From the NCBI GenBank assembly GCA_965287045.1, contig OZ336872.1, positions 121,706,001 to 121,770,000 of the forward strand: 64,000 bases of DNA, given 5' to 3'. Both the position numbers and the translations under genes were made by a program. A model generated the notes under the pieces. The model had not been told where the DNA came from. It searched no databases and saw only the letters and a program-made list of their open reading frames with translations. Shown here one piece after another: positions 1 through 64,000 of this stretch. The stretch is from Carcharhinus amblyrhynchos. Lineage: Eukaryota. Positions within the stretch are counted from its first letter, which is position 1; each line of letters begins with the position of its first letter.

Positions 1-33
1 GGATGCCTCAGTCTCTCAATCTGCATAACAGGT

Positions 34-645
34 TTGAGGTTCTTGCTTCCAGTGTGGATGAGGGAGCTTGGTGAGCAAACTGCACACGGTACAGTGATGC
101 AGACACAGGTCATAGGCAAAGAGAAGGTGAAAAGGAACGTAGTAGTAATTGGGGATAGTGTGGTTAAGGGTATTGACACTGTCCTTTGTCACAATGACAA
201 AGTGCACAGTCGGGTGTGTTGTCTGCCTGGTGCTCGGGTCCGGGATGTCGCATCTGGGCTGCAGAGGAACCTGGAGTGGGAGGGCGAGAATCTGGTCGTT
301 GTAGTACATGTGGGTGCCAACGATGTAGGCAAAATGCGAACTGAGGATCTCGGGAGGGAGTATGAGAAGCTGGGAATGGAATTAAGAAGTAGAACCGACA
401 AGGTGGTTATCTCCGGACTACTGCCTGAACCGAGTGCAGATGGGCGTAGGGTTGATAAGATTAAGGAAGTGAATGGGTGGCTCAGGGATTGGTGTGGGAG
501 GAATGGGTTTGAATTTATGGGGCATTGGCATCAGTATTGGGGTAGGTGGGACCTGTTCAGGTGGGATGGGGTTGGTCTGAACCGTGCTGGGACCAGAGTC
601 CTGGCTAATCGTGTAAATAGGACTGTAGTTAGGGCTTTAAACTAA
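34..645 (+). CDS. LINE ORF1, SGNH/GDSL esterase-like domain (partial)
   Basis: VVIGDS, CLPGARV, VHVGAND and DGVGLN blocks typical of CR1 ORF1 esterase. The catalytic His of DxxH appears replaced. Confidence 0.85.
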   Translation: MRFLLPVWMRELGEQTAHGTVMQTQVIGKEKVKRNVVVIGDSVVKGIDTVLCHNDKVHSRVCCLPGARVRDVASGLQRNLEWEGENLVVVVHVGANDVGKMRTEDLGREYEKLGMELRSRTDKVVISGLLPEPSADGRRVDKIKEVNGWLRDWCGRNGFEFMGHWHQYWGRWDLFRWDGVGLNRAGTRVLANRVNRTVVRALN

Positions 646-795
646 TTGGGGGGGGGGGGGTGGTGGTGCGAGGGTAGGTGACATTACGGGGTCTAGAGTA
701 AAGGAGAGGGTGCAGGTAAGGGAGGAGGCCAAGGATGTCCCAATAATAAAAAGGAGTAGGGGGCGTGAGTATGGTTGGTGGCGTTCTGGCAAATA

Positions 796-3618
796 GGGTA
801 CAGGTGAAGGCTGGGATGAAGACACTTTATCTGAATGCACGAAGCATTCGGAATAAAGTGAATGAGCTGGTGGCACAGATCAGCACAAATGGATATGATC
901 TGGTGGCCATTACAGAGACGTGGCTGCAAGGTGACAGGGACTGGGAGCTGAATGTCCAGGGGTATCAAGTGTTTAGGAAGGATAGGCAGAAGGGAAAGGG
1001 GGGGGTGTAGCTCTGCTGATTAAGGATGGCATTAGGGTGGTAGTAAGGGATGATATAGGAACCAAAGAGCAGAAAGTGGAATCGTTGTGGGTGGAGATTA
1101 GGAACAGCAAAGGGAGGAAGACGCTGGTGGGTGTCGTTTATAGGCCCCCAAATAATGATCTGGAGGTGGGGTGGGCTGTTAACGCGCAAATAAATGCGGC
1201 GTGCAGGAATGGGACGGCGATAATTATGGGGGATTTCAATCTACATATTGATTGGTCGACCCATGTTGGACGCGGTGGGCTTGAGGAGTTCTTGGAATGC
1301 TGCCGGGATAGTTTCCTCGAACAGTGTGTGTTGGAGCCGACGAGGGAGCGAGCTATCTTGGATCTGGTGTTATGTAATGAGGCGGGTAGAATTAGGGACC
1401 TTGTGGTGAAGGATCCTCTTGGGAAGAGTGATCATTGTATGGTGGAGTTTCTGATGCAGATGGAGGAGGAGAAAGTGGGTTCCCGGACATGTGTCCTTTG
1501 TTTGAACAGAGGGGAGTATGGTAGGATGAGAGAGGAATTGGCGAATATTGACTGGGGGAGTGCGTTGGAACGTAGGTCTGCTGAGGAACAGTGGAGGATC
1601 TTTAAGGACATCTTTCTTGGTGCTCAGCAGAAATTTATTCCGATGGTTAAAAAGGATCGTAGGAGGAGAGATAATCATCCGTGGATAACGAAGGAGGTAA
1701 AGGAAAGTGTTAAATTAAAAGCGGATGCGTTTAGAGTAGCTAAGAGTAGTGGGCGAGAAGAAGATTGGGAGAGGTTTAAATGTCAACAAAGAATGACAAA
1801 GAAGTTGATAAAGAAGGGTAGGATAAACTATTAAGCTGGGCTAGTGCTTAATATAAAAAAGGATAGCAAGAGTTTTTATAAATATATAAAAAGGAAGAGG
1901 CTGGCTAGGGTGAATGTTGGACCCTTAGAGGATGAGAGGGGGGACTTAGTGGTAGGGGATGGGGAAATGGCTGAGGCCTTGAATAACTTTTTTGTTTCGG
2001 TCTTCACGGAGGAGGACGTGAATAATTTGCCGGGTGTTAGCGATGGAAAGATGGTAGGACTGGAGGGCCTGAATGACGTTATTGTTACTAGAGAGGCGGT
2101 GCTCGACAGACTGGAGGGACTGATTGTGGACAAGTCCCCAGGACCGGATGGAATGCATCCGAGGGTTCTGAAAGAAATGGCGGAGGTGATAGTGGATGCC
2201 TTGGTGATTATTTTGCAAACGTCGCTGGATTCCGGGGAAGTGCCGGATGATTGGAAAACGGCTAATGTTACTTCGTTGTCTAAGAAGGGTGGCAGGCAAA
2301 AGGCGGGGAATTATAGGCCGGTTAGTTTAACGTCTGTTGTAGGAAAAATGTTAGAATCCGTGATCAAGGAGGAAATAGCGAGGCATCTTGAGGAGAATTG
2401 TTTGGTAGAGCAGACGCAGCCCGGTTTCGTTAAGGGGAAGTCGTGTCTGACGAATTTATTGGAGTTCTATGAGGATGTGTCTAGGGCGGTGGATAGAGAG
2501 CCAGTAGATGTGGTATTTCTTGATTTTCAGAAGGCGTTTGACAAGGTGCCTCACAAGAGGTTATTACAGAAGGTCAGGGGGCATGGAGTTGGGGGTAGGA
2601 TGTTAGCGTGGATAGAGGATTGGCTGTCAAATAGGAGGCAGAGAGTGGGGGTTAATGGGTGCTATTCAGATTGGCGGTTGGTGACTAGTGGAGTGCCCCA
2701 GGGGTCGGTGCTGGGGCCTCAGCTATTTACCATTTATATAGATGATCAGGAGGAGGGAACCAAGTGTATGGTGTTAAAATTTGCTGATGACACCAAGATT
2801 GGTGCAACGGCAAATTGTGCGGAGGGTGTGGAGAGTCTGCAGAAGGATCTAGATAGGCTGGGCGAATGGGCCAGGAACTGGCAAATGGAATTTAATGTTG
2901 GCAAATGTGAGGTTGTCCACTTTGGTAGGAATAATGGTAGGAAGGACTATTACTTACGTGGCGAAAAACTGCAGCATGCGACGGTGTAGAGGGACCTCGG
3001 GGTCCTTGTGCATGAGTCGCAAAAACCCAGCCTGCAGGTGCAGCAGGTGGTCAGGAAGGCGAATGGGATGCAGGCCTTCATAGCGAGGGGGATTGAATAT
3101 AAAAGTAGGGAGGTCTTGCTGCAGCTGTATAGGGCATTGGTGAGGCTGCAGCTGGAGTACTGTGTGCAGTTTTGGTCGTCGCACTTATGCAAGGATATTT
3201 TGGCCTTGGAGGGAGTGCAGAGGAGGTTTACTAGGCTGATTCCGGAGTTGAGGGGGTTGAACTACGAGGAGAGGCTGAATAAACTAGGCTTGTACACGTT
3301 AGAATTTAGAAGAATGAGGGGAGACCTCATTGAGACATATAGGATGTTGAATGGGATGGATAGGATAGAGGTGGAGAGGCTCTTCCCGCTCAGAAAGGAC
3401 AGTAGGACTAGAGGGCACAGCCTCAAGATAAGGGGGGGCGGTTTGGAACGGAGTTGAGGAGGAACTTCTTCACTCAAAGGGTGGTGAATCTCTGGAATTC
3501 TCTGTCCATTGAAGTGGTGGAGGCTGCCTCGTTCAATATTTTTCAGACGCAGGTTGATAGGTTTTTGATAGGCAAGGGGATTAAGGGTTATGGGGAGAGG
3601 GCGGGAATGTGGAACTGA
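796..3618 (+). pseudogene. CR1 ORF2 (APE endonuclease + reverse transcriptase), disrupted
   Basis: YLNARS, ITETW, YRPP, GDFN, SDH; KSPGPDG, NYRPVSL, DFQKAFD, GVPQGSVLGP, FADD. Broken near 1008, by stops at 1832-1834 and 2987-2989, and by a frameshift near 3445. Confidence 0.95.
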
Positions 3619-3706
3619 GCCACAACAGATCAGCCATGATCTTATTGAATGGCGGGGCAGGCTCGAGGGGCTAGCTGGCCTACTCCTGCTCCTATGTTCT
3701 TATGTT

Positions 3707-3907
3707 AAGTGGTAGAGGCTACCTCGCTAAATATATTTAAGACGCAGGTTGATAGGTTTTTGATAGGCAAGGGGATTAAGGGTTATGGGGAGAGGGCGGG
3801 AATGTGGAACTGAGCCACAACAGATCAGCCATGATCTTATTGAATGGCGGGGCAGGCTCGAAGGGCTAGATGGCCTACTCCTGCTCCTATTTCTTATGTT
3901 CTTATGT
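3707..3907 (+). mobile_element. Second, tandem copy of the CR1 3' end
   Basis: Repeats about 3512-3706 with several substitutions and has its own tail. Confidence 0.9.
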
Positions 3908-4045
3908 AAATTGTCCCTAAATTAGTCTCCCCTCAATCTGGTTTCCAATGTGGACTGCCATAAGCGTACACAAGGGTCACGGGTGGAAGAGGGAACTCAC
4001 AATGTTAAAATGGTGGCACGGGCTCGTTGGGCCTGTTTCCCCCGA
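3908..4045 (+). mobile_element. 3' half of a SINE-like element with a (TTCTTTG)n tail
   Basis: Similar to 59269-59445 (AAATTG..CCCTA, GGGCTCGTTGGGCC, TTGTTCTTTGTTC). Confidence 0.7.
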
Positions 4046-4279
4046 GCTGTGTTGTTCTTTGTTCATCAGCAGAGTGTTCAAGGGTAATTCTTCTTGCTGA
4101 ATCTCAGCAAAGAGCAATGTGAGATGTTATTCAGATATAAATTGTATGTTTAATTACGTTCATATGGTGGGATTAACTGGGAATTCAGTTATGCTCATAT
4201 AAAATGTGACATCTAGAACATTATCACTGAAATCTGCCACCTACTATAACCACAGCTGGAACCTCAGACCAGGACAAGA

Positions 4280-4990
4280 CTGGCATTGCTCGTGGCTGTT
4301 AGTGTGACCACGGCAGTGAACCTTCATATATCTGGTTTCTTCCAGGCTGGAGCATCTTGCAGTTTGCCGTCTACCGTTGCACAAGGAAGATTACTGAGGC
4401 CCTCTATTCACTGAGAACTTAATGCATTTCATTCACTCTTGAGGGACGGAAGCAGGCAGAGTGAGCATGTCGCTTTGCTGGTATTGCAGATTTCCCCATG
4501 GTATGGGGCACCATTAACCGCATACACATCACTTTGAGGACATCACATGTCAACTCTGCCATATACTGGAACCAAAGGGAATTCCTTGAATTAATTGACT
4601 GTCCAGCTGGTGTGCAACCACATACAGCAAGACATGCAGGTCAATGTCCAGTATCCTGCCAACAGTCATGATGTCTTCACTCTGAAGGAGACAGCTGTGC
4701 CAAGAGCATTTGAGTCACCAAAAGGCGGCTGTGTGGTAAGGTCCATTTGTTGATGACAGCTGATCCAGTGCATCACCCATACAAAGAAAGGCATGCCTGC
4801 CATACAAACTGTGACAGAACAAGAGCATTGGCATGCTGAAACAATGTCTGAAGCACTTTGGAGTATTGGGCATAAGATATGTCAAGATTTGTTGTGGCCT
4901 GTTCCATGCTGCATGACCGCCACCCTGATCCTTGCCATCTGCTAGATGGTGAGCAGCTGAAGCAGGATCTTCAGGAAGAGGGAAAGGGAG
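4280..4990 (+). pseudogene. Decayed PIF/Harbinger (HARBI1-like) DDE transposase
   Basis: Manual translation across frames gives VAVSVTTAVNLHISGFFQ, FAGIADFPMVWGTINRIHI, VQLVCNH, VNVQYPANSHDVF, IGMLKQC and SRFVVACSMLH, in the order of Harbinger transposase motifs. Confidence 0.8.
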
Positions 4991-5834
4991 GAGACAAAAA
5001 AAGCCAGCCCCTTGCCGCTGGGCCGTCCATGAAGAACCCATCAGAGTGTAATACCAGTAACTACAACCTCAACTCCACGTGAACTAATAGTCCAATATTT
5101 TCCCTCTGATAGAGGATCACAGCATCTATTTGGCTAGATAAAAATAAAATCCAGCACAAGATAAAATTCCAAACCAAATTTATGAATGAAATAATTCCAC
5201 ATAGCAGATAAAAGTCAACAAATCATTCTGCGCATTTCTTTAATGCCATTCTTCCACATGCTTTTGCCTCTCTTGGTGCTCCTACCCCAGGCAGTGAAAG
5301 ACACATGACTTGGAGAGCGCAGCTGCCTTGGGAGTGACTCCAAGCAGCTCTGGGCATAGAGTCCTGCCTCAGGACTGCACCAATGTCAGCGTCTGAGCTG
5401 GTTGCTGGGAGTGTGAAATCATGTGATGGTGCTGCATTAATTAATAACGCTTCACCCCTTAGCCAGATTTTCCTTTTGGATAGCCAAGAGGTACAAAGAC
5501 ACAAGGGTAAAATTGTATTGCAGGAGGGGGGAGTTGGAATGGGGTGGTACATGCTTAGATCATCTGCATCTTGTAAATCAGAAGAGTGTGGGATGATTGG
5601 GGAGATGGGGTATGACAACGAGGCTCAGATATGACACTATCACCTCTGATGATTTCAGCACTGAGCAGACCACAGTCTCAGCAATATGTGACACAATAAT
5701 GGCAGTACTATCTCCGTGGAAGGTCACGACAAGTAAACGTGCCTTCCCCCACCCCACCTTTCTGGTTAAAATTCTGTTCCCACAATTTGTGCGTCACCTT
5801 GTCCTGTTTGGGTGATGTGACTGAAAGGGAGTCA

Positions 5835-6425
5835 GATGTCTTTGTTCAAGAGTCACTAAAAACTATAATGCAGATGCAGCAAGCAATTAGGAAGGAAAAT
5901 GGTATTTTGGCCTTTACTGCAAGAGGATTTGAGTGCAGGAATAAAGATATCTTGCTGTAATTGTATAGAGCTTTGGTGAGAGTGCACCTGGAGTATTATG
6001 CACAGTTTTGATTTCCTTACCCAAGGAATGAATAACTTGCCAGAGACGGATTGCAAAGGAGGTTCACTAGATGAATTGCTGTAATGGTGGAATTGTCTAT
6101 TAAGGACCGATTCAGGAAATAGACTGTAGAGTTGCGAAAAATGAGGTGCAATCTCATTGAAACTTGCAAAATTTGTACAGCGTGAGATACAAGAGACGTG
6201 GATCTATTGTGTGTGGATATGGATAGGATGTTTTCCCTGACTGGCGAGTCCGGATGCAGGGGACATAGTCTCAGAATAAGGGGCAGGCCACTTAAGACTG
6301 AGGTGAAGATGAATTTCTCTACTCGGAGGGCAGCGATTCTCAACAATTCTCTACGCCAGAGAAGCTCAAGCATTGACTATGTTTAAAGACAGAAATCAAA
6401 TGATTTCTCGTGACATCAAGGAATA
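5835..6425 (+). mobile_element. Old CR1 3' fragment
   Basis: QQAIRKENGILAF, LYRALVRVHLEYYAQF and RGHSLRIRG motifs. Confidence 0.85.
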
Positions 6426-6794
6426 CAAATAGTTGTATGGTAGCCCAGAGTGTACTTGCCAATCGATTAGCTCTCTCTTCTCAGCAAGTTGTTTTTGTTT
6501 CCCCTTCTTTTGACCTTCTTTTCCTCCTGTTTCCTATGTTCCTCTGATGTTGAATAGCAGTTATTAGTGTGCACAAGCTGTGAGATGCAAGAGTGAGGCC
6601 TACAAGGCATACAGTGGGGCACATAAAGGTCAGGTACGTATCCTGATCGATAGAGATAGTTGGCAAGCGAGTGATAGTAGTGTTTGCTTGAGGCTGGTGG
6701 TGCACTTTGTGTATATGGCACTTGGAGATGGATTCACTGACTTTGACCACTTGTTTGAGATAATTGAACTTTTTGTGGCACTAGATTCAGTTTA

Positions 6795-7035
6795 AAGTTT
6801 TAAAATTTATTTATTAGTGTCACAAGTAGGCCTACGTTAACATGCAGTGAAGTTACTGTGAAAATCCCCAGTCACCGCACACCGGCACCTATTCAGATAC
6901 ACCAAGGGAGAATTTAGCATCACCAATGCACCTCACCAGCACGTCTTTCGGACTGTGGGAGGAAACAGGAGCACCAGCTCCACATAGACAGTGACCCAAG
7001 TCGGGAATTGAATCCAGGTCCCTGGCACCGTGAGC
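6795..7035 (-). mobile_element. HE1-like V-SINE with GTGACACTAATAAATAAA tail
   Basis: tRNA-like B-box head and SINE body shared with other copies in the window. Confidence 0.85.
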
Positions 7036-7359
7036 CTTAGGTGAGTGGGGATTGACCTCCATGGCTACCCGATCCTGTTGGCTTCATAGCATAGGTTGAA
7101 AGGCCTCCTGTAAATACAGGACATCTCTCCTCTCCTGCATCTCCTTCACCAAGGTTTTTAATAGAACATCCAAAAGCCTTGTGACCTGCTTTCTCCCATT
7201 TTGGGCCAATCCTATGTCAGAATGAGCTCTAAAATACCTTCTCCGACACCTATTCCAGTCATAGTGTATCTCCTCTTGAAAGACTGCAGGCTCGTTTTAA
7301 ATAGTGTGGGCATATAACCAATGCTAGCCTTTTAACGACTTTGGGTCCCCTGCTGAGGT

Positions 7360-7980
7360 GAAAAGGCACTCACTGGGGTTCATGCTGGCTGTACATTGCA
7401 TCCCTGGTAACAAAGTAGCATCACGTTGAACAGACACAAGTTAATGTCACATTGTGATCCCCGTCTCCTTTTGGTGACAATATTTATACGGCTGGTCTAG
7501 TTCAGTTTCTGGTCAATGATGACCACCAAGATGTTGATAGTGGGTTTTCAGCAAAGGTAATGCCATTGAATGTCAAGGAGCAATGGTTTGATCCTCTCTT
7601 CTTGGAGGTGGCCACCACCTAGCATTTGTGTGGCACAAATATTATTTGCCACTTGTCAGTTCAAGCCTGTGTATTGTCCAAGTCTTGCTGCATTTGGACA
7701 TGAACTGCTTCAGTAACCAAGGAGTTGTGAATGGCACTTGATATTGTGCACTTCAGACCTTATGATGAAAGGAAGGTGATTGATGAAGCAGCTGCAGATA
7801 GTTGAGCCTAGGATACTACCCTGAGGAACTCCTGCAGTGATGTGTTGAAGTTGAAAAACTTTCAACCACTACAACCATTTTCCTTTGGTGCTAAATTTGA
7901 CTCCAACCAGTGATTCCCTTTGACTCCAGTTTTGCTCAGGCTCCTTGATGCCACAATGGGTCAAATGCTGCCTTGATGTC
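7360..7980 (-). mobile_element. Decayed LINE RT fragment (CR1/L2 group, a family other than HER1)
   Basis: Minus strand reads ITAGVPQGSILG and MQQDLDNTQA..DKWQIIFVPHKC. Confidence 0.75.
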
Positions 7981-8164
7981 CAGGTGATGATTAGAGACCC
8001 TTTCTAGATCATGAAGCTCCAGGTGGCGATTTTCGCCCAAGTTGCTGGTGGAAACCAGGTGAACGGGTAGTTAAAATTGCTTGTGAGACTCACCTGCTGA
8101 TGTATCACACCAACTCCAGATTTTAACCTGCTCTCCTGAACAAGTGAGAACTAGTAATTAATCG

Positions 8165-8700
8165 CTCGACAGTCACCAGGCAGGAGAGCTCCCTTCCTGT
8201 CGGGGAACACTTCAGCAAGCAAGGACATTCAGCCTCTGATCTTCAGGTAAGCATTCTCCAAGGTGGCCTTCAAGACACACGACAACGCAGAATCGCCAAG
8301 CGAAAATTGATAGCCAAGTTCTGCACACGAGGACGGCCTCAACCGGGATCATGTCACGCTATCTGTAACCACCACAACTTGCCTGGGCTTGTAAAATCTC
8401 ACTAACTGTCCTGGCTTGAGACAATTCACATCTCTTTAACCTGTGCTTAACCCTCTCTCCACTCACATTGTCTGACCTGTAAAGATTTGATTACCTATTA
8501 AGACTCACATTCCAACCATTATCTTATAATTGAGTTTGTGTCTATATATGCCCTGCTTGTGAACCAAATCCTGCACTCACCTGATGAAGGAGCAGTGTTC
8601 TGAAAGCTCATATTACCAAATAAACCTGTTGGATTTTGACCTGGCGCTGAGAGACTCCTTACTGTTCCTACCCCAGTCCAACGCCAACAACTCCACATCA
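8165..8700 (+). mobile_element. Penelope-like element 3' fragment (family A): GIY-YIG C-terminus plus terminal repeat
   Basis: LPVGEHFSKQGHSASDLQVSILQGG..RRIA..LIAKF..GLNRD, then a terminus ending CTCCACATCA shared with 9158, 19123 and 48438. Confidence 0.85.
8576..8615 (+). ncRNA. Degenerate minimal hammerhead ribozyme in the PLE terminal repeat
   Basis: TCAC-CTGATGA-A-GGAGC-AGT-GTTCT-GAAA-GC-TC; helix I 3' strand is mutated. Confidence 0.6.
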
Positions 8701-8757
8701 TAGACTATGACAGGACTGCGACCATGACACTTGAAAGATGAACTGATCAGAGACAAA

Positions 8758-8879
8758 GGGCGGGATTTTATGTCCTTGCACAAGCGAGATCGGAAAATCT
8801 CATCCGAGGACAACGGACATTCCTATTGTCCGCCCCTCGCCCGCTCTGATTCTGTGGGCGGGGTGGTAGAATTCCAGCG
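8758..8879. mobile_element. ~125-bp MITE (Harbinger-type TIRs)
   Basis: GGCGGGATTTTA...GTAGAATTCCAGC; homologous to copies at 28170, 52572, 55652 and 58424. Confidence 0.7.
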
Positions 8880-9247
8880 AATGTAGTTTTATGACTGTTG
8901 GATATCTTGTCTGACCCCTTGCACTCGTGATGATCTAACTTTAGCAAAGGCAATCTAGCTGAGCAGATACGCTGAGGTCAGCAAACAGGACTAATCTGTG
9001 GTTCAAAGTGACAGGAGGAGCCCCATCTTAAAAAGTAGCTGACTCATTCACATGTCAAATATAAAAAAACTGTAACAAAAATGCAGGGGATACAGGAAGA
9101 GCATCCATCAATAACCCAAGCTGATTATAACTGGTGTGGCAGGGAAATAGTAGTCATGATGTGGGTATGTCGGCGTTGGACTGGCGTAAACACAGTAAAA
9201 AGTCTGACAACACCAGGTTTTAGTCCAACCGATTTATTTGATAATAT

Positions 9248-9287
9248 ACTCACAAGCTTTCAGGGTTAGCCCCTTCGTCAGGTGAAT
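9248..9287 (-). ncRNA. Minimal type I hammerhead ribozyme (mirror copy)
   Basis: Reverse complement of the 9366-9405 motif with one C>T change giving a G-U pair in helix II. Confidence 0.75.
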
Positions 9288-9365
9288 GGAGAGTTCTGGC
9301 CTCAGACAGAGCATATCTCTAAACTGTCTGTGCTTCATATGCTCTGTCTGAGGCCAGAACTCTCC

Positions 9366-9405
9366 ATTCACCTGACGAAGGGGCTAACCCCGAAAGCTTG
9401 TGAGT
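9366..9405 (+). ncRNA. Minimal type I hammerhead ribozyme with intact core
   Basis: TTCAC-CTGACGA-A-GGGG-CTAA-CCCC-GAAA-GC-TT-GTGAG: helix I, helix II and palindromic AGCT helix III. Confidence 0.8.
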
Positions 9406-9889
9406 ATATTATCAAATAAATAGGTTGGACTAAAACCTGGTGTTGTCAGACTTTTTACTGTGGCAGGGAAACACAGGATTGAAAACTGTCTCCAAAATAT
9501 TATTCTTGTGTGGAAAGATGGGACAAGCAAGCTCTATCAGTTTCCCTTAAGGCTGGTGGCCTCTGGACCTCATCTCCTCGCACAGTCCCTCTCCTGATTG
9601 CACCCTTTGCTCCCACCCAGGACTTCTCAACCTGAGACTCCTTCAGCTTACCTGGGCCACCAGTCCTGGCCTTGTCTTGGGTGTTCTCCAGCATTTCTTC
9701 CTCTGTTCACTCAGTACTGGGCTGGAGGGCTGCTGACCAATCTGAATGGTGGACTTACTGCTGACTGAGGAGCCACTCAATAACATGATAGGGCACTGTT
9801 GGCAGGGACGTGTTCCCTGCCAACTCTTTGAATGGTGGCAGGTGAGACCCCACCATCTGAAAAATTCAGGCAAAGTGATTCAGAGCCAG

Positions 9890-10250
9890 AGTTGTTCAGT
9901 TATGAGCAGCAAGGCCTGTGCTGACTTGCATCCAATTTACAGAGTAAAGGAACTGGAAAGCAGCAAAGATCAACCCAAAAACTTCAAAGCCAAATTCCCA
10001 CAACTCATGTCAAACTAGAAAAGCTGGTCACAGCGTACCATATCATTCTATGATCAGAAATGAAGCCAGTTTGTCTGTTTACACCCAGAAAAGTTTCTCA
10101 ACCACTCCTGCAAAAACTAAAGAAGGAAAATCAACTTGTGTTGAAGCAGGAGGTTATTTTGCCAAAAGATGAACCTTCAAGCTGGGTAGGAATGTGTATC
10201 CAACCTAACCAGACGAATGCTGAATTTATCCACCAATCCAGGTGACAATC
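9890..10250 (+). mobile_element. Gypsy/Ty3 LTR-retrotransposon pol relic
   Basis: SKACADLHPIYRV..FPQL..KPVCLFTPRKVSQPLLQKLKKE..VILPKDEPSSW resembles the Gypsy protease-RT linker and RT start. Confidence 0.65.
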
Positions 10251-10529
10251 CAATTGGTGAACCTATGTACCAGTTCCCCTCCTCATCGCTACCAGCAGGA
10301 CTTCAAACCACAGATCCTCCGCAAAAGGAGAAGAGGAGCTGTTCTGGTTGAATTGTGAAATCGCCAGTGATTGTCCAAATAAGAATGGAGCAAAGGAGAG
10401 TGCCCAAGAAACAGGACTAATGACAGCAACGAACCAAGGTTTAAAACTATGGTTTGTTTGATCTTCATAATGTGGAAATGGGAATTAAAGATTTTGGGTG
10501 GATGGTAGAATATGTAATGTTTCGTGTTC

Positions 10530-10670
10530 TAGAGTCATAGAGCAATACAGAATGGAAACAGGCCCTTTGGCCCAATCGGTCCTTGTTGACCATGACGCCC
10601 TATCTAGTCCCATTTGCCTGTGTGTGGCCCAATCCCTCTAATCCTTTCCCATCCATGTCCTTATCCAAAT
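10530..10670 (-). mobile_element. CR1 3' tail fragment
   Basis: CATAGAG..AACAGGCCCTTTGGCCCA tail motif followed by TTATCCAAATG. Confidence 0.6.
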
Positions 10671-11047
10671 GCTTTTGTTGGGTAGGAAATGAATGTCCAC
10701 ATTATAATCACTTCTCAAGTAATCAGACAAAACTTGCAGCCTATTCACAAATAAGGCATTGCACATCTGACAAGTATGCACTGTAGTAAATCTAACAAAC
10801 TTTGGATCAAAATTAAACTCCATCCCCACTCAATTTTACCCCTGGCTGCTTTGCAATTGCCATGACAATTTTCAAGTAGGGCTTATCGACATATTCACAA
10901 TTGAAAATAGGGGAAAATTGACAGTTTAAACACATCAAAGGCATTTGGCCTCATGTGGTGAGGAAGACTATTAACTTTATCCTTACCTCCTATTTTGTTC
11001 ACATTTAGCCATATGTGAAATCTTTGCATTTACATCAGCCCCTAACT

Positions 11048-11280
11048 GTTTTTTTTTATATTCATTCAAGGGATATGAGCTTGATGGCTAGGCCAGCATT
11101 TACTGCCCATCCCTAATTGTCCTCAAGACGATGGTGGTGAGCTGCCTTCTTAAAACACAGCAGTCCATGTGGTGCAAATACACGCACAGTGCTGTTACAG
11201 AATGAGCTCCAGGATTTTGACCCAGCCACAGTCAAGTTCCAAGTCAGGACGGTGAGAGACTTGGGGAGGGGAACCCTCAA
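11048..11280 (-). mobile_element. LINE 3' end sharing its tail with the SINE at 26960
   Basis: ATTCATTC..GGGAT..GGCCAGCATTTA(C/T)TGCCCATCCCTAA tail followed by ORF2-like C-terminus. Confidence 0.65.
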
Positions 11281-12136
11281 TGTTTGGGCTGAATTACCCC
11301 ATTGTCCCCAAACATACCCTTCAGTGCCGTTTTTTAATTCAATCAGGTACTCTGCTGACTCACTGTGTACCTGAATCTTTCAAACTGCTCAAATTTCCTC
11401 AAAGTCAACTTCCAAAAAAAAAAGGTTTACGATCAGTCCTTTGTTTCTCAAATGGGACACAAAATAATTCCACCCCCTCCTTACCGCCATCTTTCCGTTG
11501 TGTATTTCACTGAGAAAAGGCTGATTCCGTGGATTCACTGTAAGCAGCCATTGTTTTCTAACTTTACACCTCCCAGCGAAAGAGGGAAGTCAGCAGAGAG
11601 ATAGCTGTGCTACGTGACCAGCTATTGTGCTCGGCAGCTTCTGATGCGCATTTTGTTGAGGTTTATTTTACTGAACCTCAAATGGTTAATTTTTGACCAA
11701 TGACTAAGCCTTGTTACAGATGCTGAGGCAGAACAATTGTTTGATAAGGGTGGTGGTGGTGGCGGGGGGGGGGGGGGGGGGGGCGCGCGGTGAGGACAAC
11801 AAAAAGTGGAACGATAGTGCAAAGATAGCGATAAAACCAAGACAATGATGAGATAGACACATCTGACGAGCAGACCACCTCAAAAAAAAACCAACAGTCT
11901 CGTGGGTCGGTGAGTAATATTAAAACAAATTAACACCTTGAATTATTTGAAAATTAAGTCATTCATTTATGAAGGTCTTATGACTAACAGCCCCATGTAA
12001 GGTTCCTTGATCAACAGGGACATCAAGTGCCCAGTAACTGGAATAATGACCTGCAAGTTAGCATAACAAAGACACAAATTTATCTCACTAAAATAGATGG
12101 GTTGGAGTCACGTCAAGGTTTAAGAAATCTGAAACA

Positions 12137-12727
12137 GGGTCTGAATCTACCTTGAACCCATTTCCTTCCTGTTTTAATGGTGGCAGGGTGAGGGATGGGT
12201 GACCAATTCACTTGTAAGAAGTAGATTGGTTATTTATTATAAAGAGGCCTTACCTCCATTTAACAGATGTTCTATTTTTAACCACAAGCAGTCAAGTCTC
12301 CCGGGCCTCGTGCCAGCTGAATGAAGATAACTGAAGACATGAGATGGTGAGGTGTGAAGGTGGGGGGGGGACCGGTGGTCGGGGTAGCTTTCGGGAACCT
12401 CCTCCACCTCAATATTCAGGATCCCACTGGGTCCACATACAGTGGGATCTCCTCCATTTTCTTGTGACCAAGACCCCTCCTGCTTACCCCCTCCAATTTG
12501 GACTTTTGCTGGGGTTCTTGACCCCACATTATCATCCTTCTCCAACCCCCTGCACCGAAGTCTCCTCCACATTACAAAATCTGGGCCAACGATACGCATG
12601 GGCAAGAATTTTACTGACATGCTCGCTCTGATTCCAGGGGCAGGTGGGCCTTGGAGAATGGTATTCTCCGTTGGCCTTGGGCAGGATCATATGAAACTCA
12701 GGCAGACATGCTGGTAAAATTCCGCCC
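12137..12727. mobile_element. ~590-bp non-autonomous Harbinger-type element
   Basis: Imperfect TIRs GGGTCTGAATCTACC and GGTAAAATTCCGCCC. Confidence 0.55.
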
Positions 12728-13199
12728 ATGTCTCATTCTGCACTTGCAAATTTGTGTTTCTCTACAGCAACACATTCCAGAACATCCCTGTGAGAACTAA
12801 GTAGGAATTCCCTGGATCAGATCAAATGCACTGCTATAAAAACAGGTATCACATTATCAGTCAAAAACTGCAAGGTATTATTACTCACTCACTTGACTAC
12901 AAGATATAAACTGACATACTGAACCATAGAGTTAATGAAGTGTAACAAAGTAGTAAGATGTGAATTTGAGAGTATGTACGTAACTTCCAGGAGAACAAAG
13001 CTGGCTGAAGCCAGTATGACTATACATACTGTAATAGTTTCTACCATAATATATATGTCTAATGTGCAGTGTGGCAGTTGAACTGGGCTGGACTCAGTAA
13101 ATCTAGTTTTTAAAACCATACAGTAAGCACATCATTCATCATTTTTACTATTAGCTTTTTCAAGTCTGGTGAATTTCCACACAGTTGACATGTAGACAT

Positions 13200-13500
13200 C
13201 ACAGACTCAATAGAGTCCCTACAATGCAGAAGGGGGCCATTCGGTCCATCTAGTCAGCACCAACCCTCCGAATGAGCATCTTTTGAAGCCTCTATCCATG
13301 TAACCCTATGTACTTACCTGATTAGTCCCCCTACCCAACTTACATCGAGACAGTAAGGTACAATTTAGCATGACTAATTCACTTAACCCGCACATCTCTG
13401 GATTGTGGGAGGAAACAAGAGCACCCAGAGGAAACCCACGCAGACACAGGGAGAACATGCAAACTCCACACAGACAGACAGTCACCCAAGGTGGGAATCA
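13200..13500 (-). mobile_element. HE1-like V-SINE (CR1-type tail)
   Basis: TGTGGGAGGAAAC..GAGCACCCAGAGGAAACCCACGCAGACAC core. Confidence 0.85.
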
Positions 13501-13769
13501 CACAGTGAAGGGCAGAATTTAAAAAAAGTATTATCCTTAAAATGCGGCAATGAAGGGTTACATTTCCTAAAACTGTGACTATTCAAAAGCACTTCATTGC
13601 TTATTAAATATTTTGCCTTGTCCATAGATCTTGAAAAGGTGCTATAGAAATGAAAGACTTTTCCTTCTTTGATGCTTTGACCTTCAGTGTTTTCTGCAAT
13701 GGGCAAACTACTTAAATGTTTTTACCATTGAAGTCAGTGCATCTATGTGCTGAAACAGTCCAAAACCTG

Positions 13770-14092
13770 GTCAGCACTGCTGCTTCACAGCTCCAGGAAC
13801 CTGGGTTAGATTCCCAGCTTGGATGACTGTCTGTGTGGCGTTTGCACATTCTCCTCATGTCTGTGTGGGTTTCCTCTGGGTGCTCCAGTTTCCTCCCACA
13901 GTCCAAAATGAGCAGGTTAGGTTGATTGGCCACGCAAAAAAAAAATTGCCCCTAGTATCCTGAGATGTGTAGGTTAGAGCGATTAGTGGGTAAATATGTA
14001 AGGATATGGGGGCAGGGCCTGGGTGGGATTGTGGTTGGTGCAGACTTGATGGGCCGAATGGCCTCTTTCTGTACTGTAGGGTTTCTATGATT
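13770..14092 (+). mobile_element. HE1-like V-SINE (CR1-type tail)
   Basis: tRNA-like head, V core, GGGCCGAATGGCCT..TTCTATGATT tail. Confidence 0.9.
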
Positions 14093-14637
14093 ACCGTCAT
14101 AGCAAAACTAGTGGATTCAGCATTGTAACTTCTACCAAAAAAAGTGAATTACAAATAGGACACACAATCACCTCATCCACAACCAGGAACACTGAGAACG
14201 TTTTGCAGGGATACTCACAAGGTCCAAATATCTGAACCCATGGAATGAGTACAAGGTTTTTTTTTCCAAACACTTCACAATAGTTGTAGTATTTACTATT
14301 CATTTGGACCATTTATGAACAATGATTAGAAGCCCTGGTATTCTAGAGCTTTGCTGGTTAAACAATGCAACAGATGTAACAACCGCAAGAGCAGTGTTGG
14401 TCGCAATCTTTCCCTAGTCAATTTGTGTTACTCGTGTCTAATACTGTTGCAATGCAACGGTGGGACAACTAGATTGTACAACTAGTATAAAAATGAGTAC
14501 TCTGCTTAGATTATTCATCCTTATCTCTTTTCTTTTGAATCTCAAACAAATTAAGATTTGCTTCTAATCATCAACTCTATGGTTCAGTGCACTGGTTTAT
14601 ACTTTACACACATCAGGAACTGGTTCAACCCAATGTT

Positions 14638-14910
14638 ATCATAGAATCAATCTACAGTGCAGAAGTCCCATCAAGCCTGCAGCGACAACAATCTTACCCA
14701 GGTCCTATCCTGTAACCCCGAATGTTTACCCTCTGAGTCCCCCTGACACTAAGGGGCAATTTATCATGGCCAATCAACTAACCCTCACACCTTGAGTGGG
14801 GGAGGAAACCGGAGCACCCAAAGGAAACCCCGTACTCTGCACAGACTGTGATCCTTGATCAGAATTGAACTAGGTTCCTGGGGCTGCGAGGCAGCAATGC
14901 TGCCCTGTGT
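14638..14910 (-). mobile_element. HE1-like V-SINE
   Basis: Same core and tail, diverged. Confidence 0.8.
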
Positions 14911-15039
14911 AAACTGCATGCCCCCTTATTGTAACAAAAGGAATGGAATCATTAAAGTAGGAAAAATAAGTATTAGATTCGCTCTGATGTTCCACTGTAG
15001 TTCACCCCAGCGATAATTTATCCCACGGAATCTTGAGCT

Positions 15040-15565
15040 TCATAAGTGAGAGGCATAGAGTACAAAAATAAAAAAAGGTGATGCTTAGGCCAGAGTTAGA
15101 ATACTCTATTCAGTTTTGAACACTAAACTTTAAAAAGGATGTGAGGTCAGTGGAAAGAGTACAGAGAGATTCATTGGTAAGATAATACCAGAGGGTTTAA
15201 CCATGAAAAACAACTAGAGAATGTGAAGGCTCCTTTCAGTAGAATAGAGAAAGGTTGAAATTGTTTTCAAATGATGAATCTTTTTGATAAGGTGTGCGCT
15301 GGTTGCCAAATCATTAACTAGAGTGATGTGAGTTCAGCACGAAAAAGAATGAAGGAAAAGCTGTGACTTTTTGTTTTTAAGAAACACATTAGGACATGAA
15401 TGTTAGAAAACAAAAGAGTGGTGGAAGCAGAATCCATAATAGATTTTAAAAACAAAACACCATTAAAAACAATTAAAGGGTAGTTGGAAATGTCAGGACA
15501 ATGTGAATGTGAATAGCTGCTTCTAGACAGTCAACATAGGCAGAATAGCCTCCGCCCACATGGCA
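15040..15565 (+). mobile_element. Very old CR1 3' fragment
   Basis: RGIEYK and RPELEYSIQF-like motifs; tail GGCAGAATAGCCT. Confidence 0.6.
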
Positions 15566-15589
15566 CAATGATATAGCCATTTGGTAGTA

Positions 15590-16976
15590 CTGAGTATTGC
15601 TGTTAAAAACAACATTTTGTCAAAAGTTTTTGTCATGTGCTCATCAGGACAAATTGCAAAATACCAATCCAAGGGAAACATCAAATTTATACCATATGAA
15701 AATATAGTGCTTATTGGTTGGCACTGGACTCTTATTAGTAGAAGAATTGTCATGGAGAATGCACCAGTTGATGGCGACTGACATTTAACTGCCAAGCATA
15801 GTTTGAAATTTAAATCAGACAGCTTGTCTTTGATTGCTTCATTCTTTGGCAATACTGTGACCAAAGAACAGTTTGTTTTAATGGGCTTCATCCTATGCTC
15901 AAATTCATCTTTGAAATGGAGCAGTCAAATTTCCCTTGCCGTACTGGTTAAGAAATATGACGGGGGTTCTCTACCACAATTTATTGTGAGCTCGTCTTCA
16001 CAAATCAAAACCGCATAGGGATTTTTGCAACTTTGTAAATGGGCCTGAGTAATTTGCACACAATGCAAGCTTGATGCTAAAGTAGGATGCAAAAACACCC
16101 TGTGGGATAATGGCCACCACGATTAGATCAGTTTGCATTGTAGACTATGCAAATTCATTACCAGGTCTAAGGCTGTCACTTTTGACCGAGAGATGCCAAG
16201 TTTACCATGGATTACGGACGAGTACGGATGGCAACCTTGCTCAAAAAGTTGAGCAACAAGAGAAGCCAGCTGTTTCACGCCATGACTATGCGGTAGCAAC
16301 ACAGTGCTGTTCACCATTAACAGGAAGCTGCTGCAAAGCCAAAAAAGATGGTGTTCTGCCTATTATACAAAATGAATTTTAGAACCAATGTGATGCCACA
16401 AAGACTAGTGAATCATATCAAACAGCAGGTCCCTTCTACTGTTCGCAGTTGGCAAGGTACAGATCATACCCAACCAGCCCTGCCTGCAAACCTCAAAATG
16501 CAGTGTCCAACATTAGATGCGATTCTGCAATTGGACAACATTTGCTAAATAATCCTCAGTGTCTTAAGAATTATGCTGACAACCAATTTAAGATTGTCAG
16601 TCGGGCTTGCAGTGTGGCGCATTTGTATTTCTTTTGGAAACTATATATATTAAATACACAGTGCGCTATTTGCAGTTGGAAACACCATGCACACACACCG
16701 CACCTATTTCAGTTAGCTGGTTCATTCCTCAGGGCAATGTCTCAACTAATCAGAGTCAAACTGCCTGGTTTAAATTCAAACAATGCTTAGTAGTTAACAG
16801 TCAGTCACCGTCAACTGGTGCATTCCCCATAGCAACACCTCTACCAGAGTCCACCTGCCAACCAATCAGCATTCTCTTCTCACAGAATACAAGTTTGTTG
16901 TTTTCCCACATTGTTATTCTTGCAATTTGTCCTGATGGGTCGAAAAGGTCTGACAAAATACCTCAGTTTCCAGCAA
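15590..16976 (+). mobile_element. 5'-truncated Penelope-like element (family B) with inverted terminal repeats
   Basis: LHPMLKFIFEMEQ (RT thumb) at ~15885, HIKQQVP and SAIGQHLLNNPQCLKNYADNQFKIV (GIY-YIG C-terminus). 15610-15835 is an inverted copy of 16747-16960. Confidence 0.8.
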
Positions 16977-16997
16977 GAATTTATTATATCTCAAACA

Positions 16998-18436
16998 TTA
17001 TTTAAGAAGGGTGCCAGGCAAAAGGCAGGGAATTATAGGCTGGTTAGTTTAACGTCTGTTGTAGGTAAAATGTTAGAATACGTCATCAAGGAGGAAATAG
17101 CGAGGCATCTCGAGGGGAATTGCTTGATAGAGCAGACGCAGCACGGTTTTGTTAAGGGGAAGTCGTGTCTGACAAATTTATTGGCGTTCTATGAGGATGT
17201 GTCTAGGGCGGTGGATAGAGGAGAGCCGGTGGATGTGGTCTTTCTTGATTTTCAGAAGGCGTTTGACAAGGTACCTCACAAGAGGTTATTGCAGAAGGTA
17301 AGGGGGCATGGAGTTGGAGGTAGGGTGTTAGCGTGGATAGAGGATTGGTTGTCAAATAGGAGGCAGAGAGTGGGGGTTAATGGGTGCTATTCGGATTGGC
17401 AGTTGGTGACTAGTGGAGTGCCTCAGGGGTCGGTGCTGGGGCCTCAGCTATTTACCATTTATACAGATGATCTGGAGGAGGGAACCGAGCGTATGGTGTT
17501 GAAATTTGCTGATGACACCAAGATTGGTGGAACGGCAAATTGCGCGGAGGGTGTGGAGAGTCTGCAGAAAGATCTAGATAGGCTGGGCGAATGGGCCAGG
17601 AACTGGCAAATGGAATTTAATGTTGGCAAGTGCGAGGTGGTCCACTTTGGTAGGAATAATGGTAGGAAGGACTATTACTTACGTGGCGAAAAACTGCAGC
17701 AGGCGATGGTGCAGAAGGACCTCGGGGTCCTTGTGCATGAGTCGCAAAAACCCAGCCTGCAGGTGCAGCAGGTGGTCAGGAAGGCTAATGGGATGCTGGC
17801 CTTCATAGCGAGTGGGATTGAATATAAAAGTAGGGAGGTTTTGCTGCAGCTGTATAGGGCATTGGTGAGGCCGCAGCTGGAGTACTATGTGCAGTTTTGG
17901 TCGCCGCACTTACGCAAGGATATTTTGGCCTTGGAGGGAGTGCAGAGGAGGTTTACTAGGCTGATTCCGGAGTTGAGGCGGTTGAGCTATGAGGAGAGAC
18001 TGAATAAACTAGGCTTGTACTCGTTAGAGTTTAGAAGAATGAGGGGAGATCTCATTGAGATGTATAAGATGATGAATGGGATGGATAGGATAGAGGTGGA
18101 GAGACTCTTCCCGCTCAAAAAAGACAGTAGGACTAGGGGGCACAGCCTCAAGATAAAGGGGGGGCGGTTTAGAACGGAGTTGAGGAGGAACTTCTTCACT
18201 CAAAGGGTGGTGAATCTCTGGAATTCTCTGCCCGTTGAAGTGGTGGAGGCTGCCTCGCTAAATATTTTTAAGACCCGGGTTGATGGGTTTTTGGTAAGCG
18301 AGGGGATTAAGGGTTATGGGGAGAGGGCGGGAAAGTGGAACTGAGCCACGACAGATCAGCCATGATCTTATTGAATGGCGGGGCAGGCTGGAAGGGCTAG
18401 ATGGCCTACTCCTGCTCCTAGTTCTTATGTTCTTAT
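16998..18436 (+). mobile_element. Young 5'-truncated CR1 (HER1-like), RT through tail
   Basis: Open RT reading frame to the stop at 18344; highly similar to 2277-3706. Confidence 0.95.
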
Positions 18437-19122
18437 AAACTGGAGCTAACTTTTCGATGTCTGCCCTTATTCTGGTTGTTCTAGTCTCACTCAGTTTGCC
18501 ACATAAGGGATACTCAAAGCCATATTTTTACAGAAGATATCTTTCCAATTAAGCTCATTTCGTACAGTAAATGTTCTTTAGCTTAGAGGATGGTGTACAG
18601 CAGCTACTTAATAAAACAGCTGCTATAATTAAGAATGCAAATTAGGATCTGACAACAGAATCTCATAGTATTCGCATCTTTGACACTCCTGGATTATATT
18701 CAGTCAGGAGCTCATTATTTTGTCAAACAACAATCCCAGCTCTACAAATAAATGCTATAATATAATTTTCCAATTCTGTAAATTGGTAATATGCACCCCA
18801 CACACTGCAACATGCAATTTCTCATGTCTCAATACTTCTAAACTTGTATGATCAAGAGGTCAGGATATAAAAAAAAAACCACCTTCTTAAATGGTGCCCC
18901 CCAGCCACTTGGCTTTTGGGGTAAATCACTTTCACATATGAGCTGTGAATTAATCATGTCGCATCCACAGATGTTGACCTATTTGTTTGTACGTGTTTAT
19001 CTTTGTGACATTACATCTAAAACTGGTGAATTTCAACCAAATAACCAAGAGAGTGAGAAATTGATTCAACTGCCACATCTCTATCATGTGGAGTCCGAAA
19101 ACAGAAACTTCTTTTGTGAATG

Positions 19123-19445
19123 ATATGGAGATGCCAGCGTTGAACTGGGGTGGGCACAGTAAGAAGTCTCACAATACCAGACTAAAGTCCAACGGGTTTA
19201 TTAGGAATCACAAGCTTTTGGAACGCCGCTCCTTCATCAGGTGATTCTTTTCTGCTCAGCGATTTTGTCGTGTGTCTTGAAGGCTGACTCGGAGAATGCT
19301 TACCCAAAGATCAGAGGCTGAAGGCCCTTGAGTGCTGAAGTGTTTCCTGACAGGAAGGGAACACTCCCGCCCACATGCATTGCTCGGAAAGCTCGTGATT
19401 CCAAATAAACCTGTTGGACTTTAACCTGGTGTTGTGAGATTTCCG
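19123..19445 (-). mobile_element. Internally deleted PLE (family A) with inverted partial end and 11-bp TSD
   Basis: Terminal repeat 19123-19244, GIY-YIG piece ~19250-19370, inverted end ~19380-19443; TTTTGTGAATG at 19112-19122 and 19446-19456. Confidence 0.85.
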
Positions 19446-21585
19446 TTTTGTGAATGTCGCTGCTTTTGGTTGTTTTATATTTTAACTTGATATCCAAGCT
19501 GAATTATATGGGCTTTTGCATTAATTTTAAGTCTGAGCAGGATCAAATTAGCCACTCCTTATATACATCAGACCCAATTCTAACTTCTATAAAGAAGGAA
19601 GATAGATGGGATATATAAGTGGATGGACAACTTCACGCTACTACCTCAAGTGAAAATTACCCCAGCCATCTTTTTATCCACCACATCTTCTTGCCAAAGG
19701 GAATTTTAATTGTCACAGTCCATGGATCAGTAACTAAAACCTTTGATCAAATTTTGACAACCAATTCTTCAATGGCAAATCTTTTCAGAAATGGAAACTG
19801 CATGAATTCAGATAAATTTCCAACAGGTGGACTTCTCCCGCTTGCAGGTTCAGTGCTGGGTGGGAAAGAGAATTCGATGGGTGTCCAGAAATTGGTTTTA
19901 GGCTGGCATGAATTTCCCCATGGATATCTTCTGCTGGCGCCTGGCAAGGTGGATTTGGAAACCCGCTGGAGGATCCTATTAAATGGATGGAGATCAAAGT
20001 CTGATCAGAAATCCCCCCACTCCCCGTTCTCTGCAACGCCAGGGGGGAAAACACGCCAATCCAGAACATGTCTGGAACAACATGGACTCACCTTAAAAAC
20101 GCCTGGGGCTGTCCCCTAAGTTCGATATGGAGGCCACCAGCAACTCAGTGTCATAAGGAGGTCCATCTTCCAGCCTCAAGAGATTTCCTGAAGATCCATC
20201 TTCTTTTTCAGGAGGTCTTTCATCAGTAGTGGTTTAGTGATGTTGGGCATCAATGTGGCACTCAGATATGATGGCGGGATGCCCGCCTTGCCACAGAATA
20301 CAGCGCAAAATCCCCAAGTTGGGGGCTGGAAGACACAGTATATAGTGTCCCACGGGCTTTCGCAGTGGGAAACACTCGGGTGGAATTTTCTGCACGGAGT
20401 TCTGGTTGGGGGGGTTGCAAGGGGGGGTGGGGTGGGGGGGGGGGGGAGGGGAGGGGGGGTGGGGAGCTGGTACGCAGCTCGCCAACTGTAAAGTTGGCTT
20501 TTCTTGCCACGCTGTGCAGCACTCAGTGCAGAAATAATCTGCAGGCATGGCCAAAGCCATCATATGGGCAGGCCAGAAAAAAAAAATGCCAGGAAACTGA
20601 AATCTTTAACAAGGGCACCTTGATCTCAGAAAAAAAAGGAAGCCACCTTCCCTAGTCCCCCCAGTGGGAACTCCCTCTCATGGCCCCCCTCCTCATCCCC
20701 TCGCAATGCTGGGGGCAACGCCAGGGTATTGCCCTGCTACATTCCTCTACCTTCCCCCCCCCCCCAACTCCTGGGGGCAATACTAACCTGTGCACCCCAG
20801 TGGGTTCCCTTCACCTGCTTCCCATTTTTAAAAACTTGTTGTAAACCTCACCAATGTCGCGTTGCGTCAGCGAGACAGGAGATCCCACTGTCGGCTGTGT
20901 GGGGGTGGCGGGGGGGGTGGGGGTGGAGAATCATACAGCTGTGAAGCCCTTTATTTACATTACTATTTATTTAAATGAGATTCCTGACCTTTCTGGGCAG
21001 GAACTTGGTTAATGTCACTGATGGGGAGAATCTGAAAATGAGCCTGTGCCAGTGAGATTCTCGAACGTGGGCATAAACGCGCTGCCTCTGTTACCACCAT
21101 GGGACCGGGTCCACCCATTGTTGTAGTAAAGCATTCCTTTCTCAACTCCAATTGGACACAAGTCTTCTGTAAGCTTTGTAATAATTCAAGGAAGTTGGGT
21201 GTAACTTCAGAATATTAAATTCTAGAGTGTTGAGTTAATTAGATTTTAGTTGACTTCTTTATGTACAGCAGAATGAATGACCTTCATTTATTTTCTAAAA
21301 TAATAATTACAAGAGAAAAATCAAGAGGTTTTATAGAGGATCCCAGACACATTTCTGATCCACGTGCACTTTCTGGAATTAATCTGCATGAATATGGTAA
21401 TACTAAGACTACCACAGCAAATAATAAAATTACCAAAAGTCTTCATTCATCACATTTTATGCCATGTTTCCTACATTAATGTTGTACTTCTATCTAACCT
21501 AGCTCACAGACACATACTCTCCTTTGGATAGGTGAAGACTTGACCCCTTGCACCCCTTCCACTCCAACCCCAAACTGCTGTGACA

Positions 21586-21880
21586 TGGTGGCACAGTGGT
21601 TAGCACTGCTGCCTCACAAAGCCAGGGTTTGATTCCCGACTTGGGTTACTGTCTGTGAAAAGTCTAGACATTCTCTCCATGTCTGCATGGGTTTCCTCCA
21701 GGTGCTCCGGTTTCCTCCCACAGTCTGAAAGACATGTTGGTTAGGTGCATTGCCAATGCTACATTTTCCCCTCAGTGTGCCCAAACAGGCGCTGGAGTGT
21801 GGCGACGAAGGGATTTTCACACTAACTTCATTGCAGTGTTAATGTCAGCCTACTTGTGACACTAATAAATAAACTTTAAA
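21586..21880 (+). mobile_element. V-SINE with GTGACACTAATAAATAAACTTT tail
   Basis: TGGTGGCACAGTGGTTAGCAC A-box, B-box, V core. Confidence 0.9.
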
Positions 21881-24800
21881 ATTTCAGCCACTTAGTGTTG
21901 AGAGCTGCTCTTGTTAAGCGTCAACTGCAGCACACGTTTCCAAATGGAAAACTGGGATCGGAGATTGTCCTCTCGACTTCCCAGTGGTGGGTTCAGAATT
22001 ATACAAATAATAAGACCACCACTACCTCTCCCCTCAGCCAAAACGTGTGTAGGGCCTGGGAGATGACGAGAGTAAAACAGAGTGAATTTACCTTTTGTTT
22101 TCAAAAAAAGGGTAGTGTTTTATTTACGTACATACATTCTTGAAGTCAACTTCAATTTTTCCTTCTGCCGCTGAGTCATACTGTGTCGACCAAGATTCAT
22201 ATCGGACTGCCGTGGAAGGGTAGATAATTAACCCACACAAAAGGAACGTTTCAGTCTTTCATACAAAAGGAGTAGACTATGTACACAGGTCAAACCATGT
22301 GAGGTTGACATATGACTTTGTATTAGTTCACATTGTGGTCTAAATGCTATTGAAAGTGCTGAATGGTGTAACTGCAAGTGCTTCAGCTCAGCACAACGTT
22401 GCAACAAACACACACGCATGACCTAGTTCCATAGTACAAGCTGCAGAGCAATTAATTCAGCATTTCTAGCAGTGTCCAAACACTGCTTATACACTGTTTG
22501 GGTTTGTAAGCTAAGGCTCCTGTGAAGTCTGCTCGCCAACTCATTGCCATCACTTGCTTCTCCTGTCCCCACCAGCCTGCCTTTGAGCAAATTTAGTTTT
22601 GAATGTTAAAGTCAACAGCATCGTGCCCCGTGTATGTTTCAATGCTGAAATGACAGCGCAACAGCAGCAAGAACATTTTAAACAGGTAGTGGCCAAAAAC
22701 TGAACAGGCCATTCTGCTATATGATCGCGAGAACAGATGCAATCTAATCTGCTTTTTCCCTTCGCATCTCATTTGAGGGATAATTCGACCCGATTACAAT
22801 TCAATATTGTGTGCGACTGCCACATACCTGTAATGAAGTAAACAGTTAAATAATTCACCATGTCTGACAGCACCATTACCGTGCCACCAATCCGTTTGAG
22901 GTCTGCAGCCATTCCCTTGACTTCTGAAGCAATCCCAGTTGTAACAACCGTGCAAAAATTCAGTGCAACCTCTCGATAACACTTCCAGGATCAAATATAA
23001 TCACTGGTGCTGCTCTCATCACTTTAAAAATAATTGCCATTTTATTACAACCGTGTTACTTTCTGTGAATGGCGGGGGTGGGGGCAAGTGTGACAAATGC
23101 TACTCCTTACAGCATAATCACAGTGCTGTGCTGCAAGGCTGCGATCACTCAACCACAGCAGAAAGCAGCCATTTTGAAACCAAGAGCAGAAAAAAGCAGA
23201 ATTGTCTAATTGTAAAATGGCTGCTGCTGAAAGACTAGCAATTGCAAAATACTGATAGAAATGAACCTCACCCCTCTAAGTTGCGGATACCTTCAAAAGT
23301 GGAAGCGGGTAATTTTTATTTCAGTAAATTGCACAGCGAACAGCACTGAGGGGAGTATTTTTTTTTAAAACCCCATAAGTTAGAGGCTATCATTTTGTTA
23401 ATTTTTCACTTGAACGTCCCAAACTTCTTCAAAACTACATATGTATTTCCCAGTGATCAACGCTGAATGGCGTTTGCCACCCTGTTTTATACTTTATTTG
23501 CAAACATTTAGCATTATAATTGGACTGCACCCAGGAGGCTGGCAATTTGACAGATCGATGGCATTGAGTTGGATACTAACAAACATTGTACGTATTTAAA
23601 AAGAGAAAAATTAATTTCAAGCATAGAATTGAAGATGTTCTCTTCCTGTCTACTTCACATTACGTAATGCCTTTAATACCACGCAAAGCGCAAATCCCTG
23701 AAGTTCAAATTCCCTCTACTTGGGGGTAGCCTTCTTCCATTGCTTCGCCCATTCTGCCAATTTACAGTAATGCACCAGTTCTTTTGTTGCAATGCCAAGT
23801 CCACGATGAGCACAGACACAAATGTTGCTAACTGAACAACGTCAAACAATCAAGAAGAATAGGGTGAAATTCAAGTGGATGAAGGAGAAATCTCAAGCTT
23901 GGGATGCCAGTGCTGGTTCGAGCTGCTTGGGGCTGACAGGATGCGGTTGTCAAAGAAACGTGTTGTTACGCCGTAGTTATTGGGAGCCAAATGGTGCTTT
24001 CAGCACTTGCAGCGGCTAATCACCAAGCAATTGATTTAAAACAAACTATTTGTGCTGCAGGTGAGAAAGCCATTAAATTAGAGGATGGGACAGCTTCCAT
24101 TGACAATCATAGGATGCAACTATATCATTAGTATAACTTCCACCTTTTCACTCTTGTATTTAGTGGTTGAAAGCACAGCAGGCTGGTTAGATTACAATGA
24201 ACGACAAGGTGTAGAATAACAATCAGTAAAACATGCACTCAATTCTGATTATGAATTTACTATTAAATACAGCGCCATGATTTTTTTCAGAGCCGTCAAG
24301 AACTGAAATGTAAGTGAATGGCTGAGCCTCACAGACGCGCTCCTATCTTTGAAATGCTACATTTCCAATAAAGCATATTTTCTGATAAGAATCAGCCAGT
24401 TACGTCTTATACAAAAATGGAAAACTGTCTTCTCAGTGCGTTTCTCTTTTAGCAAGATCCACTGCAGCATTTTTTCTTTAAATGGGCACTTCAAAAGGTT
24501 TGTGCTAAAGATGCTGCGCCAGAAACTTCCAGATCAGCAAACACAACGAAAGGACTCAGTATTATATCTTTGCCTTACCTGCTGCTTGTTGTTAATGTTG
24601 AATGTAATAGCCCTCCCCGCCCCATCTCCCCAAGCCCTGCGTACATCAGTCTAGAACGAATAACTGTGCATTCTGATGAACAATCAAACTCTTTCAATAA
24701 ACATCCTTAACCAAGGATACAATGAAAAAGATTTTTTTTTTAAAAGCCAGCTGTACGTAAATATCAAACAGAAAATATTATGCGCCATGCATGTAAATCC

Positions 24801-26961
24801 TATCTGCGAAGAGGAAACAAAAACATCTAACGCAATCAGAAATATTTTTACAGTTTTCATGCAAAAAAAACACAAAAAGAGACCTACAGACACTGGGCAT
24901 CTGTCGTGATTACCTTCTTTAAAAAAAAACAAATCAAAACTCTCCAGTTCTCAGGAAGCTGTTGTCGCACTTGTGCTATTTATCGAAGAAACGGGATTCC
25001 TGAAAATTCTGCTCGTCAACAGGACTGCTCTGTTAAAATTCCCCGTCTGCAAACCTGTGAAAGCTGTTGCGCGAAGACCATTTCTCCCAGGGCTCAGAGC
25101 CTGAAGCTGACTACTGCAAAGGCCACTTGTCACACTAGGTGAGAATCAACCCATGATATCACTGTTGAAAATACCAGTCAGAAACATACAAGCGGTGGTA
25201 CACAATGTGCACCACTGCTAAAAATAGACTCGTTGCATCTGCTATCTGAACATAAACCTAGATCTAGAAATTCAAATCTGAACTCTGGTGAAAACCGAAA
25301 GAAACGATATTTGTACGGAGAGTTATCCAGCAACACCAATGGCATTACAATGCAAGAAATTTTTTTTAAAAAACAATCTCAGTGCAAACAGCCTCAGTAA
25401 AGGTACTTGGATGATATTTAAGTAATCTAATACTTTGAGCTATATGCTTTATGAAGCATTTTTTTTTAAATAAAAGGATTATCTACTTTATGTTGCAATG
25501 CAGTCCTGACTATACTCACCAGTGCTGTCAAGGCAACGTATGCACAGTATTTACATACTCACATTTGAAACACAGGGCATCGGACACAGTTATCAATACA
25601 TGGCACATTCGGAAAAGAAGCAGTATTAAACCTGCCTGCCATTTTTGGTTTGCAGTAGTAAGCTTAGTCCTGCTGTATACTGCACCATAGCTAGGGAAGG
25701 GGGAGGGGCAGCTCACCTTAAATTCAGTAGCTGTCAACTACATGGTGCTGATTCAAATGGATAGGAGGCAACAGTGAAAACGCTGTCGTGCACTGATGAT
25801 GCAAGATGAACCCCGATCACCAAATTAAAAAAAAAATTAAAAGGCAGTGCTACCAAATTCTGCTGTGATGGGAAAACAGGCACACCGCACACACTTGAAA
25901 CTGACTGCTTCCTGTCCAGTCAGTCTGCCTCACAGCTCAGCTCGAAAAACCCAGTACTTTATCGCGAATGCAGTGCAAAAAAAAAGAATGGCAGGAGCAT
26001 CACCATTAGGTGGAAGTATTTGACAGAAAGAGGCGATCCTGGGCTGCGTTCGCCAATTTAATACAGATCTTGTATCTCGCACCGAATCCCAAAGCAAATA
26101 TCGGAACGTTTTAGATTCGCCGTGAAAAGCCAAGATCTTAAAAACCTTCAGTTCCTTGATTTCTCTGCTGCGATGCTATAATTAATCGGTCTATTTCTGC
26201 ACCGACAACCACTGAGGCAGAATCTCATGTCACATGAGCAGTCATTGGTGTTTGCAGAACATATTTAATATGGAAACAGAAGCCTTGCAAATTTCTGCAG
26301 GGTTGCACTGCCACAAGATACCAGGGTGCATTGTAAAATTCTATTTCCTTTTGATTCTTTGCAAATGATTAGATTTGTTTTTTTTAAATATATATAAAGA
26401 AAAACCCAAATATTAATTGAAAATTTAACTGACATCATGGTTGCTTTACTCCGGGTCTCTCGAGCATGAAAGTAATTACTGTGCCGTTGAAAAAAAACTG
26501 TTTAAAATATTGTGACCTAAATAGCCACTGGGAGTTTAAACAACACACAGCGAGTAAGAAAGCTTGTAAAAGAGGAAGAATATGTTGCTAAGCCAGTTCT
26601 CAAGTGCCACATTATTACAGCTGTAATCTCCTTTGGGTTACCTTCATTAATGCCCTGGTGAAAGAAGGGAGAGTCTCAAACCGACATCATCAAAGCCTGC
26701 GGTGATGCAACTGAGTGTCTAATTAACTATATGTTGTCAGGAAGGGAGAATATGCATATCAACAACAACCACTGATAATACACTGAAAAAGCTGACGTTT
26801 GGACAGAACTGATTTAAAATCCGTATATCAGAATGTTCAAACCTTTTCACGAGGAAAATTGAGATGCCCGTGAGGAAGTGCATGAGTGACAGATCTGGGC
26901 CGCCTACTACTGCTACCTCTGTCACCTCTCTTTCTCTAACTTTACATTAGGACATTGCCAT

Positions 26962-27335
26962 TCCTTTTTTTTTATTCATTCGTGGGATGTAGGCATTGCT
27001 GGCTGGGCCAACATTTATTGCCCATCCCTAACTGCCCTTGAACTGAGTGGCCCCCCCAGCCATTTCAGAGGGCATCTTTAAGTGTCAGCCCAATTGCTGT
27101 GGCTCTGGAGTCATATTAAGCTAGATCGCATAAAGATGGCAGATTTCCTTCTCTAAAGGGCATTAGTGAGCCAGATGGGTTTTTTTTATGACAATCGACA
27201 ATGGGTTGATGGTCATCGTTAGACTTTTAATTCAAATTCCACCAGCTGCCACGGTGGGATTCGAACCTGGATCGCCAGACTATTATCCTGGGTCTCTGGA
27301 TTACTAGTCTAGCAACAATCCCACTACGTTACCGT
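26962..27335 (-). mobile_element. tRNA-derived SINE, probably MetaSINE type
   Basis: GTTCGAATCCC B-box; central CCCATCTGGCTCACTAATGCCCTTTAGAGAAGGAAATCTGCC domain. Family name is from recall, not a search. Confidence 0.75.
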
Positions 27336-28169
27336 TCATAACATGGATCTCAACTCTACTCCTCCCTCTACTAGTCAATGTTCCTCATTGTCCCTTAAGT
27401 AAATGTGCCGCATTCTAGGAGTGCACAATTCTTGATATTACAAAAATTCCCTGCCACAGCCTTACAGTACTGCAACAGTGGGTGAGAGGGTTATGGAGCT
27501 GGATACAGCTTGGATAACCTGATGTTAAAGTTAACCAGACTCAAAACATGATCTTAATGTAGGCACCACTCCTGTTTGAGCCAGCTTATTGGCCAACAGA
27601 AATGATGCAATCCTTCACGGACAGTTTCACTGGCCAACTGTACTCATGTGTTTATAGATTGACGTGATTCTGGACCAATATAAGTGAGGTTTTACTTTTG
27701 ACACAATTCTATTCATACAATAGTGACAAGAACCAGCATAAATAACCAAATGCAGAGCTTTCTACTCATTAAGCTTAGCTCCATAATAAACATTAGTGTT
27801 AGTACAGAATCTTGTTGCCAGTAAGGAGTCCCTATCATTTGAAGGCAGCCTCCCTTGAATGTTTACAGTTAAACAGCAAGGTCAGCAACATCATTATTGC
27901 TAGTACTGTGATATTACACTCCTCCAAGTTGTGATGCTGCGTTGTAGAACACAATGCTCGTTAAAGGGGACAAAGACAAAGCAGTAGGATAATGTTAGGA
28001 GAGTTAGTTTCAATGCAGGCCCACACAGAGAGAAAGTGACTATTTCATTGCAATATCAGCCTCTCGCATCCTGTTCCTGGACAAACCTTATGCGTCCTTC
28101 TCCTACTTGTAAGGCTGCAGAAGCCAGGCCTTCACAGATATGCAGGATGCCACTTCATGCAGAGACCTG

Positions 28170-28297
28170 CAGCGGGATTTTACAGCCTCACTCATCCCAA
28201 GAGCCGTAAAATCCCACCCAAAATCAACTGACCTTCCCATTGTTTGCCCCTCGCCCACTCCAATTCCCATGACAGGCGGGGCAGTAAAATTCCGGCC
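28170..28297. mobile_element. 128-bp MITE with CTG TSD
   Basis: CAGCGGGATTTTAC...GTAAAATTCCGGCC, flanked by CTG at 28167-28169 and 28298-28300. Confidence 0.8.
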
Positions 28298-28574
28298 CTG
28301 GATACAACTGTGTGGGATAGGCCTCCTTCATTTATTTTGCTAAAACCAGATCTTTAACACTTGGAGACCTACATTTTGGAGATATATAATTCCAAAGTTC
28401 ACAAACCCACAGCTTGCTTGCACTTAGGAGTGCAACTAATGAAGGGAGAACTGACCATCTCAAATAAGTACCTTGAGAGGAAATCAGACAGGTAAGAGTT
28501 TCTGACCACAGTCTCAAACTGACAAACAACAACATCAAAGATGTGTATTTAATGAAATGTAGATAATATGAATC

Positions 28575-28815
28575 TTTTTCTATTGATTCATGGGACATGG
28601 GCAACACTGGCTGGTCAGCATTTATTGCCCATCCTTAGTTGCCCTTGGAGGATCATTGAGAGTCAACCTCATTGCTGTGGCTCTGGAGTCACATGTAAGC
28701 CAGACCAGGATTGGAGGATTGCGGATGTGGTTCCTTTATTCAAGGAAGGGAGAAGAGATAGCCCAGGAAATTACAGACCAGTTCTAGCCTAACTTGTGAC
28801 TAATAAATAAACAAA
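28575..28815. mobile_element. Composite: Meta-type SINE 3' part (-), CR1 internal piece (+), V-SINE tail (+)
   Basis: Matches 26962-27130, then DWRIADVVPLFKEGRRDSPGNYRPV, then CTTGTGACTAATAAATAAAC. Confidence 0.75.
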
Positions 28816-29346
28816 AAGCACGAGGACCCAACTTTTCTCTCCCTGCTCCCAAAACGTGCGTTAAAAAGGTGTGATGGATACGCAAAGGTCCGCGCAAACT
28901 GTTTGTTCACAATCTGCTCCTAAAAACAAACATCACTGGTGACTTTTTGTACATCAAGAGGGAACAGAAACTGTAAGCTTTGTGCACATGGATGTCAGAA
29001 AGCTCTGCATTCAAATTGCAATAGGTGCAGAGGGCAGACTGCTTGCAGACTCAGTGCTACTAATTCCCCTGCTTTCAGTTTAATGTTAAGCTGATAATGC
29101 CTGGAAAGGCCTTTCTTTAAAAAAAAAATGGGTTTGTAGCTTCAGGACTTGTTGCAAAATATGGTTAACCATGGCACACTTAGTGATGGAAGTTATGTTC
29201 AGCACTATCCTTAGCCCTCTTGTGATAAAGGTAACTTGGCAACAAATACAAGGACTGACAGCCACAAATCCCCTTGACATCAGGCAGCAGCCCACAAGAT
29301 GTCGCTACACTGCAGCACCGTCTTGAAACCTTGGTGTTGGTTCCTT

Positions 29347-29675
29347 TCATAGAAATCCTACAGTACAGAAAGAGGCCATTCAGCCCATTGAGTCTGCACT
29401 GACCGCAATCCCACCCAGGCCCTACCCCCACATCCACACATTTTTTAACCCACTAATCCTCTAACCTATGCATCTATGGTCAATTTAGCATGGCCAATCA
29501 ACCTAAACCGCACATCTTTGGACTGTGGGAGGAAACCGGAGCACCCGGAGGAAACCCACGCAGACATGAGGAGAACGTGCAAACTCCACACAGACCGTGA
29601 CCCAAGCCGGGAATCGAACCCAGGTCCCTGGAGCTGTGAAGGAGCAGTGCTAACCACTGTGCTACTGTGCCGCCC
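29347..29675 (-). mobile_element. Full-length HE1-like V-SINE
   Basis: Head, V core and CR1-type tail all present. Confidence 0.9.
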
Positions 29676-31515
29676 AGGCTGAGGAACTGCCCAAACTTTC
29701 TGTTGCAGCCAATAATGCACCCTGAAACACGTCCTCTTGATGCTTCCTTTATTTTAATTCACCCCAAGAAGAAGATTGGGCTACGAGCCCTCGGTTGTGC
29801 CTGAACACACATGCTTTGCACTCAATTCTCTCAGACATCAACAGAAGGAGAAAAGTGACCTTCAGAGCACACGAGCCGACATCAGAATATCAGTGCTTTT
29901 TTCTAAACTAATTTATGGACAGTTAAAAAGTGACTTTGTAAATTAAAAGCACCAAAAAGTAAAAAGCAGCAGAGATATTAATCTTATTTAACTCTTTCAC
30001 ACTTACAGTATCCTTCTGGGAGTTTATCCATTCAGCTTATTGGAACTTTTTTTTTGCAACGGCGTGTGTGATTTGCCACTGAGAAAAGGGATGGGCACAT
30101 ACATCTTCCTCAGTCTCCATACTCAGCTCCATTTGAGCCCAGCTAACTGAATTCAAAGCACAAACCAGTCAAAATTGATCTCCTGACAATCATAGTTTCT
30201 TAATGAGTGAGAAGTGAGAAAGGGAATAAAATGTCATCCAATACCATCGAGATGTTTCAGCAACAAAGCAGGGCTTTGTAAATGCAAGCTTTTGTGTCTG
30301 CTGCTGTCATTAGGAAGAGATTTATCAGGGTTACTGGCCAGCACTGAAGCCCGTAACAGGCTCCATCCACATCTGCAGGAATTTAAGATTCGCGGCACCA
30401 CTGTGATGGTCTGGTTAGTCTCAATTCTAAGAGCCTCATGCAAACTATTCACACACACAAAAAAAAAATCTGTGTGGATGGTAAACTGCAGGATTCCTCA
30501 ATAAAACAATGTTTCCCAACAAGGTGGGTTGGTGCACAGTGGGAGAATCAGTCTATGTTCTCCTTACACATCAGTTGCACGTGACTGACCACTGAACAGA
30601 ATCAAAAATAACTTTAGGTGCCCAGGATCCGGGGTGGAGCTGGTCACACTGGGATTCTTCATGTTTGCACTGACCTTTGAAATTCTGTGGGGAGGGGAAA
30701 GGGCAGATGTTCCCTTCCCCCATCATGTGACTGTCTAGGGACATCTTGGGCCTTCTGGAAATGCAATTGACAAGCTCAGAGGCACTCTCACTGAGAGCCA
30801 ATGCAAATTCTTTAACAGCACCTAAGAGATCCCAACTCAGGGGAATGATAATCAATCACTGATGTAGTCCATTACCTTTCCCAAGGATTTCCAACATGCA
30901 GTGTAATAGAAGATGTCAAGAGCAGAAGTTTCATTAGGTCCACCCAGACGCTCTATCCACTTGAGCGCTACGTGACAACTCCAACATTCTAGATGGCATT
31001 TCAAAGCAGTTGATGCAACGCCATTGCGTGCATAATGTGCTGCGCTACCCAATAGGCAAATTACCCTGCATTTAAACATCTGAGCCCCCTCTAAGGAACA
31101 TTGGGGCCTGGGACGGCAGATTTGAGTGGCATAATTTTCCCAGATTGGAGCTGTTCTCACTCGGACTGATGAAACTTCGGTTCCTTACTATTTTTGATGG
31201 CCCTGCTTTCTTACTGAACCAGAATCCCACTCCATGCCCCGGCCCCACTATTTTATATTTGATTTCTTTCCTATATTGGTGGTGTCTAAGGAGCTTGTTG
31301 TGGCATTCATTACTTTGGGGCCATCTAATGTCTTCTTTTTCAGTCTGTCAAAATAGGTCCAAAGTAAAGCCCACGTCAGCCTCTCATGAATGACAGTTTT
31401 CTTCCTCTAAACCACAGCTTTCTGTGATGTTGTATTCTGGAGTTTCCATCTTCCTTTACTTTAAATGATTGAAACAGTTAAAACCATATGCATGGTGTTT
31501 GAAATTTTTTGGGAT

Positions 31516-31762
31516 GTGTGAAGTTTGCACATTCTCCCCATGTCTGCGTGGGTTTCCTCCGGGTGCTGCGGTTTCCTCCCACAGTCCAAAGATTGTGCGA
31601 GTTAGGTGGATTGGCCATACTAAATTGCCCCTTAGTGTCAGAGATCTAGCTAGGATTAATGCATGGGGTTATGGGGATGGGGCCTGGGTGGGCTTGTAGT
31701 CGGTGCAGACTTGATGGGCTAAATGGCCTCCTTCTGCACCTGTAGAATTCTATGATCCTATG
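31516..31762 (+). mobile_element. 5'-truncated HE1-like V-SINE
   Basis: V core and CR1-type tail. Confidence 0.85.
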
Positions 31763-32103
31763 AAATTTATTTCCCTGTTTAGCGAAACTCAAATTGTGAG
31801 GTTTTGTACCTTCTGTTTTGTTCTTAATATTTCTTCAAATTCTTTGAGCTTTCAAGTTAAAACAGTTTTCACTTAGACTTTCCCCAGACTTTCAGCAAAA
31901 AGTAGCCTCACGTTATGTGGTCCGAGTTATGCCAAATAATCCACCTGAATGCCGGGTAGATTATAGTTCCCAGGGTGAAGAGTAGGGAATCAGCTATTAA
32001 GAGTTTGATCTCATTGACTTTTCCCACACTGCAAAATCTAGCCCTTATCAAGGAGTACTATGGTTTTTGTTTTAAACTGAGCCAATCCCCTAAATTCTAA
32101 ACA

Positions 32104-32635
32104 AGGGTGGAATTTTCCTTTCCAGCTTGAGTCCCCTGATGGAGGCGTGAACTAGGAGGATTTCCTGCTGCAGAAGATGGTGGGAAGTTCCGCAGAATCA
32201 CGTGATGTTAGCCTTATTAATTGGGCAATCAGAGGTGTTCTGATGTTTTGGGCTGAGGGCCAGTTGGATGGTGTACAACCCACTGTCATTGAAGGGCCGG
32301 TACTGTGCTGTACTGTTCTATGTTTCTATATGTTTCTATATCCAGATTGAAAAGGTGCCCAACACAAACTTACCCACCACTGAAGGAGGACACGGCTTGC
32401 CAATCCCAGGAAGTTCTGCCCCCCAGGTGCAGTGACACATCCCTTGAAATCCTGCTCAATGCAGCGGAGGCCAGGAGGGACACCCTCTACCCAGAGGCTG
32501 GAAAGAGGAGGGTGAGCTATGTGACCAATCCTGTGGAGGTCTACAGGTTGGTCAATACCCAGGGCCCTTCGCCAGACAACTGCCCTGCAGTGTCAGAAAC
32601 AGATTAATGATCTCATCTGTGTCTCCAGTGGAAGT
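32104..32635 (+). mobile_element. Harbinger end with decayed Myb/SANT-like second ORF
   Basis: TIR-like GGGTGGAATTTTCC at ~32105; PRCSDTSLEILLNAAEARRDTLYP and, after a frameshift, QCQKQINDL. Confidence 0.65.
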
Positions 32636-34221
32636 GAACCTTCAATTGCTCACACTTACTTCACTGAATGGTAGATGAGACATGAGCCTTAGTAACAAGG
32701 GCACCATCTATGCCGTACATACATAAAAAGAGCTACTCAACATGATAAAAGGTTGCAATCCAAAACATCACATTTAGTCAATAGGTGGAGACACCGTTGT
32801 GGGTCTCTGACCCTTCTACACAGACAGCTCAGTCTGCGAGTGGGTTAGACATTGAGGGCACTAGCAAGCCCTGCTAATGATGGGCCTCTGTGAACCTTAC
32901 CCTACCATCCGCATGGGGTCAGCGCTCTGGAGGTTGCACAGAACCCTTGTGGACAACCGGCACTGCATCAATCACAGGGTGCACAATCCAGTAGATTATT
33001 TGTAGGAGTGAACGATACCCAATTGCTCTCAACCCATCTTCTTTCAACAGGTCGGGGGGAGTGACCTCAGGAATTCAGGGAGCAGGCAGGGACTGCTTTG
33101 TTCAAAACAGTTTGCGGGCATTTAGAGGAGACACAATCCCAATTGCGAACTCAAAACATTGAGCAAACGCAGACCAGAGTGGAGGGGGATGTTGCAATTC
33201 CGCAATAGAAACTCAAGTGATCAGGTTGTCACATTAAAACAAAATCACAACTCATCTCTCCTAATCAGCGGCAACTAATATCAGAAACATTTCATTCATT
33301 TTGCAACCCTGGCCATCTGCAAGATAGCGGAAGCTTCTTCTTAAATTGAAAATTAGTTGATTTTCGGCACCAGTTTCAAGCAGAAACAACGGTCCAGTTA
33401 AATGAGGGCAACACTTGGTATTCCATGCGTCTAATTTGATGCTCTCTGAACATGAGTGAAGCAAGGCTGAAGACAGCTGGTATGTCTTTTCATGAGATAC
33501 AGAATACACAAGTTAGCAGTGCTCTGGTTTGAAAAAAAAAACCCAGCTGTAAATAAAAAGTCACACAGATGATTACGTCTCACCGGTGGGGACGCCATCT
33601 CTGTTATTATTGGAGAACTGCACCTCACCAAGATCAAGAAGCACTTGACCCATTTACAACACAGCCGATTAGGTCACAGCATGTCTAGGGTACATTGAGC
33701 TATGCCAACACTTAGTGCCAGCCAGATTCAAGTGGAGCCCAACAGTTGCTGTTTCGCCCAAGTTGATTCATGTGGATATTTTCTGTCACAATTAGTTTGC
33801 TGTGACGCAGTATAAGCAACTTTGACATAATTTCTCGCATTTTCGTCGTTTGCTGCCTTTATTGCAGTTATGGTTTTTGCATTTTTCCCTCCCAAGTCCC
33901 GTTACCTAAAGTAAAACCATGCAGAAAGATCCATAATGGATACGAGTGTGACTTACACCCTGCCAGTCATGAAACAACCATTATTGAGTGCTGAAAATTA
34001 ATTACAAATATTTCAATACAGGGTACTTGTTCTCAAGCCTCTAAATAATTTGAAAACAGTACCGACTAGGCAGGCCATTCATCCCATGTAGCAAATCCTT
34101 CCATTGGAACCCATTGTTCTACAGCGCACAATTGTTGTCTGAATGATGCCAGTGTTTCGCTTCCATTAATTTACTTGGATCTCTCTATATGCCTATTTGG
34201 ACCTAAACTGTGTCCAAATCT

Positions 34222-34528
34222 TAAAGTTTATTTATTAGTGTCACAAGTAGGCTTGCATTAACACTGCAATGAAGTTACTGTGAAAATCCCCATGTCGCCA
34301 CACTCTAGCGCCTGTTCAGGTACACGGAGGGAGAATTTAGCATGGGTCAATGCGCCTGACCATTACTTCTTTCCGACTGTGGGAGGAAACTGGAGCACCC
34401 AGAGGAAACACACGTAGACACAGGGTGAGCATGCCGATTCCGCACAGACAGTGACCCAAGCCGGGAATCGTACTCGGGTCTCTGGCGCTGTGAGGCAGCA
34501 GTGCTAACGACTATGCCACAATGCTGCC
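34222..34528 (-). mobile_element. V-SINE with GTGACACTAATAAATAAA tail
   Basis: Full head, core and tail. Confidence 0.9.
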
Positions 34529-34559
34529 CCTATCTAAAGTTAGAGCTTGAAGTAAAGTG

Positions 34560-35060
34560 ACCGAGATGAAGCAGGATTAGAGGTGTAAAGAAAGAGAACA
34601 TCAGCATATAGGGAGAGTTTCTGCTTGACTCCACCCCACATAACATCCTGCACATCTCCACATTGAAATTGTCAGGAGTTTAATCGCATCGTGAAAAGTA
34701 GGACAGAAAAGGAGATAGCCCTGTCTGGTATCTCGATTGAGGGTAAGGGGTTTAGAGTGGATATTATTTGTACTTACTGAAATTACTGGGGAGGAATACA
34801 AAAGTTTTGTCCATTTTATAAAAGTGGGTCCAAATCCTAATTTTAAAAGGGTGAAGAAAAGGTTCCACTCAATCAAAAATCTTTTCTGTACCCATAATTA
34901 TACAAACCCCAGGAAAAGGAATAGTCAAATGTATATGAATAATATTGTACAGACGCCTTAAATTAGAGAAGGATTGCCTGCAGTGTCTAAAGTCTGTCTG
35001 GTCAGGAGAGATAATAGATGGAATGATAGGTTCAAGACATTAAGCTAAGCTTTGGCTAGT
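34560..35060 (-). mobile_element. L1/Tx1-clade LINE RT relic
   Basis: IEWNLFFTLLKLGFGPTFIKWTKLLYSSP..TNN..LNRDTRQG matches fish-type L1 RT. Confidence 0.8.
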
Positions 35061-38000
35061 ATCTTGATATCCACATTTAAAAGGGAAATAGGTCAAAATG
35101 AATTGCAAAGCAGACGATTCTTTCCTCTCTTTAATAGAACAAAGATATCCCATGCAGAATAGGAGGGAGTGCTTTAAAGAGAACGCAATCGAGAACAGAG
35201 ACAATAATAATGGAGAAAGTTGTGGCAAAAATGTTTAAATAATTATTGAAGCTCTTCCCTCTTTGATCATCCTTTTAAGTTTCCTATCGCTCACTATTAT
35301 TGATAGTTATTTAATTATTGAGTAGCCTTATCATGTGACCGTTTCCCTGGCCAATAAATGTTTGTAATGTGTTCTAACAGTAACCCTAATTAATTTCACT
35401 TGTTTCTATTCTTTCACGAAAATTATTTTTAAACTTTAACACAGGATGCTCATTTTAGATTTTTTTTCTTTTAAACATTCAAAGGCCATATTGGCATTGC
35501 CTATGTCCTTTTGAGAAGGTCTCAGCTAATGTTCAGTTCTGACTGTTAGAAGTCCACTTGCCTTCAATGATATCTCTTAGGAAGGAATTTAGTCTCGCCC
35601 AAGATAATGACACCAGTTTTTAGGCTGAATCATCAGAACATTCTTTTGCTAAAGAATAAGGCATTTAAAATTGTGAAATAGACAGAAATTAAATGTTGTT
35701 TTTCTTTAGCTATCTAATATGTGTCCGAAAAAGGCTTTAAAAATTTCCAATGGATTCTGAAGATCTTAAATGATGTTAACCCGTCTTTAATTAAATTCAG
35801 AGTGGGCCCTGTGTGCAAAGGACTCTGGGTAATAACCTTTCACCCTATTCTGCAAAGAAACAAAAAGTAACCATTTAATCAATTCTAAAATGTAATGTCA
35901 TAATTATATGTGAATTCTGCTTTATATCTATATTTACTGAACTACCTCTATATCCCATGACATAACATCCATTGTCACCAAACACGGACACTGGTTTTGG
36001 TGCTAAGTGAAGCTCGAGACCAAATCAATAAACCAGCTTCCAAAGATCTATATTTTTCACTTTATATTGTCTTTTCTATTTCAGTGAGGGAAGGATTACC
36101 CAAACTTTTCTACTTTGTGGATTACTTGCATACAAATATGATAGCTTCTTACAGGCCACACGTAAATCAACGATCACATTCATTTGAAAATGCTCCAAGG
36201 TGTCATGCTACCAGCCAATGATGCTCGGCTTTATTTGCCAGCTTTGCTTGCCGATGAGGCAACAGTGCTAAGACCCATCCTTTAAAAATTTCCAAATTCG
36301 TACACTGAGCTAATTCTGTACAATCTCAATTAAGACAGATACTCTTCCAGGAAGTAGATTAGATCAGTAGCCTTACCTTAATGTCAATGGCCAATGATTT
36401 TGGATCAGTTCTGTGCAGACAGTACTTCATGAGTCACTTTCTGGTTTGAGAATCGAATTGTACAGACTCACTCCCTGTGTCTGGAGGTTGTACAGTAGAA
36501 CCATTGCGGTCTTAAGAATAATCTAACAACATTTCATTCCTGTGCGCTTGTCTGGAAAAATTTGGCAAACTTTACAGTCCTTGAAGTTACTCCTGATAAG
36601 AAGGATACAAATGATGGCTGTCAGCAAATAGAAATACTCCCCAGTAGAACATATAAAACTTTAAACCAAGGTGTTATAAAGCTTGGTTTCTAATTAAATC
36701 AAAATACAATTCTAACTAAAAATACACAATACAAATCTATGTTTGACAGCTTGCAGGTAAAGCAGATTTCCTTTACAACATGAACATTAAGCCAGACTAT
36801 TAATCTTCTAACGACTTAGCCAGTATGACAAAGGGAGCCAATACTAAATTACAGGGAACACTGGTATTAATGCAAACATTTCACATCAAATACTTGCACC
36901 ATTTGTCCTGACTGGGTATCTCTCTCTTGTCCTGACCTAGAATCTTGTCACGTGTTGTAGAATGAATCGGTAACTTGTCTCCAGTAGCCACAGGGGAGAG
37001 TTTGACTTGTCTCGGACCACCTCTGTTGTTGAGTTACTTGCTGCATGAATTTAAGCCCCACTAAAAACGATTCACAACTTGACACTCCACCAAGTGGCCA
37101 GTCACAGGAATAGCCTCTCATTGTCCACATCCTTAAGATCCAACACTTACAACACCTTTAAATTAAGCACCTTTTTAAAAAAATTGTCACAGAAATACAT
37201 TAGACCCAAATTTAGGAAATGAGTGCAGTACAATAAGTTAAGCTGGGCAATATAGAAAGCACTAGATTTTAGACACACTATCCTAGCTTCACCTGCAATG
37301 TCGAAATACGTCTGAAAGGTTCTCCAAAGGGGCATGAGGAAAATAACCAGATGCTAACCAAAGATGGAGGGGAGTGACCAAAAGTTTGGTTGAAGATGGC
37401 TTAAAAGGAAGAGGGGGAAGTGAAAGAACAAGGGAGTAAATTCTAAAATTCCTGAATGCTTGATTGAGAACAGAAAGCCAGATGAAGGAGCAGACGCAAA
37501 AGATACCAGAGTCAAATCAACCAAGAGTCTAGAAGGATTATAGTGCCGTAGATCAAGGTTAACTTAATATTTTTCTAACTGACCTTTAAATAACTGCACC
37601 TAAGCAAGCAATTTTGCACAATAGTCACAGAGATTGGGAAGGCCCTGCTGGTTAAAACATACAGTCATCCACAGGATATAAAGCACCTTTTAAAGCATAA
37701 TTAGTAGGTTCACTGAATGGAACTCATCAACAAAAATAAATTCCATTTCTGCTCCCACCGTCATCATTGACAAAATCACATGAACACATTCCAGATTGCT
37801 TGTAGTTTTTTTTAAACATTTGGAACAATATTTGATTGATGCACAGAACTGAAAAACACTGGGCCATTGTTACATCCTTTGCGACTGTTGGAGTACAAGT
37901 ATATATGCATTTGCCGCACACAGATTTCAGCTGAGGTGATGTAGAAATAGAGTAGTGACTGGGTTGTTTAGAAAGAGGAATGTCGAAGGGGCACAATGAA

Positions 38001-39287
38001 CTGAAACATGAGTATTAGAATAGATGGCTCATATGGGGAAAACAACACAATAAAAGTCTTAATAGGTCAAATGGCCAGTTTTCTGTGTGCTGCAGTGTTT
38101 AATGGGAGTGCACATAATGATTCATGAGGGATCTCATCAATTGTTCTACTGATAGCCCTTCAATTAAATACTTTATTCAGGTGTGGAAATGAAGTCTAAT
38201 TTCTGATTCAGCTCAGCATGGAGTGCCTCAATCACGTTAGGTTAAATATCCACAGTTCATTTGCTTTGCAAACATAGTTTGTTATTGGGAGTGAGAAACC
38301 TCAAACTTTTTCCTCCACTGCTCTACAGATTTCTTGGGTCTGACAGGAAGCCTGCAACTTGCTCTCTGCTAACATTGGTAGATAGAAGGTGTCAGCAGTT
38401 CATGGCTAATCTTCCTCAGAATCCCTGGCCTCCATTCAGCATTTCCTTATATGAGCAGGGGTGAAGAATTCAATGATTCTTCATTGCTTTAAATCGTTAG
38501 CCATGTGCTAATAGCTGGATAGATATTCTGACAGACCAGTCGTTTGGGAAGAGCGCCAATCTGCTTGTGTGTTTTTTTGGGCCTTGCCAGAGGGTCTCTT
38601 TTACCACTTAACAGCCTTATGACAAATGGTCGTTCAGACCAACATCTTCAGCTCAAAAATCAGGTCTGAGTCACTGACTGAATAAGACACTTCAATCCAT
38701 ATTGCTATGTGAAACCCAAGGCTGGAATAAAGTTACTTGTTCAATCACTTAAGGCAACTTGGGTTCTTGGTTTTATAAGTTGAACCAGTTGGCAATGCCA
38801 TTTCTGACAAGAGCTGTTAATATTCCCTCCTCCCCTCTGTTTTGATCAAATGCCTGGTTTGCATTCATACAAGTAACAAAGCCCTTTTCTGTTTCTAATG
38901 CCCTTGATTACAGGCAGGCATGGCCATTCTCTGGAACCATTTGTCAGTACACAGAATTTATTGTGAGTTTACTGAAAGGATTGAAACAGTGAAAAGTTGG
39001 CATTGTTTGATGGAGGGAAAAAAAAAATCAGATCTAAATGCAGGTTTGTTTTTTCCAATCACACATCTTTCATTAAAGAAAAGTTAGTCTTTCTCATCCC
39101 AGAAAGGTTAAACAAAAATTAATAAACAAAGGTTGATGAGTAACAAATTACCTACATCCAAAAAGCCTTTTAAAAAATTTAACAAGATATTTTACCTTCA
39201 CAAGATAAGCACCCACCCTCCCTTGCTGATCTAGAAGTGTGGGACTTGAACTTTTAATCATGTAAAAGGAACAGCTTTGGTGAGATG

Positions 39288-39870
39288 ATAGAACAAAGAC
39301 AATTACAGTACAGGAACAGGCCCTTTGGCCCTCCAAGCCTGCACTAACCATGCTGCCCATCTGAACTAAAGCCTGCTATCCATCTGGAGACGGTGTCCCT
39401 CTATTCATGCCCCTTAACAGTCACTATCATTTCTGCTTCCACTACCTTCCCCAGCAGTGGAAAAAAACTTGCCTCATACATCTTCTGTAAACCTTGCCCC
39501 CCCACCACACCTTAAACCAATGCCCCCTAGTAATTGACTCTTCCACCCTGAGAAAAAGCTTCTGATTATCCACTCTATCCATGCCCCTCAATCTTGTAGA
39601 CTTCTATCAGGTCGCCCCTCAACCTCTGTCATTCCAGAGAGAACAAACCAAGTTTCTCCAATCTCTCTTCATGACTAATGCTCTCCATACCAGGCAACAT
39701 CCTGGTAAATCTTTTCTGTACCCCTGTCTAAAGCCTCCATATCTTTCTGGTAGTGCAGCGACCAGAATTGTTCCAAGTGCAGCCTAACTAAAGGTTCTAT
39801 AAAGCTGCAACATCACCTGCCAATTTTTTTTAAACGCAATGAGTTGGCCAATGAAGGCAAGCATGATGTT
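39288..39870 (-). mobile_element. CR1 3' fragment
   Basis: Tail CAGGAACAGGCCCTTTGGCCCTCCAAGCC plus ORF2 C-terminal sequence. Confidence 0.85.
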
Positions 39871-39981
39871 TAAAAAAAAACTCTGGTTATAATAAAATGG
39901 AGCTCCTCCTCAATGCCTGGCACTGTAGCATGCAAGACTTCTGCTTCTAAAAGGAATCACATTCCCAGGAACCACAAAAAG

Positions 39982-40589
39982 TATGAAGAAAAGGCAATTC
40001 ACCTAACCAAGCTGGTTCCTTTCATTGAGCTTAATTCCTCCACTCCAATAGGATTCTGCTCCACCCACTTAACCTCCTGAGGATGACGAGTGACAAGGCA
40101 AAGCTCGCTGTTGAGTTTATCACATTGCTGGAACTGTTTCCATTAAGGACATCTTTTCATGTCTAACCAAATGAACAAAATCAAGTTAACTTAGGGGACA
40201 ATTTCCCTAAAAGGAGGGAACTATCCAAAACCAAAAACTCAAAGCAGTAAGGAAACTTAAAACATGGTTAAAGGGGCCAAAAATGCACCCCAGTCCCTGC
40301 GGTGCTCAGCACTCACTGAAGGCGTTAACAGTCCCCTCAGACTCCACACGCTCCCTTTCCAGGGACACCCAGCCACAAACATAGCCGCATTAGAGGGGCA
40401 GACAGTCAGGTATTAGAAATATGAAGAAAAGACAGTTCACCTAACCAAGCTGGTTCCTTTCATTGACCCTATTTCCTCCACTGCAACAGCATTCTGCTCC
40501 ACCCACTTAACCTCCTGAGGAACATGAGTGACAAGGCAAACCTCGTTGTTGAATTTATCATGTTGCTGGAACAGTTTCCATTAAGGACA
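39982..40589. repeat. 170-bp direct repeat pair (39982-40151 and 40420-40589)
   Basis: Both copies run TATGAAGAAAAG..CACCTAACCAAGCTGGTTCCTTTCATTGA..TTTCCATTAAGGACA with scattered mismatches. Confidence 0.9.
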
Positions 40590-41653
40590 ACATTTATTAT
40601 CAGGCTGCTTTTTTTTATAGCTCTTGTAAGTAACAACCAATTGCAACGCCCATTCTGGTTAGGCTGATTGTTGAGTTGATTGGTGCTTCCAGTTTAAATC
40701 CGTTTCCTTGTTCACACTGTTGATTTTTTTTTTTAACTTCACATGTCCTGAACCTGGCTGTGATCCTATTATTATTTACTTGTTCTGGCCCTCTTAATGA
40801 TGTAATTTGTGCTGTTCAGAATGCATGTCACATGGCGCATACAGATGACTGGTACTTTCTCTAACTCACGATCTGCTATTCCAAACAAGGAGGAACAAAC
40901 ATTCCCTGTCAATGCGATGACTAACTTGGCTAACTGCTTGAGGACATTGATAAGTGATACTAAGTGAGCTCCTCGTACAATCAACAATTTCATTTCAAAA
41001 AGCACAATTCCCAATGACAAATTCGAATTGGTTACTGCTGAGGTTACCCAACCATCAGTGGAAAGAGTGGACGGTAAAATATAAGTAAAGCACATAGAGA
41101 TTGATTCTCAGTTCATTCATGGTGCAAAGCAGGAATAAAGCTGAAAGAAGAAAGTAGCAAGATTGTTGATCAGTTAATGAAAATAGACAATGCTGTCTGG
41201 TACTGTTTGATTGGGAAAGATGTGTATCATGAGAATTGAACCCAGTGACAAATTTTGTGTAACCATTTAATGGTGATAGTTTTGATATCTAAAGTGAGAT
41301 ATAAAATACGAATCTGTAGTTTACGTTGTTACACGTATGGAGATTGTAAGAGTATTATATTTTTGGGACTGTAGCTTTAAGTTTAGAGTACATAAGGGGG
41401 GTCATGTGACCAGCTACAGTCTGCCTGGCAGTAAACTTGGGTGGTTTGATCCTTGGGGGGTCAGAGGAAGCATTGCTTTACTGAGAAGAAGGTTCAAGGT
41501 ACTTACACCTGGAGATAATGGTGGGACTCTCTGGGTTTGCAACAAATACATTCTGAATCTCCCAACATCTCTGAAAGGATGTTGAAGGTACCAGGTTGAA
41601 AGCAGTTGTGTTGTACACTGTCCATTTACTTTTAAGAAGAAGAGGAGTTGAGA

Positions 41654-43320
41654 TCATAGAAATGTAGAAAATAGGAGCTGGAGGAGGCCATTTGGCCCTT
41701 TGAGCCTGCACCGGCCTTCATTATAATCATGGTTGATCATCCAATTCATTAGCCTGATCCCACCTGCCCCCCTTGCCCCCCAGCACCCCATATCATTTGA
41801 TCCCCTTCACCTCCAGTGCTATATCTAACCGCTTCTTGAAAGCATTCAATATCTTGGCCTCAATTGCCTTCTACGGTAGCGAATTCTGTAGGCTGACAAC
41901 TCTCTGGATGAAGAAATTTCTCCTCATTTCTGTCCTAAACTGTCTCCCCCTTACCCTCAGACTGGGACCCCTGGTTCTGGACACCCCACTTATTGGGAAT
42001 GTCCTTCTTGCATCTACCCTGTCTAGTTCTGTTCAAATTTTATAACTTTCTATGAGATCCATAAATTCATAGAAGTGCTACAGTTCAGAAAGAGATCATT
42101 CAGCCTGCACTGACAACAATCCCACCCAGGCCTATCCCCGTAGCCCATGTATTTACCCTGCTAATTGGTGGCACAATGGTTAGGACTACTGCCTCACAGT
42201 GTATGGGACTCGGGTTCAATTCCCGGCTAGGGTCACTATCTGTGTGGAGTTTGCACATTCTCCCCATGTCTGTGTGGATTTCCTTTGGATGCTCTGGTTT
42301 CCTTCCACAGCCTGAAAGGTGCATTGACCTGAACAGGTGCTGTAGTGTGGCAACTAGGGCAATTCCATAGTAACTGCATTGCAGTGTTAATGTAAGCCTT
42401 GCTTGTGACTAATAAATAAACTTTAAAAAAAACTCTAAATCCCCCAGATGTTAAAGGACAATTTAGCATAGCTAATCAACCTAATTGTCATACCTTTGGA
42501 GTGTGGGAGGAAACCAGAGCATCCCGAGGAAATCCATGCAGACACAGGGAAAACATGCAAACTCCACACAGACAGTCACCTGAAGCTGGAATTGAACCTG
42601 GGACCCTGGCACTGAGGCAGCAGTGCTAGCAACTGTGCCATGGTGCTGCCCAGGAATTTTTCTAGGCCTCTGGACTACCAGACCAACATCGTTATTACTA
42701 CACCACCATCTCCCAATATTTCCTTCATTCTTCCGAACTTCAGTGAGTACAATCCTCACCAAGTCAATCTCTTCTCATATGTTAGTCTTGCCATCCATCT
42801 GGTGAACCTTCTCTGCAGCAAGAACATCCTTCCTCAGATAAGGAGAGCAAAACTGCGCACAATATTCCAGATGTGGCCTTACCAGAGCCCTGTATAATTG
42901 CACCAAGACAGCCCTGCTCCTGTACTTGAATCTATAAAGACCAACTTACCATTTTTCTTTTTCACTGCCTGCTGCACCTGCTCATCTTCAGTGACTGGTC
43001 TCATTGCACATTCCCTTCTCCTCATTTACAGCCATTCAAATAGTAACCTGTCTTCCTGTTTATGCCAGCAAAGTGGATAACCTCACACATATTCAAACTA
43101 TACTGCATGTCAACCATTTGCCCACTCACTCAACTTGTCCAAATCACACTGAAGGATCTCTGCATCCTCCTCACAGCTCACCCTCCCACCCAACTTTGTG
43201 TCATCTGCAAATTTGGAGATATTACCTTTAGTTGCCTCATCTAAATCATTAAAATATATATAGTGAATAGTTGGGGTCCCAGCACTGATCCCTGCAGTAC
43301 CTCACTCGTCAGTGCCTGTC
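41654..43320 (-). mobile_element. CR1 3' fragment interrupted by nested SINEs
   Basis: Tail at ~41654, MKKFLL antisense signature, RT-region sequence to GGGATCAGTGCTGGGACCCC. Confidence 0.85.
42066..42650 (-). mobile_element. HE1-like SINE (-) containing a second V-SINE (+, ~42166-42430)
   Basis: The minus SINE body breaks at CCTGCTAAT and resumes at CTAAATCCCC. Confidence 0.85.
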
Positions 43321-43829
43321 ATCATGCCATCAAGCATAGCATTTCCACCAAGAGACATGGCTAATGTGTTTCACATTGCCATGGGGGAGAGGGCAGATTA
43401 AACCATTTTTGGGATCAGGATATAGACTTCTCTAAAAGTCAGTGAATGTTGTAGACAACGGTTCTGTGTGATTGGCAGAAGGAAAAGGCAGCTTGTCCTT
43501 AGCAAGCTATCATGGCAGATATGCGAGGGAGATGGTCTATTATCGAACAGACACATCTTGCAGTCTGGGAGGTTCACCATGACATGGCCAGGAAGAACAA
43601 GCATCATCAGAACACGCTTTGCTACTGGTGGGTGAACCTCCCCAGAAACCGATTAAACTACCTGGAGATGCTCACTTAAACTTATTACACAGTAAAATGG
43701 GGATATCAGAACTCACTGAAAGCCAGGAGAAACTGGAATTTGCTGTAAGGATTGTAATTCAGTGGAGAGTGTAATGGGGATAAATATAAAAGGGAATATT
43801 CCTCTCTTTAGTTTGATTGAAGTGCTGGA

Positions 43830-44980
43830 CAGGCATGTCCACACAAAAATGTAGGATAGAAACGGCAGGATTCAGGAACCAGGGATGACAAGCGAAATCG
43901 TAAGCTTAGTCAAAAGGAAAAAGGAAGCATATGATAGGTCTAAGCATCTAAAAACGGACAAAGCTCTTGAGGAATATAGTGAAAGTAAGAAGGAATTTAA
44001 ATGGAATTAGGGGGACTAAAAGAGGCCATGAAATAGCTTTATCAAACAGGGTCAAGGAGAATCCCAAGGCTTTTAATTCATTATATTAAATGCAAGAGTG
44101 TAGCAATAGAAAGAATAGGCCTGCTCAAGGACAATGGAAGGAAGTTATGCGTGGAGCCAGAGGAAGTGGGTGAGATCCTTAATGAGTACTTTGTGTTGGT
44201 ATTCACCAAGGAGAAGGACATGATGGACTTTGAGGTCAGGGATAGGTATGTGAGCACTCTAGAGAATGTCAATACATTGAAGGAGGAAGTGTTGAGTATC
44301 CTAAATTGTTTTAAGATAGAAAAGGTGACTAAGAAGACATATGGCATGCTTGCGTTCATCAGCCGGGGCACTGAGTACAAGAGTTGGGAAATCATGTTGC
44401 AGCTATATAAAACCTTGGTTAAGCCGCATTTGGAGTACTGCATGCAGTTTCTGGTCAGCACACTACCAGAAGGACATGGAAGCTTTGGAGAGAGTGCAAA
44501 GTAGATTCACCAGGATGTTGCTTGGTCACGAGGGCGTTGACTATGAGGAGAAGTTGAATATACTAGGATTGTTTTCACTGGAAAGATGGAGGATGAGGGG
44601 AGACCTGATAGAGGTCTACAAAATTATAAGAGGTATAGACAGCATGGATAGTCAGAGGCTTTTTCCCAGGGTGGAAGTGTCAATTACAAGGGGGTACAAA
44701 TAAAGGATGAGAGGGAGAAAGTTTAAGAGAAATGTGCGAAGCAAGATTTTCACTCAGAGAGTGGTGGGTGCCTGGAATGCACTGCCAGAGGAGGAGGTGG
44801 AAGCAGGCACATTAGCAACATTTAAGAGGCATCAGGATGGGCACATGAATAGGGAGGGAATAGAGGGATGTGGACTGAGTAAGAGCAGAAGGTTTTTTTT
44901 AGTTTAGTTAGAGTATTATGATTGGCATGGGCTTGGAGGGCCTTAGGGTCTGTTCCAGAGCTATACTTTTCTTTGTTCAT
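43830..44980 (+). mobile_element. CR1 fragment lacking the RT core
   Basis: EEVGEILNEYFVLVFTKE..KI joins directly to KVTKKTYGMLAFISRG. Confidence 0.85.
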
Positions 44981-44985
44981 CGTTA

Positions 44986-45575
44986 TAGAACATAGAACAG
45001 TACAGCACAGTAAAGGTCCTTTGGCCCTTAATGTTGTGCTGAGCTATGTCCAAACCCAAGATCAAGCTATCCCACTCCCTATAATTCTGGTGTGCTCCAT
45101 GTGCCTATGCAATAACCACTTAGGTCCTAAAATGTCCGACTCTACTATTACAGCGGGCAGTCTATTCCACACCCTAACTACTCTCTGAGTGTAGAATCTA
45201 CCTCGGACATCCCTCCTACATATCCCACCATGAACCTTATAGTTATGCCCCTAGTAACAGCTACATTCAGCCGAGGAAATAGTCTCTGCACTCTACCAAT
45301 TGCCCACATCATCTTATAAACCTCTATTAAGTCACCTCTCATCCTTCTCTGATCCAAAGAGAAAAGCCCCAGCTCCCTCAACCTAAGACCTACCCTCCAA
45401 ACCAGGCAGCATCCTGGTAAATCTCCTCTGCACTCTCTCCAATGCTTCCACATCCTTCTTATAGTGAAGTGACCAGAACTGAACACAATATTCCAAATGT
45501 GGTCTCACCAACGTCCAGTATAGTTGCAGCATAACCCCACGGCTCCTAAACTCAAACCCCCTGTTAATAAACGTT
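44986..45575 (-). mobile_element. CR1 3' fragment, tail-to-tail with the previous element
   Basis: LYWTLVRPHLEYCVQFWS; TAGAACATAGAAC tail. Confidence 0.9.
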
Positions 45576-46949
45576 CTTTGAAGTATAAGTTGTGTACAAA
45601 AAGAAAACTGCTTAGCCAATGGTGCTTTTGGACATTTATTCACTAAAAGTTTTAAAATCTGAACTTTTGTGTCATTCTTTCAGCTATTAACTGAAAGTTC
45701 AAATTTCTTTTTAAATGTTATCGGAATTGTAACAAACTTTTGATTTTTGTAGTACTTTCAAACGTAGCTAGTCATTAAACAGCCAATGACTTCCTCTATT
45801 TCTTCCTGTTAACAGAATTGTGAAGATATTTTGATGGCCGCATTCTTGTGGTAAATTTTCTCATGAATGATGCCAGTTTTGAGAATGTAATACATTTCCA
45901 CTTGCAGCATCGAGTAACATCACAAAACAGGTCAAGGATAAAATAGATGAGCTGCTGAGGGAATCCACCTTGACTAGTCAAAATTCACCTGTGCCTTTGC
46001 CATTCCTCTCACTTGCAATCGCTGTGTATATTCTAGAATGAAAAAAAACTTGCATTGACATAGTACCTTTCATAACTTCTCAAATCCCAAAGTACTTTAC
46101 AACCAGTGAAGTACTTTTGAAGTGTAATCACCATTGGAACATGGAAAAAGTGGGAATCAATTTGTGAAGGTCCCTCACTGTCAGACTTAGTGCCTGGTTG
46201 AGGGATCTTGCATTGGGAAGGGGTAGTGCAACTGAGAGCTACCCTCTGCCCTTTCTTCTGACCCCGCCTTGCACCCACCCCCCACCCCAAGCACTCCCAG
46301 CAACCCTAACCCCACAACCCCATCTCCCAACTCAATGTTGTGTGGGTCCTTCACTGATCCCGGGCCTCTGGTGGATGCATTGCCGGCACCTACCACCACT
46401 CACCTGGGATGCTGACAGGTTTGATGAACCGCTGGCTTCAGATTGGCTGGCAGGGTGGGGTTTCCGTCCCCAGGGTTGTTGATTCAGGGGAAGGCCAGCC
46501 ATTGGCTATTTAAGTGCCTGACTAACTCTTGCCAGCTCTCCAGCTGGTGGACAAGACCCAGATTAAATTCCTCCCGTTATCTGGCATGCCCATTGTGACT
46601 GTATAAAAATATGTCTGCAATAATGATTGAAGCAAGATTCAGTTCAGAGATAAGTGGACAGTAACTTCTCCCTTTTTCAATCTGAAATTGTCAGTGGAAA
46701 ATCGAGGGTTCACCCAGTCAGTCAGTCTTCAGGATGTTGGATAGGACAGCTGAGTGAAGATAAACGTTGCAGGTACTTTCCACTACCAATAGAGGGCAAG
46801 AAGCTACCACATCACTCATCACTCTGATTGCAGCAAGTGAACTTGTAAAATTGCAACATGCTTTGCATGAAATTATTGCAGAAGTTTATCAGTATTAGCC
46901 AACGTATGAAACAGCATCGCAAAATACAATGTAGCATCTACTTTGTCTA

Positions 46950-47625
46950 TTGCGATGTAGATCCCTGAAAGTTGGCACCCAGGTTGATAATGTTGTTAAG
47001 AAGGCGTACGGTGTGTTAGCTTTTATTGGTAGAGGGATTGAATTTTGGAGCCGTGAGGTCATGTTGCAACTGTACAAAACTCTGGTGTGGCCGCACTTGG
47101 AGTATTGCGTACAGTTCTGGTCGCCGCATTATAAGAAAGATGTGGAGGCATTGGAAAGGGCGCAGAGGAGGTTTACCAGGATGTTGCCTGGTATGGTGGG
47201 AAGGTCTTATGAGGAAAGGCTGAGGGACTTGAGGTTGTTTTCGTTAGAAAGAAGAAGGTGAGAGGTGACCTAATTGAGGCATACAAGATGATCAGAGGGT
47301 TAGATAGGGTGGACAGTGAGAGCCTTTTTCCTTGGATGGTGACAGCTAACACGAGGGGACATAGCTTTAAATTAAGGGGTGGTAATTATAGGACGGATGT
47401 CAGAGGTAGGTTCTTTCCTCAGAGGATAGTAAGGGCATGGAATTCCCTGCCTGCAGCAGTTGTGGACTCACCCACTTTAAGGGCGTTCAAATGGTCAGTG
47501 GATAAGCATAGGGATAACATTGGAAAACTTTAGGTTAGAGGGTCATTAGGTTGGTTCCACTGGTCGGCGCAACATCGAGGGCCGAAGGGCCTGTACTGCG
47601 CTGTAATATTCTATGTTCTATGTAC
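46950..47625 (+). mobile_element. CR1 3' fragment
   Basis: KKAYGVLAFIGRGIEF..HLEYCVQFWSP; TTCTATGTTCTATG tail. Confidence 0.9.
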
Positions 47626-48165
47626 TTGTTTATGCAACAATAAGTGTGTTGAATTCTGAGATTTAAGGCAATTTTTCTCTGGGGTGCATTGTGTAGGGGT
47701 GGCACAGTGGTTAGCACTGGCACAGTGCCAGGGACAGGTTCGATTCCCAGCTTGGGTCACTGTCTGTGCAGAGTTTACACACTTTCCCCCTGTCTGTGTG
47801 GGTTTCCTCCGGTCGTTTCCTACGGTCCAGGATGGTACTGAGAGATGATATATGTTCTATAGAAAAAAAAGTTGAATCCATTTGGGTGGAAATTAGAAAT
47901 AGTAAGGAGAAAAGTCACTTATGGGCATAGTCTATAGGCCACCAAATAGTAACATCATGAAAAATAAACAAAGAAATAACTGATTCATGCAAAAATGGTA
48001 CAGCAATTATTACGGGGGATTTTAATCTACATATCAATTGGTCAAACTAGGTCAGTCAAGTCAGCCTTGAGGAGTTCATAGAATGTATCCACTATAGCTT
48101 CCTTGAACAGTATGTAATGGAACCTACGAGGGAACAAGCTAACCTAGATCTGGTCCTGGGTAATG

Positions 48166-48438
48166 GAAGTAAGAAGTCTCGCAACACCAGTTTATAGTCC
48201 GACAGGTTTATTTGGTAGCAAAAGCCACGAGCTGATCCTGGGCTTCTGCTGGATGCATTGCCAGCAACTACCAGCACTCACCAGGGGATGCTGACAGACA
48301 TGATGAACTGCTGCCTTCAGATCGGCTGGCAGCTTTCAGGGGGCGGGGATTTGCTACCAAATAAACCTGTTGGATTTTAACCTGGTGCTGTGAGATTTCT
48401 TACTGTGTTTACCCCAGTCCAACACCGGTATCTCCACA
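48166..48438 (+). mobile_element. PLE-end-bounded insertion carrying foreign sequence, 12-bp TSD
   Basis: TCCTGGGTAATG at 48154-48165 and 48439-48450; inverted PLE ends at ~48168-48233 and ~48350-48438. Confidence 0.85.
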
Positions 48439-49414
48439 TCCTGGGTAATGAGACAGGAATAATTGATGATCTTACAGTTAGGGACCCTCTCAGAAGAAGC
48501 GATTGCAATATGGTTGAATTTAAAGTACAGATGGAACGTAAGAAGGTAAAATCCAATACCGATGTCTTGTGCTTAAACAAAGGGATGAGGGAGGCATTGG
48601 CTAAGGTTGACTGGGAGTGAAAGCTTTATGATGGGACAATTGAGGAAAGTAGAGAACTTTCAAAGCGATCTTTCACAGTGCTCAGCAAAAGTATATACCA
48701 GTCATAAGGAAGGACTGTAGAAAAAGAGATAATCAGCCATGGTTATCTAAGGAAATAAAGGGGGGTATCAAATTGGACGAAAATGCTCACAAAGTGGCAA
48801 AGATTAGTGGGAAACTAGAAGATTGGGAAATCTTTAAAAGTCAACAGAAAGCCACGAAAAAAGCTATAAAGAAAAGTAAGATGGATTACGAGAATAAACT
48901 AGCTCAGAATATAAAAACAGATAGCAAAAGTTTTGACAAATATGTAAAACAAAAAAGAGTGGCTAAAGTAAACATTGGTCCTTTAGGGATGAGAAGGGGG
49001 ATGTAATAACTGAAAATGAGAAAATGCTGAGGCATTGAACAGGTATTTTGTGTTGGTCTTCACAGTGAAAGACACAAATAACATACCAAAAATTAATAAC
49101 AGGAAGGCTATGGGAGGTGAGAACCTAGAAATTATCATTATCATGAAAGAGGTAGTGTTGGGCAAGTTAATGGCGCTAAAAGTAGACAAGTCTACTGACC
49201 CTAATGGAATGCATCATAGGGTACTAAAAGAGATAGCGGAGGAAATAGCAAATGCACTGGTGGTAATTTACCAAGATTCGCTGGACTCTAGGGTGATTCC
49301 CGCAGATTGGAAAATGGCAAATGTGACGCCACTGTTTAAAAAAGGAGGTAGACAAAAGGCAGGTAACTAGAGGCCGGTTAGATAACTTCTGTCGTAGGGA
49401 AAATGCTTGAATCT

Positions 49415-49592
49415 GGAAGCGGGTTGATGGGTTCTTGATAAGAGAGGGGATTAAGGGTTATGGGGAGAGGGCGGGAAAGTGGAACTGAGCCACGACAGAT
49501 CAGCCATGATCTTATTGAATGGCGGGGCAGGCTCGAAGGGCTAGATGGCCTACTCCTGCTCCTATTTCTTATGTTCTTATGTTATGTTCTTA
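49415..49592 (+). mobile_element. Young HER1-like 3' end nested in an older CR1, TSD TGAATCT
   Basis: Nearly identical to 18276-18436; TGAATCT at 49408-49414 and 49593-49599. Confidence 0.9.
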
Positions 49593-51257
49593 TGAATCTA
49601 CCATCAAGGAAGAAATAGCGAGACATCTGGATATAAATTGTCCCATTTGTAAGGCGCAACATGGGTTTATGCATGGGTTTAGGTCATGTTTGACGAATTT
49701 GGTGGAATTCTTTGAGAATGTTACATGTGCAGTGGACAATGGGGAACCTGTGGATGTGGTGTATCTGGATTTCCAGAAGGCATTTGACAAGGTGCCGCAC
49801 AAAAGATTGCTGCTTTAGATAAAGGTGCACAGCGTTATGGGTAATGTACTGACATTGATAGGGGATTGGTTAACTAACAGACAGCAAAGAGTGGGGGTAA
49901 ATGGGTGTTTTTCTGGTTGGCGATCAGTGATTAGTGGTGTGCCTCAGGGATCAGTGTTGGGACCATAATTGTTTACGATTTACATAGATGATTTGTAGTT
50001 GGGGACCAAGTGTAGTGTGTCAAAATTCGCAGATAATACTAAGATGAGTAGCAGAGCAAAGTGTGCAGAGGACACTGAAAGTCTGCAAAGGGATATGATT
50101 AGTCTAAGTGAGAGGGCGAGGGTCTGGCAGATGGAGTACAATGTTGGTAAATATAAGGTCATCCATTTTGGTAGGAATAACAGAAAAATGGACTATTATT
50201 TAAATAGTGTTGCAGCATGCTCCTGTGCAGAGGGACCTGGGTGTCCTTGTGCAGGAATCACAAGGAGTTGGTTTGCAGGTGCAGCAGGTAATTAAGAAGC
50301 AAATGGAATTTTGTCCTTCATTGCTACAGGGATGGAGTTTACAAACAGCGAGGTTATGTTGCAGCTGTATAAGGTGCTGGTGAGGCCACACCTGGAGTAT
50401 TATGTACAGTTTTGGTCTCCTTACTTGAGAAAGGATATACCGGTACTGGAGGGGGTTCTGAGGAGATTCACTAGGTTGATTAGTTGAGAGAGTTGGCTTA
50501 TGAGGAGAGACTGAGTAGACTGGGGCTGTACTCATTGGAATTCAGAAGAATGAGAGGAGATCTTATAGAAACATATAAGATTATGAAGGGAATAAATAAG
50601 ATAGAAGTACAAAAGTTATTTCTACAGACGGGTGAAACTAGGATTAGGGGACATGGTCCCAAAATAAGGGGGAGCAGATTTAGGACTGAGTTGAGGAGGA
50701 ACTTCTTCACACAAACGGTAATGAATCTGTGGAATTCCCTGCCCAGTGAAGCAGTTGATGTTTTTAAGGCAAGGATAGATACATTTTTGAACAACAGAGG
50801 AATTAATGGTTATGGTGAACAGGCGGGTAAGTGGGGCTGAGTACACAAAAAGATCAGCCATGATCTTATTGAATGGCGGAACAGGCTCGAGGGGCCAGAT
50901 GGCCTACTCCTGCTCCTAGTTCTTATGTTCTTATGTTCCCTGGGTGCTCCGGTTTCCTCCCACACTCCAAAGGTGTGCAGTTTAGGTGTATTGACCCGAA
51001 CAGGCACCAGAGTGTGGCGACCAGGGGAATTTCACAGTAACTTCGTTGCAGTGTTAATGTAAGCCTTACTTGTGACTAATAAATAAGCTTTAAAAAAAAA
51101 CTTTGATGAGCTAGTACATGGGCCTACAATCAGTGAACAATTAAGAGGCCACCTCAAGGAATGTCATGGAAAATGCAGCATGTAACAGTTAACTGCCAAG
51201 CCCTTGTTCAAATTCAAACCAGACAGGTCAACCCTGAATGGTCAAAGCATTGCCAGT

Positions 51258-51555
51258 TTAAAATTTAAAGTTTATTTGTTAGTCACAAGTAGGGTTACGT
51301 TAACACTGCAATTAAGTTACTGTGAAAATCCCCTATTGCCACCCTCCAGTGCCTGTTCGGGTACACTGAGGGAGAATTTAGCGTGGCCAATGCAGCTAGC
51401 CAGCACGTCTTTCGGTCTGTGGGAGGAACCTGGAGCACCAGGAGGAAACCCACACAGACACAGGGAGAATGTGCAGACTCAGCAAGACAGTGATCCAAGC
51501 TGGGAATTGAACCCGATACCTGGCGCTATGAGGCAGCAGTGCCGCATTGCTACCG
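51258..51555 (-). mobile_element. V-SINE with GTGACTAA(C/T)AAATAAAC tail
   Basis: Head, core and tail present. Confidence 0.85.
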
Positions 51556-51839
51556 TAAGGAACCAGGGACTGGTTGTTGAAAAAGGCAAACTGTTCCGTC
51601 TGTCAGCAAAGGACGGGCCCCTGGGTGTGAATACATATAGCAACCAGCATGCATAACTGAGCCATACTGTGAACTCGGTTGATAATCTTAAATTAGTTTT
51701 CAGCATAATCCTGACCACAATCAAGATTATTTAGCAAGTGTTGTGCAGTTGTGGAATCATATCTAATGATTGACACTATGTTTTGAGTTTTGCAATCATT
51801 GGCTGGTTGGGTACATACGTTGTTGTGAAAAACTAGGGT

Positions 51840-52166
51840 GGCATGGTGGCACAGTGGTTGGCACTGCTGCCTTACAGCACCAGGGACCCAGGTGCAGTTC
51901 TGGGCATGGGTGGAGTTTGCATGTTTCCCTGTGTCTGTGCATGTTTCCTCTGGGTGCTCCAGTTTCCCCCCACACTCCAGAGATGTGCAGGTTAGGTGGA
52001 TTGGCTATGCTAAATTGTCCTTTAGTGCCCAAAGAGGTGTAGGTTAGGGACATTACTGGTTATGGGGATAGGGCGCAGGGGGGGCGTTGGGCCTGGGTAA
52101 GAGGGTCAGAGAGTTGGTGCAGACTCAGTGGGCTGCATGGTCTCCTTCTGCACTTCAGAGATTCTA
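51840..52166 (+). mobile_element. HE1-like V-SINE
   Basis: Head, core and CR1-type tail present. Confidence 0.85.
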
Positions 52167-52571
52167 AACAATCCTAATTGTGTAAAGAATTGCACTGAAA
52201 ACCAATTTAAGATTATCTACTATTTTGAATTTGAATAATAGCTTGGCAGTTAACTGTTCCTGGTGCATTTTCCATGACAACGCCTCTACAAATAAGAGCC
52301 AATCAATCTGCACTCTCTTCTTATGGAGTGTAACGTGTTGATGCTTTTACTTTTGGTATTCTTATGAACTGACAGAGGGTGGGGGGAGCATATGTAATAG
52401 CTGAATGGCGATTTAGCCTGCAATTAAATGACATAATTAATTACCCTATTCATTACTCTTCCACCTCTGTGGTGGATTGCAGTCTGAACCTCTTTTTGGG
52501 ACCATCCATCAGGCGTAGTTCTCAGATGACCACTCACAGCTTCAGGTTAAGAAAGACAAATCCTAAAGACA

Positions 52572-53066
52572 CTGGTTGGAATTTTACCGTTCCGCCCGCT
52601 GTGGGAATCGGAATGAGCGAGGGGTGGATAATGGAAAGTTCCATTGACCTCGGGTGGGGTTTTGATTTTGATTTGATTTATTATTGTCACATGTATTAAC
52701 GTACAGTGGAAAGTATTGTTTCTTGCATGCTATACAGATGAAGCATAGCATTCATAGAGAAAGAAATGAGAGAGTGCAGAATGTAGTGTTATAGTTATAG
52801 TTCAGGTGTAGAGAAAAATCAGCTTAATGCAGGGTAGGTCCATTCAAAAGTCTGATGGCAGCAGGGAAGAAGCTGTTCTTATGTCGGTTGGTATGTGACC
52901 TCAGACTTCTGTATCTTTTTCCCGACGGAAGAAGGTAGAAGTGAGACTGTCCGGGGTGCACGTGGCCCTTAGTTATGCTGGCTGCCTTGCCGAGGCAGCG
53001 GGAAGTGTATGTCGACCTCGGGCAGGGTTTTCTGGCCTCACTCGAGCGAGGCCATAAAATCACGTT
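52572..53066. mobile_element. ~125-bp MITE split by a Rex1/Babar insertion
   Basis: GGTTGGAATTTTACC left end and ATAAAATCACG right end; reverse complement of the 28170 family. Confidence 0.7.
52664..53013 (-). mobile_element. Rex1/Babar-clade LINE 3' end
   Basis: HPGQSHFYLLPSGKRYRSLRSHTNRHKNSFFPAAIRLLN; (AAATC)n tail; imperfect 18-bp TSD at 52646-52663 and 53014-53031. Confidence 0.85.
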
Positions 53067-53489
53067 CATGTTTTGCTCTTACCCTCTCTCTCGTCCTCTA
53101 GTCCTGCTTTCAATTGACAATCCTCAGTTTCAAATTCAGTGCATGCCTGGCAGCTCAAAGCTGGGGCCTTTTACCTCTTCCCAAACCACAGCCCACATGC
53201 ATGATCAGAGATGTTACCAATTCCTGATTGGTTTGTGTGCTACATGACCAGGTCCTGATTGGTTAGTTGATGATGATGGTTAGTTGCTGATATCATTTCC
53301 TGCTGTTTCCTGATTGGCCCTCACAGGTGTCAATTCCTCATGGGACCATCCTTCTCATTGTAGCTTTTTCTGGTATTTCATTAAATTTTACGACTTTCTT
53401 CTTAGATAATGGGGGGGCCTTAGGATAGTTCCAATATCTGCTTATTTGAGATAAGAAAGCATGTAATGTCTAGTTCATAGAGATCATTA

Positions 53490-53852
53490 TCATAGAATCC
53501 CTACAGCGCAGGAGGAGGCTATTAGACCCATTGAGCCTGCACCAATAACAACGCCACACAGGCTCTATCCCCACAACCTCACATATTTATCCTGCTAATC
53601 CCCCTGGCACTATCCCGTAACCCCACATATTTACCCTGCCAATCCCTTTGACACTAAGGAGTAATTTAACATAGCTAATCAATCCAACCCGCGTATCTTT
53701 GGACTGTGGGAGGAAACCAGAGCACCCGGAGGAATCCCAAACAGACTTGGAGAGGATGTGAAAACTCCACACAGGCGACCACCCGAGACCAGAATTGAAC
53801 CTGGCTCCCTAGTGCTGTGAGGTAGCAGTGCTAACCACAGTGCCACCATGCA
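53490..53852 (-). mobile_element. HE1-like V-SINE with an internal ~44-bp tandem duplication
   Basis: CTATCCC..AACC.CACATATTTA.CCTGC.AATCCC occurs twice within 53565-53652. Confidence 0.85.
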
Positions 53853-54223
53853 CCCCAATCCAACAATCAATACAGGACTCAGCGTCCCAAATGCCTAATT
53901 GGTGTATAGCTATCAGCATCATATGTCCCATAGAACATTCATTAAGATAGGGGCTTACCAGAGTATTTGGTTGAGATACCTGCTTTGACATTGTATATAT
54001 TTTTGTTGTATCTGCCAGTGCTTGGCATAAGTCAGTTAAAATACAGAGTGGTGCTAGCCTTACAAAACTTACAGAGTTATGGAAATTACACGAAGACTAC
54101 AAAATGAATATGAAATTAATGCTTGAAAGTGATTGAAATTTAATGAAGCAAGAATCACTTAAAATTATAACATGACACATTCAGCTAACACATATTCCGA
54201 AGAAATAAAAGTCAAGAACACTA

Positions 54224-54582
54224 CGGTGACACAGTGGCACAATGGTTAGCACTGCTGCCTCATAGCTCCAGAGACTTGGGTTCAATTTCTGGCTTAGGTC
54301 ACTGTCCGTGTGGTCTTTGTATGTTCTCCCCATGTCTGCGTGGGTTTCATCTGGGTGCCCCGGTTTCTTCTCTCACTCCAAAGGTGCGCAAGATAGATGG
54401 ATTAGGAGCCATGGTAAATTGCCCCTTAGCATTCCAGGATGTGCAGGTTAGATGGATTAGCCATGGGAAATGCGTGGGGTTATGGGGATAGGATGGGGGA
54501 GAAGGTCTGGGTACGATACTCTATGAGAGAGTAGGTACAGCCCAATGGGCTGAATGGCCTCTTCTGTAGGAATTCTGTGATA
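54224..54582 (+). mobile_element. HE1-like V-SINE
   Basis: Head, core and tail present. Confidence 0.85.
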
Positions 54583-55651
54583 TATGGTCACAAAGCCTAA
54601 TTACAGAAATCAACACTAAGCTAACAGAATCAAAATGGTTAAATACCGGGATTGAAAGTTCTTCTTTTTATAAACATTACAAGTTGAACTACACTAATTT
54701 AAGGCCTGAATGTTTTAACACCAATGGACTTTTGAATTTAGGGAACAAAAACTGATAACTTTTAATTGCTAAATGGCCTCAGATCAGAACTGTTGAACCT
54801 TGCCATCCATTTGTCACTGCTCTGAGGCCACATGTTTTCTCTCATTTGTTAAGTGTGAGTGAGATTGTTAACAAAGTTCCCACGTCCCACAATAATATCA
54901 GATTGGATCAATATATTTTGATTCCTATACATAACTAAACTACTCATTGTAAATAATTGTCAAATTTTCTTTATAACCCCGCTCAGATTCCTTCACACCC
55001 TGACATATTTGATTGTGGTGGATTATTTATTCATTATCTTCCCTTTTCACCGTGAATTATGTTACAGTTTTTGAATGTTGGAATTTGTTGAAGCATTGGG
55101 GATCTCACCTGCTGGCTGGAGAGCTTGTGTGAAAAGTGCACTGCCTCTTTTCAGGATGCCCACCAAACCATCAGGCAGTGGACAGGCCAGCTGTGGCCCT
55201 CCCCTGAAATCAAGACCCCAATGGTGGAAATCATGCCTCCTGAGAGCTGCCAACCAATCAGAGGCTGGCAATTATTATGCTCAACGGTGCCTCTAGAAAA
55301 GCCATGCCAGTTGCCAGAAGGACTGGCGTCAGAATCCCAGGATCATGGATCAACGCAGGCCATGGGTAAGTAATGTTTTGGAGGGGGCGAGGTAGTTCTG
55401 CAGGTTGTGAGGGGAGGGGCAGGTGGTTTGGCAGCAAGGGCAAAGGGGTCACTTTCAGTAGATCCCTCAGTTCCCAATGTCCAGTGCCTCGCTGACCAAG
55501 GGACCCTCCCCACCCCTTCCTGTAGGTGACAAGTTGGCTGCATAGTTTCATCAGTCATGTACGCCACATGGTGACAGCCCCACCTTCAACTGGATTAATA
55601 CCAACATTGGCAGCATGCAGCCCTTCAGTGATTCTTAATTGGCCACAAAAG

Positions 55652-55770
55652 GCAGGATTTTCCAGCTGCGGTCACCCCAAACACAGAAAATCCCACCCAA
55701 GGTCAACGGACCTTTGCATGGTCCACCCCCTTCCTGCTATGATTCCCGTATGGGATAGGAAAATTCTACC
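55652..55770. mobile_element. ~125-bp MITE copy
   Basis: GGCAGGATTTTCC..AAAATCCCACCCAAGGTCAACGGAC..GAAAATTCTACCC. Confidence 0.65.
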
Positions 55771-55845
55771 CAAAGGCTTCAACTAGAAGCGGAAGGAAGT
55801 TTGCCCTATGGCCGTCCCATCCTGATCTTAATCCTGGTAAAGATG

Positions 55846-56280
55846 TGAAGGCAGCGGGGTTCCAGGAGAGATTGGGTAAACTGGGGTTGTTCTCCCTGGG
55901 AAGACAGAGAATGAGGGCAGACCTAACAGAGGTGTACAAAATTATGAAGGGTATAGATAGGGTGAACAGTGGGAAACTTTTTCCCAGGTCGGAGGTGACG
56001 ATCACGAGGGGTCACATGCTCAAGGTGAGAGGGGCGAGGTATAACTCAGATATCAGAGGGACGTTTTTTTACACAGAGGGTGGTGGGGGCCTGGAATGCA
56101 CTGCCAGGTAGGATGGTGGAGGTGGACATGCCGGCATCGTCTAAGACTTGCCTGGATAGTCACATGAGCAGACTGGGAATGGAGGGATACAAACAAATGG
56201 TCTAGTTGGACCAATGAGCGGCACAGGCTTGGAGGGCCGAAGGGCCTGTTTCCTGTGCTGTACTGTTCTTTGTTCTTTGT
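55846..56280 (+). mobile_element. CR1 3' fragment, (TTCTTTG)n tail
   Basis: ERLGKLGLFSL..RMRADLTEVYKIMKG..TRGH. Confidence 0.9.
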
Positions 56281-57444
56281 ATACTCCACCTGAGTAAATG
56301 CCCCTGCTGCCACCAAGCTCGGCCCCAGCGAGAGCACGAGATTACAGCCTTGGAGTGGTAATCTGTAGCTGCAATAGTGAGATAAGAATTGTAAAATTGT
56401 TTCTGTGCTTGCATTATTGAGAGAAATTTTATACTATTTTAATTTCTCCACCAGGGAACACACAACTCCGTCTAGTATACAGGTAATTGTTACATAGGGA
56501 GGCAAATCTGTTGACTGCTTCACAAGGGAAGTTCATCCAGTGTACAACTAATCAATATTGATCAAGCTGTCATTTACCTAGGCACTATTGGCTTCAGATC
56601 ACATATAAGAATTAGTACTTAGTGTTTCTTTGGAAATTACCAGTTTATTATCTGAAATATATCATCCATTTTAGAAGAAGATGACATTGTCTGGCAGGGG
56701 TCGCTATTGACAGTAAAGGAAGCACTTAAGTCCACTAGTGGCTAACTGTCAAGTGCAGAATATGGGCAAAAGTGACCATTTGTTGCTTGGATCACAAGTG
56801 GCAGACATTAAAACTTTTCAGAAATGGAACCTAATTAAACTTACACGTCTGTAGTCTCGAGATCATTGACCTTCTGGTTATGCTTGTAGACAGAGAGACT
56901 AAACTCTTGCGCCTAGTTTGGGGGCATTTAAGAGGTCTGTGGATAGGTTTATGGACGAAAAGGGATTGGTTTAGGTTAGTGGGTCATTGTTGTTGTTTTT
57001 TTTTTAACTGGTCGGCGCAACATCGTGGGCCAAAGGGCCTGTTCTGCGCTGTAATGTTCTATGTTCTATGTTCTAAAATAACTCCAACTTAGCTGTGACT
57101 TAGTGTTCCCCGTCACTATAGCAACGTGAGGGCAATGTCATAGTCAGTCAGAACATTAAACATTATTCATTGCGATAGGCATTAAATCCATCAATACAAA
57201 AATGAAAAATAGAGACAGGCATAAAACAAGCTCTCTGTTTTCCGCTGCTCCTTCCTTTCCTGAGAATAATTGGAATTGTCTCCAGCCATGTTTTCAAACA
57301 GTTGGTGTGGAGATATTATTGTCTATATTTATTTCTGAAGTTAATCAAAATTTAGCCATAAACCCAGAATTCCTATCCCTCCACATCAAATATTCTAACA
57401 AAGGGCTGCCTCCTCTGGGTAAACACATTTTATTTCCCCCTAGC

Positions 57445-57915
57445 AGTAAAGAAAGAGCTTTCATTTATGTCATGCCTCGCACAATCCCCCAATCACTTCA
57501 TAGTGCTGTACAGCCAAATAATTGCTTTTACAGCAACATTATTGTTGGTAAATGTAGAGACCAATTTGTGCACAGCAAGATCCAACTGACAACAAAATGA
57601 AATGAGTGTTTACTTATTGATTTTGGTGATGTTTGTTGAGGTCGTGCAGGAGACTGTTTGGAGGGTGGGGGTGGTGGAGTGTGGGGAAAGCTGGCTAGAA
57701 CACCAGGAGAGTTCCCTGTACTTCATTAAATGGCAACACAGGATCTTTTGTATTCGCCTGAAAAGGCAGGGAAAGTTTTGGCTTAATGTGTCATCTGAAT
57801 AATGGAATCTCTAACAGTGCAACATTCGCCCACTAATCACCAGTCTCGGGTGTCATTTTGAATTAGGTGCTCGAGCTCTGGAGTGGGACTCGATGCCATA
57901 ACTTTCTGACCCAGA
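57445..57915 (-). mobile_element. Old DeuSINE (SacSINE1-like)
   Basis: Reverse complement has TCGAGTCCCACTCCAG head and GCACTGTTAGAG..TTCAGATGACACATTAAGCC..AAAAGATCCTG, a Deu-like domain (recognised from memory). Confidence 0.6.
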
Positions 57916-58423
57916 GCTTTCTATAATTAAGCCAATTTGGTACCTGGAGGCATTGATACACCTCATTTCTCTGCAGCAGTATCTGTAGAGATTTGAACTC
58001 CTCAACCCCAGAGTAATAAAATTCTTGTCGAGAAGTAACCATATTGTTAAAAAATCACCAACTCAGAATGCAAACCAACGACGTTTATTTGACAATAAAG
58101 ATGATATTTGACATTTCATTAGTTGAGGCATGGCATGATACTCAAGTTCAATGCATGTTGGTCTGTGTTTCCTGTGGATCCCAGAACTTCTGGGGTCTTT
58201 TTTCCCGATTCCTTGAACCTGATCTCTTGACTTACAAAGTCCTCAAGATTTTAGTTTAGCCAACTTAACTCTAACATACATACAAAGTGTTTTACAGCTT
58301 TAAGACTTCAACTTTAGAGGATACTTTTCACATAGTTTCCACTCCATCTTAACTGCTGAAGCTACACACTTCATCGCAGCCTGCATTGTGCTCGCTCTCT
58401 CTCTCTCTCTGTCTGTCTCTCTG

Positions 58424-58540
58424 GGTGAGATTTTATAGCCTCGCTCATCCCAAAGCCATAAAATCCCACCCGAGGTCAACTATTGTCTGCCCCTTGCCCA
58501 CTCCAATTCCTGTAGTGGGCGGGGCAGTAGAATTCCGGCA
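58424..58540. mobile_element. ~125-bp MITE copy
   Basis: Homologous to 28170-28297; preceded by CTG. Confidence 0.75.
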
Positions 58541-58647
58541 ACTATCTCTTTGGTGGAAACGGCATTTTAACAGAAATTGTGGATTTTCCAGAATGACTAA
58601 GATTGCACTTTACTACTGATTCTCTCAAGCCAGACTTTAACTGACTA

Positions 58648-59446
58648 AATAGAGTAAACAGTGGTAGGCTTTTCCCTAGCTTGGGGACAACTATTACGAG
58701 AGGTCACGATCTAAGGGTGAGGGGGGAGAAGTATAATTTGGATACTAGAGGAAGGTTTTTCACGCAGAGGGTTGTCGGGGTATGGAACGCGCTACCAAGT
58801 AAGGTGGTGGAGGCAGGCACATTGGACTTGTTTAAGGTTTACTTAGATAGACACATGAGCGAAACAGGGATGGAGGGTTATAGTAGATGGTATTAAAAAG
58901 GGTCAGAGCCTCGGGACGACACTGGAAATGTAATATTACATGTTAATGTTTTGTCTCTTTTAATCCACAGGTGTCGGTCCACCTTGTTGTCAAACGAGGG
59001 GCATGCACACGGTGGGTTGTGCGTGGGCTGCTCTTGGAGGTTTCGGGAGTGGCCTAGTACTTCGTGTCGTTGTGTGTGCTTAATCCTGGACCAGTAGATG
59101 GGCACCACAACAGCTCAGTGACTATCACTGCTAGCTGTGCAGATACATGGATTTGGGTCTGTGTCTGTGGGAGTTTGCACACTCTCCCTGTGGTTGCGTG
59201 GGTTTCCTCCGGGTGCTCCGGTTTCCTCCCACACCCCAAAGATGTGCTCTTAGGCTGATTGGTGTACCAAATTGACCCTACACTATTCTCCCCTGGATCT
59301 GGCTACATTAGGGGTACCATTCACATACACACAGGGCAGGGTAGGTGTAGGAAAATGCTTTGTTGAAATGGCGGCGTGGGCTCGTTGGGCCGAAGGGCCT
59401 GTTTCCTGTGCTGGGTTGTTCTTTGTTCTTTTGTTCTTTGTTCTTA
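58648..59446 (+). mobile_element. CR1 ORF2 end, long 3' region, V-SINE-like core and (TTCTTTG)n tail
   Basis: TRGHDLRVRG..FFTQRVVGVWNALP to the stop at 58896; V core 59160-59245; a single tail at ~59420-59446. Confidence 0.75.
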
Positions 59447-60116
59447 AATGATTCCTTGGCAGCTAAGTGGTTCTATAATTTTTATTCATTCTCTCTTTAG
59501 GCGACTATTTTAGCTCTAGCTATCCTGTCTGTGCTGGATGCACTGATCTGTAACACTGGATTCTCACAGCAATCCCCAGTCCTGCGGCAGTTCCTTTAGC
59601 CACTAACTAAGCTTAATGCTAGGTTCTCATGGCAAAGTCCCAACATGTGACAAACACCCATCAACTGGCAATGTCTTACACAAGTGTTAACTTCCCCACA
59701 ACTGTGTTGCTCCTGGCAAATGGTCTCCCAGAAAATTCCCTGCGCCTAACTCTCTCTCCTGACAAATAAATGCTATATCCCTAACAAAACCCTTGACAGG
59801 TGCAAAGATCTCATTGATTTTACCTTAAAATCATCTTTTTAAGGGTATCATTGATTTTTTTTTAATACCCTTTTTACAGGTAGTTTTATATCATTAAACC
59901 CAAGTATCTGCACCTGGATCAACACAGCTTGTGACTTCTAACCCAATATTTGCAACACTTGATGAACGGGAAGAGCACTCCTAGTGTCCCCACAATAATT
60001 GTATCTCCAACTGGAGATCCTCAGAACAGTCTAGGCCCAAGACCATTCTTCCAGCCAATCAGATTTGCAGCCTTGGAGTTCATTTTCATTGCTGAAGTCT
60101 CATTTGTATTTCTGAC

Positions 60117-61590
60117 TTGAAGAACATAAGAACTAGGAGCAGGAGTAGGCAATTTAGCCCCTCAGGCCTGCTCCGCCATTTAATACGATCATGATTGATC
60201 TCATCTCAGCTTCAACTCCACTTTCCTGCCCATTCACCAGAGCTCCTCAAACCCTTACTAATTAAAAATCTGTGCACTCATTCCTAAAATTTACTCAATG
60301 TCTCAGCACGCTCTGGGGTAGTGAATTCCAGAGACTCAGGATCCTTTGAGGGAAGTTAGTTTCTCCTCATCTCTTTTAATCTGCTACTCTTTATTGTAAA
60401 ACTATGATGTCTTGTTCTAGCTCACCATTCAAGAGTCCACGTCGACTTTGTCAATCCCCTTCTCATCCTGTAAATCTCTGTTAGATTTTCTCTCACTCTT
60501 CTAAGCTTCAGGAAGCATTGGCTTAGACTACCCAATCTCTCTTTGCAAGACAAACCTCTCACTTCTGGAATCGATCTGGTGAATCTCTTCTGAGCTGCCT
60601 CCAATGCAATTCCCTCCTTAAGAAAGGGAACCAAAACTGCCCACAATATTCTAAATGCAGTCTTGCTATTGCTTATTTATAGTTTTTGTTTCTTTATTAG
60701 TGTCACAAGTTGGCTTACATTAACACCACAGTGAAGTTACCATGAAAATCCCCACATTCTGGCACCTGTTTGGGTACACTGAGGGAGAATTTCACATAGC
60801 CAATGCACCTAACCAGCACATCTTTTGGACCGTGGGGGGAAACCAGAGCGCTCAGAGGAAACCCATGCAGACACAGGGAGAAGGTGCAGACTCCACAAAG
60901 ACAGTGGCTCAAGGCGGGAATTGAAGCCAGGTCCCCTAGCACTGTGAGGCAGCAGTGCTAACCAGAGTGCTGCCATGTCGCTTTCTACAGTAGCAGCAAT
61001 ACTTCACAACTTTTATATTCTATTCCTTTAGCAATAAATTCCAAAATTCCATTTACCTTCCTTATTACCTGCATTAACTATATATTAGTTCTCTGTGACT
61101 CATGCATGAGGACACTCAAATACCTCTGTACCGAAGCACTACAAAGTTTCTCTCCATTTAGATAATTTCTCTTCGATTTTTCCTACTAAAATGGATAACC
61201 TCACACTTATCCATGTTAAACTCCATCTGCCAAATTTTGCCCCAATTGCTTAATCTAGCCATAACTGTAAATTTCTTAGTTCATTATTGCATCTTACTAT
61301 CAAACCTATTTTAGTGTCATCTGCAAATTTGGCTATGGTACCTTCTATCCATGCATCCAGGTCATTAATATAGATTGTAAATAGATGGGGTCCCGGGACC
61401 GAGTCTTGTGGCACACACTAGTTACAGCTTGGCAACCAGAAAAAGACCCATTTATTCTGACTCTCTGCTTTCTGGTGGTTTGTTAATCCTCTATCCAAGC
61501 TAATGATCTATCCCTAACCACATGTGAACTAACCTTGTGTATTAAGTTTTTGCGTGGCACTTTATCTGGAATCCGGATGTACTGCATCCA
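60117..61590 (-). mobile_element. Old CR1 RT-to-tail fragment with a nested V-SINE (~60690-60978, -)
   Basis: AGAACATAAGAAC tail; GTGTCATCTGCAAATTT (FADD on the minus strand). Confidence 0.85.
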
Positions 61591-62367
61591 GCTTTAAGAA
61601 AGAATAAGAGAGTCCTTTGGGAGTAAACTCAAGTCACAGTTGGATCTGTTAAGTCTAGATTAACAGTAAAGAGAAGCCAAAGTTACAGTGCTTCAGTCTT
61701 CTCATGACCTCGAACTAAATTTGGAAATTTTGTCCTGACTTCTTTCAGTTTGCTTTGACTTCCCAATTTGTCTATTCTTAAGATGAATTGGAGACTTGTA
61801 CCAGCTTTTTGGCTTAATAATCAACACACTTGGTTTTGGATCACGCACAAGAGTTTCAGCGATTTCTTTCCCTATGTGCTGAAGTGTAAAAGTCAACTGT
61901 TTCTTGACATTCAGTTGAATGCCCCCTGGGCCATGGAGTTGTGTGGTCGATGGCTGGAGGAAGTCTAGCTTTAGTCACTGTTCTGTCACTGACGTAATTT
62001 AAACTCAATGTCTAATTTGAAGTTTGTTTGATGTTCATTAACCACAATGTCAAGCTCCAATAGCCCCCATTAGACCCTGGAATTTCTCCCAAGAATGGCA
62101 CTTCATTGTCTTTTGCATCTTCAATTTCTTGAATGTTCACTGGTTCCCTCAATTATAGAAAATCTGATGGAATCTTCTCTAAGATTCCTACAACTATGCA
62201 GTGTTGAATTAATTCATCTTTCAGAGCTCCACATTTGTAATTCTCAGCTAGTCAATATAAATGTTAATGGAGGAAGCTAAGCTCTCTCCCAGTCATTGGG
62301 AATATCTATTGAACTTCCCTCTTTCTGTGATTGTGTTCTTTTGAATGCTGAACTATGTATCTTAAGA

Positions 62368-62530
62368 ATTATAGAATCAAAGAAGGAGGCTATTCAGCCC
62401 AAAGAGCCTGCACTGACAACAATCCCACCTCAGCCCTATTCCTGTAACCCCATGTATTTACACTGCTAATCCCCTAACACTAAGCAGCAATATAGCATGG
62501 CTAATCAACCTAACCCGCACGCCTTTGGAG
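62368..62530 (-). mobile_element. HE1-like SINE 3' half
   Basis: Matches the 3' half of other copies. Confidence 0.75.
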
Positions 62531-63157
62531 ATGTGACTGCTTATTCATTTATCCCCATCTGATCATTATGTCATCTGCACTCTTGCCAATGGCGTAAAGA
62601 AAGCTATTGGGCCTGTTCCTGGCCAGGCTTCTCCCTTAGTCCCAGTGCATGTCTGTTCCTGGTAAAACTGTGGTGCCAGTTCTGCCACTTCTTGGCTTGA
62701 TCCAGACCTCCCAGGTGTTTGAAGCACTCTGGTAAGATTTTCTATACTCTGGCCTTTCTTCAAATTCTGTTGGCATTTGTTCCTGCGCTGCCCTTTCCTT
62801 GCAGTCATTTGGCTTGCTGCTTTTTTCAGTTGCTGGGCCACTCACTCAGTGTCTTTACTGCCGCCATCATCTATTATCATTGTTGTGGTTTTCCTTGGTT
62901 AAGTTCGATGGAGACTGCTAGAGGCAAGGCTGGCTGTTGGTAAACTTGCATTTTATTATACATTCTTCTATGTATAGAGTCTATGATAAGGCTTAGCATG
63001 ATGCTTCACATAGGATGATCTGTCGTATACTCTGTTTACTGTGATTTTACACCACTGTTGATGTAGACTATCTATTTATATTAACCCTTCACATTACAAT
63101 TTTCAGAGGTTAACATGATTGCACTCCATAAACATAGTTAAATATTGAGAAAATGTT

Positions 63158-63320
63158 CCATAGAATCCCTAGAATCCTACAGTGCAGAAGGAGGAGCCAT
63201 TCAGCCCATCAAGTCTGCACCGACCACAATCCCACCCGGGCCCTATTCCCCGTAGTCCCATTTATTTACCCTGCTAACTCTCTGACACTAAGGGGCAATT
63301 TAGCATGGCCAATGCACCTA
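63158..63320 (-). mobile_element. HE1-like SINE 3' half
   Basis: CATAGAATCCC..CAGTGCAGAAGGAGG tail. Confidence 0.8.
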
Positions 63321-64000
63321 ATGTTTTGTCTCATTGCTTAAATTCCTGATGGACATCATACACCAAAAGCTTTCTAAAAGCTTGGTGTCACCTAGACACT
63401 ACTTCATGATTTTCCACATTTTTATTCCTATTCCTTGCAACTTTGAAGGGATCCTGCGTTGGGAATTCCAACCATTCATCAAAATGCTCAAATGGTACTG
63501 ATATTTTGTCGAAATATTAGCTGTGCTTTTGGCAACCATGGTGATAATATTTTAAACTCTATTCTGGAGTCTACCCAATCTAAAGTAAGGAGACACAACT
63601 CCAATTGGTGTAAAGTTTGTCAAAATTCCAGAGGAACAATTGTTAATTCTTTTACATTTTTGATTTCAATTAAGCAGAGAACGAGCATTTGGATTCCAAA
63701 GGACGCAGGTTCAGATTTTCTATACCAAGAATTACTGCAAAGCTTGTTATACATAAAATTCTGTCAATTTCCACGGTGCAGGTAATAATCTCAATCTGAT
63801 AACCACTGACAACAGTCAAAATTTAATTCAATTCAAAATTTAGTTTATTCAAAACTACAGATGCATTTCTGTAAAATTGTCTAATTACAAATATTTAGAT
63901 CACTGGGAGTATAGAACTAATCCACAGATCGCAGCCAATGCAAGAGAGGTCACTGCTGCTGCAAGGAGGACACCATCAGCTATGTTTCCTTTTACTAGAG

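What the first reader, a model, noticed from the sequence alone, without database searches (positions are those of the whole stretch)
9135..9471. 126-bp-arm hairpin mini-element with an apparently intact hammerhead on each strand
Seen: arms 9191-9316 and 9337-9462 differ at only about two positions, have a 20-nt spacer and contain no coding sequence. One side has a ~33-nt extra tail (9158-9190). TGTGGCAGGGAAA is repeated at 9135-9147 and 9459-9471, with 10 nt of filler on the left. Helix II here (GGGG-CTAA-CCCC) differs from other copies (GGAGC-NGN-GYTCY) but still pairs. Known: minimal PLE hammerheads with a palindromic helix III act as dimers. Inference: this is a young non-autonomous derivative whose transcript would form long dsRNA, masking its own ribozyme and possibly yielding siRNA against the family.
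Basis: partly seen in the sequence, partly recalled or inferred. Interest (0 to 1): 0.7.

Follow-up and report, generated by a model that had tools for sequence, protein, structure and literature searches.

The report
One-off hairpin stub of Penelope retrotransposon
This DNA hairpin is a real, recent, one-off insertion of the end of a very common Penelope-type jumping gene, in a layout already known for this class; its thousands of sister copies suggest that such hairpins are likely built afresh each time from both cut ends of the target DNA.

Summary
The hairpin is real: 126-bp arms, 2 mismatches, 13-nt target duplication. The empty site exists in three other organisms. It is not a self-propagating mini-element. 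Its fold junction occurs once in the 2.9-Gb genome, against 10,052 tail ends and 27,869 pLTR ends of the family. The parent is a ~3.0-kb autonomous Penelope-like element with RT and C-terminal GIY-YIG. The 'filler' is the first 10 nt of its ORF, so the tail is 43 nt. The spacer is ordinary parent sequence. Of 77 sampled tail ends, 55 are head-to-head hairpins, no two with the same junction. The left hammerhead has G10.1-U11.1 in place of the conserved G-C. Helix II is normal for this family. Inverted pLTR + tail + TSD, and opposite-strand hammerhead pairs, are published. The sister copies favour priming from both cut target strands at two fixed RNA sites, closed by fold-back or microhomology (inferred, about 0.65). 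siRNA and cleavage are untested. The scan reported this pattern before in other genomes (8 notes listed).

The parts
9135..9147 (.). Target-site duplication, left copy (13 nt)
   Evidence: single copy at the empty site in runs X5 and X7
9148..9157 (-).
   Evidence: matches the ORF start in L062, L063 and L119; same end in L005 and L015
9148..9190 (-). PLE 'tail', 43 nt, on one arm only
   Evidence: family range 31-43 nt after removing TSD overlap
9191..9316 (-). Arm B: 5'-truncated pLTR copy, 126 nt, continuous with the tail
9248..9287 (-). Minimal type I hammerhead motif with G10.1-U11.1 wobble (C>T at a CpG, position 9262); likely weakened
   Evidence: G-C at this pair in 74 of 78 family arms; conservation of G10.1-C11.1 per PMC4209133
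9315..9316 (.). 2-nt microhomology at the internal head-to-head junction; junction unique in the genome
9315..9462 (+). Arm A: tail-less 5'-truncated pLTR copy, 148 nt; its first part (9317-9336) is the unpaired 'spacer'
9366..9405 (+). Minimal type I hammerhead motif, core intact; predicted cleavage after 9399; palindromic helix III stub, so a partner copy would be needed
   Evidence: PMC4209133
9459..9471 (.). Target-site duplication, right copy; its first 4 nt also match the end of arm A (target-element microhomology)

Best explanation
This is a dead, 5'-truncated, head-to-head insertion of an autonomous endonuclease-bearing Penelope-like retrotransposon, likely built at this site by priming reverse transcription from both cut target strands. 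Shown: parent, tail, target duplication, empty site, unique junction. Inferred steps: the GIY-YIG nuclease makes a staggered cut of about 12-13 nt. One 3' end primes at the tail site just inside the ORF start, giving arm B. The other primes about 35-45 nt upstream at the pLTR end, giving tail-less arm A, here with 4 nt of target-template pairing. Both cDNAs stop early. The longer one (A here) pairs through 2 nt with itself or with B and is extended, leaving the surplus of A as the 20-nt loop. The hammerheads ride along as part of the pLTR. If read through, they would be locked in the duplex. Confidence in the identity is about 0.95; the figure below is for the two-end mechanism.
For: Identity: parent unit about 3.02 kb with RT (Pfam RVT_1 E 2.4e-7) and GIY-YIG (at cutoff, E 1.3e-4, in the L063 copy); window element 92-95% identical to its pLTR. 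Junction 1 copy against 10,052 and 27,869 family ends. Mechanism: 55 of 77 sampled tail ends are hairpins with arms from about 45 to 3009 nt. The tail-less arm is longer in 27, the tailed arm in 13, and they are within 5 nt in 15; simple fold-back of the tailed cDNA cannot give the first class. Arm A starts within 12 nt of one fixed site in all 39 measurable copies. Target microhomology of 2 nt or more occurs at both outer ends: 14 of 38 and 22 of 45, against 16% simulated (p 0.0015 and 4e-7). In a second sample of 54 regions, 29 of 30 inverted pairs had one tail and none had two. Arms carry different common family alleles at 29 of 594 comparisons, against 1.7-5.2 expected from mutation, in 14 of 56 copies; the focal copy is one, at 9231/9422. 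In vitro, an anole PLE cuts and extends both strands and starts RT at two sites that delimit the tail (PMC11167929).
Against: Arm lengths are strongly tied: Spearman 0.82; within 20 nt in 34 of 55 against a shuffle mean of 7.9 and maximum of 19. Arms also usually share haplotype, including 15 rare variants found in both arms. Two independent cDNAs alone do not explain this, so a fold-back or coupled-RT step must be added. Some discordant sites lie in the indel-rich helix II and may be alignment effects. Ectopic gene conversion among the many copies could also give discordant arms. Microhomology at the A end also fits annealing of a finished cDNA. The samples come only from the first 27 Mb of contig C1 and from exact-match copies. 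The in vitro work is on a different (Poseidon) clade.
Confidence: 0.65

Rival explanations
1. Single-template self-priming or fold-back: one cDNA (or an antisense RNA, as proposed in PMC3846280) snaps back on itself and the finished hairpin is integrated; uneven loops come from later trimming at the centre.
For: Arm lengths tightly correlated, and several long copies are nearly perfect palindromes (619/617, 507/507). Arms agree at most polymorphic sites (only 29 of 594 comparisons discordant). Internal microhomology of 2 nt or more in 29 of 55.
Against: It does not by itself explain why arm A stops at one fixed site short of the tail, why the tail-less arm is the longer in 27 of 55, or why 14 of 56 copies carry different family alleles in their arms.
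Confidence: 0.27
2. One reading: a non-autonomous hairpin mini-element that is transcribed and re-inserted as a unit.
For: Other copies of similar size exist (40 of 40 scored places match nearly full length). One pair, L192/L193, shares a junction without microhomology and the same haplotype but has different flanks.
Against: The focal junction is unique. Two junctions picked because they recurred gave only 4 pattern matches each genome-wide (2 and 3 exact). The 3 exact copies of the second differ in helix II haplotype and in which arm has the tail, so they arose separately. Arm lengths form a continuum.
Confidence: 0.03
3. The hairpin arose after insertion, by two separate insertions, recombination or an assembly fold-back artefact.
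For: No contig spans the whole insert.
Against: One TSD encloses the whole unit; both flank junctions are present in run X2 and the empty site in X5 and X7; the arms differ at 2 sites; 45 of 55 sister hairpins have one TSD of 11 nt or more.
Confidence: 0.05

Closest known systems
Endonuclease-positive Penelope-like element insertions with inverted pLTR, one-sided tail and TSD (Pen2a_Av in PMC3846280; Fig. 2 legend of PMC8557442; D. virilis Penelope in PMC2377424; passages seen)
   Same: Inverted 5'-truncated copy at the 5' end, tail on one end only, tail covering the ORF start, TSD.
   Different: Both arms here are truncated to under 150 nt, so no ORF body remains; the tail is 43 nt against the published 30-40; the TSD mode is 12 nt in this family.
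Minimal hammerheads of metazoan PLEs (PMC4209133, parts 1-2 of 4 read)
   Same: Core motif, unpaired base before helix II, palindromic 15.2-16.2, variable helix II. That paper already reports pairs about 100-700 bp apart on opposite strands.
   Different: One copy here has G-U at 10.1-11.1. The two copies are antiparallel, so they cannot form the tandem dimer with each other (inferred).
Neptune/Nematis-type PLE clades (PMC8557442 passages)
   Same: C-terminal GIY-YIG and a CX4CxxC linker, which that paper says Penelope/Poseidon lack. Closest named proteins are from sharks, 82-90% identical among the top four hits.
   Different: No tree was built, so the clade is not fixed.
Anole Poseidon PAc in vitro (PMC11167929, parts 1-2 of 4 read)
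   Same: Two RT start sites bounding the tail; both target strands cut and extended.
   Different: Different clade; the parts read do not explain inverted insertions, and describe start sites without homology to the cut DNA, whereas 1-4 nt microhomology is enriched here.
LINE-1 twin priming (recalled, no call)
   Same: Both target ends prime cDNA and are joined by microhomology.
   Different: In LINE-1 the two pieces are different parts of one RNA; here both arms copy the same stretch.
Non-LTR retrozymes (bioRxiv 10.64898/2026.07.22.740005, part 1 of 5 read)
   Same: Non-coding, PLE-related, hammerhead-bearing.
   Different: Retrozymes are head-to-tail tandem units; this is a single head-to-head unit with no multiplied junction.

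Membership tests
EN+ Penelope-like element insertion | Parent ORF with RT and C-terminal GIY-YIG | tested here: met
   the copies examined (L062, L063) carry stops or frameshifts, and GIY-YIG scored at cutoff in 1 of 3 proteins scanned
EN+ Penelope-like element insertion | pLTR carrying a hammerhead motif | tested here: met
EN+ Penelope-like element insertion | Adjacent inverted 5'-truncated copy | tested here: met
   55 of 77 sampled tail ends
EN+ Penelope-like element insertion | Tail of about 30-40 nt on one end | tested here: met
   43 nt here, slightly long; 31-43 nt in 46 copies
EN+ Penelope-like element insertion | Target-site duplication | tested here: met
   13 nt, empty site seen
Neptune or Nematis clade | CX2-5CxxC linker between RT and EN | tested here: met
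   CX4CxxC in both parent copies; definition from PMC8557442
Neptune or Nematis clade | RT phylogenetic placement | not tested
   no reference set of named PLE RTs was fetched and no tree was built
Minimal type I hammerhead | Core boxes, helix I and II, cleavage triplet | tested here: met
   both arms; helix II pair 2 is A-U in 49 and G-C in 27 of 78 arms; no Rfam hit at gathering score
Minimal type I hammerhead | G10.1-C11.1 pair, + strand copy | tested here: met
Minimal type I hammerhead | G10.1-C11.1 pair, - strand copy | tested here: not met
   G-U
Minimal type I hammerhead | Self-cleavage as dimer | not testable with these tools
   needs an in vitro assay
Self-propagating non-autonomous hairpin element | Many dispersed copies with the same internal junction | tested here: not met
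   1 copy in the genome
Non-LTR retrozyme | Head-to-tail tandem units, each with a hammerhead | tested here: not met
   single inverted unit

The most novel reading that the evidence does not exclude
The inverted ends of Penelope-like elements, a long-unexplained hallmark, arise by twin target priming: two RT start sites, one on each cut strand, sometimes on two different RNA molecules, closed by fold-back. The thousands of young hairpins in this genome (about 7,000 by scaling 55/77 to 10,052 exact tail ends) would be a natural data set that tests this, and would also be a large latent source of family-specific double-stranded RNA.
Probability: 0.55. Interest if true: 0.5.

Novelty: new member of a known kind. 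Interest (0 to 1): 0.24.

Why it matters
The single copy matters little: it is one of thousands of dead stubs. The family matters modestly. Reviews of PLEs call the origin of their tandem and inverted ends undefined (PMC8557442). The end statistics here favour a specific model that joins those ends to the two RT start sites seen in vitro, and the model can be tested with existing protein assays. My search for Penelope with 'twin priming' gave 2 papers whose titles concern other subjects (listing only); 'Penelope, palindromic, non-autonomous, Neptune' gave 0. The library lacks most subscription papers, so this does not show the model is unpublished.

Tried and rejected
Rfam scan of the window at gathering score: 0 hits. 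Run search: no RNA holder listed, which is no evidence on expression; small-RNA and editing data could not be examined. ORF list of the window (37 ORFs of 110 aa or more): the long ones look like LINE-type RT fragments by motif (recalled, not scanned); no host gene was identified, but short exons would be missed, so read-through transcription is open. Propagating junctions: rejected. Pile-up of truncation points at the hammerhead cleavage site: a few ends lie at 62-66 nt (L116, L131, L179, L238, L245), judged by eye as no clear excess and confounded by the palindrome there; no formal test. Discordant arms are commoner when arm lengths differ by more than 50 nt (10 of 19 against 4 of 37, Fisher p 0.001), but longer arms hold more variable sites, so I do not rely on it. 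Rows dropped before counts: of 80 tail ends, 3 duplicates (L120, L121, L134); of 30 loci, 3 repeats of the same place, 10 of 55 hairpins without a TSD of 11 nt or more, and 7 more unmeasurable at the A end. L118 and L123 are counted among the 55 although their tailed arm runs on into a tandem copy. In one search, L202/L210 and probably L222/L224 are duplicates and were not removed; L222 and L224 are full-length-arm cases mis-scored by the short references. A paper on dimer cleavage of PLE hammerheads (recalled) was not held. No supplements were read.

Full report
Observation. The inverted repeat is as described: arms 9191-9316 and 9337-9462, 126 nt, 20 nt apart, with a 13-nt direct repeat at 9135-9147 and 9459-9471. 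The arms differ at two sites, 9262/9391 and 9231/9422. A transcript of 9148-9462 would fold into one duplex of -240.2 kcal/mol, z -28.4. Rfam finds nothing at gathering score, but a motif scan finds a minimal hammerhead on each arm.

The insertion is real and recent. Contigs from three other organisms lack it. In X5 and X7, position 9134 runs straight into 9459, leaving one copy of the 13-mer; X6 lacks it with a small further change. X2 holds both insertion junctions. Flanks in X5 and X7 are about 99% alike. The 324-bp gain is therefore insert plus duplication, and the 'filler' is inserted material.

The parent. The window lies in a 2.9-Gb genome. Exact pattern counts give 10,315 matches upstream of the pLTR end, 27,869 at the pLTR end and 10,052 at the tail. 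[quoted passage not shown] The best named relatives are shark proteins at 82-90% identity, so the host is likely a shark. By PMC8557442 (passages) the linker points to the Neptune or Nematis clade; I built no tree. The spacer is parent sequence upstream of the right arm. The true anatomy on the minus strand is: TSD, inverted tail-less arm A (148 nt), 2-nt overlap, arm B (126 nt), tail (43 nt), TSD.

Is it a mobile unit of its own? No. A 26-nt pattern across the fold junction matches once in the genome, at up to one mismatch. I took the first 80 of the 10,052 tail matches, all on contig C1, and removed 3 duplicates. Of 77, 55 have an adjacent inverted arm, with arm lengths from about 45 to 3009 nt. 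No two of these, with the focal copy, share the central 14-mer of the junction. Among the 26 other best DNA matches, a few junctions recurred. Two were counted genome-wide and gave 4 pattern matches each. The three exact copies of one differ in haplotype and in tail side, which shows separate origins; one pair (L192/L193) could be a rare re-copy. The focal copy is of ordinary age for the family (1.6% between arms, median 1.1%).

The hammerheads. In 78 sampled arms, 68 pass a strict core test. Helix II has 19 variants, with pair 2 switching between A-U (49) and G-C (27), and the focal form occurs 8 times. The + strand copy is intact. The - strand copy has U at 11.1, where 74 of 78 arms keep G-C and where PMC4209133 reports high conservation. 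Of 55 hairpins, 33 have the motif in both arms and 23 have both intact, so a double hammerhead is routine. PMC4209133 already notes opposite-strand pairs 100-700 bp apart and found no cleavage by a single minimal motif. PMC11167929 found cleavage dispensable for insertion in vitro. Masking in the duplex is predicted. Whether the locus is transcribed is unknown, so the siRNA idea is untested; small RNAs against PLEs are reported in a rotifer, mostly in the piRNA size class (PMC3846280 passages).

How it likely formed. Four features recur. First, the TSD mode is 12 nt (25 of 55). Second, arm A begins within 12 nt of one fixed site (39 of 39 measurable copies) and the tail ends 31-43 nt beyond it; in a second sample, part of it chosen without regard to the tail, none of 30 inverted pairs had two tails. 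Third, both outer ends show target microhomology above a simulated null (14 of 38 and 22 of 45 against 16%). Fourth, either arm may be the longer (27 against 13). These fit priming from both cut strands at two RNA sites, which is what the anole PLE protein does in vitro. Arms carrying different common alleles (29 of 594 comparisons, 1.7-5.2 expected) suggest two templates in a minority, perhaps including the focal copy at one site. Against a pure two-cDNA model, arm lengths are tightly tied (rho 0.82; 34 of 55 within 20 nt, shuffles 7.9) and haplotypes mostly agree. I therefore add a fold-back or coupled step that closes the gap. The published rival is self-priming on one template (PMC3846280). 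I give the combined model 0.65 and the rival 0.27.

Known and new. Inverted truncated copy, one-sided tail and TSD are standard for endonuclease-bearing PLEs. This copy is a new member of that kind. Eight earlier scan notes from other genomes describe the same kind of element, and six of them favour two-end priming. I had reached that reading before the look-up (note), and they are not independent support. None lay near this place. What remains of interest is the family-wide test of the integration mechanism, not this locus.

Verdict. Observation mostly right, with four corrections. The mini-element interpretation is not supported. Interest 0.24.

Noticed in passing
window 8571-8707 (+), 19120-19244 (-) with 19402-19442 (+), 48168-48217 (-) with 48355-48443 (+): Older, more diverged Penelope-like pLTR copies, 71-85% identical to the focal one; two of the three places are again head-to-head pairs.
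   Followed up: partly
window 986-3457, 16833-18344, 44037-44703, 48653-49370, 50484-50840: LINE-type endonuclease and RT fragments, probably CR1/L2-like by motif (recalled).
   Followed up: no
L112-L191, hammerhead helix II: Helix II is hypervariable (19 forms in 78 arms) while flanks are about 95% alike; pairing is mostly kept, which suggests selection on the ribozyme in source elements.
   Followed up: partly
L063:1465-4473 (same place as L135): The tail-less arm runs a full 3.0-kb unit and ends back in the tail region, with a short repeated insert at the junction; it would fit a unit-length or circular template.
   Followed up: no
L192 and L193 (G000:C2, about 627 kb apart): Two hairpins share a junction without microhomology and one haplotype but have different flanks; possibly a rare second-round copy of a hairpin.
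   Followed up: partly
L113/L120, L114/L121, L202/L210 (G000:C1 about 0.5-0.9 Mb and 1.2-1.55 Mb); L131/L134: Insertions with the same junction (and, where measured, the same TSD) at two places point to segmental duplications or haplotype duplication in the assembly.
   Followed up: no
L116, L131, L159, L179, L238, L245: Some ends lie within a few bases of the predicted hammerhead cleavage site (62-66 nt from the pLTR end); arm A of L159 starts there. Weak hint of in vivo cleavage, not tested statistically.
   Followed up: partly
window 9400-9405: The 3' strand of helix I reads like a consensus 5' splice site (recalled motif); PLEs are known to carry introns near their hammerheads.
   Followed up: no
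L113, L146, L159, L163 junctions: 11 of 55 internal junctions have extra bases; the longer ones look like short repeats of nearby element sequence, as from repeated slip-and-extend cycles.
   Followed up: no
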